This document shows, in pieces, positions 1 to 64,000 of a DNA stretch of 64,000 nt. Both the position numbers and the translations under genes were made by a program. Every line of letters starts with the position of its first letter. The first letter of the stretch is position 1. The notes below the pieces were generated by a model that saw nothing but the letters and a program-made list of their open reading frames with translations, did not search any database and was not told where the DNA came from. Origin of the DNA: Methanomassiliicoccaceae archaeon (GTDB lineage: Archaea > Thermoplasmatota > Thermoplasmata > Methanomassiliicoccales > Methanomassiliicoccaceae); NCBI GenBank assembly GCA_963728405.1, contig CAVSJV010000017.1, positions 64,001-128,000 of the forward strand, written 5' to 3'.

Positions 1-36
1 CATTAATATCGTTGCATTCGTTCCGATGCCATTGAC

Positions 37-486
37 ATGCCCGATTACAAGGACGTCTGTTCAGGGTCGGGAATACTTAGCTCCGAGGACCGCGGCAAGA
101 TCATATCCCGCATCCACTCCATGCTCTTCTGGGTCGGGGAGATCATCCCTCAGGAGATCAAGATAGAGGACCGCACCGTTCAGCTGCGCGACGTGGTGTT
201 CAACTATTTGATAAAGGAGAACCCCACCAAAGAGGAAAGGAAGGACGCCGAAGTGCTGGCGGAGCTGTTGGATAAGCATGTCAAGGAGATCGAGGCGGAG
301 ATACGCAGGGGCGATGCCAACCGAGCCGATGCCTGCGAACTGATGAATGAGGCCCGTTCCTATCTTCGTGCGGTGGATGAGCTACGGACATCGAAAGGAG
401 ATGAGATGGAGATCAAGATGCATGGCCTGATCCAGAGGGTCGAGGACGCCCGCCGATGGCAACACTTCGTGGATATGGTCAAATGA
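37..486 (+). CDS. Conserved archaeal helical protein (DUF5788-like)
   Basis: 149-aa ORF with host-like codon usage; RIHSMLFWVGEIIP and ARRWQHF segments resemble the archaeal DUF5788 family (from memory). Confidence 0.55.
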   Translation: MPDYKDVCSGSGILSSEDRGKIISRIHSMLFWVGEIIPQEIKIEDRTVQLRDVVFNYLIKENPTKEERKDAEVLAELLDKHVKEIEAEIRRGDANRADACELMNEARSYLRAVDELRTSKGDEMEIKMHGLIQRVEDARRWQHFVDMVK

Positions 487-739
487 TCGCGGTCCGGCCG
501 ATGCCAGCCATCCATCAACAAATAGAGGGACCATCGACGATGACCTTTCCTTTGACATTTCGGAAAATGGACGTTCGAAGCCCGTTGCCGTTCCCGCTGT
601 TTTCTACGGTCCGGCTCGTTCCGATTGATAACTTTCGCAGAATGGACCGCCCATCGCACAAAAGGTATATTATATACCTTGATTATCATCAAAAAGCTCT
701 AGGGAAATCGTAGTATAATCAACGAAAGGAGAGGAAACC

Positions 740-1162
740 GTGATAGATTACTTGGACGAGAAGATCATCGAGATCCTCAAGAGGGACTCCCGGAGGCCCT
801 TCGTAGACATAGCCAACCAGCTGAAGGTGTCCGAAGGGACCATTCGCAGCCGGGTCCGCAAGCTGGTGGACGATAATATCATCCAGTGCTTCACCATCAA
901 GACCAGCAGCAAGAACGTCAAGGCCATCATAGAGATCAAGATCAACGTCAACGTGAACACCTCCGATGTGGCGGCCAATATCGCGCGGTTCGATGGCGTC
1001 TCCGAGGTCTTCGAGGTCACCGGCGAAGAGGACGTCGTGGCCATCATCGACGTGACCTCCTCGCCACAGCTGAACGAGATCATCGAGCGCATCCGGCGCT
1101 TCGATAACGTTCAGTCGACCAGGACCCGCCTGATCCTGAAGGAGCACTTCGGGGGACAGTAA
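740..1162 (+). CDS. Lrp/AsnC family transcriptional regulator (LysM-like), first gene of the lysine operon
   Basis: N-terminal HTH (LDEKIIEILKRDSRRPFVDIANQLKVSEGTIRSRV) plus RAM domain (FEVTGEED); TATA-like TATATTATATA at ~666-676. Confidence 0.9.
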   Translation: MIDYLDEKIIEILKRDSRRPFVDIANQLKVSEGTIRSRVRKLVDDNIIQCFTIKTSSKNVKAIIEIKINVNVNTSDVAANIARFDGVSEVFEVTGEEDVVAIIDVTSSPQLNEIIERIRRFDNVQSTRTRLILKEHFGGQ

Positions 1163-1163
1163 G

Positions 1164-2036
1164 ATGTTCTCTGGCTGCGCCACTGCCATCATCACCCCGA
1201 TGACCAGGGACGGAGGGATCGATGAGATCGGCCTGAGGGAATTGGTCAGGTTCCAAGAGGAGAACGGGATAAGGACATTGGTCCCCTGTGGCTCCACCGG
1301 GGAATCGGCCACCTTGAACCACCAGGAGCACCTCCGGGTCATCGAAGTGGTCATCGACGAGGCTAAGAGAGCAAAGGTCATCGCGGGGGCCGGTTCGAAC
1401 GCCACCAGCGAAGCGATCCACCTCAGCAAGGGAGCCCAGAACCTGGGCGCGGACGGCCTGCTGTCCATCTCCCCCTATTACAACAAGCCCACCATGGCGG
1501 GCATCATCAAGCATTATGAGGCCGTCGCCGCATCGGTGGACATACCCACCATCATCTACAATATCCCATCGCGGACCGGTTCCAATATCAACGCCGCCAC
1601 CATGCTGAAATTGGCCCTGATACCGGGCATCGGAGGGGTCAAGGAAGCGTCTGGAGATATCCACCAGATCGCGGCTATCGCCGCCCAGGCGCCCAAGGAC
1701 TTCCTGGTGCTGTCGGGCGACGATGCCATGACCGTACCGGCCATGGCGGTCGGGGCGAGAGGGGTCATATCCGTCACTTCGAACCTCATGCCTGGAACGA
1801 TGCTTTCCATGGTCAACGCCATGATGGACGGCAACGTGAACGAGGCCCGCCGGATCAACGACAGCCTGCTGCCCATGTACAGCGCCCTGTTCATCGAGAC
1901 CAACCCCATACCGGTTAAGACCGCCCTCCGTCTGATGGGGCGGCCGGCGGGACCGTTCCGCCTGCCGCTGTGCGACCTGATCCCGGCGAACCTGGATACA
2001 CTAAAGCGGACGCTTTCCGACTATAAGCTGATCTGA
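1164..2036 (+). CDS. dapA: 4-hydroxy-tetrahydrodipicolinate synthase
   Basis: GSTGE, PYYNKP, YNIPSRTG, GVKEASG and ETNPIPVK motifs. Confidence 0.97.
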   Translation: MFSGCATAIITPMTRDGGIDEIGLRELVRFQEENGIRTLVPCGSTGESATLNHQEHLRVIEVVIDEAKRAKVIAGAGSNATSEAIHLSKGAQNLGADGLLSISPYYNKPTMAGIIKHYEAVAASVDIPTIIYNIPSRTGSNINAATMLKLALIPGIGGVKEASGDIHQIAAIAAQAPKDFLVLSGDDAMTVPAMAVGARGVISVTSNLMPGTMLSMVNAMMDGNVNEARRINDSLLPMYSALFIETNPIPVKTALRLMGRPAGPFRLPLCDLIPANLDTLKRTLSDYKLI

Positions 2037-2049
2037 AAGGGTGATGTGC

Positions 2050-2829
2050 ATGATAAGGGTCGTTGTAGGTGGGGCCACTGGCAAGCTCGGTAGCATGGTC
2101 TGTGCATTGATCAGCGAACAGCCGGACATGCAACTGGTCGGTGGGATCGTGTCCGCCGGTAGCGAGAGCGTCGGCCGGCCGATCGCGCTGGGCATCAACG
2201 CCACTGGATCAGACCGCATCGCCGCGGCGGTCGAAAACGCCGACGTCTACGTGGACCTGACCTCGCCGGCAGCGGCGGAGAGGAACATTCCATCAGTGGA
2301 GCGGACGGGGCTGAACTTGGTGATCGGGACGACCGGCATATCGGCCGAGGCAATGGAGCGGCTCGCTTCCTCGGTGAAGGAGCACCTCTCCTCGGCCGTG
2401 GTCACTCCCAACTTCTCCATCGGAGTGAACGTGTTCTTCAAGACCTGTGAGAGCCTGGCCAAGGCTCTTCCCGGTTACGACGTGGAGATCGTCGAGGTGC
2501 ATCACAATCAGAAGAAGGACGCTCCCTCCGGGACGGCCAAGAAGGCCGCCGAGATCGTGGCCGAGGTTACCGACGTGGACAAGATAGTATATGGTAGGGA
2601 GGGGAAGGTCGGAGCAAGGGGGCACGAGATCGGCATCCATTCAGTACGGGCCGGGGATGTGGTGGGGGAACACACCATCATCTTCGCCGGCCGAAGAGAA
2701 AGGATCGAACTGACCCACCGGGCCCATTCCCGGGAGGCGCTCGCCGAGGGCTGCGTGATGGCCATCCGGTGGATCGCCGACAGAAAGGACGGCCAGATAC
2801 ACTCAATGGACGAGGTGCTGGGATTATGA
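2050..2829 (+). CDS. dapB: 4-hydroxy-tetrahydrodipicolinate reductase
   Basis: GATGKLG Rossmann motif, IGTTG, EVHHNQKKDAPSGTA. Confidence 0.97.
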   Translation: MIRVVVGGATGKLGSMVCALISEQPDMQLVGGIVSAGSESVGRPIALGINATGSDRIAAAVENADVYVDLTSPAAAERNIPSVERTGLNLVIGTTGISAEAMERLASSVKEHLSSAVVTPNFSIGVNVFFKTCESLAKALPGYDVEIVEVHHNQKKDAPSGTAKKAAEIVAEVTDVDKIVYGREGKVGARGHEIGIHSVRAGDVVGEHTIIFAGRRERIELTHRAHSREALAEGCVMAIRWIADRKDGQIHSMDEVLGL

Positions 2830-4183
2830 TCAAGGTCATGAAGTTCGGAGGCACTAGCGTAGGGAGCGTAGACGCCATGGAGCGGACCGCTTCGGTCATC
2901 CTGAGAGAAGAGGCCCAGAAGGTCGTGGTGGTATCGGCGATGTCCGGGGTCACCAACACTCTTATCGCTTGCATAAGGGACGGGCCGCCCATCGAGGAGT
3001 TCGTGACACAGCTCAGGAACAAACACCTGTCCTGCGCCAAGATCATCATGCCATCCGACATCTTTAATGAGTATTGCGTGACCCTGGACGAGAGCGTGGA
3101 CGGTTTGCGCAAAGCGCTGGAGGCGCGTAAGAACTGTCGATTGCGACCCCGTTCTGGACGATACTATCTCCTCTTGGGGAGAGCGGCTTTCGTCGATCAC
3201 CATGGCCCATATCCTCCGGGCCAAGGGGGCGGAGGGCATCCCCCTCACTTCGGAGCGATCGGGCATCGTGGCAGAGGGAGCGCCCGGCAACGGTTCGGCC
3301 AATCTCGACGCCACCCATCACAACCTCAAATGCACCGTCCGTCCCCTTCTAGAGAAAGGTATGGTCCCGGTGCTCACCGGCTACTACGGCTGCGGCGCGG
3401 ACGGACGGCCGCTGACGTTCGGCCGGGGCGGTTCCGATTACTCCGGCAGTGTGGTGGCCTATGGCATCGATGCCAACTGCTGCGAGATCTGGACCGATGT
3501 CAACGGTTTCATGACCGCTGATCCCCGGGCGGTGCCGGGGGCCAGGTGCATCGACGAGATGGACTACAATGAAGCGGCCGAGTTGGCGTACTTCGGAGCG
3601 AAGGTGCTGCATCCTCGCACGATAGAACCAGTTCGACGGAAGGGCATCCCGCTGATGGTGAAGAACACCTTCAATCCCGAGGCCAAGGGCACGCTGATCC
3701 GGGCACAGAAGAGCAACGGTGGGGACATCTTGAGATCGGTGGCGGTCAAGTGCGACCTGTCCATCGTCAAGGTCTATTCCTCGGAGCTGGTGTATCAGCC
3801 CAGCCTGATCTCCAGGCTGGTCGGCTCCATCTCTGACGCGGCGGTGAACACCTACGCAGTGTCAACGTCATTATCCACAGTTGGCGGTGGTGATACCGAC
3901 GCCAGCGGTCGACAAGGTCCTGAAGAAGATCGATTCGCTGAACGAGCAACAGGTGGAGAAACTTAAAGTTAAAGGCAACGTCTCGCTCATCTGCTGCGTC
4001 GGCGATAACATGATCAACATGCCCGGTGTCGCGGCCAAGGTGTTCGCCACGGTGGCCGAGATGGGCGCCAATATTGAGATGATCTCCGAAGGAGCATCGG
4101 ACGTGGCGCTTAACTTCGTGGTCCCCAGTGACAAGGCCCTGGACGTGGTCAGGAGCATTCACGGTACGTTCATAGGTGGTTGA
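2826..4183 (+). CDS. lysC: Aspartate kinase with ACT domains (split by two frameshifts, ~3150 and ~3880)
   Basis: MKFGGTSVG, VVVSAMSGVT, GRGGSDYS, IWTDVNG and YFGAKVLHP spread over three frames. Confidence 0.93.
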
Positions 4184-4184
4184 A

Positions 4185-5444
4185 ATGAGAAAGTTCGAGA
4201 GCGTGGATGGGCAGATGCTCATCGGTGGGGTGAAGGCGACCGACATCGTTAGCAAGTACGGCACGCCGGTCTACGTGACCGACGAGGATGCCGTCCGCCG
4301 CAACTATCGGGCGATCTACAACGCCTTTGCCAAGCACATGCCGACCAGGATCAACTACGCCTGCAAGGCCAACACGAACCTGGCGATCCTGAGGATACTA
4401 GAGCAGGAGGGCAGCTGCATCGATGCCGTTTCCATTGGGGAGGTCGATGCCTGTCTGCGTGCTGGCTTCTCCCCCGACCGCATCCTGTATACCGGCGTTA
4501 ACGTACTCCACCCCCGAGCTGAAGGCAGTGGCGATGCGTAAAGTGCCGATCAATATCGACTCGTTCTCCGAGATGAGGCGCCTGGCGCTCATCACTACCG
4601 ATCTCCCCATATCCTTCCGGGTGAACCCTGAGGTGGGGGCGGGCCACCATGAGAAGGTGGTCACCGGTGCCCGGTCCACCAAGTTCGGCATTCCCAAGGG
4701 TCAGATCATCGATGCATACTCCGAGGCGATGCAGCTGGGCTTCAGACCGGTAGGTCTGCACTGCCACATCGGCGCGGGGGTACAGGTCGTCGACCCTTTC
4801 GTACAGGGAACCGAAGTGCTCGTATCCATCGTCCAGCGACTGGAGAAAGAGCTCAAGTTGAACCTGCGGTTCATCGATATCGGCGGGGGCATCGGCATAC
4901 CCTACCATGTCGAGGACCAGCCCATGGACCTCGACCTGCTGGCCAAGGAGATAACCACTCGCATAAAGGAGGGGACGAAGGTCAAGCAGATCATTCTGGA
5001 GCCTGGTCGGTACATCATCGCCGACACCACCGTCCTGCTGACCTCGGTAGTGGACATCAAGGAGACGCCGGACAAGCGCTTCGCCGGCGTGGACGCGGGC
5101 TTCAACACCCTGGTCCGCCCGGCGTTCTACGGTTCGTTCCATCATGTCGCCGTGGCCAACAAGTTCGGAAGAGATGGCGAGCTGATGTACGATGTGGTCG
5201 GGCCCATCTGCGAGTCCGGAGACTACCTGGCCAAGGAACGGATGCTCCCGAAATTAGAGGAAGGCGATGTCATCGCGGTGTATGATGCGGGAGCGTACGG
5301 TTTCACCATGAGCTCCAACTACAACATGCGCCCACTGTCCCGGGAGGTCCTGGTGCACAACGGCGTCACCAACCTGATCAGGGAACGGAGAGCATCGAGG
5401 ACCTCCTGCAGAACCAGCGCATACCGTCGAGGCTGATGCTGTGA
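4185..5444 (+). CDS. lysA: Diaminopimelate decarboxylase (frameshifts ~4505 and ~5390)
   Basis: YACKAN PLP lysine, HCHIG, DIGGG, EPGRY, GPICESGD, GAYG..MSSNYN. Confidence 0.95.
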
Positions 5445-6272
5445 TCTTCTGGAAGTACCATGGTCTGGGGAACGACTTTATCCTGTTCGAGGACCTGGAA
5501 GAGAAAGCGCCTACCGATCCAGAGATCGTCAGGAAGTTGTGCGACCGCCGGTTCGGCATCGGCGGGGACGGCATCCTGTACGTCCGCCTGGATGCCGATG
5601 CCGATGCCTTCATGAAGGTCATGAACTCCGACGGCAGCGAGGCGGAGATGTGCGGCAACGGCATACGCTGCGTGGCCAAGCACCTGTACGATTTCGCCAT
5701 CGCTCCGTCCGAGCGGATGCGCATCAACACCCTGGGCGGGATCAAGGAGATCGAGGTCAAGGTCGTGGAGGGAGAAGTGACCGAGGCCTCGGTGGACATG
5801 GGCGCACCCCGCCTGGACTGCCAGGACGATCCCCATGCGGTGCGAGGGACGGTTCGTGGACGGCACCCTGGATATTAATGGCGTCAAGATCGTGGGAACG
5901 GCGGTCAGCATGGGCAATCCCCATTTCATCACCTTCCAGGAGCTTAGCGATGAGCAGGTCAGGGACCTCGGTCCGCGGATCGAGGTGCATCCCCTGTTCC
6001 CCCGCAAGACCAACGTGGAGTTCGTCCGTCCCGTGGACGGGCGGCTGGACGTGAAGGTGTTCGAGCGGGGAGCGGGGTGGACCTATGCCTGCGGGACCGG
6101 GGCCTGTGCCACCGCAGTGGCGGCCGGCCTCAAGGGCATCGCCCCGCCGGGGCACGATGTGAAGGTCAGACTTCCGGGAGGGGACCTGACCATCAATGTT
6201 AAGAGGGACCTTTCCATGGTCCGGATGACCGGTCCCGCCACCAGGGTGTTCCAGGGCGAGATCGAGTGGTAG
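5441..6272 (+). CDS. dapF: Diaminopimelate epimerase (frameshift ~5825)
   Basis: KYHGLGNDF, EMCGNG, SMGNPH, ERGAGWTYACGTG. Confidence 0.95.
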
Positions 6273-6285
6273 AGTGGTGAATATC

Positions 6286-7439
6286 ATGGCTTACGAGTTC
6301 GCGGATCGTTTGAAGAACATTCCGCCCTATCTGTTCGCGGAGATCGAGGAGAAGGTCAACGAGAAGAGGGCGATGGGCCTGGACATCATCGACTTTGGCA
6401 TCGGGGGTACCTGACGTACCCACCCCCCAGCCTATCGTCGAGGAGATCAAAAAGCAGCTGGAAGACCCGGAGAACCACCGTTATCCGTCCTCAGGCGGAG
6501 AGCGGGACACCAGGGTCGCCATCGCTGAATGGTACTCCAAGCGCTTCGGTGTGGAGCTCAACCCGGACCGCGAAGTGGCGGTGCTGCTGGGAAGCAAGGA
6601 GGGACTGGCCAATATCGCCCGGGCCTTCGTGAACCCCGGCGACAAGGTGCTGTGCCCGGACCCCGCCTACCCGGTCTACGCCCAGGGCGCGACCCTGCTG
6701 TGCGACGCTCGGCCGGTCAAGGTCCCGCTGTACGACGAGGACGATTTCCTGCTGGACCTCGACGAATGCCCCGAGGACGCCAAGATGCTGTTCCTCAACT
6801 ACCCGAACAATCCGACCGGGGCGGTGGCCAGCGGCGCTTACCTGAAGAAAGCGCTCAAATGGTGCAACGATACCGAGACCATCCTGTGCTATGACAACGC
6901 CTACTCGGAGATGACCTTTGATGATTACATTGCGCCATCGATCCTCGAGTACGGCCGGCAGGCCATCGAGTTCGGTTCGCTGTCCAAGACGTTCAACATG
7001 ACCGGCTATCGTCTCGGCTACGCCGTGGGGGACGCTAACCTCATCGCGGGGCTTAAGAAGGTCAAGTCCCAGATCGATTCGGGCGCCCCCAAGTTCATCC
7101 AGAAGGCTGCGGTGACCGCACTCGGCGAGTACCAAGGACGCACCCGGCCCAAGATGGTGCAGGATGAACGTGGATATCTACCAAGAGCGTAGGGACATCA
7201 TGGTCGGCGGCCTCCGGAAGCTGGGCTTCGACATCAAGCTCCCCAAGGGGACGTTCTACCTGTTCTTCAATGTCGACGGCAACAGCATGGACTTCGCCGC
7301 ACGACTACTGGACGTGGGCGTCGTGGTCACTCCGGGCATCGGGTTCGGCTCCAACGGAGAGAACTTCGTCCGGATGGCCCTCACCCAGCCGACCGCGAGG
7401 ATCGAGGAAGCGCTGGAAAGGATGCGCAAGGCGTTGTAA
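6286..7439 (+). CDS. dapL: LL-diaminopimelate aminotransferase (frameshifts ~6405 and ~7160)
   Basis: PPYLFAEI, NYPNNPTG, DNAYSE, SLSKTFNMTGYR; last gene of the DAP operon. Confidence 0.88.
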
Positions 7440-7474
7440 GCCTTCTCCCCAAAGGCATCGGGTCGGGAACGCCC

Positions 7475-8734
7475 TCAGGCCGGCGGGGCTGGCTTCAGCG
7501 AGGGCATCGCGCTGTTGGCGCACTTGCACGACTTCAGCGCCTCGACCGCCGGCAACGGCTTCCCGAGGATGAAGGACTCCAGTGCGCCCCCCGCTGTGCT
7601 GACGTAGGAGAACTTTTCGGCCAGCCCGAACTTCTCGGCTGCGCCCACGGTGTGACCGCCTCCGATCAGGGTGAACGCCTTGGAGTGGACCATGGCGTTC
7701 ATCAGCTCCCGGGTCCCCAGACCGAACTGCTCCTTCTCGATCAGACCGGCGGGACCGGACATAAAGATGGTCTTGGCCGGTCCGAGCACCTTGGCGAACT
7801 TGGCGGCGGAGAACTTGCCGATATCGAAGATGGGGACATCGATGGGGAGGTCCCCGACCATCATGTCGCGCCTCTGGCCATTGATCTCCACCGCCACATC
7901 GAAGGGAAGCAGGATGCGGTCGCCCCGCTCCTTGAACAGCTTCTTGGCCGCCTCCAGTGTCTCGGGGGTCAGTTCGCTCTCCAGTATCTTAGTGGAGGGG
8001 TCCCCGAGCTTCACTCCACGGGCGGTCAGGAAGGCGTTGGCGCTCAGTCCGACCAGGATGACCCAGTCGGCCGTTCCGCTCTTGAGCACCCGTTCGATCA
8101 CCTTGATGGAATCGCCGAACTTAGCTCCGCCCAGGATGAAGACGGAAGGGTGCGCGGGATCGTCGAAGACCGACTGCAGGGCGGTCAGCTCCTTCTCCAT
8201 CAGGCGGCCCACCGCCGACGGCAGCACCTTGGGGAAACCCACCAGGGAGCACTGGGAGCGATGAGCAGTGGCGAAGGCGTCGTTCACGTAGAAGTCGGCC
8301 AGGGGGGCGAGGAAGGTGACCAGCTCGCATCTGGCATGCTCATCCATGCTCTTCTTCTCCAGCTCGTAGGGAAGCTCCCGTTAGTTTCTTCAGTAGGATG
8401 GCATTGCCCGGGGTGAGCCCTTGATCTCGCTGGCCACGGTCTCGCCGACGATGTCGTCAACGTACTTGACCTGCTTGCCCAGATACTTGGACAGGTGCTC
8501 GGCATGCTTGTCGAGGCGGCAGAAGTCCCAGTCGCCTGGTCGGCCCTGATGCGCCAGAATAACGACCTTGGCGCTCTTATCCAGCAGCTCCCGAACGGTG
8601 GGAATTATCTGCCGGATGCGGTTGTCGTCCTCGATCTCCAAGGTCTCCTGGGCCAGAGGACAGTTGATGTCGACCCTCAGAAGGACGGTCTTGTTCTCGA
8701 AGTTAAAATCGTCAAGCGTGTTGAACTCCTTCAT
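7475..8734 (-). CDS. pgk: Phosphoglycerate kinase (frameshifted ~8350-8420)
   Basis: LLRVDIN, AHQGRPG, YVNDAFATAHR, GGAK, GGGH, STAGGA. Confidence 0.95.
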
Positions 8735-8861
8735 TTGGTCCCGGCTCCAACAGATCAGGCTGTATTACCACGATGTTGCATGCTCAAAATAACCCTTCCG
8801 CTTCCCGCGACCACAGCGACATGGGCATTCTTTATGCTCCGGTCCCCCATCCCCGGGTAGG

Positions 8862-9603
8862 ATGAGGATGATGCCCTGCCGTCATCGGCTGGTTCCAGAG
8901 AGCGAGAGCTACTGCTGGCTGGAGACCTTTCGAAGAACGGAGGATGGGGCCTCGCTGGTGTTCCAGGGGGAGGGTGAAGGCCGCCCGGTCAAATGCACTG
9001 CCCCGTTGGCCGCGGCATGCCCGTTCCGAGAATGGATCGGGCGTACGGAGAAGGCGCAAATGGTCTCTTGCTCCCACTGCCGCCGCCGTCATCTTGAGGG
9101 TATCGAACTCGCAGATGCTGTGCGAGGCCTGGAGCTCTACCAAGGACATCCTGGCGCAGTTGCGGAAAGAGTTGCCGGAAGGGCACCGATTCTACGATGA
9201 GGGGACGACCCTCCCGCCGTATGACGAGAACACATGGCCCCTCATCAGGCGGCTGGTGTGGCAGCGGCTAAAGAACACCGTTCTGCGCAGGGACCGATAT
9301 AGATGCCAGGACTGCGAGGTGGAGTTCGGGGCGCGTCGTCGGAAGATCTTCGACCGCCGGTTACGGAAGGGAAAGGGCGGGTACCGGTGGGAGTCCCTGG
9401 AGGTCCATCACATCATCGCGCGATCAAGGGGGGGCTCCGACCACCCTGGGAACCTGAAGACGTTATGTCCGGCATGCCATCGCAGCTACACCTCAGAGCA
9501 GGCCGTGACGCGCTTGGCGGAGACAAGGCAAAGAAGAGAGGCCCTGAGGTCGCTGGAAGAGGGCGGCCATGGCGATGAGGTCATCGAGGATCCCCGGGAC
9601 TAG
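8862..9603 (+). CDS. HNH endonuclease with Cys-rich N-terminus (probable frameshift ~9100)
   Basis: RDRYRCQDC...LEVHHIIARSRGGSDHPGNLKTLCPACH; the upstream frame has several Cys including CSHC. Confidence 0.8.
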
Positions 9604-9793
9604 GTTTGGGGCTTCGACACCCCGTTTTTCCAACGGATACTTCGGATTTCGCTTGTAATGGCCTCGGAAAATCCTATGTGAAGTCGCGTCTCGAATAACC
9701 TATATATTCAGAGGGATTAGGGGCAGAATATACAGAAGCGTATGAAGGTCGGAGCTAGAGTCGTCGACCTTCATCCGGGGATGGGCGAACCGA

Positions 9794-10873
9794 TTGTCTG
9801 AAGTGGGCACTACTGCGTGGATAATTTTCATCATCAGCATCTTTGCCTTGCTGGCAATTGATCTTGGGGTCTTCAATCGGAAGGCCCATGTGATCAAGCC
9901 GAGGGAGGCTTTGTTGCAGGTCGCCTTCTTCGTTTCCGCCGGCGTAATATTCAATCTTGGAATATACTTCTGGATAGGCTCTCAGGCAGGGCTGGAGTTC
10001 ACCACCGGCTACATAATGGAGCTGATGCTGAGCGTCGACAATCTGTTCGTCTTCGTTCTGGTCTTCGCCTCCTTCTGCGTGCCGGCAAAGGACCAGCACA
10101 AGATCCTGTTCTTCGGCATCCTGGGCGCCCTCGTATTCAGGATGGCGTTCATCTTCGCTGGGGTCGCCCTAGTGGAATCGTTCGAGTGGGTCCTCTATAT
10201 CTTCGGAGCCTTCCTGATATTCACCGGCATAAAGATGGGCCTTGACAAGGGCGAGGAGACCGTTCACCCCGACCAGAACATCATGGTCCGGTTCTTCCGT
10301 AAGTTCATGAGGATCACCAGCGGCTACGAGGGGGACAAGTTCTTCGTCCGGAAGAAGGACGAACGCGGCAAGCTGCTCCTGTGGGGCACGCCCATGCTCA
10401 TCGCCCTCATCGTGGTGGAGACCACCGACATCATGTTCGCCGTGGACTCCATCCCCGCCATCCTGGGCATCACCACCAACGCATTCATCGTGTTCAGCTC
10501 CAATGCCTTCGCCATCCTCGGCCTGAGGTCGATGTACTTCGCGCTGGCCCACATCATGAACGCGTTCTGCTACCTGAAGTACGGGCTGGCCGGCATCCTA
10601 TCCTTCGTCGGCGCAAAGATGCTGGTCGCCTACTTCGGCATCCACATCGACGTGCTCACGTCGCTGCTGGCCATCGTCGTCATACTGGGCATCGCGATCG
10701 TCGCCTCGCTGATCAAGAACCGGCGCAGCGGCAACACTCCAGGCAAAGAGGAGAAGGCCAAGGAAAGTCCCCTCCTCAGGGAGCTGGAAGGATCCGGGAC
10801 GGCCACCGGCAACGGAGAGGCCTGCCCGGCCCTGAAGGATATCAGGCACACCGAGGAGAAGTACAACAAGTAA
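9794..10873 (+). CDS. TerC/Alx family membrane protein (Mn2+/metal export)
   Basis: LSVDNLFVF, GILGALVFR, ETTDIMFAVDSIPA, SNAFAILGLRSMYF. Confidence 0.93.
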   Translation: MSEVGTTAWIIFIISIFALLAIDLGVFNRKAHVIKPREALLQVAFFVSAGVIFNLGIYFWIGSQAGLEFTTGYIMELMLSVDNLFVFVLVFASFCVPAKDQHKILFFGILGALVFRMAFIFAGVALVESFEWVLYIFGAFLIFTGIKMGLDKGEETVHPDQNIMVRFFRKFMRITSGYEGDKFFVRKKDERGKLLLWGTPMLIALIVVETTDIMFAVDSIPAILGITTNAFIVFSSNAFAILGLRSMYFALAHIMNAFCYLKYGLAGILSFVGAKMLVAYFGIHIDVLTSLLAIVVILGIAIVASLIKNRRSGNTPGKEEKAKESPLLRELEGSGTATGNGEACPALKDIRHTEEKYNK

Positions 10874-10885
10874 GGAAAGGCGCCC

Positions 10886-10912
10886 TCGAGGGTGGACCTT
10901 GTCCACCTCGAG
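10886..10912 (+). terminator. Hairpin right after the terC stop codon
   Basis: CTCGAG(G)GTGGAC-CTT-GTCCACCTCGAG inverted repeat. Confidence 0.4.
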
Positions 10913-11359
10913 TACATCAATTGGCGCCTGGACCTGCCTAAGTGCGTGGAGCTGCTGCGGGCGGCTCTAGCATTGGTATTGCCCCGTTGTTCGACGCCCT
11001 GCTCTACCTGGAGCTCATCATCCTGGTCGTGTCGACCGCATGATCGTCAATCAGGCATATGCCGTAATAAGAATCGATCACCTGATTCGTCTGAATTTGG
11101 CAATTGATGTATCTAGACGGGGACCGTCCACGGTGGCCGGACGTTCGAGGATACCTCCAGTGATGCTACCGTTGAGACGGTCAAGGACACCGATGTAAAG
11201 GCGACCATCACGCTAGCTAACGCTAGATCTCTTGAACGTGATCCAGCCGATCCGAACGTCGACCCTTCTTCTCCCGAAGAACAGCTTATGGTGTAAAATA
11301 TTTACAATTACCTATGAAAGTAGACGATTAGGGACAAAAATGGAAGATCGTAAAGGGTT

Positions 11360-12376
11360 TCACTTGTTGATGCCCAGGGTGCGGTCGGTCTTCTGGATGG
11401 ACCGCATGGCGTCCGGCTCTAGCTTCATCATCGCCCGTATGCAGTCGACGCTCTCGGGGACGACGTCGCTCTCCTGGTGGATACCCTGGTAATAGTACAG
11501 AGTATTGCCGATGACCTTGACCCCGTCCTGCCAGACCACGATCTCCATGAAGTCACCGCGCTCGCGCTTCAGGTCCTTGGCCAGTTCGAGGATCTGAGCG
11601 GTGGTCTTGACCCCGTGCTTGCCGCTGACGAACTTGACCCTCGGAACATTGTCCCAGACCGCCAGAACATCCTGGTCCTTGGCCTTCTTCCTCAGGTCGG
11701 CCACGATGCAGTGGACATGCATGAGGGTGGTCGGGGCCTTCACCGCCATGGTGGTGATGTTGAGCCAGGGCATGATGGTCTGGACGTCCGGTCCGTGGTG
11801 GGTCGGAAGCTTCAACGACGGCTCGAGCGCGTTGAGGGCCGAGCCCTTTAGGTCCGATGGGTCTGCGCCCCTCCTCACGATGGTGGCAGAGACCCTCTCC
11901 AGCCCGAAGACCTTGTCCAGAGGGTAGAGCGTTCTCACCAGTCCGGTGGTGTTGCATGAGACAACGCGGACGAACTGCGCCCCCCAGGCCTCGTTATAAT
12001 TGGCAAAAGCGTTGAACGATATGCCTGCTAGACCATGGTCCTCTCCTCCCTGGAAGATCGCCTTCACTCCGGCCTTCTCGTACAGAACCTTGTAATCCTC
12101 GGCCACCCCGCCGGGAGTGGCATCCACCATGATGTCGACATTCTTCAGCAGGTCGTCGATGGTGCCCTCGACCTTGATGCCGTCCTTCTCGAAGGCCGTC
12201 ACCTGTTCGGTGTTGGCCGTGTAAAGAGGAAAACCCTCCATCCCCGCCAACCTAGCCTCATAGGATGGTCTGGTCTTGGTGACCCCCACGATCTCCATGT
12301 CGTCCTGGGCCTTGATCGCGCAGGCGACCCTCTTGCCGATGGTACCGTAACCGTTGATGCCAACTCTGACCTTCAT
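11360..12376 (-). CDS. gap: Type II (archaeal) glyceraldehyde-3-phosphate dehydrogenase
   Basis: INGYGTIGKRVA, RVVSCNTTGL, HHGPDV, HQESDVVPE. Confidence 0.97.
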   Translation of the reverse strand: MKVRVGINGYGTIGKRVACAIKAQDDMEIVGVTKTRPSYEARLAGMEGFPLYTANTEQVTAFEKDGIKVEGTIDDLLKNVDIMVDATPGGVAEDYKVLYEKAGVKAIFQGGEDHGLAGISFNAFANYNEAWGAQFVRVVSCNTTGLVRTLYPLDKVFGLERVSATIVRRGADPSDLKGSALNALEPSLKLPTHHGPDVQTIMPWLNITTMAVKAPTTLMHVHCIVADLRKKAKDQDVLAVWDNVPRVKFVSGKHGVKTTAQILELAKDLKRERGDFMEIVVWQDGVKVIGNTLYYYQGIHQESDVVPESVDCIRAMMKLEPDAMRSIQKTDRTLGINK

Positions 12377-12569
12377 GCTGTGGTCTCCGTCGAACCTGTC
12401 AATGTCATTGATTCATTATGTGCCTTGTGGTTAGCTACCACAGGGTCACGTGGACGGGATGCCGAAGTGACATAAAGAGATGTAGGACGTTGTCCTCGGT
12501 TCCAGCATTATGAGCGGAAAGATATCACTGCCACATGATAACACGTGTAATGTCAGGACCTCGCAATAC

Positions 12570-12577
12570 TTTATATA
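12570..12577 (+). promoter_or_regulatory. TATA box of the ilv operon
   Basis: TTTATATA ending 25 nt upstream of the leader ATG at 12602. Confidence 0.75.
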
Positions 12578-12601
12578 CATTCTCTATTATTTGGGAGACC
12601 A

Positions 12602-12673
12602 ATGCCTAGCGGTGCCACTAAAAGCTCCATCGTTTCTTCCGTTTTGAGCGTAGTGGTAGTATTGATTAGGTAG
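12602..12673 (+). CDS. Putative ilv leader peptide MPSGATKSSIVSSVLSVVVVLIR
   Basis: 10 of the last 14 codons are Val/Ile/Leu; ATG at the predicted TSS; followed by a hairpin at 12673-12699; directly upstream of ilvB. Confidence 0.72.
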   Translation: MPSGATKSSIVSSVLSVVVVLIR

Positions 12674-12721
12674 AGGCATCCAGCCGTTTGGGTGTCCTCA
12701 CACATTGTAAAGGGTGATTAG

Positions 12722-14392
12722 TTGAGAGGTTCTAAAGCAGTTCTCACATTACTGGAAAATGAAGGGGTCGAGGTCATGTTCGGGTACCCGGGGGGTTCTA
12801 CCCTCACGCTGTACGATGATCTGCTGACCTCAGATATACGGCACGTGCTGGTCCGCCACGAACAGTGCGCGGCCCACATGGCCGATGGATATGCCCGAGC
12901 GACCGGCAAGATCGGGGTGTGCACCTCGACCTCCGGACCGGGCTCCACCAACCTGGTGACCGGGGTCGCCACCGCCTATGTCGATTCATCGCCCATGCTC
13001 GTCCTCACTGGACAGGTCACCACCAGCGCGATAGGCAACCAGGCTTTCCAGGAGGCTGACTCGTTCTCGCTGATGATGCCCATCACCAAGCATAACTTCC
13101 GTGTTCTTACTCCCGGCGAGATCCCAGAGGCCATCAAGAGGGGTGTGGCCATAGCCAACAGCGGACGGAAGGGGCCGGTCCACATCGACCTACCATCGGA
13201 CGTCCAGAAGGCCGAGGTCCCCGAGTCGGAGATGGTCAAGGAATTCCCGTCCCCACCATCCCTGGAGGACTTCTCCAATCTCCCCGAGGCCATCAAGGTG
13301 CTCAAGGGCGCTGAGAGGCCGCTGCTCCTGGTGGGCGGAGGGGTCATCTGGGCCAACGCCAGCCAGGAGGTTGTCAGACTGGCAGAGATGCTCATGGCGC
13401 CGGTCACCACGACCATCATGGCCAAGGGGGTCATCCCCGAGAACCATCCGCTCTCCCTGGGAATCATCGGCATGCATGGAAAGGAGTCGGCCCGCAAGGC
13501 GTTCCTGGAAGCGGACGTCATCCTAGCGGTCGGCACGCGCTTCTCCGACCGCAGTTCCGGCGCGCAATCCGAGCTGCCCATGTCCACGAAGATCATTCAC
13601 GTCGACATCGATCCCGGTGAAGCGGGCAAGTCCGCCCGCACCCAAGTGCGCATGGTCGGTGACGCCAAGAAGGCGCTACAGCTCATCATAGAGGGCCTTT
13701 ACGCTACCAAAGGCGAGACCGCCTGGTCCCTACGCATCAAGGAGATTCTGAAGAACTGCGACTGTGACATTGATATCTCTTCGTCGCCGGTCCTTCCGCA
13801 GTTCGCCATCTGCGAGCTGAACCGCTCCCTGCCGAAGGATGCTATCGTCTGCACCGAGGTCGGGCAGAATCAGATGTGGGCGGCCCACTTCTTCAAGGCC
13901 CGCTACCCGCGGCAGTTCATCACCTCCGGCGGGTTCGGCACGATGGGATTCGGATTCCCTGCATCGCTCGGGGCTAAGACCGCCTTCCCCAACAAGGCGG
14001 TCATCGATATCGCCGGCGACGGCAGCATCCAGATGGTCTCCCATGAGTTCGCCACGGCCGTCTCCGAGAACCTGCCGGTCGTGGTCTGCGTCTTCAACAA
14101 TGGATGGCTCGGGATGGTCAAGCAGTGGCAGAAGCTGTTCAACCAGTCCCGGTACAGCGGCACAGAACTGCGCAACAACCCAGACTTCGTCAAGCTCGCC
14201 CAAGCCTACGGCGCGGACGGGCTGCATGTCGAGCGCTCCTCGGAGCTGAGAGAAGCGCTACATACCGGCCTCAATGCAGGAGTGCCGTTCCTTTTAGATA
14301 TCCACATGGACCCCGAGGAGGACGTCCTCCCGATGATCCCCCCGGGCGCAAACCCCAACACAGTCATAAGAGGTAGGTGCACATGGAAGTGA
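12722..14392 (+). CDS. ilvB: Acetolactate synthase large subunit
   Basis: FGYPGG, RHEQ, TSGPG, AFQE, GDGS...NNGWLGMVKQWQ; TTG start with AGGGTGA Shine-Dalgarno. Confidence 0.97.
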   Translation: MRGSKAVLTLLENEGVEVMFGYPGGSTLTLYDDLLTSDIRHVLVRHEQCAAHMADGYARATGKIGVCTSTSGPGSTNLVTGVATAYVDSSPMLVLTGQVTTSAIGNQAFQEADSFSLMMPITKHNFRVLTPGEIPEAIKRGVAIANSGRKGPVHIDLPSDVQKAEVPESEMVKEFPSPPSLEDFSNLPEAIKVLKGAERPLLLVGGGVIWANASQEVVRLAEMLMAPVTTTIMAKGVIPENHPLSLGIIGMHGKESARKAFLEADVILAVGTRFSDRSSGAQSELPMSTKIIHVDIDPGEAGKSARTQVRMVGDAKKALQLIIEGLYATKGETAWSLRIKEILKNCDCDIDISSSPVLPQFAICELNRSLPKDAIVCTEVGQNQMWAAHFFKARYPRQFITSGGFGTMGFGFPASLGAKTAFPNKAVIDIAGDGSIQMVSHEFATAVSENLPVVVCVFNNGWLGMVKQWQKLFNQSRYSGTELRNNPDFVKLAQAYGADGLHVERSSELREALHTGLNAGVPFLLDIHMDPEEDVLPMIPPGANPNTVIRGRCTWK

Positions 14393-14751
14393 TAAAGATA
14401 GTCGGAAACGACTCACAGGGCCTGTTCCAGAGGGTCCTGGTGGAGCTCGGAAGAAGGAAGATAAACATTGAGAAGTCGTTCATGGCTCGGAACAAGGGTC
14501 TGATCACCATCATCGTGGAAGCGAACACCGGCAACATGAACGGACGACTACTGCACGCCCTCATGGCGCTACACGATGTGAACACGGCAGAATATCTCAC
14601 CGAGGACTACTTCTGCTTCTGGGAATCGTCCCCCAGCAAGGGCTCCGATTTCATCATCGCCTGTGGTGCCGATAAGGATGCTGGCGAGATGCGCCGGACG
14701 GCCGAACAATGCTTATACAGGGGCACAGATAACAGCGAGAAAAACTCGTAG
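14383..14751 (+). CDS. Divergent ACT-domain protein, probable acetolactate synthase regulatory subunit
   Basis: Lies between ilvB and ilvC; ACT-like DSQGLFQRVLVELGRRKINIE. Confidence 0.65.
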   Translation: MEVIKIVGNDSQGLFQRVLVELGRRKINIEKSFMARNKGLITIIVEANTGNMNGRLLHALMALHDVNTAEYLTEDYFCFWESSPSKGSDFIIACGADKDAGEMRRTAEQCLYRGTDNSEKNS

Positions 14752-14762
14752 GAGCCGGTAAC

Positions 14763-15755
14763 ATGGTTACTAAGATCTATCACGATTCCGACGCTGACTT
14801 GGACATATTGAAGGGCAAGAAGATCGCCGTCATCGGCTATGGGAACCAGGGCCGCGCCCAGGCGCTGTGCCTGCACGACTCCGGCCTCAACGTTACCGTA
14901 GGCGCTCGGAAAGGCGGGGAATCCTGGGACATGGCTCAGGCCGATGGCCTGAAGGTCGCCGAGATCCCCGAGGCGGTCAAGGGCGCGGACGTGGTCATGA
15001 TCCTGCTGCCGGACGAGGTCCAGCCCCGGGTGTACAAGGAGCAGATCGCTCCCCACCTGAAGGAAGGCGCTGCCCTGGAGTTCGCTCATGGGTTCGCTAT
15101 CACTTTCAAGCTCATCGCCCCGCCCAAGGACACCGACGTTATCATGGTCGCTCCCAAGTCCCCCGGCCGCATGGTTCGGCAGACCTATCTGGAAGGGTTC
15201 GGGGTGCCGTCGCTCATAGCCGTGGAAAAGGATGCGTCCGGCAAGGCCAAGAAGATCGCCCTGGCATTGGCCAAGGGACTGGGCTCTACCAAGGCCGGCG
15301 TGCTGGAGACCGACTTCCGTGAGGAGGCGACCTCCGATCTGTTCGGCGAGCAGGCCGTGCTGTGCGGCGGAGTGACCGCGCTGATCGAGGCCGGGTTCGA
15401 TACCCTGATTAAGGCAGGCTACAAGCCAGAGATCGCCTATTTCGAGGTACTGCACGAGCTGAAGCTCATCGTCGACCTCATCCAGGCCGGCGGCATGATG
15501 CACATGTGGGACTCCGTTTCCAACACCGCCGAGTACGGCGGGCTGACCCGCCGGGACATGGTCATCAACGAGGACTCCAAGAAGGCCATGAAGAAGATCC
15601 TCGACGATATCAACTCCGGCAAGTTCGCCGAGGAGTGGACCAAGGAGTGGACCGTCGACCTGGCCAACATGAAGAAGCTCGAGAAGGAGGAGTCGGAGAA
15701 GCAGGTCGAGAAGGTCGGCAAGGAGATCCGCTGCCTCTTCGAGCGCAAGTGCTAA
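14763..15755 (+). CDS. ilvC: Ketol-acid reductoisomerase
   Basis: IGYGNQG, APKSPG, DLFGEQAVLCGG, SNTAEYG. Confidence 0.98.
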   Translation: MVTKIYHDSDADLDILKGKKIAVIGYGNQGRAQALCLHDSGLNVTVGARKGGESWDMAQADGLKVAEIPEAVKGADVVMILLPDEVQPRVYKEQIAPHLKEGAALEFAHGFAITFKLIAPPKDTDVIMVAPKSPGRMVRQTYLEGFGVPSLIAVEKDASGKAKKIALALAKGLGSTKAGVLETDFREEATSDLFGEQAVLCGGVTALIEAGFDTLIKAGYKPEIAYFEVLHELKLIVDLIQAGGMMHMWDSVSNTAEYGGLTRRDMVINEDSKKAMKKILDDINSGKFAEEWTKEWTVDLANMKKLEKEESEKQVEKVGKEIRCLFERKC

Positions 15756-15952
15756 ACCCCTTCCCTACCTCAATCTTTTCATTTTATTCTTTTCAAGCGG
15801 AAATAGCCAGAGGGGGCGAGATCTCGAAACGCGCCCCTGACCTTTGGTCCTGATCGCACGGATCCTCATTTCAGTAAGGTTCCTGACATTGGTTGTTCCT
15901 CCCGATGGCGGAAAAGGATAACTAGGGGCCGGTCGTTCAATCAGACGAGAGC

Positions 15953-16324
15953 ATGGGCAACCGCATTCTCCTTCTCATCGGCCAGTACGACTTCGAGGTA
16001 GATCTCAATGATTCGGACACGGCCAATGCCATATGGCTGGCCGCTCCGTTCGAGGCCTACACCAATGCCTGGGGTGAGGAGATATACTTCGAGATCCCGG
16101 TGAACACCAAGCTGGAGAACGGCCGCAAGGTCCTGGAGCCGGGCGAAGTAGCGTACTGGCCCAGCGGCAAGGCGCTGTGCATCTTCTTCGGACCTACACC
16201 CATAAGCAAGGGAGCGGAGGCCGAGGCCATCTCCGATGTCTCCCCGGTCGGCCGTTTGGTGGGCGACCCGCGCCGGTTCGAGGCAGTAGGCGACCGGCTC
16301 AAGGTGCTGGTACGCCGGGCGTGA
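15953..16324 (+). CDS. Cyclophilin-like fold protein (DUF369 / AF2241-like)
   Basis: WGEEIYF, GEVAYWP.GKALCIFFGPTP. Confidence 0.8.
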   Translation: MGNRILLLIGQYDFEVDLNDSDTANAIWLAAPFEAYTNAWGEEIYFEIPVNTKLENGRKVLEPGEVAYWPSGKALCIFFGPTPISKGAEAEAISDVSPVGRLVGDPRRFEAVGDRLKVLVRRA

Positions 16325-16335
16325 CGGTGAACATT

Positions 16336-16858
16336 ATGGAACCTGTGTCGTTTCTATCCTTCTTGCTACCTCTGCTGCCCTCGAAAAAGGAGAGCGGTCT
16401 GGTCAATAAGAACGACCACGTCATCTTTTCAGTGACCGGGACGATCGGCGAGAAGAAGGTGCAGGGCGCGCTGGGCCTGCGGTTCGTGGCCGTGAAGGAC
16501 CTGGAGCTGATGGTCGAGGTCATGCCCAAGAGCGTGCCGTTCATGAACCGCGCCCGCCTGACCTTTCCCTGGAACGGTAGTGAGCTTTCAGACCTCGGGG
16601 GCATCATCGCCGGCTGGTCCGTTCTCCACGAGGGCGAGCGGCTGGGAAAGGAGGTCATCTCCACTCCCTTCGGACCGCGGGAGGTAGAGCACTACATGCG
16701 CATCGAGCAGCTGGAGAACGGCACCCTGAAGAGCGACCAATTTGTCGATCCGGTGCACCACCTGCCCTACGGCGCGAGGATGTCCGGCAAGAGCGGGGAC
16801 AGTCCTGTTCGGCATCATCGAGACCAGCCTGGGCTGGGTCAAGGAGAGCAAGACCTAG
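16336..16858 (+). CDS. Hypothetical protein (frameshift near the 3' end)
   Basis: GGTGA Shine-Dalgarno before ATG 16336; host-like codons; the alternative frame ends at TAG 16858. Confidence 0.5.
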
Positions 16859-16876
16859 GATGGCTCGTCCCTCGGC

Positions 16877-18235
16877 CTACTTACTACCAACCACCTCGAA
16901 GCCGTCGAACGCCATGGTCGGGATGATCATCGAACCGACCGTTACCGCATCGGCGCCGACCTCTCGGACGTTCTTCAGGCCCTCGTACATGTTCCCGACC
17001 ACCAGGGCGTGCTTGATATGCCCGACGATCGAGCCGCCCTTGATCACGTGGGCCAGGCGGGCCTCCAGGGCGAACGCCCCCGAGAACGGGTTGACCGTGG
17101 GGTAGGCGAACTTCTCGACCAGGACACCTTCGTCCAGGGAGGAGATCATCTGCTCACGGGACCGGGTTCCGGGCTTTACCACCAGGTTCAAGTGGCCGCA
17201 TCCTAAGGGGCTCTGGAACAAGTACTGGGCGTCGGTGGCCCTTCGGCGCATGCCGTTGCCTGAAAGGGGCCGGGAGGCGATAGCAGCGTTATAGCTGTCG
17301 TACAAGAAGTTCCTCAGCACACCGTTGTCCACCACCGGTTTTACGCTAGCGGGGACGCCCTCGTCATCATAGGCCGCCGATAGAACGCCTCTCGGATCGG
17401 AGGGATCGTCCATCAGGGTGAGCTTTTCCGACGCGACCTGCTTTCCTTCCATGCTGCCCCAGGGGCTGCGCTTCTTATTGACGCTCTCCGCACTTAGAGC
17501 GAACCCGGCAGAGTCGTTGAGCATCTCGCCTAGCTCGCCGGGTGTGATGAGCACGGGGACATTTAGCTTACCGTCCAGGGAACGGGCCTCCCGAGCGTCC
17601 TTGGCCTGACGGGCCAGGCTCTCTCCGATGAACGACGGATCAAAACCTTTCAGCCATGGCGAGCTGTAGTTGCAGATGCCCTCGCCGGGGGATGGTCCCT
17701 CGGCCATGGCGTTGAGGTCGGCGAACACTAGCGTGCTGCGGTGGGTGACCTCCAGATCGTTGGTGTTCATGACCGTCGATTCGATGGCGGCCGTCCGAAG
17801 CATGGCCTTGGGCACCTTGGCCCCATGGTCCAGGGCCACCGCCACCACTGCCTTCATGAGTTCGGCTAGGGCCACCGGATCGGTCGAGGCGACCTGCTCA
17901 TCCCAGTTGCTGACGGAAATTTTCGCCTTGGACGGGGAGGGAAGACGTTCATAGTTGCGGGTCTGCGGAGAGCGTTCCGCCAACATTGAGGCGGAGCGGG
18001 CGCAGGCCTCGGCCTCTTCCACCGTCGAGCAGGACGAGGTGGCCTGGGCGAGCTTATGTCCTTTGAGCACTCGCATGGCTATTCCCTGATCGGCCTTCTC
18101 CTCGCTGATCTTGATGCGGCTGTCGTCCACGTACACGATCCTGGTGACCGCACTGACGGCGAACGCCTCGGCCTGGGAGGCGCCCTCCCGCTTGGCGGTG
18201 GCTAAAGCCTTTCGAGCCAATGCCCTGATGTCCAT
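16877..18235 (-). CDS. PmbA/TldE family protein
   Basis: AEAF, DDEGVP, LYDSYNA, GNG..R; coupled to tldD. Confidence 0.9.
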   Translation of the reverse strand: MDIRALARKALATAKREGASQAEAFAVSAVTRIVYVDDSRIKISEEKADQGIAMRVLKGHKLAQATSSCSTVEEAEACARSASMLAERSPQTRNYERLPSPSKAKISVSNWDEQVASTDPVALAELMKAVVAVALDHGAKVPKAMLRTAAIESTVMNTNDLEVTHRSTLVFADLNAMAEGPSPGEGICNYSSPWLKGFDPSFIGESLARQAKDAREARSLDGKLNVPVLITPGELGEMLNDSAGFALSAESVNKKRSPWGSMEGKQVASEKLTLMDDPSDPRGVLSAAYDDEGVPASVKPVVDNGVLRNFLYDSYNAAIASRPLSGNGMRRRATDAQYLFQSPLGCGHLNLVVKPGTRSREQMISSLDEGVLVEKFAYPTVNPFSGAFALEARLAHVIKGGSIVGHIKHALVVGNMYEGLKNVREVGADAVTVGSMIIPTMAFDGFEVVGSK

Positions 18236-19612
18236 TCAATCACCCCCGGCGATGATCTTGGAACGACAATACGGACCGCCCGATGTGACCGGTACGTAGT
18301 CCTCCGAGCCCTTGCCGCACTGCCCAGCGTCCAACGAGAGCTTGTTGCCCACCGCATCGGTCGTCTTGAGAATGTCCAGAGCCTTGCCGGTAAGAGTTAT
18401 CGCGCGCAGCGGCTTGGTGATCTTGCCGTTCTCGATAAGGAAGCCGCGATGAGCCTTGGCCTCGAACCCTCCTCCCACGGGGTCCTCCATGCCGTTCACG
18501 AACTTGTCGGTCAGGATGCCGAACTTGACGTCCTCAAGCATCTCCTCCAGCTTCCAGTCGCCCGCCTCGAAGAAAGTGTTGGTCATGCGGACCCACATGC
18601 GCCGGCCGAAATCCTGAGCTCGGCCGTTGCCGGTCGATGGGACGCCCATCTCCGCCCCGGTCTCCAGGTTCTGCATGTATCCGGTGTACACGCCGTCCTT
18701 GATGATGACCGTCCTCGAGGTGGGGGTGCCCTCGTCGTCGAACTGCAAGGAGCCGTACGCGCCCTCCACCTTGCCGTCGTCGATCATGGTGATCTGCTCG
18801 TTGGCTACGACCTTGCCCACCTGCCCGCAGAGGAACGAACGGTTCTTGACGACCTCGTCCGCTTCCGATGCGTGGCCCATGACCTCATGGGCCAGCAACC
18901 CGGTGATCTCCGGGTCGGTGATGCAGGTGACCAGCCCCGAGGGAGGTTTGATCGCGCCCAGCTGGACGATGGCCTCCTTGGCCGAGGTTCTCCCCATCTC
19001 GTTAGGGTCCTGCTGCTGGATCAGCTCCATGCCCCTGGTCCCGGCCACTCCCTGCCGGTACGACTCCATGCGCCCGGCGTCCGCGGCGACGGTCTGGGCG
19101 ATCAGCCGGATGCGGCCGTCCTCCCAGCGGAGGTCGGAGCCGAAGGAGTTGACCAACGTGGTGGTCCGCATGCTCTCGACATAGATGGCATTGGTATTGA
19201 CGATCTTGTCCGAGATACGCTGCGCCTCGTCCAGGTCCCTGACCAGGGCCAGCTTTTCTTCCACCGGGATGGAGGATGGCAGGATACGCATCTTCGCCTT
19301 GTGCTCACCGGTGTGCGCTGGCTGCTCCAGGATCGCTCGTCCTTGTCCGCTGCCGTTCCGGGCGGACCGGACCGCCTGCCTGGCCATCTCGGCGATGGCG
19401 TGGTTGTCGGCCCGCCCGCCGGAGACAAAACCCCATGAGCCCCCCACCCGTGCCCGCAGACCGATGCCGTTCAGGCGGTTGGTGGACAACGTTCTCAGCT
19501 CCTTGTTGGAAACGGATATCAACAGCGCCGAGGTATCCTGGTACCTCGCATCGCAGAACTCTGCGCCCTCGTCCTGCATGATCCTTACCGCTTTCTTCAG
19601 CTCGTCCTGCAT
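18236..19612 (-). CDS. tldD: TldD family metalloprotease
   Basis: HEVMGH..EAD, DDEG, GNGRAQ, RMTNT, CGKG. Confidence 0.93.
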   Translation of the reverse strand: MQDELKKAVRIMQDEGAEFCDARYQDTSALLISVSNKELRTLSTNRLNGIGLRARVGGSWGFVSGGRADNHAIAEMARQAVRSARNGSGQGRAILEQPAHTGEHKAKMRILPSSIPVEEKLALVRDLDEAQRISDKIVNTNAIYVESMRTTTLVNSFGSDLRWEDGRIRLIAQTVAADAGRMESYRQGVAGTRGMELIQQQDPNEMGRTSAKEAIVQLGAIKPPSGLVTCITDPEITGLLAHEVMGHASEADEVVKNRSFLCGQVGKVVANEQITMIDDGKVEGAYGSLQFDDEGTPTSRTVIIKDGVYTGYMQNLETGAEMGVPSTGNGRAQDFGRRMWVRMTNTFFEAGDWKLEEMLEDVKFGILTDKFVNGMEDPVGGGFEAKAHRGFLIENGKITKPLRAITLTGKALDILKTTDAVGNKLSLDAGQCGKGSEDYVPVTSGGPYCRSKIIAGGD

Positions 19613-20700
19613 TAGATCACCCTCAATTCCTTCTTCGCCGTGGTGAGCACTTCGCATCCTCCCTTGGTAACGCGAACATCATCCTCGATCCGGACCCCGC
19701 CGACCCCCGGAACGTACACCCCGGGCTCGACGGTCATGATCATGTTCTCCTCCAGAGTAATATCGATGTTCGGCGCCAGCCTCCCCCCATCATGAACGGC
19801 AAGGCCAAGACCGTGCCCGGTGGAGTGGATGAGCGCCCCTTTGAACTCCGTGGAGTCTATATACGAACGGGCCGCGGCGTCGACCGCCGTGCCCTTGACC
19901 CCGACGCGCACCTCCGCGATGGCCCTCCTCTGCGCTTCCAGCACCACCTCGTACATCCGCTTGAAACGTTCATCCACCTTTCCGACAAAGAAGGTCCTGG
20001 TCATGTCCGAACAGTACCGCCGGACCTTGCAGCCAAAGTCGAACAGGGCGGGGTCCCCGTCCTTCAGTCGACGGTCCCCCGGCGAGTAATGCGGCTCCGC
20101 CGAACTGGGACCGAAGGCGGCGATGGTCTCGAACGAGACCGAAGAGGCACCCAGCTTCTGCATGCGGTAGCCGATCTCCGCTCCGGCCTCGTACTCGGTC
20201 ATGCCGATATTTAGGAAATCGGGGATCTGGTCCCCGACCTTGGAAGCAATTCGGCAGGCATCCCGGATGGCCTCGATCTCCTGCATGTCCTTGATCATCC
20301 TGGCCTGGGCCACGGCCCTCTCCACATCGACCAGTCGGGCGGCCGGGGCGCACCTCTCGATCTCCTTGACCCAGTGGTAGGTGATGCCGGAACCGTTGAT
20401 GCCCAGCCGCTTCACTCCCTTCAGCGACCGCTCAAGAATAGCGTTCCTCTCTGCAGCGGTGGCGAAAGGCAGTACCTCGGCCGTGGTGGTGCGGGCGGTC
20501 GTCTCCTCCAACCGGGAGGTGATGAGCTGCATTTTTCCGTCGGGCCAGAGGATGACGGGGCAGTGCTCGAACAGCCCGGAAGTGGCGCCGGTGGCGTAGA
20601 AGAACGATGCGTCGGTGATGGGGTCCTCCTCATTGACGAGCAGTATAGCGTCCACCGGTTCGGTGAGCTTGGAGAAGATGCGAAGGGCTCGTTCGGTCAT
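19612..20700 (-). CDS. pepQ: Xaa-Pro peptidase (M24B)
   Basis: DFG...YCSDMTRT, HSTGHGLG, TVEPGVY, GVRIEDD. Confidence 0.92.
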   Translation of the reverse strand: MTERALRIFSKLTEPVDAILLVNEEDPITDASFFYATGATSGLFEHCPVILWPDGKMQLITSRLEETTARTTTAEVLPFATAAERNAILERSLKGVKRLGINGSGITYHWVKEIERCAPAARLVDVERAVAQARMIKDMQEIEAIRDACRIASKVGDQIPDFLNIGMTEYEAGAEIGYRMQKLGASSVSFETIAAFGPSSAEPHYSPGDRRLKDGDPALFDFGCKVRRYCSDMTRTFFVGKVDERFKRMYEVVLEAQRRAIAEVRVGVKGTAVDAAARSYIDSTEFKGALIHSTGHGLGLAVHDGGRLAPNIDITLEENMIMTVEPGVYVPGVGGVRIEDDVRVTKGGCEVLTTAKKELRVI

Positions 20701-20956
20701 GGTGATACCTAACTCCAGAAAGTTTACTCGGGCGATAAAACTGCTGTTTGCTTTCGCTCTCGACCGCGCGCTTCCAAATCGACGACATTCTGGGCGGAAG
20801 ATGATGCAAAAGATATCGACCATATAATGGGCGCCGTCATTGTTGCGGAGCCGTGGCTCGTCTCAGGACCATGAAGCATGCAGTTGACAGAAATGATTTT
20901 TTTCCATACTTTCAAATATCACAAAATGTTGTAACTTTTAGAATAAGGTGAATCAC

Positions 20957-21265
20957 ATGGTCACACTTGGTACCACTTTCGAGGATCTTGACAACGAGCT
21001 GGAGAGCATGCTGGACATGGTGTCCGAAGCTCTGGACCTGATGGAAAAGAACAAGAAGGAAGAGGCCATGGAAGTCCTGGCCGACCTCGAGGACGCCCTC
21101 CTAGATTTCCTGGACTACGAAGAGGTTGAGGAAGAGGCTGAGGTCGCTGAGATCGTAATCGAGGAGCCTAAGAAGGCCGCTGCCCCCAAGAAGGCACCCA
21201 CCAAGGCCGCCCCGAAGAAGGCTGCGCCGGCCAAGAAGGCCGCCGCCAAGCCCAAGAAGAAGTAA
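20957..21265 (+). CDS. Small protein with an acidic N-terminus and a Lys/Ala/Pro (histone H1-like) tail
   Basis: AGGTGA Shine-Dalgarno, AT-rich promoter, biased codons; tail KKAAAPKKAPTKAAPKKAAPAKKAAAKPKKK; hairpin TCGGCC-TCAC-GGCCGA after the stop. Confidence 0.8.
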   Translation: MVTLGTTFEDLDNELESMLDMVSEALDLMEKNKKEEAMEVLADLEDALLDFLDYEEVEEEAEVAEIVIEEPKKAAAPKKAPTKAAPKKAAPAKKAAAKPKKK

Positions 21266-21300
21266 AACCCCTTCGGCCTCACGGCCGATATTCTTGTTTT

Positions 21301-22120
21301 TCAGACCCCTATCCAGACATTACCCAGTATCCTCTTGATGGCCGCTATGGCCGATAGTGCGGCCAGGTAGCTGGTCGATGGGGTCATGGGCGACGGGACG
21401 TTCTGGGTCTCGCACCTCAGCTCACCGAAGTCCCCCTTGACCTCGAGCGTGTGAGAGTTCTTCTCCGCGGTCGGATCGCAGATGATGGTGACCCGGGTGC
21501 GGTCGAAGCCGACGCCCAGTAAGGACAGGGTGGCGGCCACGTTGAGGTTCTTGGGGAACTGATTGGAGGCGTCGCGGGCATTTCCCTCGAACACCACGGT
21601 CGGTTCCCGCAACGAGTCTACGTCGATGTTCCTCATTTTCAGGCCCGGCGCCCCCCTAAGCCCCTTCGGCCCCTTCCGAGTGATCAGGTGGACCTCGCTG
21701 ATGCCGGCCGCCGCGGCGGAGTGCAGCCCGTCCGTACCGCAGATGGCGCCCGACGGGACGTATAATCTGGACCGGTGCTTCTTGGCCAGAGTGAAGCAGC
21801 GCTCTCTGAACTGTGTCATCGGCGAACACCCCTACGCTCATGACCATGACGTCCACGCCGTTCTCCAGGACGAACGGGATGTACTTGCGGGCGGCCTCCT
21901 GACTGGCCGCCTCCACCGCCAGGTCCACCTCGCCCAGAACGCGGGACAGGTTGCCATTGACATTATCGACGTACTCGGCCTTCTCCAGGCTCTCGATCAG
22001 GTGGACGGCATAGTCCTTGCTCTGGTCCGTGACGTAGATGCGGTCGACCTCTGGCATGTCATGCACTGCCTTGGCCAAGACCGACCCGATTGACCCGCAC
22101 CCGATGATGAGTATGCGCAC
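21301..22120 (-). CDS. nadX: L-aspartate dehydrogenase (frameshift ~21815)
   Basis: IIGCGSIG, VEAAS, PSGAICG.D, FP.NLNVAA, TSYLAALS. Confidence 0.93.
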
Positions 22121-22197
22121 GACAGGTCGATTGGTGGACCTAGATATGAATTTGTCCCATTGCCGACCAACCCTTTTATCTCGGAACGAGCAATCCG

Positions 22198-22608
22198 ATG
22201 CTGATGAGGTACGAGAACCTCGAGCATACCGCGGATGTCATGATCAAGGCGCACGGCTCGACCCTGAAGGAGTGCTTCGAGAACGCCGCCTACGGGATGG
22301 TCGACCAGATCGTGGACGCCTCCACGATCGTGCCGAGGCAGGAAGAGTCCTTCTCGGTCGAGGCCGAGATACTGGAGGACCTCCTCTACAACTTCCTGTC
22401 CGAGGTGCTGTTCATCTTCGACGCCCGGCACCTGGTCCTGGTCGAGTTCGACGTGGACATCCAGCCAGGGAAGCTCAACTGCCGCGCCCGGGGGGAGAGG
22501 TTCGACCGCGAAAGGCATGGGCCCAAACAAGAGATAAAGGCGGTGACCTATCATATGCTGCAGGTGAACGAGCAGGAGCCGTCGATTACGGTCCTTTTCG
22601 ACGTGTAA
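22198..22608 (+). CDS. Archease
   Basis: EHTADV, F.NAA, EIKAVTYH, C-terminal LFDV. Confidence 0.95.
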   Translation: MLMRYENLEHTADVMIKAHGSTLKECFENAAYGMVDQIVDASTIVPRQEESFSVEAEILEDLLYNFLSEVLFIFDARHLVLVEFDVDIQPGKLNCRARGERFDRERHGPKQEIKAVTYHMLQVNEQEPSITVLFDV

Positions 22609-22641
22609 ACTGACCCCCCACCAAAGTGGGGGGTCTTCGCT

Positions 22642-23755
22642 CTACCTTTGCAGGGAGCATTCGGCTGGTTTACTGTTCAGCCTCTGCAAGGCAGATATAC
22701 CGCGATGCAGGATGTTGCGAGAGGCGTTCAGATCAGCGTTCAGGGAGAAGCCGCATTTCAGGCATACAAAGCTGGAGCCGTGCCTGTTGGCCTTCTCCGT
22801 GTGCCCGCAGCAGGAGCACTCCTGACTGGTGTGCTTGGGATCCACTTCCAATACTGTCTTGCCAGCGGCTTCGGCCTTGTATGTCAGGAAGTACTCGAAT
22901 TGGTGGAATGACCAGGAGCCGATGCTCTTCCGCTGTTTCTTGCTGCCTTTGCCCTTTTCCCCAGTGCGCTTCCGGATCCTAGTCAGGTCTTCAAGAACGA
23001 ACGCTGTAAACTCGCTTTCGACCAGCCTCTTGGAGAGGCAGTGGTTCACGTCAGTTCACGAACCGTCGCTCCTTTCCGCTAACCGCGTAGTATTTGCGCT
23101 TGGCGGACCTAGTGCCTTTGGACTGGAGTTCGGATTTTATGTGCTGGTATCTACCCTTTACGGCCCGAAGGTGCTTCGAGTTGTAGAACTTGTTGTCGCT
23201 GGTGACCAGGATGTTCTTGACGCCTCGGTCGCCACCGAGCATCTCGTCCTCGGTGAAGGGGAGCTTCGGCGGGGCGGGCTTCTCCATCACTGCATGGAGG
23301 TACATTCGGTCGCCCTTCTTGACCACGAGCATCGCCGCCTTGCAAGTCCATCCGTCCTTGCACCAAGCGGGGAGGCGGACCTCGATGTTCCGCCTGCCAT
23401 CGATGCTCGCCAGGGAGCCCCTCCCGGTCAGGACGTTCAGCTTGAAGCACCTGGCGTCGTAGCGCAACGCCCGGTTCTTCCCCGGCGTCACGAGCTTGTT
23501 GTCCTCACCGTTGCTCCTGGCCGACCTCCTGGCCTCTGCAACCGTGCCCCCGATGTTCAAGGTCAGCTGCGAGGGATATTCGGGGAACGCCTCACGCGCC
23601 TTGGCATACGCCAGCCGATGCAGTTCGAGCTTGCCGTAGCAGTCGGCGTCGTATCCCACCTTCGCGTAGAACGAGAATATGTCGCACCCGATGCGGACGG
23701 TTTCGAGCAGCGCCACATCGAAACCAATGGGGCACCTGACCGTTCGCATCATCAT
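22642..23755 (-). CDS. tnpB: RNA-guided endonuclease TnpB (one +1 frameshift at ~23054)
   Basis: RuvC-I GGDRG, RuvC-II VLEDL, Zn finger CSCCG..CLKCG, RuvC-III NADLNASRNI. Confidence 0.92.
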
Positions 23756-23802
23756 TCAGAAGCATGCCTTAAATCAATAAAGCACTCACCCATACAATTA
23801 AT

Positions 23803-24016
23803 CTGATAGACGTCCCAATATGGTCGCCGGCGGCCGTGGTCGAGATACTCAAGGAAACGTCGGCCAGGATGCCGTGCCTTCGGCATCCGTAACGGAAGGA
23901 CGCTCTGAAGGGAACATCTATGATCATAATTGAATTACATTGGAACGGCTGGCACGGTCAGCGCAGAGAGCATACGGGCCCATGTGGAAGCTCAGATATC
24001 GAAGACAAAGGGATGA
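23803..24016 (+). pseudogene. tnpA: Decayed Y1 transposase remnant
   Basis: SPAAVVEILKETSAR..HP*..HL*S*LNYIGTAGTVSAESIRAHVEAQ matches the IS200 TnpA C-terminus, with stop codons and the catalytic Tyr position read as His. Confidence 0.8.
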
Positions 24017-24098
24017 GGTTCGACGTACCTGTTACGTCGACTAGGAGGGGCGCATTCCTCACCCGACTAAGGTCGGGGGTTTCCCGCGCAAACGAAAT

Positions 24099-25064
24099 AT
24101 GAATACCAAGGCTTCCGCCATCGCGTATCCCATCCAGGGATTGATCAAGTACCACGGGCTGAGGGACGAGAAGCTCCGCCTGCCGTTCCACGACTCCATC
24201 TCCGTGTGCACCGCGCCGATCCATACCCGCACCACCGTCGAGTTCGGCTACGAGCGCGATTCGGCGATGATCGACGGTAAGGATGTCAGCGAGCGGGACA
24301 TGGAACGGATCCATGATGTGGTCGACCCCCTGCGCCAGGAGGCCGGAGCGCGTTCGGGCCTGCGCATGGAGTCCAGGAGCGACTTTCAATCCAACATAGG
24401 GCTGGGCGCATCGGCCTCGGGCTTTGCCGCCCTGGCGGTGGCCGCGGCCGGCGCGCTGGGGCTGGAGATGTCGCTTGAGGAGATCTCCCGCTTCGCCCGC
24501 CGGGGCGCGGGTTCGGCCGCGCGGGCGGTGACCGGAGGCTTCTCGCGCTGGTACGCCGGCACGGGGGATGAGGATTCCATCTCTCGCTCCATCCCTTACC
24601 CCGAGAGCTTGGACCTGGCCATCCTGGTCGCGCTGGTCCCGGCCCACAAGTACACGGACGCAGCGCACAAGGACGTCGTGAGCTCGCCGTTCTTCAAGGC
24701 CCGGCTGGAATACGTGCCCACGGTGGTGGACCGGATGGAGAAGGCCATCCGGCAAGGAGATGCCAAAGAGATCGCCCGGCTGGCCGAGGTCGATACGCTG
24801 CTGCTGCACGGCATCACCATGACCGGAGCGGACGAGATGATCCTGTGGCGGCCAGACACCGTCAAGGTGATCCTGGAGGTCCAGGCCATGCGGCGGGACG
24901 GCATCCAGTGCTACTTCTCCATCGATACGGGGGCCACCGTGTACATCAACACCGACCGCGACAGCCTGCTAGTGGTACGGAAGCGCATCGAAGGCTTGGG
25001 CATTACTACCTTGACCTGCTCCGTAGGGGGAGCGGCCAGGCTGGTACCTGATCACCTATTCTAG
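24099..25064 (+). CDS. mvaD: Phospho-/diphosphomevalonate decarboxylase family protein
   Basis: AYPIQGLIKYHG, GLGASASGFAA, ARRGAGSAAR, SIDTG (catalytic Asp retained). Confidence 0.85.
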   Translation: MNTKASAIAYPIQGLIKYHGLRDEKLRLPFHDSISVCTAPIHTRTTVEFGYERDSAMIDGKDVSERDMERIHDVVDPLRQEAGARSGLRMESRSDFQSNIGLGASASGFAALAVAAAGALGLEMSLEEISRFARRGAGSAARAVTGGFSRWYAGTGDEDSISRSIPYPESLDLAILVALVPAHKYTDAAHKDVVSSPFFKARLEYVPTVVDRMEKAIRQGDAKEIARLAEVDTLLLHGITMTGADEMILWRPDTVKVILEVQAMRRDGIQCYFSIDTGATVYINTDRDSLLVVRKRIEGLGITTLTCSVGGAARLVPDHLF

Positions 25065-25466
25065 TAATTTCATCGTACTCTTCTCGACGTTACCCTCGGG
25101 ATCGTAGACATGGATAGCTGGCCGTTGAGTGGTCACATACCCTTCATCGCGTACATGTTCCCGAAGGGCATCGAGCCTCACCAAGAGGTTATTCTCATGT
25201 TCGAAGGAAAGTCGGGGTATGACTATGCCCAGATACAGGTCGTCACGGAGGAACCGCAGATATTCCTTATCGGCCGCAGGATGGTTCAGGGACAGTTCGG
25301 TCTCGATGAACTCCACTCCCGACGGGGTGCCGTCTTTGGTCAGGTGTATCACCACCCTATTCTGGTAGGGCTGTGCCTCGATCTCCGCCTTGGTACCTTT
25401 CTGCTCTCTCTCGATCTCCCTGGCCCGACGGGAGGCTACCATTACGAGGAGGTCTTGCTGCATCAT
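25056..25466 (-). CDS. Hypothetical protein
   Basis: 136-aa ORF convergent with mvaD; no motif recognised. Confidence 0.55.
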   Translation of the reverse strand: MMQQDLLVMVASRRAREIEREQKGTKAEIEAQPYQNRVVIHLTKDGTPSGVEFIETELSLNHPAADKEYLRFLRDDLYLGIVIPRLSFEHENNLLVRLDALREHVRDEGYVTTQRPAIHVYDPEGNVEKSTMKLLE

Positions 25467-25631
25467 CGTGATGAACTAGTGTTTCACCGGGTCATGTGCT
25501 TTTGCCCATTCCGGAGGATACCGATGTAGGAGGGAGATGGGCAGCAATCAGGGTGGAGTACGGTCATTTGATCTTACTGATTGGCCGCCCAGCATCAAAC
25601 TTTATTAGGTGCTTCGCTTTAAGTGACCACG

Positions 25632-26594
25632 ATGGACGTCGTTGGGGTCGGTGCGCTGAATGTGGATATGTTCTACGAGGTCCCTTCCCTGACCATCGGC
25701 GGAAAGGCCTTCGAGCCAGGAGGAGAGGTGTTCGGCGATGAAGCCGCATTCTCGCAGGTCACCGCCGAGCTGGCCAAGAAGGCGAAGCTGGTCGGCAAGA
25801 GCGGCGGGGGTTCCGCAGCCAATACTGTCGTCGCCCTCTCCCGCATGGGCTATTCCACGAGCTTTCTGGGCGTGGTGGGCAAGGATGATGATGGAAAGTA
25901 CCTGCTCCGTTCCATGGAGGGCGTAGAGGTATCGCACGTCAAGAAATACAAGAAGTCCGGCATGTGCATCTCCATGCTAAAGCAGGGCGAACGGTCATTG
26001 CTCGGCCTCCCCAACGCTAACGATTACTTCTCGTTCAACGAGGACGACCTGGGTCTCCTCAACTCATCGAAGTTCGTCCATCTCAGCTCCTTCGCTGCCG
26101 ATAGCGCGCTGATGATGCAGAAGCAGCTGGTGAACCTCCTTGATGATGGAGTGTACATCTCCTTCGCACCCGGCGAGAGATACGCCCGGCGGGGGCTCAA
26201 GCAGATAACCGACCTGATCGAACGGTCCCGCATCCTGTTCGTCAACGAACGGGAGATCGAGATGCTTACCGGCAGCGGGCCGAAGGAGGGCAGCAAGAGC
26301 CTGCTCGAGCTCGGTCCGGCGGTGGTCGTGTGCACCCAGGGAGAGAGAGGGTCGCTCATCACCACCCGCAATGTGGAGCTGGACATCCCGGCCAAAAGGT
26401 CCATCGCGGTGGACACCACCGGCGCGGGGGACGTCTACGCGGCCGGGTTCTTGGCGGGCTTCATTGACGGCGCCAATCTGGAAATGTGCGGGGAGATCGG
26501 TTCGGCCGCGGCGGCCCTGAGCATCGCGTCGTACGGAAGGGGCAGCTATCCGGACGAGCGGTTCCTGAGGAAGTACGCGAGGGAGCTGAGCTAG
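25632..26594 (+). CDS. PfkB family carbohydrate/nucleoside kinase
   Basis: GGSAAN, NERE, DTTGAGDVYAAGF. Confidence 0.93.
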   Translation: MDVVGVGALNVDMFYEVPSLTIGGKAFEPGGEVFGDEAAFSQVTAELAKKAKLVGKSGGGSAANTVVALSRMGYSTSFLGVVGKDDDGKYLLRSMEGVEVSHVKKYKKSGMCISMLKQGERSLLGLPNANDYFSFNEDDLGLLNSSKFVHLSSFAADSALMMQKQLVNLLDDGVYISFAPGERYARRGLKQITDLIERSRILFVNEREIEMLTGSGPKEGSKSLLELGPAVVVCTQGERGSLITTRNVELDIPAKRSIAVDTTGAGDVYAAGFLAGFIDGANLEMCGEIGSAAAALSIASYGRGSYPDERFLRKYARELS

Positions 26595-26833
26595 GATGCT
26601 AGGGCAGGGATGGTCCTCCACCGGGCGCGACCACGCGGCCAGGGGGCTTCCGCCCATGACCGCACGAAAGGGCAAGCCGCGCCTGGCCTATGCTGAAGAT
26701 CCATTGGCGGAAGGAAAGTTTCATTTAAAAGGTGAGTGTCTCTACGAGGGCGACATGAGGCTCGACCGTCTTTGTGACATGACCAGGGTCGTCGACGGAG
26801 CGCTGCGGGGCGGAGAGTTCAGGGAGGCTTGGA

Positions 26834-27956
26834 ATGGACTTTGACGGGCTCGAGGAGACCCTGGCCGGGGGATGGAGGCAGTTCATCAGCGACGGCGAGG
26901 GGCCGATCACCAAGAACGATAATGCCTTCGAGCTGTGCAGCGACCTCATCGAGAACGGCGGCGAGTTCTTCAAGATCGTCAGCAAGTACGATGACATCCT
27001 GTCCGATGTGCTGCAGCGGCCGAACTACAAGGCCGGGGACACCCTGAAGCTGGTGCTGCCCTTCCTGAAGGCCCACGGTGCCACCGACTCCAACATGCTG
27101 GAGTTCTCCCGCAAGAACATCCTGACCGTTCCGGGGGCGCGAAAGACGATGCGCTTCGTCCAGGAGTTCATGACCCCGTTCATCGTCGCTACTTCCTACG
27201 AGCACTACATCAGCGCGGTTTGCGACGCCATCGGGTTCCCCATGGAGAACGCCTATTGCACTGCCCTGGACATGGACTCCATCAAGATGGAGCCCTGGGA
27301 GGGGGACCTGCTGAAGCGCTACGCCCAGGAGATCTCCCGCATGGAGAAGCTGGAGATCCCCGAAGGAGGCCAAGACGATCGATGATTTCAGCGCCTCGGA
27401 CAAAGAGACCATCCGTCGCCTGGACGAGATATTCTGGGAGGAGCTTACCGACCTATCGGCGTACCAGCTCATCCTGGAAGTGAACCCGGTAGGGGGCGAG
27501 GAGAAGGCATCGGCGGTGCTGGACATCAGGAGAAGGACCGGGATCGGCCTGGAGGACACGCTCTACATCGGGGATTCCATCACCGACGTCCAGGCGTTCC
27601 AGCTGGTGCGCGAAGGAAGCGGCCTCACCATCTCATTCAACGGCAACGAGTATGCACTAAGAGAGGCAGAGTTCGCCATCATCTCCGACAACACGGTCAT
27701 CACCTCGGTCCTGGCGGAAGCATTCCACAAGGCCGGGATAGAGGGCATCAATACCCTAGTGGAGGACTGGAACATGGAGACCGTCCGCTCCTCTGGGATG
27801 GTCAATGAGTACCTGATGAGGGAGTTCGAGAAAGTGTTCCCGGATAAGTTGCCCACGGTGGCCAAGATCACCCCGCAGAACATCAAATCCCTCACCCGTC
27901 AGAGCCTGGCCTTCAGACGCTCGGTACGAGGAGAGACCATCGGCGCTCTCGGCTGA
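26834..27956 (+). CDS. HAD-superfamily hydrolase, EhaR-like (frameshift ~27370)
   Basis: DGEGPITKNDNAFEL, TSYEHY, GGEEK, YIGDSITD, SFNGNEYA. Confidence 0.78.
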
Positions 27957-28343
27957 TCACTGCGCTTCTTCGACGGCCTTACCCATCATCTCGGCGAACT
28001 TCTTCCACTCTTCTTCCTTTATGTTCGGGAAATCGAAACGCGCGCAGCTCTCGCACTTGGCCAGTTCCCGTTGGACGGCGTCATCGAGCACGATGCTGAC
28101 CCTGGGCGTCATTTCCGCCTTATTCAGTATGAGGTCGGCGCACTTGTTGCGGCAGCCGTTGACGGCGACCATATGCTGGGGGTCCCCTCCGCTCATCTGT
28201 ATGAGGATCGGCGACACCGCTACGGTGCAGGCGCTGAACTGGAGGATGCGATCGAAGTACTTCTTGGCGAACTCCTCCACCGCCCGCTCGATGATCATGG
28301 CCCGCTCGGCGTTCGCTCCGCAGACGACGACTAACACCCTCAC
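27957..28343 (-). CDS. DGC-domain (putative Zn-binding) protein
   Basis: VVCG..., AC, VAVNGCRNKCA plus C-terminal CESC. Confidence 0.7.
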   Translation of the reverse strand: MRVLVVVCGANAERAMIIERAVEEFAKKYFDRILQFSACTVAVSPILIQMSGGDPQHMVAVNGCRNKCADLILNKAEMTPRVSIVLDDAVQRELAKCESCARFDFPNIKEEEWKKFAEMMGKAVEEAQ

Positions 28344-28684
28344 GCTCCCATCTCCATCAGGGTGGCGAGGATCTTCGTCTCGGTGGCGACGATATCCTTC
28401 TCGGTGACCGCGATGACCTTGTCGACGACCAGGGTCTTGGCGGGCATGATGCCGTAGAGCAACAGGGCCTGCATGCCGCAGCAGCCCTCGCAGCCCTCCA
28501 CCGCCACCGTCCGCTGGGGATCGAGGGCCTTGAGCTCGTCGGCGAACTTGTTCAGCCCCGCCCCCGCTGGGCAGGGGGTGATGACCCGGATGTCCTTCTT
28601 CTCCGCCACGCGACGAAGCGCTTTCCGCACCATGCGGGCCGAGGGCGAGAAGCCAGCGCACATCACCACGTTGATGGCGGTCAT
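28340..28684 (-). CDS. DGC-domain (putative Zn-binding) protein
   Basis: MCAG, PCPA, VAVEGCEGCC. Confidence 0.72.
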   Translation of the reverse strand: MTAINVVMCAGFSPSARMVRKALRRVAEKKDIRVITPCPAGAGLNKFADELKALDPQRTVAVEGCEGCCGMQALLLYGIMPAKTLVVDKVIAVTEKDIVATETKILATLMEMGA

Positions 28685-30714
28685 CTCTTGCCCTCGAAGA
28701 ACAGGCGAGGTTTCCCCACACCGGTGATGGTGATGTTGACCTCCAGCAGGATGTTGCTGCCCCAGCCCTTGTCCAGGCGCGCTTCCTTCCTGTTGTTATC
28801 GATCAGCACCTCGACGGTGTCCGCGCCGGAGGCCAACGCTCTCACTTTGACCAATCGACTGCCCTCCTCGCGGGCATAGGTGATCGCTTCATCGAGGTTC
28901 TCGAAGTCCTTCTTCTCCTGCATCCAATACAGGGTGCAGGGCGGGTTCTCCATCGCCCCCAGGCCCTTCTTGGGCTTGATGAGCATCTCGACGGACTCCA
29001 TGACGTTGCCGGAGATCGCTCCCGCGGCGTTACCTATCTCGGAATGTAGCGGCAGCTCCAGGCCAGTGTGGAAGCGTTCGGCCACCCCCGGCAGGTACGC
29101 GCCCACCGGGGCACCTATGCCGATGATGGGCTTGTTAAGAATGAGCTGACAAGCGAAGTCCCGGCGTCCTGTGCTACGGATCATGTTGCTGACCAGAGAC
29201 GTCGCCACCTCGTCCAACTTGGCCTCGCCGACCTCCTCGTAGATAAGCTTCTTGAAGACCTCGGTGGAGATCTTCTCGATGACCGCCGTCTTCACCGTAC
29301 TGATGAACTCCGGGGCCGGGATCTCCAGATTGGCCGCTTGGATCTCCACGCCGATCTTGGATGCCTCGGCGTCATACTCAATGTAGGAGCCTTCGGCGTG
29401 CAGCATGTCCGTGGGAGTGAGGCCAATGCGCAGGATCATGCCCAGCGCCTCCATCTTCCTCAGGTTGAGGGAGAGCGGATGAACGTTCATCAGCTCGGCG
29501 ATCTCGTACAGGGACCGCGGCTCGGCCTTGAGCAGCTCAAGCATTCTTTCCTGGTCGGGGCCGACATCGGGGCCGGACACCTTCTTACAGAACACATAGA
29601 ACTCGGTTACCTGAGGTATGGCGTCGAGATCCATGTATGACGGGACCCATTTGTCCTTAGCGCCCCGCAATGCCTCCAGCTTCGGCCGAAGCGTCGGGTA
29701 GGTGGAGGATGCGATGCATAACGGTATCACCCTCAGCGGACTGAGATGGATCTTGCCGGCTGCCACGACCACACGGGAGTCGCCACCGATACCGGAGGTG
29801 AACACGTCCACCGCCTTGACCCGGGTACGCCAGCCGCCCAGCACCGCTCCCTCGGGATCGAGGCGCGGACGGCCGTTCCTCAGGATGCCGATGTCGGTGG
29901 TTGTGCCGCCTACGTCGACGATGACCGCGTCGGGCAGCTTGGTCAGGGCCTTGGCACCGATGATCGACGCCGCGGGGCCGGAGAGGATGGTCTCCACTGG
30001 CCGTTCCTTGGCGACCGCCTCGTCCATGAGCGAGCCGTCCCCTTTTACGATCATCAGGGGCGCCTGGATGTTCAACTTGTCCTGCACCCTCTTGATCGAG
30101 GCGATGAGGTCGGCGATGATAGGGATGAGCCGCGCGTTCAGCACCGCGGTGATCGTCCTCTCGTGGAAACCGAGCGCTGACGAGAGGTCGTGACCGCATA
30201 CCACCGGATAGGGGGTCAGGGATTGCACCATCTTTTTCACGGCGACCTCGTGCTCGGGGTTCCTGACGCTCAGGTAGCCGGAGATGGCGAAGGCGTCGAC
30301 CTTGTCCTTCACCCGGAGCACGAACTCCGTGGCCGCTTCCATGTCCAGGTCGGAGCGCTTCTCCCCCTGGAGGTTGTGGCCGCCCTTGACCTGTTGAAGC
30401 TCGTCGACCGGGATATTGGCCACCGCGTCGTGGCCTATTACGATAAGCCCGACCCGGCAGCCCTTCCCCTCGACCACTGAATTGGTGGCCAAGGTGGACG
30501 AGACCGCCAGCAGACGTATGTTTTCGAATAGGGAGTGGTCCAGCCTGTCGATGGCATTCCCTATGCCCAGCGCCAGGTCGTTGCGTGTGGTGAGCGCCTT
30601 GGCCTTGCTCAGCACGCTGCCATCGTCCATCCTCAGGACCACCGCGTCGGTGTACGTCCCTCCGGTATCAATTCCCAGCCCTAGGTTCGACGCTCCGTTC
30701 TTGCCTGCTTCCAT
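28681..30714 (-). CDS. Hydantoinase/oxoprolinase A-type (ASKHA) ATPase protein
   Basis: GIDTGGTYTD, STLATN, LSGPAAS, DVGGTTTDIG, GGDS, LTPTD. Confidence 0.9.
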   Translation of the reverse strand: MEAGKNGASNLGLGIDTGGTYTDAVVLRMDDGSVLSKAKALTTRNDLALGIGNAIDRLDHSLFENIRLLAVSSTLATNSVVEGKGCRVGLIVIGHDAVANIPVDELQQVKGGHNLQGEKRSDLDMEAATEFVLRVKDKVDAFAISGYLSVRNPEHEVAVKKMVQSLTPYPVVCGHDLSSALGFHERTITAVLNARLIPIIADLIASIKRVQDKLNIQAPLMIVKGDGSLMDEAVAKERPVETILSGPAASIIGAKALTKLPDAVIVDVGGTTTDIGILRNGRPRLDPEGAVLGGWRTRVKAVDVFTSGIGGDSRVVVAAGKIHLSPLRVIPLCIASSTYPTLRPKLEALRGAKDKWVPSYMDLDAIPQVTEFYVFCKKVSGPDVGPDQERMLELLKAEPRSLYEIAELMNVHPLSLNLRKMEALGMILRIGLTPTDMLHAEGSYIEYDAEASKIGVEIQAANLEIPAPEFISTVKTAVIEKISTEVFKKLIYEEVGEAKLDEVATSLVSNMIRSTGRRDFACQLILNKPIIGIGAPVGAYLPGVAERFHTGLELPLHSEIGNAAGAISGNVMESVEMLIKPKKGLGAMENPPCTLYWMQEKKDFENLDEAITYAREEGSRLVKVRALASGADTVEVLIDNNRKEARLDKGWGSNILLEVNITITGVGKPRLFFEGKR

Positions 30715-30828
30715 GGTAATACTTCCTCGATGGGTTCGCTCTGTACGGTTGAACTTTGTGGTTTGCTATCGTTGGGTCTGAGCGGCCCAGCGGGTTCCAG
30801 ATCGAGCACCCGTTGGTCACTCCGGTAA

Positions 30829-32775
30829 TCATTTCTTGAGTTTGGGTTTGCCGGTGGCGGTGGCGGTGATGTCCACCCAGTTTGTGAACTTCATCTCCTG
30901 CCCGTAGCCGTCGCAGAACCGATGCTCATCGACGTCAAGCTTGACCTTGACGTCGACCGCGCCGGTGACCTTCATCTTTTCCTTCACGTAGTACTCGGCA
31001 TAGGACTTGGCGGCGCTCATGGCCGAATCATAGTAAGTATATTCCATTGGTGACCCCCCCGGTCCGAACACGATGAACTTGCAGTCCTTGGGGTACACCT
31101 GCACGGACACGGTCTCCGATACCTGGCTAAGTACCGCTCCGACCGCGTTGCCCACGTCGAAGTTCTCGGGGACCACGACCTGGCAATCCATTCGAGATTC
31201 CAGGGGCTTGACGAACACATGGGCGGGGGCGCCGATGCCCACGATGGGCACCTTGGGCCTGACCCTGATCCCCAGGTCGTTCAGTGTCCCGGTGCCGATG
31301 GACGCTCGAAGCAGTAGATCGAACCCCTTCGACCCCGGCAGGTCCACGCCCTTGTCGACCACCGCCTTCTTGACTATCTCCTCCCCGATGCGGGTGACCA
31401 TCAGTTCCATGACCATCTCAGCTAGCTTTTCCGGCTCGGCGCCGTATTTGCCGGCAAAGACATTTAGCGCGACGATGGAGGCCTCCTTGTCCCCGGCCTC
31501 GTAGATTCCCTTGACATGCATTATGTCCGTCGGCGTCAGGCCGCTCTGGAGGATGTAACCGCGCTTCTTCAAGGATATTAGCTGGTCCTCCACGAACACC
31601 ACGTCATCGATCCCGTTGATCGCTTCGAACAAAGTGCAGGGCGCCTGTTGCCAGACGAACTCCAGTACGCGCTTCTCTTTAGAAGAGAGCGCTGCGGACG
31701 CCACTCTCAAAGGCATGAAGAAGGTGACCGTGTTGGCGGAGAGCATTTTCTCCCTCAGCACCGGATATACCTGGGCCGAGGTGGCCATGGGCACTACACG
31801 ATCGGGGCCGATGCTCAGGTCCCCCAGATCATCCATCCCCAGGCTGGAATCGCCTCCCAATCCACAGGTCCAGATGTCGATGGCTCGGACCCGTGTCCTC
31901 CATTTGCCGACCATTGCCCCTGCCTTGTTGATACGGGGAAAGCCGTCGGTGAGGTAAGCGATGTCGGTGGACGTGCCACCCAGATCGACGACCACGCAGC
32001 TCTCCAGGTCGGCAAGGGTGCGGCCGCCCATCAAGCTGGCCGCCGGACCTGAAAGCACGGTGTCCACCGGCCGCTCCTTGGCCACGGCCAGGCTCATAAG
32101 TCCGCCATCGCCTTTGAAGACATAGATCGAGGCATCGATGCCCCGGGAGAGGAGGGAGCGCTCCATCGAATCGAGGAAATCATTGATTATGGGGAGCAGC
32201 TTGGCGTTCAGGACCGCCGTCACGGTGCGCTCGTAGATGCCTAGCTCTGCGCTCATGTCATGGCCCATGACCACCGGGATATGATGCATGGACTGCACCA
32301 GGGCCTTGGCGGTCGATTCCTGGATGGGGTTGGCAACGCTGAACATGCCCGAAATGACCACTGCATCTACTTCCTGGCCGATCTCGTCGATCGCTTTCTT
32401 CAGCCCTTCCTCATCCAGCGGTTCGAGGCGTTTGCCCATGGAGTCATAGCCCCCCTTGATGAAGCGGGAGATCTTGCAGTCGAAGGCCCAGTCGGGCTGG
32501 GGTGTCCAGCCTATCCCGATCAGACCCACCTCTCCGCCCCGCCCTTGCAGGATGGAGTTGGTGGCGAGGGTCGTGGACAGTCCTACAAGTTTGATGCTCG
32601 CGGGATCGATGCCGTTCTTGATCACGGCATTATCGATGGCCCCCAGTATCCCGATAGAAAGATCGTGATAGGTGGTGGGGGCCTTGGCCTTCACCAGCAC
32701 CTTCTTGGTGTCAAGGTCGACGATGGCCGCATCAGTAAAGGTTCCTCCAGTATCGACTCCTAGGCCTATGTTCAT
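30829..32775 (-). CDS. Hydantoinase/oxoprolinase A-type (ASKHA) ATPase protein, paralog
   Basis: GVDTGGTFTD, STTLATN, LSGPAAS, DLGGTSTDIA, LTPTD. Confidence 0.9.
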   Translation of the reverse strand: MNIGLGVDTGGTFTDAAIVDLDTKKVLVKAKAPTTYHDLSIGILGAIDNAVIKNGIDPASIKLVGLSTTLATNSILQGRGGEVGLIGIGWTPQPDWAFDCKISRFIKGGYDSMGKRLEPLDEEGLKKAIDEIGQEVDAVVISGMFSVANPIQESTAKALVQSMHHIPVVMGHDMSAELGIYERTVTAVLNAKLLPIINDFLDSMERSLLSRGIDASIYVFKGDGGLMSLAVAKERPVDTVLSGPAASLMGGRTLADLESCVVVDLGGTSTDIAYLTDGFPRINKAGAMVGKWRTRVRAIDIWTCGLGGDSSLGMDDLGDLSIGPDRVVPMATSAQVYPVLREKMLSANTVTFFMPLRVASAALSSKEKRVLEFVWQQAPCTLFEAINGIDDVVFVEDQLISLKKRGYILQSGLTPTDIMHVKGIYEAGDKEASIVALNVFAGKYGAEPEKLAEMVMELMVTRIGEEIVKKAVVDKGVDLPGSKGFDLLLRASIGTGTLNDLGIRVRPKVPIVGIGAPAHVFVKPLESRMDCQVVVPENFDVGNAVGAVLSQVSETVSVQVYPKDCKFIVFGPGGSPMEYTYYDSAMSAAKSYAEYYVKEKMKVTGAVDVKVKLDVDEHRFCDGYGQEMKFTNWVDITATATGKPKLKK

Positions 32776-32948
32776 GGGATAACGTCCTTTCCGCACACCG
32801 CTAACAGCTTGCCAAGCATTATGATGTCCCCGTAATGATGTGTCCTAATTCCGACAAACTCGGTGCTATATATGCTCGTCTGGGCTCGCGTGGGGCCTCA
32901 TTCTCGGAAAGGATTACCTAGGGGGGCCCGTATAACCTGGACAACCGC

Positions 32949-33581
32949 ATGATGGAAGCCGAGTTTTCGATCCGAGGTATGCGCTTTTGGATCGTGGACA
33001 TTGCTACCAGATACTCCTGCTCCGTGACCGTCACGGAGTGCATACCCTGGAGGAAGAAAGGAGGCCAGGCCCTCTTCAGGATCAGGGGCATCGAGGGCAA
33101 CACGGCCTCAGCCATCGAAGAGATCCAACTTCGCGATGACATAACCAGCATCGATGCGGTGGAAAGGAACGACGGTCAAGTGGTCGGCTCGGTGGCTATG
33201 AAAGAGTTCTGGCCAGTGTGGGCCATCGTCGATTGTGGTTGCTTCCTGGAATCCGCATGGTCCGAGGGCGACGGCAAGGTCAACTTCCGGATCCTGTCCG
33301 GCAGTGAAGGTTCCCTTCCCAAGCTCATCAAAATGATATCATCTAAGGGCATGGGCATAGAGATCGAAAGGATAGCTCCGACCAGCGACCAGTCCCACAT
33401 CACCCGAAAACAGGAGAAGTTGGTCCGGCTCGCCCTGGAGAGGGGATTTTTCGATTATCCCCGCCGGATCACCTTGGAGCAGCTGGCCACATTAAGTGAT
33501 ATGTCCATCTCCACGGTCTCCGAGACCCTGAAGCGCGGGGAGAAGAACATACTAAAGCAATATTTCCAAAAGGGGAAATAG
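32949..33581 (+). CDS. HTH_10 (bacterio-opsin activator-like) transcriptional regulator
   Basis: C-terminal TRKQ...ALERGFFDYPRRITLEQLA...STVSETLKRGE. Confidence 0.9.
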   Translation: MMEAEFSIRGMRFWIVDIATRYSCSVTVTECIPWRKKGGQALFRIRGIEGNTASAIEEIQLRDDITSIDAVERNDGQVVGSVAMKEFWPVWAIVDCGCFLESAWSEGDGKVNFRILSGSEGSLPKLIKMISSKGMGIEIERIAPTSDQSHITRKQEKLVRLALERGFFDYPRRITLEQLATLSDMSISTVSETLKRGEKNILKQYFQKGK

Positions 33582-33594
33582 AAAGGGGCCGGGA

Positions 33595-33954
33595 CTACCG
33601 GTGCCTCTTCCGTCCGAGCTGCTCGTTGTAGGCGGTCTCGACCTTCGACTGGTGCTTGATCACGGCCCTCTCCGCATACTCGTTCCCACCGACATGGGAC
33701 ATCTCCTGGATGTAGAACTCGTGGTCACACTTGGCGCACCGGATCTTGGGACAGTTCTTGGTGGCCATGGGGCACCCCCGGCAGGCAATGGTGCGAGCAT
33801 AGGTGAGGGAGAACATGAAACCGCACTGCGGGCAGGTGGTCTTTCTTATAGAGGCCAGGGTGTTCCAGCCGACCCCGCGCTCTTTCATAGCCATGGCGTA
33901 GTTGGGGTCGATGAAATCCTTCTGTTGGGGCTGCTCTTCGTCCTTCTTGCTCAT
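33595..33954 (-). CDS. Small Cys-rich metal-binding protein
   Basis: CPQC..CRGC....NC....CAKC. Confidence 0.75.
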   Translation of the reverse strand: MSKKDEEQPQQKDFIDPNYAMAMKERGVGWNTLASIRKTTCPQCGFMFSLTYARTIACRGCPMATKNCPKIRCAKCDHEFYIQEMSHVGGNEYAERAVIKHQSKVETAYNEQLGRKRHR

Positions 33955-33958
33955 AGGC

Positions 33959-34426
33959 TCACTTCTTGTGGTGGGCGATCCCCTTCTCTACTTCGTAGAA
34001 GTCCTTGATGATCTGGTAGCTGAGGCCGAACTGCTTGAACACCTGATCAATGGCGATCAGGCTCTGCTCTCTGACCTCGGGGTCCCATATCCCATGCACG
34101 ATCACATGGAGGGTTAGCTCGGCATCCTGGAACTTAGCGTCCTGGCCGAAGTCGTGGGTGACGTTGGAACGCTTGCTAAGGTCGATCAGGCTGGCCGACA
34201 TGGCCCCGTTGGGTGCCTTCAGGAACGCTTTCACGTGACCCACCAGGTCCGCACCATGCTCCATGCAGCCCTTGGTCACTTGGACCAGTAGCTCATCCAG
34301 GAGCTTGGCGGCCTGTTCCCTCGAAACGGGCGTGGGAGCATGCACCTGTAGCTGCGTGGCGAACTTTCCCAGCTCGTCGGCCTCCCGGTGCATCGCCAAA
34401 TGGATGTCCTCATCCATCTCGCCCAC
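33959..34426 (-). CDS. Hypothetical protein, CobW C-terminal-like partner
   Basis: LVGHVKAF motif; translationally adjacent to the CobW GTPase. Confidence 0.65.
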   Translation of the reverse strand: MGEMDEDIHLAMHREADELGKFATQLQVHAPTPVSREQAAKLLDELLVQVTKGCMEHGADLVGHVKAFLKAPNGAMSASLIDLSKRSNVTHDFGQDAKFQDAELTLHVIVHGIWDPEVREQSLIAIDQVFKQFGLSYQIIKDFYEVEKGIAHHKK

Positions 34427-34429
34427 GGC

Positions 34430-35098
34430 TCATCCGCTCCCGTACTGTTGCCTGAGCAGTTCGCGCTCCACTGCTTCATCGTATCGGGAGGATGTCCGAT
34501 CGGCGATAATATCGGCGACCTCCTTGACCCCTTGTCCCCTGTGGGTGGATATCCTCATGATCTCGCACTTGGGATTGATCTCCTTGACCAGGTCCTCAGA
34601 CCGCTTGATCCGGCCTTCGTCGGAGGCATCGACCTTGTTGATCAGGCAGATGTCCGCTTCCCGGATCTGGGTAATGACCAGACGACGTACCGTTCCCAGA
34701 AGTGTGTCGATCCTGGTCGAGTCGACCAGCGTAAGCACCGGCGCATGCTCGATGGTGACAGGGACCTCGGCCTCGGAATATTCGGCAGCGCGCTTCAGGC
34801 CCCACGGAATCGCCACTCCGGACGGTTCGACGATGACGATGTCGGGCTTGAAGCTCGTCCATAGCAGGGCGAGGGTGTTGGCGAAGTTGCCAGCTATCTC
34901 GCAGCATATGCAGCCGCCCGACAATTCCTTGGCCTTGAGGCCGTAGGACTCGACGATCTTGAAGTCGACATTGATCTCACCGACATCATTGACCACGATG
35001 GCGACCCGCTTTCCCTTCTGCACGAGCTCCTTGGCGACCTCGATGAGCAGGGTGGTCTTGCCGCTTCCCAAAAAACCTGCGATCTGTGCGATCTTCAT
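34430..35098 (-). CDS. CobW/COG0523 (G3E) metallochaperone GTPase
   Basis: GFLGSGKTT, GGCICC, EPSG, NKVD. Confidence 0.92.
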   Translation of the reverse strand: MKIAQIAGFLGSGKTTLLIEVAKELVQKGKRVAIVVNDVGEINVDFKIVESYGLKAKELSGGCICCEIAGNFANTLALLWTSFKPDIVIVEPSGVAIPWGLKRAAEYSEAEVPVTIEHAPVLTLVDSTRIDTLLGTVRRLVITQIREADICLINKVDASDEGRIKRSEDLVKEINPKCEIMRISTHRGQGVKEVADIIADRTSSRYDEAVERELLRQQYGSG

Positions 35099-35170
35099 AC
35101 CGTCACCGTCGAAGTGTATGACCAACACAGTATTTGAATCGAATGCTGGTAGGGCCAAAACTGAGTTGCG

Positions 35171-35824
35171 TCAGAATACCGCTTTCAGCTTGGCCACGGC
35201 GTCCTGGGCGTTCATGGCGTGCATGTCGGCACCGATCTCCTCGGCGAACTCCTGTGAGGTGGGAGCGCCCCCGATGATTATGCGAACACTTTTCCTGGCC
35301 CCGTCCTCGACCAGCGCATCGACGGTGGCCTTCATGCTGTCCATGGTCGGGGTCATGAGGGTGCTCATGGCCACCACCTGGGCGCGATGCTTCTTGGCCG
35401 CCTTGACGAACACATCATCCGCGACGTCCTTGCCCAGGTCGGTCACATCGAAGCCTGATGCGGTCAGCATCGTCTTGACGATGTTCTTGCCGATGTCGTG
35501 AACATCCCCTTCAACGACGCCGATGATGACCCTAACGCGCTTGGACGCGGCCTCCTGAGGTATGTGTGGTAGAAGGACGTTAAGCGCAGCATACATCGCG
35601 TCCGCCGAGAGGAGAACCTGAGGCAGGAAGAACTTGTGCGCCGAGTATCTCTCCCCTACGATCATCATGCCTTTGATGAGGCCGTGATCGATAGCGTCAA
35701 TGGGGTCGATGCTCTCGGAGATGGCCTGCTCGGCGTGCTTCACTGACTCATCCTTCTTGCCAGTGATCACGGCATGCTCCAAACCCCTCAGGATGCGGTC
35801 CTTCTTGCTAATAATGGATCCCAT
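35171..35824 (-). CDS. Methyltransferase cognate corrinoid protein
   Basis: FLPQVLLSA cap domain, EGDVHDIGKNIV, STLMT, GGAP. Confidence 0.95.
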   Translation of the reverse strand: MGSIISKKDRILRGLEHAVITGKKDESVKHAEQAISESIDPIDAIDHGLIKGMMIVGERYSAHKFFLPQVLLSADAMYAALNVLLPHIPQEAASKRVRVIIGVVEGDVHDIGKNIVKTMLTASGFDVTDLGKDVADDVFVKAAKKHRAQVVAMSTLMTPTMDSMKATVDALVEDGARKSVRIIIGGAPTSQEFAEEIGADMHAMNAQDAVAKLKAVF

Positions 35825-36044
35825 TCCTATGGGTCGGGAAGGGCGGTCCCCGAACCCATTAAGCAGATAATCAGAGGAAATATAATTGTTGGGATTACGG
35901 GCCGCCCCCTATGTTCGTCCCCTCTGAACGTTTTATCTGATGCCGTGCTGGCAAACAGAACAAGAACATAAAAAGGAGGGGGGGGGAAGTTTGTAAGCGA
36001 TTTGTGGCGGGCCGCCGCCTGCCGAAGATGCCTACTGGACCTAT

Positions 36045-36129
36045 CGTACTGCTTGACGGTGTCGACGCACATCTTGATGTTCTCGAGCTTGGTGGCGACG
36101 GACGGCGGGACCTCGCAGCCAGAAGCGAT
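36045..36129. repeat. 85-bp exact copy of 36280-36364 (3' end of the methyltransferase gene)
   Basis: Identical sequence CGTACTGCTTGAC...CAGAAGCGAT at both positions. Confidence 0.92.
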
Positions 36130-36265
36130 TGGTTGCCCTCGAACCCTGCGAGCAGGAAGCTGATTCCTCTTAGACGGTGAGACGATCAGGGTAGGATCGG
36201 TTTTCATTCATCGATAGAAAAATGTGAAAAGAAAGGGGTTTGGGAAGTTTCCGCGAGAACGGGCC

Positions 36266-37378
36266 TTAAGCGAAGGTCCCGTACTGCTTGACGGTGTCGA
36301 CGCACATCTTGATGTTCTCGAGCTTGGTGGCGACGGACGGCGGGACCTCGCAGCCAGAAGCGATGCAGTACCTGCCGCCGAGACCTTTTGCCTTCAGGGC
36401 GGTGACGACCTCGTTGCACAGGTTCATCGTCGTCTTCTGCATCTTCTCGGAGGACCAGCGTATGTATGCCTGGGGGTCGATGTTGCCGGCCATCAGACAG
36501 TTGTCCGCATATCCCTTGGCGATGACTTCCTTGGCCGATGGCGATCCAGGAATAAGCGGGTACCAGGCCATCGAGTAAATCGTCGATTTAAACTTCTTGA
36601 CCTGAGTGTCCAGGTGGGGCAGGTCAGCGCAGTTGTGGACGCAGTTGGCCATGCCTTCCTTCACAACCAGCTCGTTCAGGCAGCCAGCATACTTCTGCTG
36701 GCCCTCGAACTCGTCGTACTCGACATCCCCGAGGCAAGAGTAGCTGCCCCACAGGTAGTCCCACACCAGACCGGCGGGCTTCTTCTGAGCGAACGCCTTC
36801 ACAATGTCCTTGTCGAACTCGGTGATGGTGGCCAGGGCCTTGTGCACGGCGGCACGGGAGGACTCGTTGTCCAGCATGTCCTTGAACACATACTCCGCGC
36901 CTCTGCTCTGAGTAAGAGCGAGCAGTGGGCCTTCTAGGAACGCGGCGGTGACGACCTCCTTGCCGATGGCGTCGACGAATATGCCGGTGCCTTCGATTAG
37001 GACGTGGCTCCTTGATTTCGGATTCTTGATGTCGGGTACCTGCAGCTTCTCGTAGTCCTCGAGCGTCTTGATCACCGGATCGTCGACGAACGGGGTGTTC
37101 TGCTCGTCCATGCGGACATGAGCACCAAGGTCGCCGGCCATGACCGACAGGTCCATCAGGCCGATGGCGAAGTCATGGTCGAAGTAGCGCTGCCCGGCGA
37201 TGAAAGCGTCGGCGAACTTCTTTGGGTCGGTACACCACTCGTGGTACGATATCCCCGCCCCGTTGTTGAGCAGCTTCCTCTGGACGCCGCAAGCAATCGG
37301 GTAGACGGGCAATCTGTCGACCGGGTTGTTGGTGAGGGCAGCCATATCCCTCTCGATGTGGTTCATCTTGTCTGCCAT
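36266..37378 (-). CDS. MtaA/CmuA (URO-D fold) methylcobamide methyltransferase
   Basis: DRLPVYP, DLSVMA, Zn ligands HNC ... SGCEVP, GNIDP. Confidence 0.9.
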   Translation of the reverse strand: MADKMNHIERDMAALTNNPVDRLPVYPIACGVQRKLLNNGAGISYHEWCTDPKKFADAFIAGQRYFDHDFAIGLMDLSVMAGDLGAHVRMDEQNTPFVDDPVIKTLEDYEKLQVPDIKNPKSRSHVLIEGTGIFVDAIGKEVVTAAFLEGPLLALTQSRGAEYVFKDMLDNESSRAAVHKALATITEFDKDIVKAFAQKKPAGLVWDYLWGSYSCLGDVEYDEFEGQQKYAGCLNELVVKEGMANCVHNCADLPHLDTQVKKFKSTIYSMAWYPLIPGSPSAKEVIAKGYADNCLMAGNIDPQAYIRWSSEKMQKTTMNLCNEVVTALKAKGLGGRYCIASGCEVPPSVATKLENIKMCVDTVKQYGTFA

Positions 37379-37390
37379 TTTTCTACCTCC

Positions 37391-38032
37391 TTAGATCGCG
37401 GCCTTAACCTTGGCCACGGCGTCCTGGGCGTTCACGGCGTGCATGTCGGCACCGATCTCCTCGGCGAATTCCTGCGAGGTGGGAGCGCCCCCGATGATGA
37501 TCTTGACCTTCATCCGCAGGCCTTCTTCCACCAGCGCATCGACGGTGGCCTTCATGCTGTCCATGGTCGGGGTCATGAGGGTGCTCATGGCCACCACCTG
37601 GGCATTGTTCGATCGGGAGCTAGAGACGAACGAGTCGGCAGGTACGTCCCTGCCGAGGTCGTGAACGTTGAACCCAGCGGCGGTGAACATGGTCTTGACG
37701 ATGTTCTTGCCGATGTCGTGAACGTCACCCTCTACAACTCCGATGACCATCTCAATCCTCTTCGCTGCAGCTTCCCTGGGGATGTGCGGCAGCAAGATGT
37801 CGAGCGCGCCGTACATAGAATCGGCGGCCAGCAGGACCTGGGGCAGGAAGATCTGGTGGGCAGCGTACTTCTCGCCGACGACCATCATTCCCTTGATCAG
37901 ACCCGAATCAATAGCGTCCAGTGGCTTTACGCCGCTTGAGATGATCTCATTGGCGATCCTGGAAGATTCTGCCTTCTTTCCGTTTATTACAGCTTGCTCT
38001 AATCCAGCTAATAGTTGCTCTTTGTTTGCCAT
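37391..38032 (-). CDS. Methyltransferase cognate corrinoid protein
   Basis: FLPQVLLAA, EGDVHDIGKNIV, STLMT, GGAP. Confidence 0.95.
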   Translation of the reverse strand: MANKEQLLAGLEQAVINGKKAESSRIANEIISSGVKPLDAIDSGLIKGMMVVGEKYAAHQIFLPQVLLAADSMYGALDILLPHIPREAAAKRIEMVIGVVEGDVHDIGKNIVKTMFTAAGFNVHDLGRDVPADSFVSSSRSNNAQVVAMSTLMTPTMDSMKATVDALVEEGLRMKVKIIIGGAPTSQEFAEEIGADMHAVNAQDAVAKVKAAI

Positions 38033-38310
38033 ATACCCACCTAGCGTAGATACTGTTGCCTCAAGGTCCGAAGACCTGGGCCTAACTTCGTTTCCCCTTA
38101 ACAATCGGGAGACTCAAGTTGATTATTAAAAGTTCTTATGGATGGTCCATCCATCCATTAAGGCCGTTAAGGTCACGAAAAACATCTGGCCTAGGTAACC
38201 TGCCTCAGGGAGGATTTTGAATTGGATGTTCTTAAAGTATCCAGACTAGCTCCGGAATGAGATTCTGATTAGAATCATACAATATGATAAAAGAGAAAAC
38301 GAAAGTGGTT

Positions 38311-39057
38311 TCAGAGGCCTTTCATCATGTTCCTCTGCAGCACTTTGGTGGCCCCATATAGGAAGACCAAGGTGAAGAGGACGAGCAGGAGGAGATCGAC
38401 CTCCCATCCCAGGAAGGGGGGCTGTCCCAAACTTGCATTCAACCCGTCGACCAAGTAGGTCAGCGGCGATCCGTAGGTTATGTACAACCCAGGAACGGTC
38501 AGTTCGCTGAGGGGGATGAAGACCCCACTTATGAAGATCAGCGGGAACCTGACCAGGGCGGCGAGCATCATGATGTTGGCCGGCGCTCTCCCACCGAACG
38601 AGGAGAGCAGTACTCCCAGCCCAGCAAAGCACATGTTGCCCACCACGAACAGCACGATCAACAGGAAGATGTTGGTGACCGTTAGTCCTAACAGCACGAT
38701 TCCTAAGACCCCAATAATAGTACTTATGAGCAGACCGAAGAGCGCGCCGGCCAGGGCATCGCCGATGACGATCGTGGCCACGTTTACCGGCATGGAGAGC
38801 AGGCGCTCGAACGTCCCGGATTGCTTCTCCCAGGGCACGATCAGTGGCCCTACCGATGATGAGGTGAAGAACAGGGACATGGCCAGGAAGCCAGGGAAGT
38901 ACTTCGGTATGTCTAGCTGCCTTCCGACGAAGAAGGCGAAGAACAGGAAGGTGGGCAGGATGAGGCCGAAGATGAACACCGGCGCCTTGCGGTAATAGAT
39001 GCGGATGTCCTTGCGGGCGACCGTCAGGATGCCATTCAGCATGATCTGGTAGTTCAT
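38311..39057 (-). CDS. ABC-2 type exporter permease
   Basis: EKQSGTFERLL, PLIFISGVFIP, PLTYLVDG. Confidence 0.9.
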   Translation of the reverse strand: MNYQIMLNGILTVARKDIRIYYRKAPVFIFGLILPTFLFFAFFVGRQLDIPKYFPGFLAMSLFFTSSSVGPLIVPWEKQSGTFERLLSMPVNVATIVIGDALAGALFGLLISTIIGVLGIVLLGLTVTNIFLLIVLFVVGNMCFAGLGVLLSSFGGRAPANIMMLAALVRFPLIFISGVFIPLSELTVPGLYITYGSPLTYLVDGLNASLGQPPFLGWEVDLLLLVLFTLVFLYGATKVLQRNMMKGL

Positions 39058-39986
39058 CGGCACACCCCCTCGCTCGTAAGCTTGACGAACACATCCTCGA
39101 GGCTAGGTCCAAGGGTGGACATGGAGACGACCTTCAGACCTTTTTCCTGACGAAGTCGCATGATCTCCCCCATCGCCGCATCGGGGTCCTCGGTGGAGAA
39201 CCTCCATTTGTCCCCGGCGGATTCTATCTTCGTCACGTGGGGGATCGAGATCCCAGCGAGGTCTATCCTTTTATCAAATGCCACCTCGACGGTCTGCCCT
39301 TTCTCATAAGTCCTCCTCAGGCGCTCGGGCGCCTCGATGCAGACGATCCTTCCCTTGTTGACGATGCAAACCCTCTGGCATAAGCGGCTTGCTTCTTCGA
39401 TATTGTGCGTGGTGAGCATGATGGTGCTGCCTTTAGCGTTGAGCTTCTTGACCAAGTCTATGATCAGCCGCCGGCTTTGGACGTCCAGCCCCTCGGTGGG
39501 CTCGTCCAGGAAAAGGATGTCGGGCTCGTGGATCATGGCACAGGCGATGGACACCCGCTGTTTCATCCCCTTAGAGAACTTGCGCAGGAGGTCGTCCCCT
39601 CTTTCGGTCAGATTCAAAGCCTTCAGGAGCTCTTCCGAGCGGGACTCCCTTGCCGTCTGGCTTAGGCCATAGAACCGGCCCATGAGGTCAAGGTTCTCCC
39701 GGGCCGACAGGTCAGGGTACACATTTCCGACCTCGGGGATGCACCCCAGCTTCATCTTGGCCTCCAGCGGGTATCGCTTGAGGTCCAGACCCTCAATGAG
39801 TATCGTACCTTTGTCCGGCCGAAGAATGCCGTTCAACATCCTTATGGTGGTGGTCTTTCCCGCCCCGTTCGGGCCCAGCAGGCCGTAGAACTCACCCTTG
39901 TTGACGGTGAACGAGATGCCGTCGACAGCGGTGATCTCTCCGAACCTCTTGACCAGACCCTCGACTTCGATGGAATGTTCGGCTAT
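39054..39986 (-). CDS. ABC exporter ATP-binding protein (apparent ATA start)
   Basis: Walker A GPNGAGKTT upstream of the first ATG; FSKGMKQ, LDEPTEGLD. Confidence 0.9.
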   Translation of the reverse strand: MAEHSIEVEGLVKRFGEITAVDGISFTVNKGEFYGLLGPNGAGKTTTIRMLNGILRPDKGTILIEGLDLKRYPLEAKMKLGCIPEVGNVYPDLSARENLDLMGRFYGLSQTARESRSEELLKALNLTERGDDLLRKFSKGMKQRVSIACAMIHEPDILFLDEPTEGLDVQSRRLIIDLVKKLNAKGSTIMLTTHNIEEASRLCQRVCIVNKGRIVCIEAPERLRRTYEKGQTVEVAFDKRIDLAGISIPHVTKIESAGDKWRFSTEDPDAAMGEIMRLRQEKGLKVVSMSTLGPSLEDVFVKLTSEGVCR

Positions 39987-40284
39987 AGGATCCCCTCTAT
40001 CTCTCTCAACTTACCGCCCCTCCATGCAGTTAAAGAAATAAAAACCTGACATTCCAGCGAAACGTTGTTTTACCCATTGTATCGCCACCTAGTGCTCCAT
40101 GATGCTGAGACAGTCGGAAATGAGGCAAAGAAGAAGGTAATGAAAAGGGTGTCCGATCCCCGTACTGATATCGTCGGAGCCTCGGACCGCGATGAAAGGG
40201 AAGAAACGCAGGAGCGCCGGTAGATTGACCGAGTAAGGATACCCCAGCAGGATTCGGTAGGGGCCAGCCCTCAGGCCTCCAGGG

Positions 40285-40833
40285 TCAAGCGACGTGGGCC
40301 AAGCCCATGATCTTTCTTACGTTATTGATGTCTAGGACCTCTTCCTCGTTGACCAGGCTGAAACCGGCGAATCCGCCGATGATCTCGACCTTTATGATAA
40401 GCTCGGGATCATTGAGGTCCACGGTCCCCTTTTCGATGGGTTCGGTCAACATCTTTACCAGGTCCAGGCTTGGACCGCCCAGGTAGTGCCGTTTCTCCAG
40501 GTCTAGTCTCCAACGGTCCCCTTCACGGATCCGGGACCCGAAGGTTTGCGCTGCCGAGACCATGATGTCAGGATCGGAGCTGACCCATTCCTCTATCGGG
40601 GTCCAGTGATGAGTATAGTGGAACTGCTCCGGAAAGCGGAAGGCGAAGCCACGCAGCTTCTTCACCGCCTCCTTCCCATCGCCGGCCACTCGAACCAGCA
40701 ACAGGCCGGCCACGCTCGATTCCATCAGGTCCTCCAGGACCAGCCCCGCTTCCTTGATCCGGTTGGCGACCTCTTCCTCGGCCTTCGTCTTCTCGTTATG
40801 GTGGAAGGTCACCAGCATATTGTAGTCCTGCAT
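40285..40833 (-). CDS. Stand-alone THUMP-domain RNA-binding protein
   Basis: PIEEW, W...LEKR, VDLNDPELIIKVEIIG. Confidence 0.8.
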   Translation of the reverse strand: MQDYNMLVTFHHNEKTKAEEEVANRIKEAGLVLEDLMESSVAGLLLVRVAGDGKEAVKKLRGFAFRFPEQFHYTHHWTPIEEWVSSDPDIMVSAAQTFGSRIREGDRWRLDLEKRHYLGGPSLDLVKMLTEPIEKGTVDLNDPELIIKVEIIGGFAGFSLVNEEEVLDINNVRKIMGLAHVA

Positions 40834-41090
40834 GCTTGTCCCCGGTTTTCTATTGGGACCGGACCGTAGATAATGATATCGCGCTGGTAGACTGGATTAG
40901 AGTTTCTGCCTTTCCCCTACCTCATTGGAAGTGCGGTGTTTGACCAGGGACGCGGATAGCATTTGTGATCTTCAGGCATAGCTGCTCAACCCTCCAAACA
41001 TAGACGATGCTAATATTCTGGCAACCCTTTTCCAGTCGAAGGATGAGGAGCCCAATGGCAGCGATCTACTGAAAGATAACCGAGTAGGAG

Positions 41091-41507
41091 GTGGCAGAGG
41101 TAAGAGACCTCATCTGCCAGACCGTAGACTTGTCGTACCCTAAGGCCTACCCTCCTCAGGCCATCGTATTCTTCAAGGGATATCATAGTGTGGACAACAT
41201 CAAGCTTGATGCTGCCCATGGCACCACCCTGATAGCGGTCGTGGGCACTGGGACATTGCTAGATGGGAAGATAAAAAAAAAGGTCTTCGTCGGTCCGGAA
41301 CATCAGGGTCGGGGTATTGGAGGAGAGCTGATGCGATCATTGATCAGCGAGGGCAAGGTCAAGAGGCTGAGGTCGGTGAGCCTCAACGCTTCGCTGGTCT
41401 CCCGGAGAATGTATGAACGCCGGGGGTTCTTCTTCATCCGCAACGGCTACAATGACCTGGGCAACGGCCTCGCCCTTGATCATTATCTGATGGTCAAGGA
41501 CCTCTGA
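41091..41507 (+). CDS. GNAT acetyltransferase (5' end possibly frameshifted)
   Basis: VFVGPEHQGRGIG motif A, YERRGF. Confidence 0.75.
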   Translation: MAEVRDLICQTVDLSYPKAYPPQAIVFFKGYHSVDNIKLDAAHGTTLIAVVGTGTLLDGKIKKKVFVGPEHQGRGIGGELMRSLISEGKVKRLRSVSLNASLVSRRMYERRGFFFIRNGYNDLGNGLALDHYLMVKDL

Positions 41508-41509
41508 CC

Positions 41510-42787
41510 TCATCTCAGGCTGTTCTCTACCAGCTTGAAGACCCCTACCCCTATGAGCGTGATGATGGCAGCAAGAATGATGACATTCCACCCGAACTGA
41601 GAGAGCATCAACACCGAGGTCCCTGCGCCCAGTAATGCGGAGATCGCGTACCATTTTCCTATCATACTCCCCTTGCGAGCGAATTGGATGACTGCCAGAT
41701 TGACGGCCAGGAACACCAGGAAGATGGTGAAGTTTGCCGCGTTGGCCGTCAGCTCGATGCCGCCCAGGAAGCAGAAGGCGATCGATCCGATCATGGATAA
41801 CAGGATCGCCACCCGTGGAGTGCCCCTTTCGGGATGGAGGGATGTCAGGATGCCCGGCAGAGCGGACCGGGCGGACATGCCGTAGGCGATGCGGGAAGTG
41901 GCGATCAGGATGATAAGAACGGTGTTGGCGGTAGAGATGAGCGCCACCATCGACAGCATGAAGGCTGCGCCCGGCCCTTGCGCCCTCAAGGCAGCGTCCG
42001 ATAATGGAGCGGTAGAAGCTGCCAGTTCCTGATAGGGGAGTATGCTCACCACCGAAATGGCCACCAGAATGTAGATCACGGTGGTGATGATCAACGATAG
42101 GAGCAGGGCCCTCGGTATCGTTCTAGTGGGGTCCTTGGCCTCCTCGCCTATCTTCACCAGTCCTTCGAACCCGATGAAGGCGAAGAATATGGAGCCCACC
42201 GCCCCGATCACTCCTGAAAGGCCGGTGGGAGTTTCGGTCAGGTCCACCGACCCGATGTACCCGAAGCCCAGAACGATGATGATGAGTATCCCGCCTAGCT
42301 CGATAAGGGTCAGGACCACGTTCAGAGCCAGCGACTCCTTGATGCCAAGATAGCTGACCACGGAGAGGATGATGATCAGTAGGCTGGCTCCCAACGCCAT
42401 AGGGATGTTGAAGAGCGATGACAGATAGCCGCCAAAGCCCAGGGCCACCGCGGCCGCGGAGATGATACTGGAGATCAGGACAAGCCACCCTACGATGAAG
42501 GCCCAGAACTTAGAACGAAATGACTCCTCCACGTACACATACTCGGCCCCGCTGACCGGGAAAAGCGACGATAGTCGAGCGTAGCTCAGCCCGCTGAAAG
42601 CAGCCACCCCTGCGGCGATGGCGAACGACAGCCACACCGCGTTCCCGGCTTTTCCGGCAGCGATCCCGATGAGGGCGTACACCCCTGCCCCGAGGATCGT
42701 GCCCACACCATAGGCTACTGCCCCGAACAACCCGACCTCGCGGTGAAGCCCCTCGGACACCATATCGTAATTTGATACGCCACCCAT
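41510..42787 (-). CDS. APC family amino acid permease
   Basis: GTILGAGVY, GAEYVY, FAFIGFE, EEAKDP. Confidence 0.92.
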   Translation of the reverse strand: MGGVSNYDMVSEGLHREVGLFGAVAYGVGTILGAGVYALIGIAAGKAGNAVWLSFAIAAGVAAFSGLSYARLSSLFPVSGAEYVYVEESFRSKFWAFIVGWLVLISSIISAAAVALGFGGYLSSLFNIPMALGASLLIIILSVVSYLGIKESLALNVVLTLIELGGILIIIVLGFGYIGSVDLTETPTGLSGVIGAVGSIFFAFIGFEGLVKIGEEAKDPTRTIPRALLLSLIITTVIYILVAISVVSILPYQELAASTAPLSDAALRAQGPGAAFMLSMVALISTANTVLIILIATSRIAYGMSARSALPGILTSLHPERGTPRVAILLSMIGSIAFCFLGGIELTANAANFTIFLVFLAVNLAVIQFARKGSMIGKWYAISALLGAGTSVLMLSQFGWNVIILAAIITLIGVGVFKLVENSLR

Positions 42788-42843
42788 TGGATAAAAGGGT
42801 CCGTCGGTCCTGCATAAATATCCCGAGAACGATACATATTCTG

Positions 42844-43404
42844 ATGGCCCAGGAAACCGTGACGCCGTACCCTCAGCCGAGCTGGTGGCATCGCAAGGTA
42901 GCGAAAGAGGCTGACCATGACCTCCTCCGAATGGGGGAACGCATCGGCAACATCATCGCCATGTTCTTCATCGTTTTCGTGGTGTTGATCTTCATAAATA
43001 TCCAGGTCCAGGACTACGGTTTCTTCACGACCAAGTTCGGTCCCCTAGAACAACTACTGTTCTACGGATCGCTGCTCTTCGGGGTGATCCCCAGCTTCAT
43101 CAGAGCGGCGATCGGACGAAGGAACCTCGGGCGGCTGGCCGATTTGTTTGGCTCGATCTTGTTCATCGCGGTCACCATCTATCTTCTGGTCATCTTCCCG
43201 TTCGATTTCACGCGCCTCTTGGATCTCCTGCCGTCCGCGGTCCTGCCGGACTTCAACTGGTTCACAAACGATCTGTTCCGTCTATTCTTCGAGCTGGCCA
43301 TCATGCTGTCGGTGATCTCTCTGGTCTACAACGCGATCCTGTACACCGCGGTCCGCAGGGAGCTTCGAGCCAGGGGGGCCAGGGTCGCGCCGACCTCGCC
43401 TTAG
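42844..43404 (+). CDS. Hypothetical membrane protein
   Basis: Four hydrophobic segments; host-like codons. Confidence 0.7.
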   Translation: MAQETVTPYPQPSWWHRKVAKEADHDLLRMGERIGNIIAMFFIVFVVLIFINIQVQDYGFFTTKFGPLEQLLFYGSLLFGVIPSFIRAAIGRRNLGRLADLFGSILFIAVTIYLLVIFPFDFTRLLDLLPSAVLPDFNWFTNDLFRLFFELAIMLSVISLVYNAILYTAVRRELRARGARVAPTSP

Positions 43405-43439
43405 ACCAAGGTCGCCCTCCTTTTCAAAAAGCCGACCGC

Positions 43440-43867
43440 TCATGCCAAATTGAGAACGATCACCGCGATGCCCAGTGCGATCGAGGTGAACCAGAACCCG
43501 AAGGTCATCAGCATGCTGGTTCGCCCATGCCGCCCTAACCCCAGGCAAGCATGGTTCTTGGCCCCCTCAATAGCCAGCTCAGTGTCACTGTGAGGGTGAG
43601 GGCCAGCGTGATCAGGCTCAAGGTGTGATGGACGATCAACACCTGGTCCGGAAGATAGTTAGTACTGACGAATGGCAGATAGTTCAAAAACTTCGGCACC
43701 ATGAATAATGCTACTGCGGCTACATTTGGCACCATGGCCAAGGTCAACAGGATGGCATGAGGTCTCATCTTGCGCTGGAACTTCATCAGATAGGCGCCAG
43801 TGCCTAACATAAACAGGGTCACGATCTGAAGAGCTAGAACGACATAGCTCCCGGAAGTGATCTGCAT
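43440..43867 (-). CDS. DUF420-like membrane protein (frameshift ~43560)
   Basis: Four TM segments with His in PHAIL and VHHTL; C-terminus continues in another frame (FWFTSIALGIAV). Confidence 0.55.
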
Positions 43868-43914
43868 ATGGACCTCAGATTCGATACGCAGATGCTGATT
43901 GATACCTCTGGACC

Positions 43915-44235
43915 TCAAGGCCCGCAACAGTCGGGTCCGCAGGTCACTTCCTTGCCGGTCAGCGCCGCCTTGATCATGGCCGAGGCGCAACCGACGCCCG
44001 ATTCCACCGATATCGCTCCGGTCGGGCAGTTGACCTGGCAGGCCCCGCATTCCATGCATCTATCGGGCGCAGCCATCCTGGCCTTCTTCCTCCCTGCCTC
44101 GAACACACCGTGGGGGCAGACCTCCGAGCAGCGGCCGCAATTGACGCACTTGCTCGGTCTGAAACGCAGAGTATTGACCGCATTCTCCTCGGCCCTGTCC
44201 ATCGTCATCAACGGGATGTCCATGGTTGTCTTCAT
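43915..44235 (-). CDS. hgcB: Mercury methylation ferredoxin HgcB
   Basis: Two CxxCxxCxxxCP motifs (including CMECGAC), GVGCA, C-terminal CC; directly after hgcA. Confidence 0.95.
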   Translation of the reverse strand: MKTTMDIPLMTMDRAEENAVNTLRFRPSKCVNCGRCSEVCPHGVFEAGRKKARMAAPDRCMECGACQVNCPTGAISVESGVGCASAMIKAALTGKEVTCGPDCCGP

Positions 44236-44251
44236 CAGTACCACCCTATCA

Positions 44252-45241
44252 TCAGTACCACCCTAGTATGTTACCTGCCATTATGATCATTAATGCCATC
44301 CCTATTATCAGCATCGCTACGAAGACCGGCATATAGCGGAATATCTCCTTCTTCACTCCTGTTCTGGAAGTATAGGTCGAACTGCCGGTGAAGTTCAGGC
44401 CGAGGTAGCCGGTGACGGGGGCAATGAGCAGCGCAAGGGCGATGCCAAAGACCACTAGGTTCCATGCCGCCCGGTCCCCGTACATCATGGCGTTCCATAG
44501 TGAAAGGGGAATCGACAACAGTATGCCCAGGACCAGACCCTTGGTCGAGAACTCCTTGGTGGGGAGATAGGGAAGTAAAAGAGGGAACAATACTGCGCCA
44601 CCCAGAACGGCGGCCACCGCGATGAAGGCCGCGAACGGTCCCCCCGCCAGGAACAGAAGGATGACCGCCGGAACAAGGTACTTCAAGGATTGCAGCAGTT
44701 CCATCGGGGCGAGCACGGCGCGGTCCCTTAGAGGGAAGGTTACCCTCCTCATCTCCGGTGTGGCGATCCCTGTCTCGAGGTATTCCTTCACATCTCTGGC
44801 TCTCACCGGCCCATACTCCACGGTGAACCCGGTCCGCTGCTTGACCTCGTGGGCCGCGACGCCCGGTGCACCGAGCTGCGGGAGGATCAGGCGGCGGTGG
44901 CGTACGATATCGGCCAGGCCGGTCTCCTGGACCCTCCTGATCACCTCCTCGGTGCCGAAGGTCCCTTTCCCCGCAGCGCACCAGACGTTAATGCCCTTCG
45001 TGTCAAGGACCATTATGTAGCAGCCGACACCCCGCAAAGAGGAACGGATGGCGTCGAAGCTCAGGGTGTAGTTGGCGGTGACCAGCACCGGGGAGTCCTG
45101 GTCCGGCGTCCCCAGGCGATATAGGCCGGGGATGACCAGGTGTTCCATGCGTTTGTATGCCAGCCTGATCTGGACATGGTCCCAGCGATCGTGATCATCG
45201 ATCTCGGCAGTGGTGGTCATGGTCTCGGTTGGCATGTCCAC
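44252..45241 (-). CDS. hgcA: Mercury methylation corrinoid protein HgcA
   Basis: Cap helix GINVWCAAGKG, TANY.LSFD, LPQLGAPGV, C-terminal TM domain with NFTGSSTYTS. Confidence 0.98.
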   Translation of the reverse strand: MDMPTETMTTTAEIDDHDRWDHVQIRLAYKRMEHLVIPGLYRLGTPDQDSPVLVTANYTLSFDAIRSSLRGVGCYIMVLDTKGINVWCAAGKGTFGTEEVIRRVQETGLADIVRHRRLILPQLGAPGVAAHEVKQRTGFTVEYGPVRARDVKEYLETGIATPEMRRVTFPLRDRAVLAPMELLQSLKYLVPAVILLFLAGGPFAAFIAVAAVLGGAVLFPLLLPYLPTKEFSTKGLVLGILLSIPLSLWNAMMYGDRAAWNLVVFGIALALLIAPVTGYLGLNFTGSSTYTSRTGVKKEIFRYMPVFVAMLIIGMALMIIMAGNILGWY

Positions 45242-45502
45242 CTACCTCGGGGCGGTGATGTCCTGGAGGAGCGGACCCATGCGATCCTTGACCATATCCA
45301 GTAGCTCGTCGGTCTTGAACATATATATGCAGCAGACCTTGCCATCTCTTTCTCGGGTCACCACTGCCAGCTTGTCGCCGGGCTGCAGACCTATCTTCGC
45401 CCGTATCTCCTTGGGCAGCACCATCTGGCCGCGATCGTCGATGCTCACTATGGCCTCTACCCGAAGATCGTCGTTCTTCTGCTGGGTACAGCAGGTCTCC
45501 AT
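45242..45502 (-). CDS. hgcC: AbrB/SpoVT-fold hgcAB-associated protein
   Basis: IDDRGQMVLPKEIR...GDKL; two CC pairs; abuts hgcA. Confidence 0.8.
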   Translation of the reverse strand: METCCTQQKNDDLRVEAIVSIDDRGQMVLPKEIRAKIGLQPGDKLAVVTRERDGKVCCIYMFKTDELLDMVKDRMGPLLQDITAPR

Positions 45503-45558
45503 CTTCTTGCCCTTGACCAAATTCTCGCCTTGACCGGGAACGACGATCGGCCTATTTA

Positions 45559-45584
45559 GATTCTTCTGAATAATCAGAATAATC
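45559..45584. promoter_or_regulatory. Palindromic operator upstream of the hgc operon
   Basis: GATTCTTCTGA-ATAA-TCAGAATAATC (10/11 inverted repeat). Confidence 0.55.
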
Positions 45585-45808
45585 ATAGGGTGTTGGGCAA
45601 TAACGATCCTAGGTAAAAGGGGACCGATAAATTAGCAAGCCAGCATGGAATAATATTCCAGTTGTTCCCTTGCCTATTGAAAATTTCTCAGCGAGCATTT
45701 CACAGAAGGCATTTTCCCTACCCTGCCTTGACAGAGGTAGCTGAGCCCTTTCCCCATGCACACAGGTTCGGGACAGGATGCGATCGAGAGAAAGAGGCCG
45801 CGGGCCTT

Positions 45809-46907
45809 TTACTCCTGGATGATCACGATGTTCTCGCTGTTGACGACCGCGTTACCGTTGCCATTCATGCCCACGGCCTTATCATGCTGGCACTTCTGAA
45901 CGAGGGCAAGCATCTCGGCCGATGAGCAGTTCGCCAATGCCTTCGCGAAGGCATTGATGCGGACCACCTCTCCTTTCTTGAACTTACCTTCGACAGAGAC
46001 GATGCCGCAGGGAAGGAGCGATCGGCCGGCCCTCAGGGCTTTCTCCGCACCCTCATCCACCATGATCTTGCCGCGGGGGCAGGCGAACAGTATCCACCTT
46101 TCCCGATTCGTGTAGTGGGACTTGGCGGTGAACAACGTCCCCAACTCCTCGCCGGTCGCTACCCTCATGATAACGTTTCTCGGTCCGCCCATTAGCGATG
46201 ACCATGTTGCAGCCGGACTGCATGGCGATCTTGGCAGCGTTGATCTTCGTCCTCATGCCCCCAGTGGACCGCTCGTTCTTCCGGTTACCAGCGATGTTCT
46301 CGATATCCTTGGTGACCTCGTCCACCGTGGGGATCAGATGGGCGTCCTTGTCCCCCTCGGGGTTGCGGTCGTACAGTCCGTCGACATCGGTTAGTAGTAT
46401 CAGCAGGTCGGCGTCCATCTTGCTAGCCACCAGGGCGGAAAGCTTGTCGTTGTCTCCGAAGATCTCCTCGATCTCGTCGGTGGCGATGACATCGTTCTCG
46501 TTGACGACGGGCACGACGCCCAGACGGAACATCTCATCAATGGCCTTCCTTAGGTCCAGATACCTGGCCCGGTCGGAGAATGCTCCGTAGGTCAGGAGCA
46601 CCTGACCCACGCTCTTGTCGTACCGTCGGAAGGCGTCCCGCCAGGCCAGCATAAGGCTCGCTTGCCCTACCGCCGCGCAGACCTGCTTCATGGCCACATC
46701 CTTGTTCTTACCGTCCAGGTGCAGCTCCGACGAGCCGGAACCGATCGCTCCCGAGGTCACCACGATGCTTTGGATGCCCTTCTTCCCGAGCTCCACGACC
46801 TGCCTTGCTACCTCGTCGAGGTAGGCCTGGTCGACCGTGCCGTCGCCTTTGCAGACGGTGTTCGTCCCGATCTTGACGACGATACGCTTAGCGTTGAGGT
46901 CCCTCAT
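45809..46907 (-). CDS. proB: Glutamate 5-kinase with PUA domain (frameshift ~46180)
   Basis: VVKIGT, TSGAI, NEND, FGDNDKLS, TGGMRTK, SLLPCGI. Confidence 0.95.
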
Positions 46908-48193
46908 GCAATCTTCCTATGTGTGAACTTCCTGGCATCCTTACCGGAGTATTCGGCCACCGTCTGTCCAGTACCACGAAGCTTGTACTTGTATATGACC
47001 AGACCCTCCAGGCCGACCGGCCCGCGGGCGTGGGTCTTGTTGGTCGATATGCCAACCTCCGCTCCCAATCCGTAGCGGTAGCCGTCGGCGAACCGGGTGG
47101 AGACATTCCACATGACCGATGATGAATCCACGAGGTCCATGAACCTCTGGGCCACTGCGGCGTCCGCGGTGATGATCGCGTCGGTGTGGTGGGATGAGTA
47201 CCGGTTCACATGCTCGATCGCCTCGTCCAGCGAACCGACGATCTTGATCGAGAGCACAAGGTCGTTATATTCCGCGCTCCAATCGTCCTCGGTCGCCGGT
47301 TCGGCGGCGATGATGCGCCTGGTGGCATCGTCACCTCTCAGTTCGACCTGGGCCTTGGCATACTCAACGGCCATGGAAGGCAGGAACTTGGCGGCGACGC
47401 TCTCGTGGACGAGCAGCGTTTCCATGGCGTTGCAGACGGCGGGGTATTGGACCTTGGCGTCGTAACAGACCTTGACGGCCATGTCCAGGTCCGCCGCCTT
47501 ATCCACGTAGGTGTGGCATATACCGGCGGCATGACCCAACACGGGAATGCGCGTGCTATCCTTGATGGAGCGGACCAGCTCGTTCGATCCCCGGGGAATG
47601 ATGAGGTCGATGAGGTCGTCATGCTTCAGGAGCTCGCGGAACTGCTCACGGGTCGATAGCAGCTGGACCGCGTCCTCGAAGCGGCTGTCCACCGAGACAA
47701 GCGCCTCGATGATGGCGGCAGCAAGGGCCTCATTGGTCTCCCTGGCCTCGATCCCGCCCTTCAATAGCACAGCATTGCCGGACCTCAAACAAAGGCAAGA
47801 GATCTGGACCATAGCATCGGGCCGGGACTCGAAGACCACACCAATGACCCCAATAGGGCAGGTCACCTTGTCCAGGACCAGGCCTTCATCGAGCTCGGTG
47901 CGGGAGAGGAGCTTTCCAACCACTTCCTCCTGCTCGATAAGCGAGTGAATGGATCGGACCGATTCCTCGACCTTCGGCCGATCGTACCTCAACCGTTTCA
48001 CCAGAACCTGCGAAAGACCGGTGCGCTGGGCGGCCTCCAGGTCCCGACGGTTTGCCTCCTCGATGCTCGCCGAACGCGCCACCAGGGCGTCCGCTATCCT
48101 GGCCAGGGCTTCGTTCCTGGCCGGCAATGCGATGTTGGCCAGACGATAGGATGATTCCTTGGCCTTCTCCGCAGCCGCTCTAATGGGATCCAT
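46904..48193 (-). CDS. proA: Gamma-glutamyl phosphate reductase
   Basis: FESRPD, IPRGS, VCNAMETLL, STRFADG, HARGPVGL. Confidence 0.97.
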   Translation of the reverse strand: MDPIRAAAEKAKESSYRLANIALPARNEALARIADALVARSASIEEANRRDLEAAQRTGLSQVLVKRLRYDRPKVEESVRSIHSLIEQEEVVGKLLSRTELDEGLVLDKVTCPIGVIGVVFESRPDAMVQISCLCLRSGNAVLLKGGIEARETNEALAAAIIEALVSVDSRFEDAVQLLSTREQFRELLKHDDLIDLIIPRGSNELVRSIKDSTRIPVLGHAAGICHTYVDKAADLDMAVKVCYDAKVQYPAVCNAMETLLVHESVAAKFLPSMAVEYAKAQVELRGDDATRRIIAAEPATEDDWSAEYNDLVLSIKIVGSLDEAIEHVNRYSSHHTDAIITADAAVAQRFMDLVDSSSVMWNVSTRFADGYRYGLGAEVGISTNKTHARGPVGLEGLVIYKYKLRGTGQTVAEYSGKDARKFTHRKIA

Positions 48194-48353
48194 AACGGGC
48201 CAGAAAAAATGTCCCCAAGCCATATATCTTTCGCTTCATCGGCCGCTGCCCCGGTCCTTTGACATTTCCGCGACCTTGACCGGGATGCTTGCGCTAAGCA
48301 AGCAAAAAAGTATATCAACGTCGCGAACTGGAATGGTTATTGGAGGCTAAAAG

Positions 48354-48560
48354 ATGTTCAAACTGATGAAGTTCTTCGTCATGATGGCCCTGGTAGTATG
48401 GGTGGCCGCGGCCGTAGCAGCCATGATGAGCGGCGCGATGGGGATGATGAAGAACAAGATGCCGTGGATGAAGATGAAGGAACGACTTCGCGAGCACATG
48501 CCCGAAATGAGGGCCAAGATGGACGAGAAGATGGCCGAGGCGGAAGAACACCTTACCTGA
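48354..48560 (+). CDS. Small Met-rich membrane-anchored protein
   Basis: 16 of 68 residues are Met; GGAGG Shine-Dalgarno; TATA-like upstream; N-terminal hydrophobic stretch. Confidence 0.65.
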   Translation: MFKLMKFFVMMALVVWVAAAVAAMMSGAMGMMKNKMPWMKMKERLREHMPEMRAKMDEKMAEAEEHLT

Positions 48561-48629
48561 TCAAGAACACATATCAAACCTGGGCTAGCGATGCTCTAGC
48601 ATGAGGGCGTCGCATTCTTCTCCTTTTTC

Positions 48630-49211
48630 CTAATCCAGGTCATCTCTGTCGATATCGAACCCCACGATGCGGCTGAGATGCCCTTCGGCACTGATGTTCA
48701 ACCATCCGCGAACGATCTCGTCGACCGGCGCCGCCGGACTGCATGCTACGACGTTCTGGATCCCTTTGACCTCTTGCAGGAGGTCGAACTCCACCTCGGG
48801 GATGACGAAATAGGGCTCTCCCTTGACCCTCACTCCTTCGTAAAGTACGAAATCCTTGCTCATGAACCGGACCGACCGATCTCCGCTCCTTTCCTGGACA
48901 CTTCTTTCGCCGACCCATTCTCCGATCTTCTTTCCGTCCTGGTCCCGGAGTTGAAGTGGCTCATTGGTCCGGGTGGCCAGGGTGGACCCGGCATCGACAA
49001 CCATAGCGATTTGGTACTCCCGGCCCAACGCGGTCCAGAACCCTTCATTGACCACTTTGATCGGTCCGGTTCGCATGGTGTCCTCCTCCACCTGCCTCTC
49101 CTTCTCGATGACCTCGTCGCACTGGGCTTGGTCCAGCACTAGGAGCCCCCGGAGACCGCCTATCTCCCGAAGTCTATCCTGCACCGTTGCCAGGGTCTCT
49201 TCGATCCTCAT
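48630..49211 (-). CDS. Hypothetical protein
   Basis: 193-aa ORF with host-like codons. Confidence 0.6.
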   Translation of the reverse strand: MRIEETLATVQDRLREIGGLRGLLVLDQAQCDEVIEKERQVEEDTMRTGPIKVVNEGFWTALGREYQIAMVVDAGSTLATRTNEPLQLRDQDGKKIGEWVGERSVQERSGDRSVRFMSKDFVLYEGVRVKGEPYFVIPEVEFDLLQEVKGIQNVVACSPAAPVDEIVRGWLNISAEGHLSRIVGFDIDRDDLD

Positions 49212-49259
49212 GCTTAAAATCAGGAAATGAAAGGGATATCAAGTTGCTGGTGCCAGGCT

Positions 49260-50652
49260 CATTGTCGTCGGCGACCTGACGAGTTCCCTTCCTGATGAGA
49301 GATGGGATGATCACTGAGAGCGTGAGGACGAGGAACACGATACCACAGAGCTAGACGATGCGGTGCAGGTCCCCGGCGGCACCCTGTCCCATGCTTCCGG
49401 CGGCCACACCGCTGATGATCAGGATCACGTTGCTGATGGTCATCCCCAACAATCTGGCCGTCTCGGTGACTGCCGAGGCCATCCCATACTCCCTGCGGAC
49501 GATGCTCCCCATGGCCCAGTCGACGACGGCGGGCATGAACAGACCAGTACCTATCCCGATGAGGGCGAGCGATGCCATCATCACCGCGACGGACGCCTCC
49601 GGCTGGGCGATCAGGACCGCCAATCCCCCAGCATTGATCAGGGTCCCCAGACTGGTCACGGCACGGTCCTTGATCCTTGTAAGCAGCAGACCGCTCACCG
49701 AGCTCATGATGGTCGTCAAGACCTAGGGAACGAGCATGACGAAGCTGGCCTCCAGAGGGCCCAGGCCTAGGTTAAGCTGGGAGTAGAGAGATGGAAGGAA
49801 GGGCACGGCGAAGGAGCCGGCCTGGAAGACGATGTTCGTGACGATGGTCAGGAGAAAGGTCCGGTTCCTGGACATTTCCTTGTTAACTATCGGCCGCGGA
49901 TATCGCCTTTCCCAGATCAGGAGTCCGATGGTGACGAGGGCCCCCATCAGCAGGCAGGATCGTCCGATGGCGGCAGTTATCTCCGAAAGCCCGTAGAACA
50001 CCAGGAGCAGGCTCGCGCTGAACGGGCCCATCCCCATCAGATCGAAGTTTTCTCCCGGGAGAGCTCGCAATTCCCCCCGGACCCTCGAGAAGAGCAGGTA
50101 AAGGTTGAAGACGGCCAGCACGACGGCGATCACGAACAGCACCCTCCAGATCAGGTAGACGGTAAGAAAACCACCGGCCAGCAGACCGGAGGTGAAACCG
50201 GCGAACATGAAGGTGACATTGAGCCCGATGGCCTTACCTCGGCCCTTCTCCGGAAATACCAGGCTCAGGAGGGCGATGGAGGTGCCGAAGACCGTGGCCG
50301 CTCCCGCTCCGGTCAATCCGCGGCCCAGGATCAGGATGCTGATGTCAGGGGCGAAGATGCAGATGGTGCCGGAAAGAACATAGAAGATCATCCCCGCAGT
50401 GAACACCTTCTTGGACCCCTTAACATCGGCGATGCGTCCGAACGGGATCGACAGGGAGGCGGCGGCGAGGAAGAACGCAGCGGTCAGCCATGCCAGTAGG
50501 GCGACCTCTGCCCCCAGGTCCTCGCCGATAGCTAGGGGCCGCCACGACCATGGAGGCCACCAGGAAGGGAGCTATGCACGAGCCTAGGCCGGACACCAGC
50601 TGCACGGACCGCCTGCTCCGGAGCGAATGGTCCGGGGGAGCTTCCTGCACCA
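49260..50652 (-). pseudogene. DHA2-type MFS transporter with frameshifts and two in-frame TAG codons
   Basis: PFGRIADVKG, GRGLTGAG, RGKAIG; TAG at 49723-49725 and 49351-49353 with TM sequence continuing past each. Confidence 0.75.
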
Positions 50653-50688
50653 TCCCTGGTACAATGGCCGCTTCGGATACGAAAAAGA

Positions 50689-52099
50689 TTAGGTCCTGAA
50701 CGCCGAACGGAACCCCCTGATCATGTCCTTGGCCGACTCCAGCAGGGGATGCCTGACCACCACGGGGGTGCTCATGGCCTCCAGCCTCTCGATGCGGAAG
50801 TACAGAGGGGGGTGGGTGTCCCAACGCAGCCAGCTGGATAGCTTGGACGCTTTCTCCACCTCCAGCCTCTGGGCCCCGATCTTGCGGAGCGATTCGGCCA
50901 GCACCTTAGGTTTTCCGATGATCATGACCGATAGGAGGTCGGCGCGGGCCTCGAAGAACTTGGCGACGAAAAAGATCGCGAACATGACGATGATAAGATA
51001 CAGGATCGGTGAGAACAGGAAAAGAGGGAAGAGCACAGTAACGCGAAGCAGGAACTCCCCGGACACAATGCCGAATAGGAAGAGGGGGTCCCGGCCCTTC
51101 AGATGGCCCAGCTCATGGCCGATCACGCTGACCAGTTCTTCCTCGTCCAGCGCGGTCAATATGCCCCCGGTGAGCAGGAGCACCCCCCGCCGGAAGCTCA
51201 CCCCGCTGGCCGCGGCATTAGGGGCCAGGCTGTTAGATATGATGATCTTGGGCAGGGGTGCATGGAACGGTTCGGCCGCCTTCTTGACCAGATCGAACAC
51301 GTTGATCTCCTTGACCTTGATATTCTCCTCTGAACAGAAGATGCCGAAGCTCAGGAGCGCCTCTCCGATGACCGGACAGCTAGGTTCCCTCCCCTGGGCG
51401 AAGGCCGATCTCGAAGACCGCCTGTTTCAACAGGGCCAGGTCGACCTTCTTCGCCTTGATGTCGTCCACCACGTTCCGGTCCACTTTGATTGTCAACAGG
51501 TAGACCTGGGGGCTGGCCGAGGTGATGGTCCATTTGCCCAGAGCCCCGAACAGTACGTCAGCGAAGATGATGAGCATCAGCTGCACCAGGAGGATGAACA
51601 GGACCGCGATGAGGCCTATGAGGATGAACAGGATGATGTTGAAGGCGAACAGCAGGATGTTCAACAGGAGGAGCGAACGGGAGAACAGCCGGCCGAACGA
51701 ACGCCTCATGACCGACGGCATCTCCTCCGGGACGATCCGCTCACCTTTGACCCATATCAGAGTGATGCTCGCTTTCTCAAGGTCCTTCTCGATGCTTCGG
51801 ACCACCGCCAGAAGGTCATCGTACAGCCACCGCACTGCCCCCTCCGGAACGCCCTCGGGACGCTCGGTCCGGACCTGGAGCCCCTGTTCGGCCCATACTT
51901 CCACCTCTAGCCGCCACCCGTCTGGGGGGCCTATAAATGTGAAAGCGACCGCGGCCTTACCCCCTACGACCCCCCGCCGGATGTTCTGGAACCTCTCGGG
52001 ATGCAGAAGTAGATGATACTTGCGGACCTGCTCGAGCAGTTCGTTCAGCTGCTCGGGCCGCAGTGCCGATTCTACGGAGAAGGAGGAGTTCTCGTTCAT
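50689..52099 (-). CDS. M48/HtpX-like Zn metalloprotease (frameshifted ~51380)
   Basis: PNAAA, GHELGH, EARAD, THPP...RI. Confidence 0.85.
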
Positions 52100-52234
52100 C
52101 ACCCTAATAGCACATCAAAGCCTAGAAAGCCGTAACGGTCCTGACCGGGCCGCCTCGGACCGATTTTCGCCCATCGATAGCTCACAAGGAATGTATGAAC
52201 GGTCCAATCAGAGAAAAAGAAAGGGGCTTTGGGC

Positions 52235-52505
52235 TCAGGTCGTGAGCATGTCCTTCAGGTCCCGGTCCACATCCCCGATAGCCTTCCACCCGAACTTGTC
52301 CTGGATCAGCTTCCAGTTGTTGGGCGTGATGAACGCCGAGTGGGTGGGCCGACCCGCACGTTCCTGATCCCGAGAGCAAGGAGAGCGAGGACGATGGCCC
52401 CCGCCTCCTGCTCGAACCAGGAGAGCACGACGCGCGGTGGGAGGCTCGTTCACATCGATCTCAAAGGCCTTGGCCAGCAACCTGAAGGTCTCTTGCGCCA
52501 TCTCA
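52235..52505 (-). pseudogene. hcp: Hydroxylamine reductase (Hcp/prismane) C-terminal remnant
   Basis: [11 protein letters not shown]..., VLSWFEQ in an adjacent frame, AFITPN...KF....IGDVDRDLKDML. Confidence 0.7.
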
Positions 52506-52519
52506 ACCGTCCTGGGCGA

Positions 52520-52760
52520 TCATCTCGTTCGAGACCTCTTCTTCCGCCCAGGGGCCCGTCCGTGGATGGTGATGGGGTGGCCTCGAGATATGGTATCGAT
52601 AGTGTGGTGGTGAAGCCCATCAGGACCTTATACTTCTACAGGAGCTGTATGCGACGGTGCACCGCTTGCATCGACATCTCCAGATGGTGGCCAGCTCCAG
52701 GTGGGTCGCCCGAGGACCATGTACCAGCAACTGGGCCAGGTGGAGGTCCTGCTCATCCAT
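52520..52760 (-). pseudogene. AsnC/Lrp-type HTH regulator N-terminal remnant
   Basis: MDEQDLHLAQLL...RATHLELA / HLEMSMQAVHRRIQLL*KYKVLMGFT. Confidence 0.55.
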
Positions 52761-52819
52761 GGTCACCCCCATCTTCCTTGACGAATTAGATTGCTCCCCT
52801 ACGGACATCCGTCCGGGAA

Positions 52820-53488
52820 TCATCGTCCCCGGCGCCCCGACGAGAAGGTGAAGGTGCCTCCACAATCTCCGTTCCTCGCCACGAAACCATCCTCCTGACG
52901 AGAGAAGTGGATACCTTCCAGATATTCGATCCATCCGGCCTCCTCATACCTTACGCCCAGCAGCTCTTCCCTGAGGAGCACGATCTCCCAATCATGGGAT
53001 ACGTGGATGTCCAACCGATCCGCTTCAGTCATTTCGAGCATCCGCTGCAGGATGGGGGCCAGAACCATGTCCGCGGCCTCCGGTGTAGGTTTGATCCATT
53101 CTGCTTCGAACTGTCCGATGAACCAGGAGCGCATGAAACCATAGCCCTGGCGCTCCGCCTCCTTCAGCACCCGGTTGTCCTTGAAGTAGGGCGCGCAAAG
53201 GTCCCAGGTCTCCATGGTCCCCCCGACCGTTCCGCCCCGACCAGAGAAACCCTGGGCAATGGCCTCGGCGGTCTCCCGGCAACGGACCGCCGGGCTGTGG
53301 AACAGGCGGATCTGTTCGAATCCTTCGATGGCCCTTCCCATTTCGAACGCGTCCCGTTTTCCTTTTTCCGTTAGTCCGATCCCCAGGCTCTCGCTGATGC
53401 TGGGCACTTGGAACCTTTCGGCATGACGCACGATGAGCGCTTGAGAGCCTTTTCCCATGCGGAGCTTTGAGATGTCGATCATTACCAT
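52820..53488 (-). CDS. Histidine phosphatase (phosphoglycerate mutase-like)
   Basis: VRHAER, LTEKG, SPAVRCRETA, VSHD. Confidence 0.88.
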   Translation of the reverse strand: MVMIDISKLRMGKGSQALIVRHAERFQVPSISESLGIGLTEKGKRDAFEMGRAIEGFEQIRLFHSPAVRCRETAEAIAQGFSGRGGTVGGTMETWDLCAPYFKDNRVLKEAERQGYGFMRSWFIGQFEAEWIKPTPEAADMVLAPILQRMLEMTEADRLDIHVSHDWEIVLLREELLGVRYEEAGWIEYLEGIHFSRQEDGFVARNGDCGGTFTFSSGRRGR

Positions 53489-53836
53489 ACTTCATGCCCC
53501 CTGATAAACCCCAGAACGCCCCTCGCAGGACGTTCCCGACCTTTAGGCTTTGCTCGAACGACGATCGGCCCTGGCCATACGAATCACCTCCGTCCGAGAG
53601 GGTCGGGAATGAAAAGTGCAGATCTGTGAGCATGTTCAGGATGGGGGCCCTCACACTAAGTAGCGCAGGAAAGATGGCGCTGATCGAACTGGATGATACC
53701 CCCTGACTGGTTCCACGAGCATAGCGAATAATTGTGCCTGGTGCAGCGTTTTTATAGCCTTCAGTACATCTATGCCCATCGAAGGCTGCGCCATCACGAT
53801 CGTTCGCGCACCTTGATCAAGGATTGTGAGCAGGTG

Positions 53837-54589
53837 TTGAAGAGGATCGGTTGGTTCACGACGGCGAGGGGGCCAGGCTCGTATAATCTGTTTTCCACCA
53901 TGATGGACAGATTGCATAAGGGCGAGATCGACGCCCAACTGTCGTTCGTTTTCATCAACCGTGACGTCAAAGGTAACGAATATCGTAAGAAGATCATCAA
54001 GATGGCCGAGGATGACGGGATCCCGGTCATCTTGTTCCCTTCGGATACCTTCATGCCAGAGCTTAAGGAGAAGAGCATGGTCGAATGGAGGGACGCCTAT
54101 GGGAGAGGAGTTCGAGAGCGGATCTCGAAATACCCTATGGACCTGGGTGTTCTCGCCGGCTATATGCTCATCATCGATCCACAAACCTGCCGAGAGCACG
54201 ACCTGATAAACCTACACCCGGCCTTGCCGGAGACGTATAAGGGAACGTGGGAGGAGGTCGTCGGTAAGGTCGTGGAGAATAACGATAGAGCCTACGGCGC
54301 TACGGTCCATGTGTGCAGCCCAGAGCTGGACCGGGGGGCGATCATCGCCTTCGATTCGTTCGAGGTCGACCCTCTGAGACCACAGTTTCCGACCAAAGAG
54401 GAACTGGTCAAAGGTATAAGGGGCGAGGAGGTCAGGAGGGAAGCGCCCCTTCTGATGGAGACGATCAGGATGATCGTGGACGGGGAGGTCACCTTGAAGG
54501 CCGGCCAGGTCTTCGACCGGCAAGGTCGCCGATTGAGGGACTATCCCAACCTGGCCGAAAGGGTCACCACAGTGCTGAACGGGAAATGA
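53837..54589 (+). CDS. Formyltransferase (PurN-like)
   Basis: LAGYMLI, INLHPALP, GATVH...ELDRG. Confidence 0.8.
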   Translation: MKRIGWFTTARGPGSYNLFSTMMDRLHKGEIDAQLSFVFINRDVKGNEYRKKIIKMAEDDGIPVILFPSDTFMPELKEKSMVEWRDAYGRGVRERISKYPMDLGVLAGYMLIIDPQTCREHDLINLHPALPETYKGTWEEVVGKVVENNDRAYGATVHVCSPELDRGAIIAFDSFEVDPLRPQFPTKEELVKGIRGEEVRREAPLLMETIRMIVDGEVTLKAGQVFDRQGRRLRDYPNLAERVTTVLNGK

Positions 54590-54741
54590 CGATGGTGCCG
54601 CCCTATCAAGAGAATCGGGGCACCACGCAGAAAAAGCACTTGTATTTCGCATCCTTCGTTGCTGAGAATTTCGTTCTAGGTCCTATAGCACTTTATATAC
54701 ATCATCTCCGTTTCATGCCGTTTATTCTAAGGTGACCTGGC

Positions 54742-56458
<1,717 letters not shown>

Positions 56459-56715
56459 GGTCGACCAGGGTCACCCATTTTAGAACCACGGAACTGTAGT
56501 TCATCGCATGGTTGAAGCGCTGTCGATCCCTAAGGGCCACTCAGCCTTGGCAGTCATCACCTTCAGAAAGGCATCGCCCCCGATCCTTCCCTCATCACCC
56601 CCTAGGGGACGAGGGGCTCGACCAAATCGCCGGATACGACGCCGCTAGAAGTCTATCGAGAATCTATATTTACCATAAGGAGGCAGTATCTGCCAAGTTA
56701 GAGAGGGCATGCGAC

Positions 56716-57180
56716 ATGAAAGTGCTCGTGATTTATGATACGGTCTCACCGGCAAAGGTGACCGGAAAGGTCGCCGAAACGGTCGTGGCAGCGATGAGGG
56801 AGAAAGGGGCATCGGTGGACTCTTATTTCGTTGAGGACGCCGGTAAGGCGGACATCAAGGACTATGACTGCCTCGTTGTAGGCGCACCGACCATGGCCTG
56901 GAGGCCATCAACGAGGATGAAGGCTTTCCTGGCCACCCTGAAGGGAACAGACTATTCTGGTAAGCTGGCGGCATCCTTCGATACCCAGACAAAAACTGCC
57001 ATCAGCGGAAACGCCACCAAGCACATGGACAAGGGGCTGACCGAGCTTGGGTTCAAGATCGCCTCGCCCGCACTGACATCTTACGTGGAGAGCGAGAACA
57101 AGGCGTACAGGCTGAAGGAAGGGGAGCTGGAGAAGGCCAAGGCATGGGGTCAGGAGCTCGTCAAGAAGTCATCGAAGTGA
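56716..57180 (+). CDS. Flavodoxin-like protein
   Basis: VIYDT...T.KVAE, VGAPT, ASFDT. Confidence 0.85.
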   Translation: MKVLVIYDTVSPAKVTGKVAETVVAAMREKGASVDSYFVEDAGKADIKDYDCLVVGAPTMAWRPSTRMKAFLATLKGTDYSGKLAASFDTQTKTAISGNATKHMDKGLTELGFKIASPALTSYVESENKAYRLKEGELEKAKAWGQELVKKSSK

Positions 57181-57281
57181 GATGGGCGGCTCGCCAAGAA
57201 AAAAATACTATCTGGATTCAGCCAGAAGAGCGGAGGTCGTTCATGGATGCAAACAATCTCCTTGACCTGAACATTATCCGG

Positions 57282-57608
57282 TCAACCCAGGATGAAGCCA
57301 ACGATCGCCCCGATGATGAAACCGACGCTCAACGGCAATACGCCGACCACCAAGGCGCCGTACGACAAGGCTACCGGGCCGTAATGCTGCACCAACTGCT
57401 GTAACTTAGGAATGTCCAAGGCGTACAGGCCGAAGTACGCCGCGACCGCAAGTACGATGACGGCGATCACCATGACCTTAAGGAGCCTGTGGGCAAGGAA
57501 GCCTACAAGAAGTCCGAGAATAAGGGGGATGACCATCACCGCCAGGGGAGGCAGCCCGACTATGCTCCCGTTGCTGATGAAATTTACTAGCTCGTCGATC
57601 AATCCCAT
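57282..57608 (-). CDS. Small membrane protein (FUN14-like)
   Basis: LILGLLVGFL..KV, C-terminal GFIIGAIVGF. Confidence 0.6.
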   Translation of the reverse strand: MGLIDELVNFISNGSIVGLPPLAVMVIPLILGLLVGFLAHRLLKVMVIAVIVLAVAAYFGLYALDIPKLQQLVQHYGPVALSYGALVVGVLPLSVGFIIGAIVGFILG

Positions 57609-57929
57609 GCTAACGCTCCTTGATCAATCACTCACCGAGTGGAGCCTGACGCATCCTGACGAGGTGCACTGATGATGCGCTCATACCTCAATCATAATAT
57701 TGCACCCAAACCTGCTTTATAACTATCCTGACTGCCCCAACTTGTTGGCCACACTTACAAATGGACGACGGAGGGGTGCAACACCAGGATATCTTCCGGC
57801 GGCGCTGGACTAAAAATGGGAAGGGTGAGATAGGAAGTTAGCTCAAGCTATTATGAAGAACCCTCAACAACGATTGAATCCTAGAAATGTTGACGAGAAT
57901 GGATAGAAGTGCTCCCGCCGGGGAGTGCC

Positions 57930-58280
57930 TCAATAATAGCCAGGCAGCCGTTCTTTAGAATCAATTACTGTCTTTTCGATGTAAATTGAACCTTGGGCGA
58001 GGCGGGCCTTGAGGTCCTCGATCGCGTCGATCTTGATTTCCTTCCAACCATCAAGTCCGGCTCGGAGCTGGGTCTTCCCGCCCTTGCGCAGGGCATCCTT
58101 GCGCCGCTGCACGATCTCCGGCCGGGGGTCGTGGGCGCTGCAGAGCTCGCTGTCCCTGAGCGGATAGGCCCCGCAGCCGCGGCCGTCCTGGTGCACATGT
58201 TGGCACCGCCGGCGCTCCGGTCCCGAGACTGGCAGGGGGGAGGGGTCCACGAGATCCGGGGCCTTCTCAGGTTCGTTCAT
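57930..58280 (-). CDS. Island protein with a C-C-C-H Zn-finger-like motif
   Basis: RRCQHVHQDGRGCGAYPLRDSELCSAHDP followed by a basic segment and KGG. Confidence 0.6.
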   Translation of the reverse strand: MNEPEKAPDLVDPSPLPVSGPERRRCQHVHQDGRGCGAYPLRDSELCSAHDPRPEIVQRRKDALRKGGKTQLRAGLDGWKEIKIDAIEDLKARLAQGSIYIEKTVIDSKERLPGYY

Positions 58281-58654
58281 GGGTCCACCTTGAATTGCTT
58301 GGCTGCCTCTTCCATCAGCGTGGCCGCTTGGGCTTTGATGTCCTTGTCGTTGTCGATGAGCACGGCCAGCGGGTTCCTGTGCCCGGCCCCGATGCCCTGG
58401 ATCTCTTTGTTCAACAAGGCCCATCTCGGATCATCGTTCGGGAGGAGCCCCCGGCGCAGGTCGCTGAGCGCTATGCTCAAGAGCTTGGACGCCACGACCT
58501 TGGAACGGGGATTCTCCAGGATGGCGTACACCTGCTGCTGCTCGAGGACGGGATCCCCGGCCACGGTGCGGCCCTCGTCCAGCTGCTTCCTCATGTTCGC
58601 CTGCGCGGCCTCAAAACGTTTGATGCAGGCCGGTGGCCGATCGTTCCTGCTCAT
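58277..58654 (-). CDS. Island hypothetical protein
   Basis: ATGA-coupled to the next ORF. Confidence 0.6.
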   Translation of the reverse strand: MSRNDRPPACIKRFEAAQANMRKQLDEGRTVAGDPVLEQQQVYAILENPRSKVVASKLLSIALSDLRRGLLPNDDPRWALLNKEIQGIGAGHRNPLAVLIDNDKDIKAQAATLMEEAAKQFKVDP

Positions 58655-59162
58655 GGGTGACCATACCTCCCTTGCTGCGATACTTTGAGCGATAGCTTAT
58701 GCTGGGCTGCTCGCCGGCCACGATGTGCGGCTCGAAGCCCTCGACGATGATGTGGATCGATTCGTTATAGGGATCATTCAGTTCGCCATCCTCGGGGGCG
58801 CTTCGCAGCATCCACAGATGACGCCCGGCCTTGTAGAAGTTCGGGAAGTAGATGGCCAGATACCGAGATTCGCTGTCGTCGTACTGGTGGCCATCTATGA
58901 GCGTATAGATGCTCTTCATCCAATGCATCCCGTCCGCCCACGTCTCCCCCAGCCTGCCGTTCCAGGAACCGGTGATGGTGACGCTGAGGGTCGCCCCGTT
59001 GTCGTCGATGATCTCCTGTTTCCGAGGCCCATAGCCGGGGTTCTCCATGGCCGATAGGAGGCCGTTGAAGCTCGGCATCACCTCGTCGATCTGCCCCAGA
59101 TCGATTCCGGTGGCCAGCCCCGCTCCGTCCACCAGGATCTTACCCGAGAACGGAGAGCTCAT
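58611..59162 (-). CDS. Island hypothetical protein
   Basis: GGTGA Shine-Dalgarno; overlaps the next ORF. Confidence 0.55.
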   Translation of the reverse strand: MSSPFSGKILVDGAGLATGIDLGQIDEVMPSFNGLLSAMENPGYGPRKQEIIDDNGATLSVTITGSWNGRLGETWADGMHWMKSIYTLIDGHQYDDSESRYLAIYFPNFYKAGRHLWMLRSAPEDGELNDPYNESIHIIVEGFEPHIVAGEQPSISYRSKYRSKGGMVTHEQERSATGLHQTF

Positions 59163-59250
59163 CTGCTCACCGTCCCCAGGGAGCATTCCTTGGCCATTTC
59201 ATATCCATTCCTGTTCTCGATAAATTGCATCAATCTCACTCCTTCCCATC

Positions 59251-59439
59251 TCATCTGTAGGCGGGGTCGTCCGGCTTGACCAGTGGGGTCAGACCGAGCG
59301 AGCGTCTAGCATCCTCCAGCTGGCGGATCAGGTCCCGGGCGGCCGCCACGTTCGCGTTGTACTGAGCGTACTCCTTGAACAGCACCGCGTACCGCTCATC
59401 GATCGCCGTGAGCAGCCCTTCCTTGAACTGTTCCATCAT
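59251..59439 (-). CDS. Island small coiled-coil protein
   Basis: 62-aa ORF with host-like codons; start uncertain. Confidence 0.4.
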   Translation of the reverse strand: MMEQFKEGLLTAIDERYAVLFKEYAQYNANVAAARDLIRQLEDARRSLGLTPLVKPDDPAYR

Positions 59440-59842
59440 GGCCGCCGCCTCCCGGTCGGTGAGCTCGTGACCTCACCGTCCGAGGAGCGAGCGCGGCCAG
59501 CCACGTCCCATGATCTCAGCCCGCCATTCTGTCGTTCTCGGTCATTGCCCCAGCCGGCCCACGTTCATGATAAGGACCCCGGACCGTGGCCCTCGACCCG
59601 ATGAAGGGACTGCTGCTGTCGGTGCTCTTGGAGCAGGAAAGAGATCCGTCAGTTAGAAAATGAGGCGCTGGGGCTGCTCGTCGACAGTGTTATAATGCAA
59701 GAGTTCTTAACAATTCGATAGGTAGGCGCGTTGTTCTATTATTTAATGAGCGTGTAAGAGATTTCATATATTCGATATAGCTGTTTATCCACAGATATAA
59801 TCGAAAGTGAGTGAGAGCTCGCTACGAAAGGGAGGTGGACAT

Positions 59843-60004
59843 ATGGCTAAGAAAATTGAACTCGGGCTGGAGCTATCCGGGAAGGATGCTAAGGAATTTC
59901 AAGATTATATGAAAAATCCGTCGTATCCACCTCGCGGTGAGCAAATGTTAAAGCGGGCTTACGAGTTATCGAAGGCTCGTGGCCGAACCGATCAGAATAA
60001 GTGA
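59843..60004 (+). CDS. Putative short antitoxin
   Basis: GGAGGTG Shine-Dalgarno; LELSGKDAKEFQDYMKNP..P resembles the toxin-binding segment of DUF1778/TacA antitoxins; overlaps the GNAT gene. Confidence 0.6.
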   Translation: MAKKIELGLELSGKDAKEFQDYMKNPSYPPRGEQMLKRAYELSKARGRTDQNK

Positions 60005-60596
60005 TGATACATCTGTCGATGTGTTGACAGAGTTTCACACGATCTCTGATTTTATATCCTCAGATGATGATTTGACAGGTTACCTTTTAGAGGATGCATT
60101 ATCCGAGCAAAAAACAAAAACGTCAACAACACACATATTGATCCAAAATTCTGGTAAAGTTGTTGGTTATTTTACTCTGCTCAATGATTCAATCAAACTA
60201 AAGGATCTAGAAATGGGAGACCACTTGGACGGAGTTGAATACTCCTCAGTACCGGCTTTAAAAATTGGAAGGCTGTCTACCCATAGGGATTTTGAGGGAA
60301 AAGGCTACGGCTCGAGCATGATCGAAATGGCATTCAGCTATCTTTTCAGAATTCACGATTACTCAGGATGTAGAGTAATGACGGTCGATTCAAAGAAAGG
60401 ATGTGAAGGATTCTACGAGCACTTTGGATTTAAAAGAGCATCAAAAAAGCGGGACGATTCGACTCCAATGTACATGGACGTCTCGAACATTCTTGCAATC
60501 TACTGTCGAATAAAGCATGTAGAGGGCCGGGCTACGTTTCCGTCCCAACGCCATCCCAACCACACATTGGGACGGTCCTTTCGTGATAGCCAGTAG
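59979..60596 (+). CDS. GNAT acetyltransferase, AtaT/TacT toxin-like
   Basis: F.S.DDDL..YL..DAL, VVGYFTL, VPALKIGRL, GKGYG, TVDSK, FYEHFGF. Confidence 0.82.
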   Translation: MAEPIRISDDTSVDVLTEFHTISDFISSDDDLTGYLLEDALSEQKTKTSTTHILIQNSGKVVGYFTLLNDSIKLKDLEMGDHLDGVEYSSVPALKIGRLSTHRDFEGKGYGSSMIEMAFSYLFRIHDYSGCRVMTVDSKKGCEGFYEHFGFKRASKKRDDSTPMYMDVSNILAIYCRIKHVEGRATFPSQRHPNHTLGRSFRDSQ

Positions 60597-60804
60597 TCTA
60601 GTCTATCATCATCCCGACATCCCAACGAAATAGAGGGGGGATAGGTTTTGATAATCCTTTGCTCGGCGGTTCCTCTATGTTATGAGCGGTCCGATCGTAA
60701 AAGAGCCCTGGAAAGAAAGGAGAAAGGGTTTCACAGGTCAGATCCAATTTTGCCGAAAATCGACGAATTGACCTTAGAAACAAGATGACTGGATGAAAGT
60801 GAAG

Positions 60805-60879
60805 TGCTCCCGCCGGGATTTGAACCCGGGTCACGGACTCGAAAGGCCCGAATGATTGGCCGGACTACACTACGGGAGC
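60805..60879 (-). tRNA. tRNA-Glu (TTC)
   Basis: GCTCCCG/CGGGAGC acceptor stem, anticodon loop CTTTCGA, T-loop GGTTCAAATCC; CCA not encoded. Confidence 0.97.
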
Positions 60880-61092
60880 TTGTGGCAGTTCGATAAGAGA
60901 AGATATACTTAATCCTTGCCAAGGACACAGTGCGAGCGCACCCTGGTGCTAGAGACTAGTTGGTTTTTTCGCTTTTTACAATGGAGCATAATGGGAGAAT
61001 AAAGACCAAAGGCCACCCTCATCGACAGTTTTCGCTGGATCATCCATGTGGGATATCGATCGGTGACTTTCCACTAGAACGAGGGCCTCAGC

Positions 61093-62841
61093 CTACGCAG
61101 ATGAGCCCTTGCCACTTTCATCGGTCAGGAGAACACTGGTCGCACCGTTAACCGAACGGTTGGCTATTTTGGCCAGGAAACGGTACTTCCCGGCGGGGAC
61201 CCCAATCACGAACCTTACCCCCCTACCCGGTTCTCCATTCTCATAGATGGTCATGCCGCTGTGAGAGAGTATCTCCCGGCATAGGAACAGACCGAGCCCA
61301 TTATTGCGGCCGAACCCCTTGGAGAACATCTGGGGTTTCAATGCCGATGGGATGCCCGCTCCGTCGTCTGAATAGATAATATCGAGACCACCATCCGTTT
61401 CCTGGACCGCTACATGGATCTTTGAAATGATTCCGCCATGGGTCAGGGAATTGTCGAGGAGGTTGTAGAACACCCTCTCCAGCATCGGATCGGCGTATAC
61501 CTCCACTCCGCTGGTCTCCAACGTCAAGCAATCGCCTTTCAGGCCCATGCTCAACGCGAGGTTCTTGAATATCCCATTAATATCATGCCACTGGGGCATC
61601 CGCATCCCCATATCCTGATAGTCCTTGGCGAAGCTCATCTGCTTCTGAATGACCCGGGCGGCGTGCGAGCTGGCGGAGATGTGCTCCCGGACCGCACCGG
61701 GGCCGACCTTCATATCGGCCAGTATGAGGTGCCCTTCGAGTATGGTCAGCTGGTTCATGACATCATGACGAGTGATGCGGTTCATCAGCTCGAGCTTTTC
61801 CCGGGAGAGTCTGGCATCCCGCTCCGCGGCCCACTGGGCCGTAACTTCCCTAAAGGTGATGGTCCTCCCGATCGGGTGATCCCCATGGTCCAAGATAGGA
61901 AAGGTGTGGATATCGAAAAAACGGCAGGGTAGGACCTCATGAATGGCCTCACAGCGAGGGTCCATGTCCTTAGCTAGAAGGTCAATTGGGAACAAAGGAA
62001 GGGCCTCGGTCAGCTTTTTTCCATAATGGGCGTGACCGTTGCCCACGATCTCTTCCGCCGAGGGGTTCAGGAATAGGATGTTGTCCCGGTCGTCGAGGAT
62101 CATTACTGCCCCCTTCATGGTCTGCATTACCCGTTCCAACGCGATGGGGACCATGGAGAACAGCTCGAAGCCGAAGGCCCCGATGAAGAGCAGGACATCG
62201 CTGGTCAGGAAGCCGAAGACCACGAACAGGCTGCCCGGAATGGAGTACACCAGGACGTAGTTCAAGAACACCACTAGCACTCCAAGACCGCAGGCCATGC
62301 AGGTCACACCGGCCGTATAGCGATGGGTCCGTGAGACCTTGGAATAACAATGGACGAGGGCGAACATCCCTCCGAACATCAGGACCATAGCGTAACTGAC
62401 ATAGGCGTAGAAGACCGGCCCATAGATGGCGTAGAACGAACGGTAGATGTCCGGGGTCAGCGAGGTGCTCACATAGAACGCATGATGCTGGTCGTTGGTG
62501 AGCAGGGACAGGTAGAACAGAACGGCGGGCAGGAAGATGAGGGCGGCCAGTCGTCGGGTCAGCTTGACGTCCCATGCGAATTGGATGGCGAAAGTGAAGA
62601 AGAACGGGACCGCCGAGAGATAACCAATGTACTCCATGTTGTTCCAAAACAGCTTGCTTTCGAGGGCCACGGAGGATACGTCCATCAGGTACCCCCACAC
62701 TATGACCACTTCGGCCAGCATAAGCAGGGCGAACGGTTTCCTGAAATCGCGCCGGCTCCTCTTCCAGGCGATGATGGCGAGACCGCTGGAGGTGATGGTG
62801 AGGATGATGGCCATGATGGTCAGGAAGGTCTGCTCCGGCAT
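61093..62841 (-). CDS. 7TM (HisKA_7TM) PAS sensor histidine kinase
   Basis: N-terminal TM domain, NPSAE PAS, RHDVMNQL H-box, NLLDNS, DDGAG, GLGL. Confidence 0.92.
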   Translation of the reverse strand: MPEQTFLTIMAIILTITSSGLAIIAWKRSRRDFRKPFALLMLAEVVIVWGYLMDVSSVALESKLFWNNMEYIGYLSAVPFFFTFAIQFAWDVKLTRRLAALIFLPAVLFYLSLLTNDQHHAFYVSTSLTPDIYRSFYAIYGPVFYAYVSYAMVLMFGGMFALVHCYSKVSRTHRYTAGVTCMACGLGVLVVFLNYVLVYSIPGSLFVVFGFLTSDVLLFIGAFGFELFSMVPIALERVMQTMKGAVMILDDRDNILFLNPSAEEIVGNGHAHYGKKLTEALPLFPIDLLAKDMDPRCEAIHEVLPCRFFDIHTFPILDHGDHPIGRTITFREVTAQWAAERDARLSREKLELMNRITRHDVMNQLTILEGHLILADMKVGPGAVREHISASSHAARVIQKQMSFAKDYQDMGMRMPQWHDINGIFKNLALSMGLKGDCLTLETSGVEVYADPMLERVFYNLLDNSLTHGGIISKIHVAVQETDGGLDIIYSDDGAGIPSALKPQMFSKGFGRNNGLGLFLCREILSHSGMTIYENGEPGRGVRFVIGVPAGKYRFLAKIANRSVNGATSVLLTDESGKGSSA

Positions 62842-62945
62842 TGTGAGGGAACCTAACGAGTTGGATATTAAAATAACCGCGTCGGTATTGAAAAACGAAG
62901 ATAAGAATGCCCAAGAGCTAATAATCTGCAATATCATGTGTGACC

Positions 62946-63482
62946 ATGGCTCTCAAGGATACCGTCCGATCGGTAGGCGACCTCATGGAATTGGCGGCCC
63001 GCACCGCGCCGAAAGGGTTAGGCCAGGATTTCATCGAGGCGGGGGTGTTGAGCGATGCGGAGCGCCTCGCCCTGGGGAACAACATGATCAAGATCGCCTC
63101 GGAGAAGAACACCCCGAACTGGGAACGGGACGGTCAGAATGTCCTCGATTGTGATGCAGTGGTGCTCATCGGCCTGCTGCCGCACAAAGGAGCGGGACTG
63201 GACTGCGGGGCCTGTGGCTTCGCCAGCTGCCGAGAGTTCAACGAGCGCTCCATGATCAAGGACTTCGAGGGCCCCAACTGCGCGATTCGGTTGTTAGACC
63301 TGGGCATTGCTCTCGGTTCGGCAGTCAAGGTGGCCTCGGACATGAACGTCGATAATCGCATCATGTACCGCATCGGCGTCTCGGCCAAGCGCCTGGGGAT
63401 AAGCAAAGGAAGGATAAGCCACGGCATCCCGCTCTCGGCGACGGGGAAGAACATCTTCTTCGATCGCGCCCCCAAGAAATAG
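62946..63482 (+). CDS. DUF2148 ferredoxin-domain protein
   Basis: AARTAPK, CGACGFASC, DLGIALGSA, VDNRIMY, GKNIFFDR. Confidence 0.85.
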   Translation: MALKDTVRSVGDLMELAARTAPKGLGQDFIEAGVLSDAERLALGNNMIKIASEKNTPNWERDGQNVLDCDAVVLIGLLPHKGAGLDCGACGFASCREFNERSMIKDFEGPNCAIRLLDLGIALGSAVKVASDMNVDNRIMYRIGVSAKRLGISKGRISHGIPLSATGKNIFFDRAPKK

Positions 63483-63670
63483 GGAGGTAAGCTACCGCGT
63501 TCGATGAAGACTCCAAGGAGCTCAGGGATGGTTCAAAGCTGCATCTCCCATGCAAGCAGTAACATGGGGGGTCGGAGCAGAACCTCTGATCCACCCGACC
63601 CGCTCATCATTCGATGGAATGTGGGCCATCGATTCTAACTTTTATATTATTAGTTGCCGTTAGCTGGGTG

Positions 63671-64000
63671 ATGAAGCTTTCACCTTACCATCTGGCCAAG
63701 GTCGCCTTCCTGGCCTATATTCCAGTCATCGCCACCATCATGGTAATGATCGTCCTGAGGGCCAATGACCTGGCCAGGGAGAACAATGACGCCGGTCTCG
63801 GACAGAGCTTCTTCAATCCGACCACGCCGGAGCAGGCGATCGTTGCCGGCTTCACCATATGGATCCTGGGCGCGTTCTTCGTCGCCATTCTGGCCGTCAT
63901 ACTATACCACATATTAAGGACCCGAACCCATCAGAGCCCTATCACCTTCTTGGCCATCACTTTGGTACTCTCCGCGATACTGGCCGTGGGTGCATACCAG
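63671..64000 (+). CDS. Membrane protein, runs off the window end
   Basis: GGGTG Shine-Dalgarno, TTTTATA promoter, open frame with several TM segments. Confidence 0.6.
   Translation, partial: MKLSPYHLAKVAFLAYIPVIATIMVMIVLRANDLARENNDAGLGQSFFNPTTPEQAIVAGFTIWILGAFFVAILAVILYHILRTRTHQSPITFLAITLVLSAILAVGAYQ

Follow-up and report, generated by a model that had tools for sequence, protein, structure and literature searches.

A conserved, putatively leaderless leader ORF upstream of archaeal ilvBNC: a candidate ribosome-read sensor of branched-chain aminoacyl-tRNA supply

In bacteria, ribosome-mediated attenuation is a textbook result of the coupling between transcription and translation. The enterobacterial leader peptides ivbL (for ilvBN), ilvL (for ilvGMEDA) and leuL are the classical examples in transcription attenuators. 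The leader ORFs tnaC and mgtL act via Rho, by factor-dependent termination; to our knowledge, Archaea have no Rho. An attenuator of the ilvBNC operon of Corynebacterium glutamicum was reportedly described by Morbach and colleagues in 2000. In the passages of PMC11857589 on this operon, it is a three-hairpin transcription attenuator, and its leader peptide is made without a ribosome binding site. The mycobacterial polycysteine short ORFs, which are leaderless, are presented in the relevant part of 10.1101/834739 as Cys-responsive translational attenuators.

For an archaeal amino-acid operon, we found no description of ribosome-mediated attenuation in the literature (open-access papers and bioRxiv). 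Here we describe the leader of ilvBNC in a 64,000-nucleotide stretch of the genome of a Methanomassiliicoccus-like archaeon of the order Methanomassiliicoccales (the window). We consider, with a probability of roughly 0.7, that this leader is a cis-acting sensor, with which the ribosome would read the supply of branched-chain aminoacyl-tRNA for the operon.

The leader ORF and its relatives

The leader lies between a TATA box and ilvB (Table 1). The initial annotation of the window had noted the TATA box, the 23-residue ORF and the Shine-Dalgarno (SD) sequence of ilvB, and all three are found where it placed them. The ilvB product matches the three Pfam domains at E values of 1e-40 to 4e-52, with profile position 1 on residue 1, and the matches of the probable ilvN product to ACT and ACT_AHAS_ss are weak (E 0.03–0.06). 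Three T4 runs follow the end of ilvC. A TATA-like octamer (7–8 of 8 matches) has its 5′ edge 29–32 nt ahead of the start of the upstream ORF in 28 of the 29 readable relatives. This spacing puts the predicted transcription start at or within a few nucleotides of the start codon, so that the ORF is expected to be leaderless. In the window, transcription probably starts at the leader ATG or next to it.

Table 1. Positions of the leader and operon features in the window
Feature	Position	Strand	Remarks
TATA box, TTTATATA	12570-12577	+	promoter of leader/ilvBNC
Leader ORF, 23 codons + TAG, MPSGATKSSIVSSVLSVVVVLIR*	12602..12673	+	ATG start at 12602-12604
P1 5′ strand	12603..12620	+	leader ORF codons 1-7; MFE fold
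Control-codon run GTA GTG GTA GTA TTG ATT	12650..12667	+	VVVVLI; mostly rare codons
P1 3′ strand	12651..12672	+	Val/Leu/Ile run, Arg codon, first two stop-codon bases
P2 hairpin	12673..12699	+	GAGG/CCUC base; begins at last base of stop codon
P2 arms, GAGGCATCCA and TGGGTGTCCTC	12673-12682; 12689-12699	+
CATTG motif	12703..12707	+	3-4 nt past P2; ATT nearly invariant in the order (alignment)
ilvB Shine-Dalgarno, AGGGTGA	12711..12717	+	complementary to 16S 3′ end of the genome
ilvB, acetolactate synthase large subunit, 556 aa	12722..14392	+	TTG start at 12722; Pfam TPP_enzyme_N, _M, _C
Probable ilvN, small subunit, 124 aa	14377..14751	+	placed by position between ilvB and ilvC
ilvC, ketol-acid reductoisomerase	14763..15755	+	Pfam KARI_N E 3e-73, KARI_C E 2e-57

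Ile, Val and Leu occupy 10 of the last 14 codons of the leader (GTT twice, GTA three times, GTG once, TTG twice, ATT once, ATC once). The host prefers GTC and GTG for Val (80%), ATC for Ile (75%) and CTG and CTC for Leu (70%), as counted in 490 ORFs of at least 400 aa. The initial annotation had set the codons of the leader against a preference of the window for GTC, CTG and ATC, and the counts bear this out, with usage of about 10% each for eight of the ten.

The Ile/Leu/Val-rich ORF upstream of ilvB is not a product of chance. Among 1,148 ORFs of at least 300 aa in the genome, only ilvB is preceded by a frame with at least eight Ile, Leu or Val in its last ten codons, where the frame had to end 15–80 nt ahead of the start of the long ORF; elsewhere the score does not exceed 6, a value reached 16 times. 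Among 198 short ORFs located 27–36 nt past a TATA-like motif, the leader ORF is the only one with at least seven of eight. Two other Ile/Leu/Val-rich short ORFs in the genome were checked and discarded, one beside a radical-SAM/intein gene and the other beside a PAS gene, both unrelated. The Trp-containing and Cys-containing short ORFs of the genome were also looked at briefly and dropped.

Thirty relatives were compared, being the best 30 ilvB matches, from 30 genomes, among the 41 genomes of the order that were searched (our own included). All 30 loci have an open frame of 21–26 codons with an Ile/Leu/Val-rich end, and its stop lies 47–58 nt ahead of ilvB. The C-terminal ends include VVVVLIR, AVVIIIS, VGIIIR, SVVLTS and VIVVL. 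In the last ten codons of the 30 distinct leaders, these residues make up 70% (Val 34%, Ile 19%, Leu 17%), and in the last eight sense codons the second position is T in 68% while the third is mixed. The Ile codons (ATT, ATC, ATA) and the Val codons (GTA, GTC, GTT, GTG) differ between lineages.

A model of the leader (R1), run on 151 genomes of the order, found matches in 75 of them, with a single match in our own genome. By family, the matches are 22/23 (f1), 1/1 (f2), 39/47 (f3), 4/4 (f4), 0/1 (f5), 8/10 (f6) and 0/64 (f7). The members of f7, which have no such element, carry a different type of ilvB, 51–54% identical, and the element is thus not required by all members of the order.

A second leader is located upstream of leuA in the same genome; in 27 of 30 relatives, at least two of the final 12 codons of this leader are for Leu. 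The last ten codons of the leuA leaders contain 33% Leu, 7% Ile and 3% Val. The amino-acid content of the leaders follows the pathway, with Val, Ile and Leu at ilvB and Leu at leuA. A third copy, which ends in a Val-rich stretch, is found in a congener, ahead of an acyl-CoA synthetase gene. No comparable leader is present at trpE or hisG of the same genome. The initial annotation had named Ile/Leu/Val-rich short ORFs and covarying stems in related genomes as the check on its proposal, and this check, made at ilvB and leuA, comes out in favor of the proposal.

Beyond the order, a putatively leaderless Ile/Leu/Val-rich ORF is accompanied by P1- and P2-like helices (see below) at five loci of other Thermoplasmata. 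In Archaeoglobi, 17 of 18 loci have an Ile/Leu/Val-rich ORF ending 16–38 nt ahead of ilvB. A run of T4–T7 is found within 15 nt past the leader in 10 of these 17, and P1-like pairing is significant in only six of the 17, which indicates that P1 is not universal outside Thermoplasmata. These leaders were identified by ORF analysis alone; R1 reached none of 11 other Thermoplasmata and Archaeoglobi leader loci at E 0.01.

Helices P1 and P2

Two helices in the leader, P1 and P2, are supported by covariation. The hairpin that overlaps the leader stop, already recognized in the initial annotation, is P2. It has 10 base pairs and one bulged U in the window sequence (–14.5 kcal/mol), and is kept in all 30 loci at –8.8 to –18.8 kcal/mol. 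The P2 cells are paired in 93.6% of cases in the MAFFT alignment and in 94.5% in the model-fitted alignment. GAGG/CCUC at its base does not vary (33 of 33 in the model-fitted alignment), covariation of the upper stem is seen in the loci that are most distant, and the leader stop codon holds a fixed place relative to the hairpin. Both arms look like SD or anti-SD sequence. In a hand alignment, 8 of 11 bases of the 3′ arm agree with the 3′ end of the 16S rRNA encoded in the same genome.

P1 is new relative to the initial annotation. In this helix, the 5′-terminal 20 nt or so of the message are paired with the Val/Leu/Ile codon run. The energy of the cognate duplex lies between –14 and –26 kcal/mol in all 30 loci, and in 24 of these it beats at least 88% of non-cognate partners. 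Two-sided changes are seen for nine of the 15 pairs of P1. For example, the third position of the fourth Val codon changes among GTA, GTC and GTT in the relatives, and the 5′ strand changes to match. P1 was derived from per-sequence folds and a hand-drawn structure, and RNAalifold on the plain MAFFT alignment gives the base of P2 only.

The MAFFT alignment is not fitted to structure. In it, 79.6% of cells pair, compared to 38–49% with the partners slid by 1–3 columns. For covariation, shuffles score 0.109, and 0 of 500 reach the 0.173 of this alignment, in which 12 pairs change on both sides. The model-fitted alignment gives the same covariation picture. In a scan of 21 segment pairs over the 30 relatives, P2 (z –3.97) and P1 (z –2.72) stand out, with the next pair far behind.

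P1 and P2 do not compete with each other, and no mutually exclusive helices are found among the 21 segment pairs, where pairings of the 2:3 type have z of 0.1–0.4. An alternative fold between AGGCAT in the 5′ arm of P2 and ATGCCT at the leader start had been suggested; the complementarity exists in the window, but it is not conserved (mean z 0.00 in 30 relatives). Pairing of the 5′ end with the CATTG motif, as a closing helix, was tested and rejected (mean z –0.47, significant in 10% of sequences).

Within the family, 34 nt across the codon run and the 5′ arm of P2 are almost invariant, even in third codon positions, and at least part of the constraint therefore acts on the RNA as such. It could be P1 that shapes the Val codons, and not the Val codons that shape P1.

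The putative sensor and its output

The sensor part of the explanation is likely. A branched-chain sensor based on ribosome stalling had been the proposal of the initial annotation. The conserved ORFs, the stems and the pathway-matched content agree with it; translation of the ORF and stalling are inferred, as are the level of the regulation and its direction.

In the mechanism that we propose, transcription would begin at or next to ATG 12602, and the first cistron would be the leaderless 23-codon ORF, whose final seven sense codons are mostly rare ones for Val, Leu and Ile, plus one for Arg. When charged Val, Ile or Leu tRNA is short, the ribosome would stall on this run and P1 would stay open, while P2 would be left folded, as the front edge of the stalled ribosome would fall short of it. 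A ribosome that is not starved would reach the stop codon, where it would have to melt P2, and be released. P1 and P2 would then close and hide the 5′ start region, and the leader would be read essentially once per transcript. The candidate output is premature 3′-end formation or termination via a factor such as aCPSF1/FttA, and not via a hairpin-plus-U terminator; alternatively, the initiation of ilvB translation or the stability of the mRNA might be controlled. That aCPSF1/FttA is the factor, and that any site for it exists here, is conjecture.

We tentatively place the output at transcription, as a once-only decision on continuing into ilvB, and give this slightly less than even odds. Three observations favor it: P1 would make the leader a one-shot device, no conserved or predicted pairing hides the ilvB SD or start, and the T4–T7 runs of the Archaeoglobi resemble the T-rich signal at the end of ilvC. 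The absence of a U-tract after the hairpin, pointed out in the initial annotation, holds for the window, where ACACATTGTAAAGG follows P2, and the output cannot be an intrinsic terminator of the bacterial type. A run of T4 or longer is found in about a third of the leaders of the order, located in the loop of P2. Since there are no mutually exclusive helices, no known route from stalling to more expression can be read from the RNA. Simple coupling models give the wrong sign, with stalling leading to less read-through.

The same sensor could instead have a translational output, with the position of the leader ribosome, either stalled on the run or melting P2 at the stop, or a hand-over from the terminating ribosome, altering initiation at the SD and TTG of ilvB. 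The mycobacterial leaderless poly-Cys short ORFs or ermCL would be its counterparts. We regard this as the main rival, though an unlikely one. ilvB has a strong SD of its own, 48 nt past the leader stop, and the SD-like and anti-SD-like character of the P2 arms suits this output. The 5′ arm of P2 is also complementary to the SD-containing spacer above chance (mean z –1.55, with 53% of the 30 below –1.64). In five Archaeoglobi leaders the stop is 16–22 nt before the ilvB start, and a terminating ribosome would cover the SD there. In addition, the nearest leaderless system studied by experiment is translational, as presented in the relevant part of 10.1101/834739. In that design the codon run pairs with the ribosome binding site, whereas the codon run here pairs neither with the SD spacer (z 0.09) nor with the ilvB start region (z 0.44). 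Another point against this output is that P2 is far more stable than any competitor and would reform after the ribosome leaves.

Folding with a masked ribosome also argues against translational output. The footprint was placed at seven codon positions (–7 to –1) or at the leader stop. The comparison of the codon run with the stop had been put forward in the initial annotation, and it revealed no consistent change in accessibility. By partition-function folding, the accessibility from SD to start is 0.37–0.41 in all ribosome states, and that of the ilvB start plus 11 nt is 0.40 versus 0.41 (p 0.29). The same masks on the leuA leaders gave no consistent change for SD or start either. Sequestration of the SD or start was therefore rejected, there being no conserved or predicted pairing that hides them.

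Two further possibilities were discarded. A second small ORF at an A/GTG in the 3′ arm of P2 has no start in five of the 30 loci. Its frames relative to ilvB scatter as chance would have it: about 9–10 of the ORFs have their stop at the ilvB start or overlapping it, 6 are in frame, and about 9 end elsewhere. In-frame readthrough of the amber stop of the leader is not conserved.

It is considerably less probable that the leader works untranslated, as a structured RNA that binds a protein or ligand or stabilizes the 5′ end, with the frame and codons as by-products of P1. The nucleotide conservation within the family, third codon positions included, would fit such an RNA, as would the two well-supported helices, the invariant GAGG/CCUC and the concealment of the 5′ start region that P1 would bring about. 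Against it, the conserved features depend on the reading frame, in contrast to the frame-independent ligand core of a riboswitch. The frame is open in every lineage: over the 30 leader sequences there are no stops in it, versus 90 and 53 in the other two frames (3.0 and 1.8 on average). The ORFs fall into five length classes (63, 66, 69, 72 and 78 nt), every one divisible by 3, and all indels are multiples of 3. The start codon is at the predicted transcription start in all loci, and the stop codon is fixed relative to P2. Moreover, unrelated P1 sequences still encode Ile, Leu and Val there (GTGATTGTTGTTTTG, ATTATCATT), and the leuA leader is rich in Leu instead. Rfam gives no match at the gathering threshold in the window and none up to E 10 in 12540–12780.

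A small hydrophobic trans-acting protein, or a chance ORF in an AT-rich spacer, is highly improbable: the C-terminal half is hydrophobic, and a loose screen finds 33 Ile/Leu/Val-rich short ORFs upstream of long ORFs genome-wide, but the hydrophobic stretch is just 8–10 or so residues, the N-terminal half is not conserved, the element is always attached to ilvB (or elsewhere to leuA or the acyl-CoA synthetase gene), the two other candidates checked adjoin unrelated genes, and conservation in 30 of 30 loci together with the genome-wide controls excludes chance.

Comparison with described leaders

The ribosome-read sensor proposed here gives the archaea a specific candidate that is conserved widely, and the codons of its paralogous leaders match the pathway downstream of each. 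It offers a testable handle on the cross-talk of archaeal ribosomes, RNA polymerase and termination factors, and bears on the regulation of leaderless mRNAs and on the control of branched-chain amino acid synthesis in methanogen-related archaea. As its architecture has neither alternative hairpins nor a U-tract, its output should reveal either factor-dependent termination put to a new use or translational control of a new kind.

The most far-reaching version of this proposal is speculative and rather unlikely. The leaders of ilvBNC, leuA and the acyl-CoA synthetase gene would constitute a branched-chain 'ribulon', an archaeal class of its own of leaderless sensory leader ORFs in Thermoplasmata and Archaeoglobi. 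This class would follow a logic unknown from bacteria: it would have no competing hairpins, and a helix between the 5′ end and the control codons would restrict it to one read per transcript. The hairpin abutting the stop, with arms like the SD and the 3′ end of 16S rRNA, would decide by its state at stalling or termination of the pioneer ribosome whether the archaeal machinery for termination and cleavage (aCPSF1/FttA) ends the transcript before ilvB.

The architecture of bacterial ilvL and ivbL, to which the leader had first been compared, applies in part. As with ivbL, ilvL and leuL, a short ORF directly upstream of a biosynthetic operon carries a run of the pathway's own codons, its composition tracks the pathway (Val/Ile/Leu for ilv, Leu for leu), and a hairpin is located at the leader stop codon. 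Unlike them, the leader is archaeal, its ORF is predicted to be leaderless and has no SD of its own, and the leader has neither antiterminator and terminator helices that exclude each other nor a U-tract after the hairpin. Instead, the partner of the control codons is the 5′ end of the message. This archaeal leader matches no leader family in Rfam.

The ilvBNC leader of C. glutamicum, as presented in the passages of PMC11857589 on it, belongs to the same operon, encodes a leaderless leader peptide and is rich in hairpins. It differs from the present leader, which has two non-competing helices only and is missing the T-run termination signal after P2. The likeness to tnaC and mgtL is in the output step: there is no intrinsic terminator, and the position of the ribosome near the stop would decide the action of a termination factor.

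In comparison with the mycobacterial poly-Cys ORFs, as far as they are set out in 10.1101/834739, the codon tract here has the 5′ end of its own message as its partner, and no ribosome state is predicted to hide the SD or start of ilvB. The ORF here would likewise be a leaderless, sensory first cistron, and in both systems the control-codon tract is part of an RNA duplex whose formation would be blocked by a stalled ribosome. Such ORFs also occur in both at several operons of one pathway, here ilvB, leuA and the acyl-CoA synthetase gene, in the manner of a 'ribulon'.

The leader in its gene context and in the order

The genome containing the window is archaeal (2.73 Mb, 18 contigs), and the window ilvB shares 87% identity with the ilvB of a record titled 'uncultured Methanomassiliicoccus sp.'. 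The spacer between ilvB and the GAPDH gene is 345 bp. Downstream of ilvB come a probable small subunit and then ilvC. The ACT-type Pfam matches of the intervening ORF (E 0.03-0.06) are not significant, and this ORF could encode a small subunit of acetolactate synthase that is divergent or short. The ilvD (dihydroxy-acid dehydratase) gene lies outside the window and is split into two overlapping frames, which would reflect a frameshift or an error in the draft assembly. A radical-SAM gene a short way upstream of the window carries an apparent intein.

Coordinates of leader elements, genes and related loci (window positions, unless a contig, C, of the genome itself, G000, or an extracted locus, L, is named)
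Feature	Position	Strand	Remarks
GAPDH gene	11360-12376	minus	divergent from ilvB
TATA box	12570-12577		
Leader ORF	ATG 12602, TAG 12671-12673		23 codons
P1 strands	12603-12620 and 12651-12672		
P2 hairpin arms	12673-12682 and 12689-12699		
CATTG	12703-12707		3-4 nt 3' of P2
ilvB SD	12711-12717		
ilvB	12722-14392		TTG start
ORF between ilvB and ilvC	14377-14751		124 aa
ilvD	C7:356671-357614 (L115/L116)		matches in two overlapping frames, 225 and 375 aa open
Radical-SAM gene	L031:2-2309 (C17:53700-56100)		Hint/intein-splicing and LAGLIDADG domains between radical-SAM matches
leuA leader	L119:3132-3197 (C4)	minus	38 nt before leuA start
Leader before acyl-CoA synthetase, same genus	L151:202-273		
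Tandem ilvB paralogues, Methanomassiliicoccales	L034:2528-2643		
16S rRNA 3' end, same genome	L184:1501-1515		

The TATA box, ATG, 23-codon ORF, hairpin and Shine-Dalgarno (SD) sequence were all found where the initial annotation had placed them. The rare codon usage it described is also borne out, as 8 of the 10 Ile/Leu/Val codons are ones that each have a share of about 10% for their amino acid across 490 long genomic ORFs. The hairpin has no T run 3' of it in the window, again as noted there; ilvC, by contrast, is followed by three T4 runs.

The leader as observed is genuine and well beyond chance. Of the genome's 1,148 ORFs with at least 300 aa, only ilvB has an upstream frame that ends 15-80 nt before it with at least 8 Ile/Leu/Val in the last 10 codons; the next best score is 6. 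Just one of 198 short ORFs located 27-36 nt after a TATA-like motif is Ile/Leu/Val-rich, namely the ilvB leader. A looser genome-wide screen gave 33 matches, and the two that were checked both adjoin unrelated genes.

IlvB was searched for in 41 genomes (own, genus, family and order), and the best 30 loci, from 30 genomes, were examined. The conserved branched-chain-rich short ORF that the initial annotation suggested seeking in relatives is present at all 30, as a frame of 21-26 codons with its stop 47-58 nt upstream of ilvB. The ORFs end in VVVVLIR, AVVIIIS, VGIIIR, SVVLTS, VIVVL or AVVIL. A TATA-like octamer is located 29-32 nt before the ATG or GTG at 28 of the 29 loci with readable upstream sequence, a distance consistent with a leaderless first cistron. 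There are five classes of ORF length, each a multiple of three, and stop codons in the other two frames number 90 and 53 (summed over the 30 sequences). Over the last eight sense codons, T occupies the second position in 68% and A in none, with mixed bases at the third.

A covariance model of the ilvB-type leader (R1), built from 32 leaders, has a single match in the genome itself and hits in 75 of the 151 sampled genomes of the order. By family, these are f1 22/23, f2 1/1, f3 39/47, f4 4/4, f5 0/1, f6 8/10 and f7 0/64. The ilvB of the f7 genomes searched (among the 41) is only 51-54% identical. In one relative, ilvB occurs as two tandem paralogues that both have a leader of their own, and three more genomes, of one genus, have paired R1 matches about 2 kb apart.

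Helices P1 and P2

The minimum-energy folds of all 30 leaders contain the same two helices. P2, the hairpin at the stop codon, is found at 30 of 30 loci (-8.8 to -18.8 kcal/mol); in most of them its first base is also the last base of the stop codon, and its GAGG/CCUC base is invariant. P1, which is absent from the initial annotation, is formed by the first ~20 nt of the message and the Val/Leu/Ile run with the stop. The cognate P1 duplex has -14 to -26 kcal/mol at all 30 loci, and at 24 of them at most 12% of the partners from lineages with different runs do as well. The 5' strands match divergent runs across lineages, for example an AAC-repeat opposite a GTT-repeat.

Both helices covary in the relatives. 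In a MAFFT alignment, which was not fitted to structure, 79.6% of cells are paired, versus 38-49% once the partners are shifted by 1-3 columns. Changes on both sides are seen in 12 of the 26 pairs. Covariation scores 0.173 versus 0.109 in shuffles (0 of 500 reach it), a figure that is not a probability because the sequences are related. A model-fitted alignment agrees on pairing and covariation. Among 21 leader segment pairs, P2 (z -3.97) and P1 (z -2.72) are the only two that stand out; pairing between the SD spacer and the P2 5' arm comes third (z -1.55), and the remaining pairs are near zero. Pairing of the hairpin 5' arm with the leader start, proposed earlier as an alternative fold, is not conserved over the 30 loci (z 0.00). 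An Rfam search of the leader gave no family match, even at E 10.

The arms of P2 (window 12673-12699) resemble SD and 16S 3'-end sequence. In a hand alignment, the 3' arm (TGGGTGTCCTC) is identical at 8 of 11 bases to the 16S rRNA 3' end of this genome, and the 5' arm is correspondingly SD-like. The CATTG motif keeps a fixed distance to P2 across the order, with ATT nearly invariant. A pairing partner for it was looked for and none was found; the motif could be a cleavage or binding site.

Leaders at other genes and beyond the order

The leuA leader, which represents a second family, is a leaderless ORF of 21 codons, VIEAQAMCIIAIKVALILREY. A counterpart short ORF, with a conserved Leu-x-Leu-Arg core, precedes leuA at 27 of the 30 best loci of the 41 genomes; at the other 3 it was miscalled or not found by the script. 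The stop is usually exactly 38 nt before leuA. The leuA SD and first codons lie within a small conserved hairpin. The upstream regions of trpE and hisG in the genome itself were inspected and have no such leader.

Weaker R1 matches were found in two congeners (L150 and L151). In L151, an ORF ending in VKVAVSVV is followed by a P2-like hairpin, and downstream lie a 59-aa ORF and the gene of an AMP-binding acyl-CoA synthetase of 599 aa. Through this leader, the activation of branched-chain acids may come under the same control.

Among 77 ilvB loci with upstream sequence, scored from a collection of named genomes, an Ile/Leu/Val-rich ORF followed by a hairpin is found in Methanomassiliicoccales and five other Thermoplasmata records, and most Bathyarchaeia, Methanosarcinales and bacterial records score at most 5. 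The five leaders (L037, L040, L041, L042 and L045) lie ~150 nt upstream of position 701 (667 in L037). Their ORFs have 28 codons, are leaderless by TATA distance, and end, for example, in ILVVLGVLVDLRILRP. Their folds comprise a P1, in which the last Ile/Leu codons pair with the 5' end, and a long P2 that extends across the stop codon and again has A/GTGTCC in its 3' arm.

In relatives of an Archaeoglobus record (L154-L171, e.g. L154 upstream of 1501), a leaderless ORF of 10-28 codons is present at 17 of the 18 loci whose IlvB is closely related. It terminates 16-38 nt before ilvB, and its last codons form runs such as IIVVLL or VVVVLF. A T4-T7 run is located within 15 nt after the stop in 10 of the 17, some with a hairpin, and significant P1-like pairing is limited to 6 of them. 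These leaders look like a variant of the same design that is closer to a terminator.

Predicted mechanism and relation to bacterial leaders

Comparative sequence evidence gives good support to the element as a putative branched-chain amino acid leader peptide. With its A site on the Val run, a ribosome would occlude the 3' strand of P1 and, given the usual footprint geometry, would stop short of P2. At the stop codon, the ribosome would melt most of P2. After its release, P1 and P2 would close and bury the 5' start region, which suggests that the leader is read a single time, by the pioneer ribosome.

As a test of the obvious translational models, each leader was folded with a masked ribosome footprint, placed at codons -7 to -1 or at the stop. 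Neither for ilvB nor for leuA did this consistently alter how accessible the SD and start are. We weakly favor a co-transcriptional output, in which continuation of the transcript into ilvB would be decided via factor-dependent 3'-end formation, because P1 makes a one-shot leader, there is no sequestering helix, and the Archaeoglobi leaders have T runs. It stays a conjecture, as simple coupling arguments predict the wrong sign.

The full-text literature covered describes bacterial systems only, with no archaeal amino-acid leader peptide; subscription journals lie outside this coverage, and an earlier description is possible. The bacterial systems include the one in a mycobacterial poly-Cys preprint (10.1101/834739), and the passages covered from PMC13158618, PMC1262725 and PMC4833913 do not mention an archaeal leader peptide.

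The likeness to bacterial attenuators drawn in the initial annotation holds for the Ile/Leu/Val leader peptide but not for the mechanism, as bacterial-style switching is not present. In the last ten codons, Leu, Ile and Val make up 33%, 7% and 3% in leuA leaders versus 17%, 19% and 34% in ilvB leaders. Leader composition therefore tracks the pathway, a feature that these archaeal leaders have in common with bacterial leader peptides.
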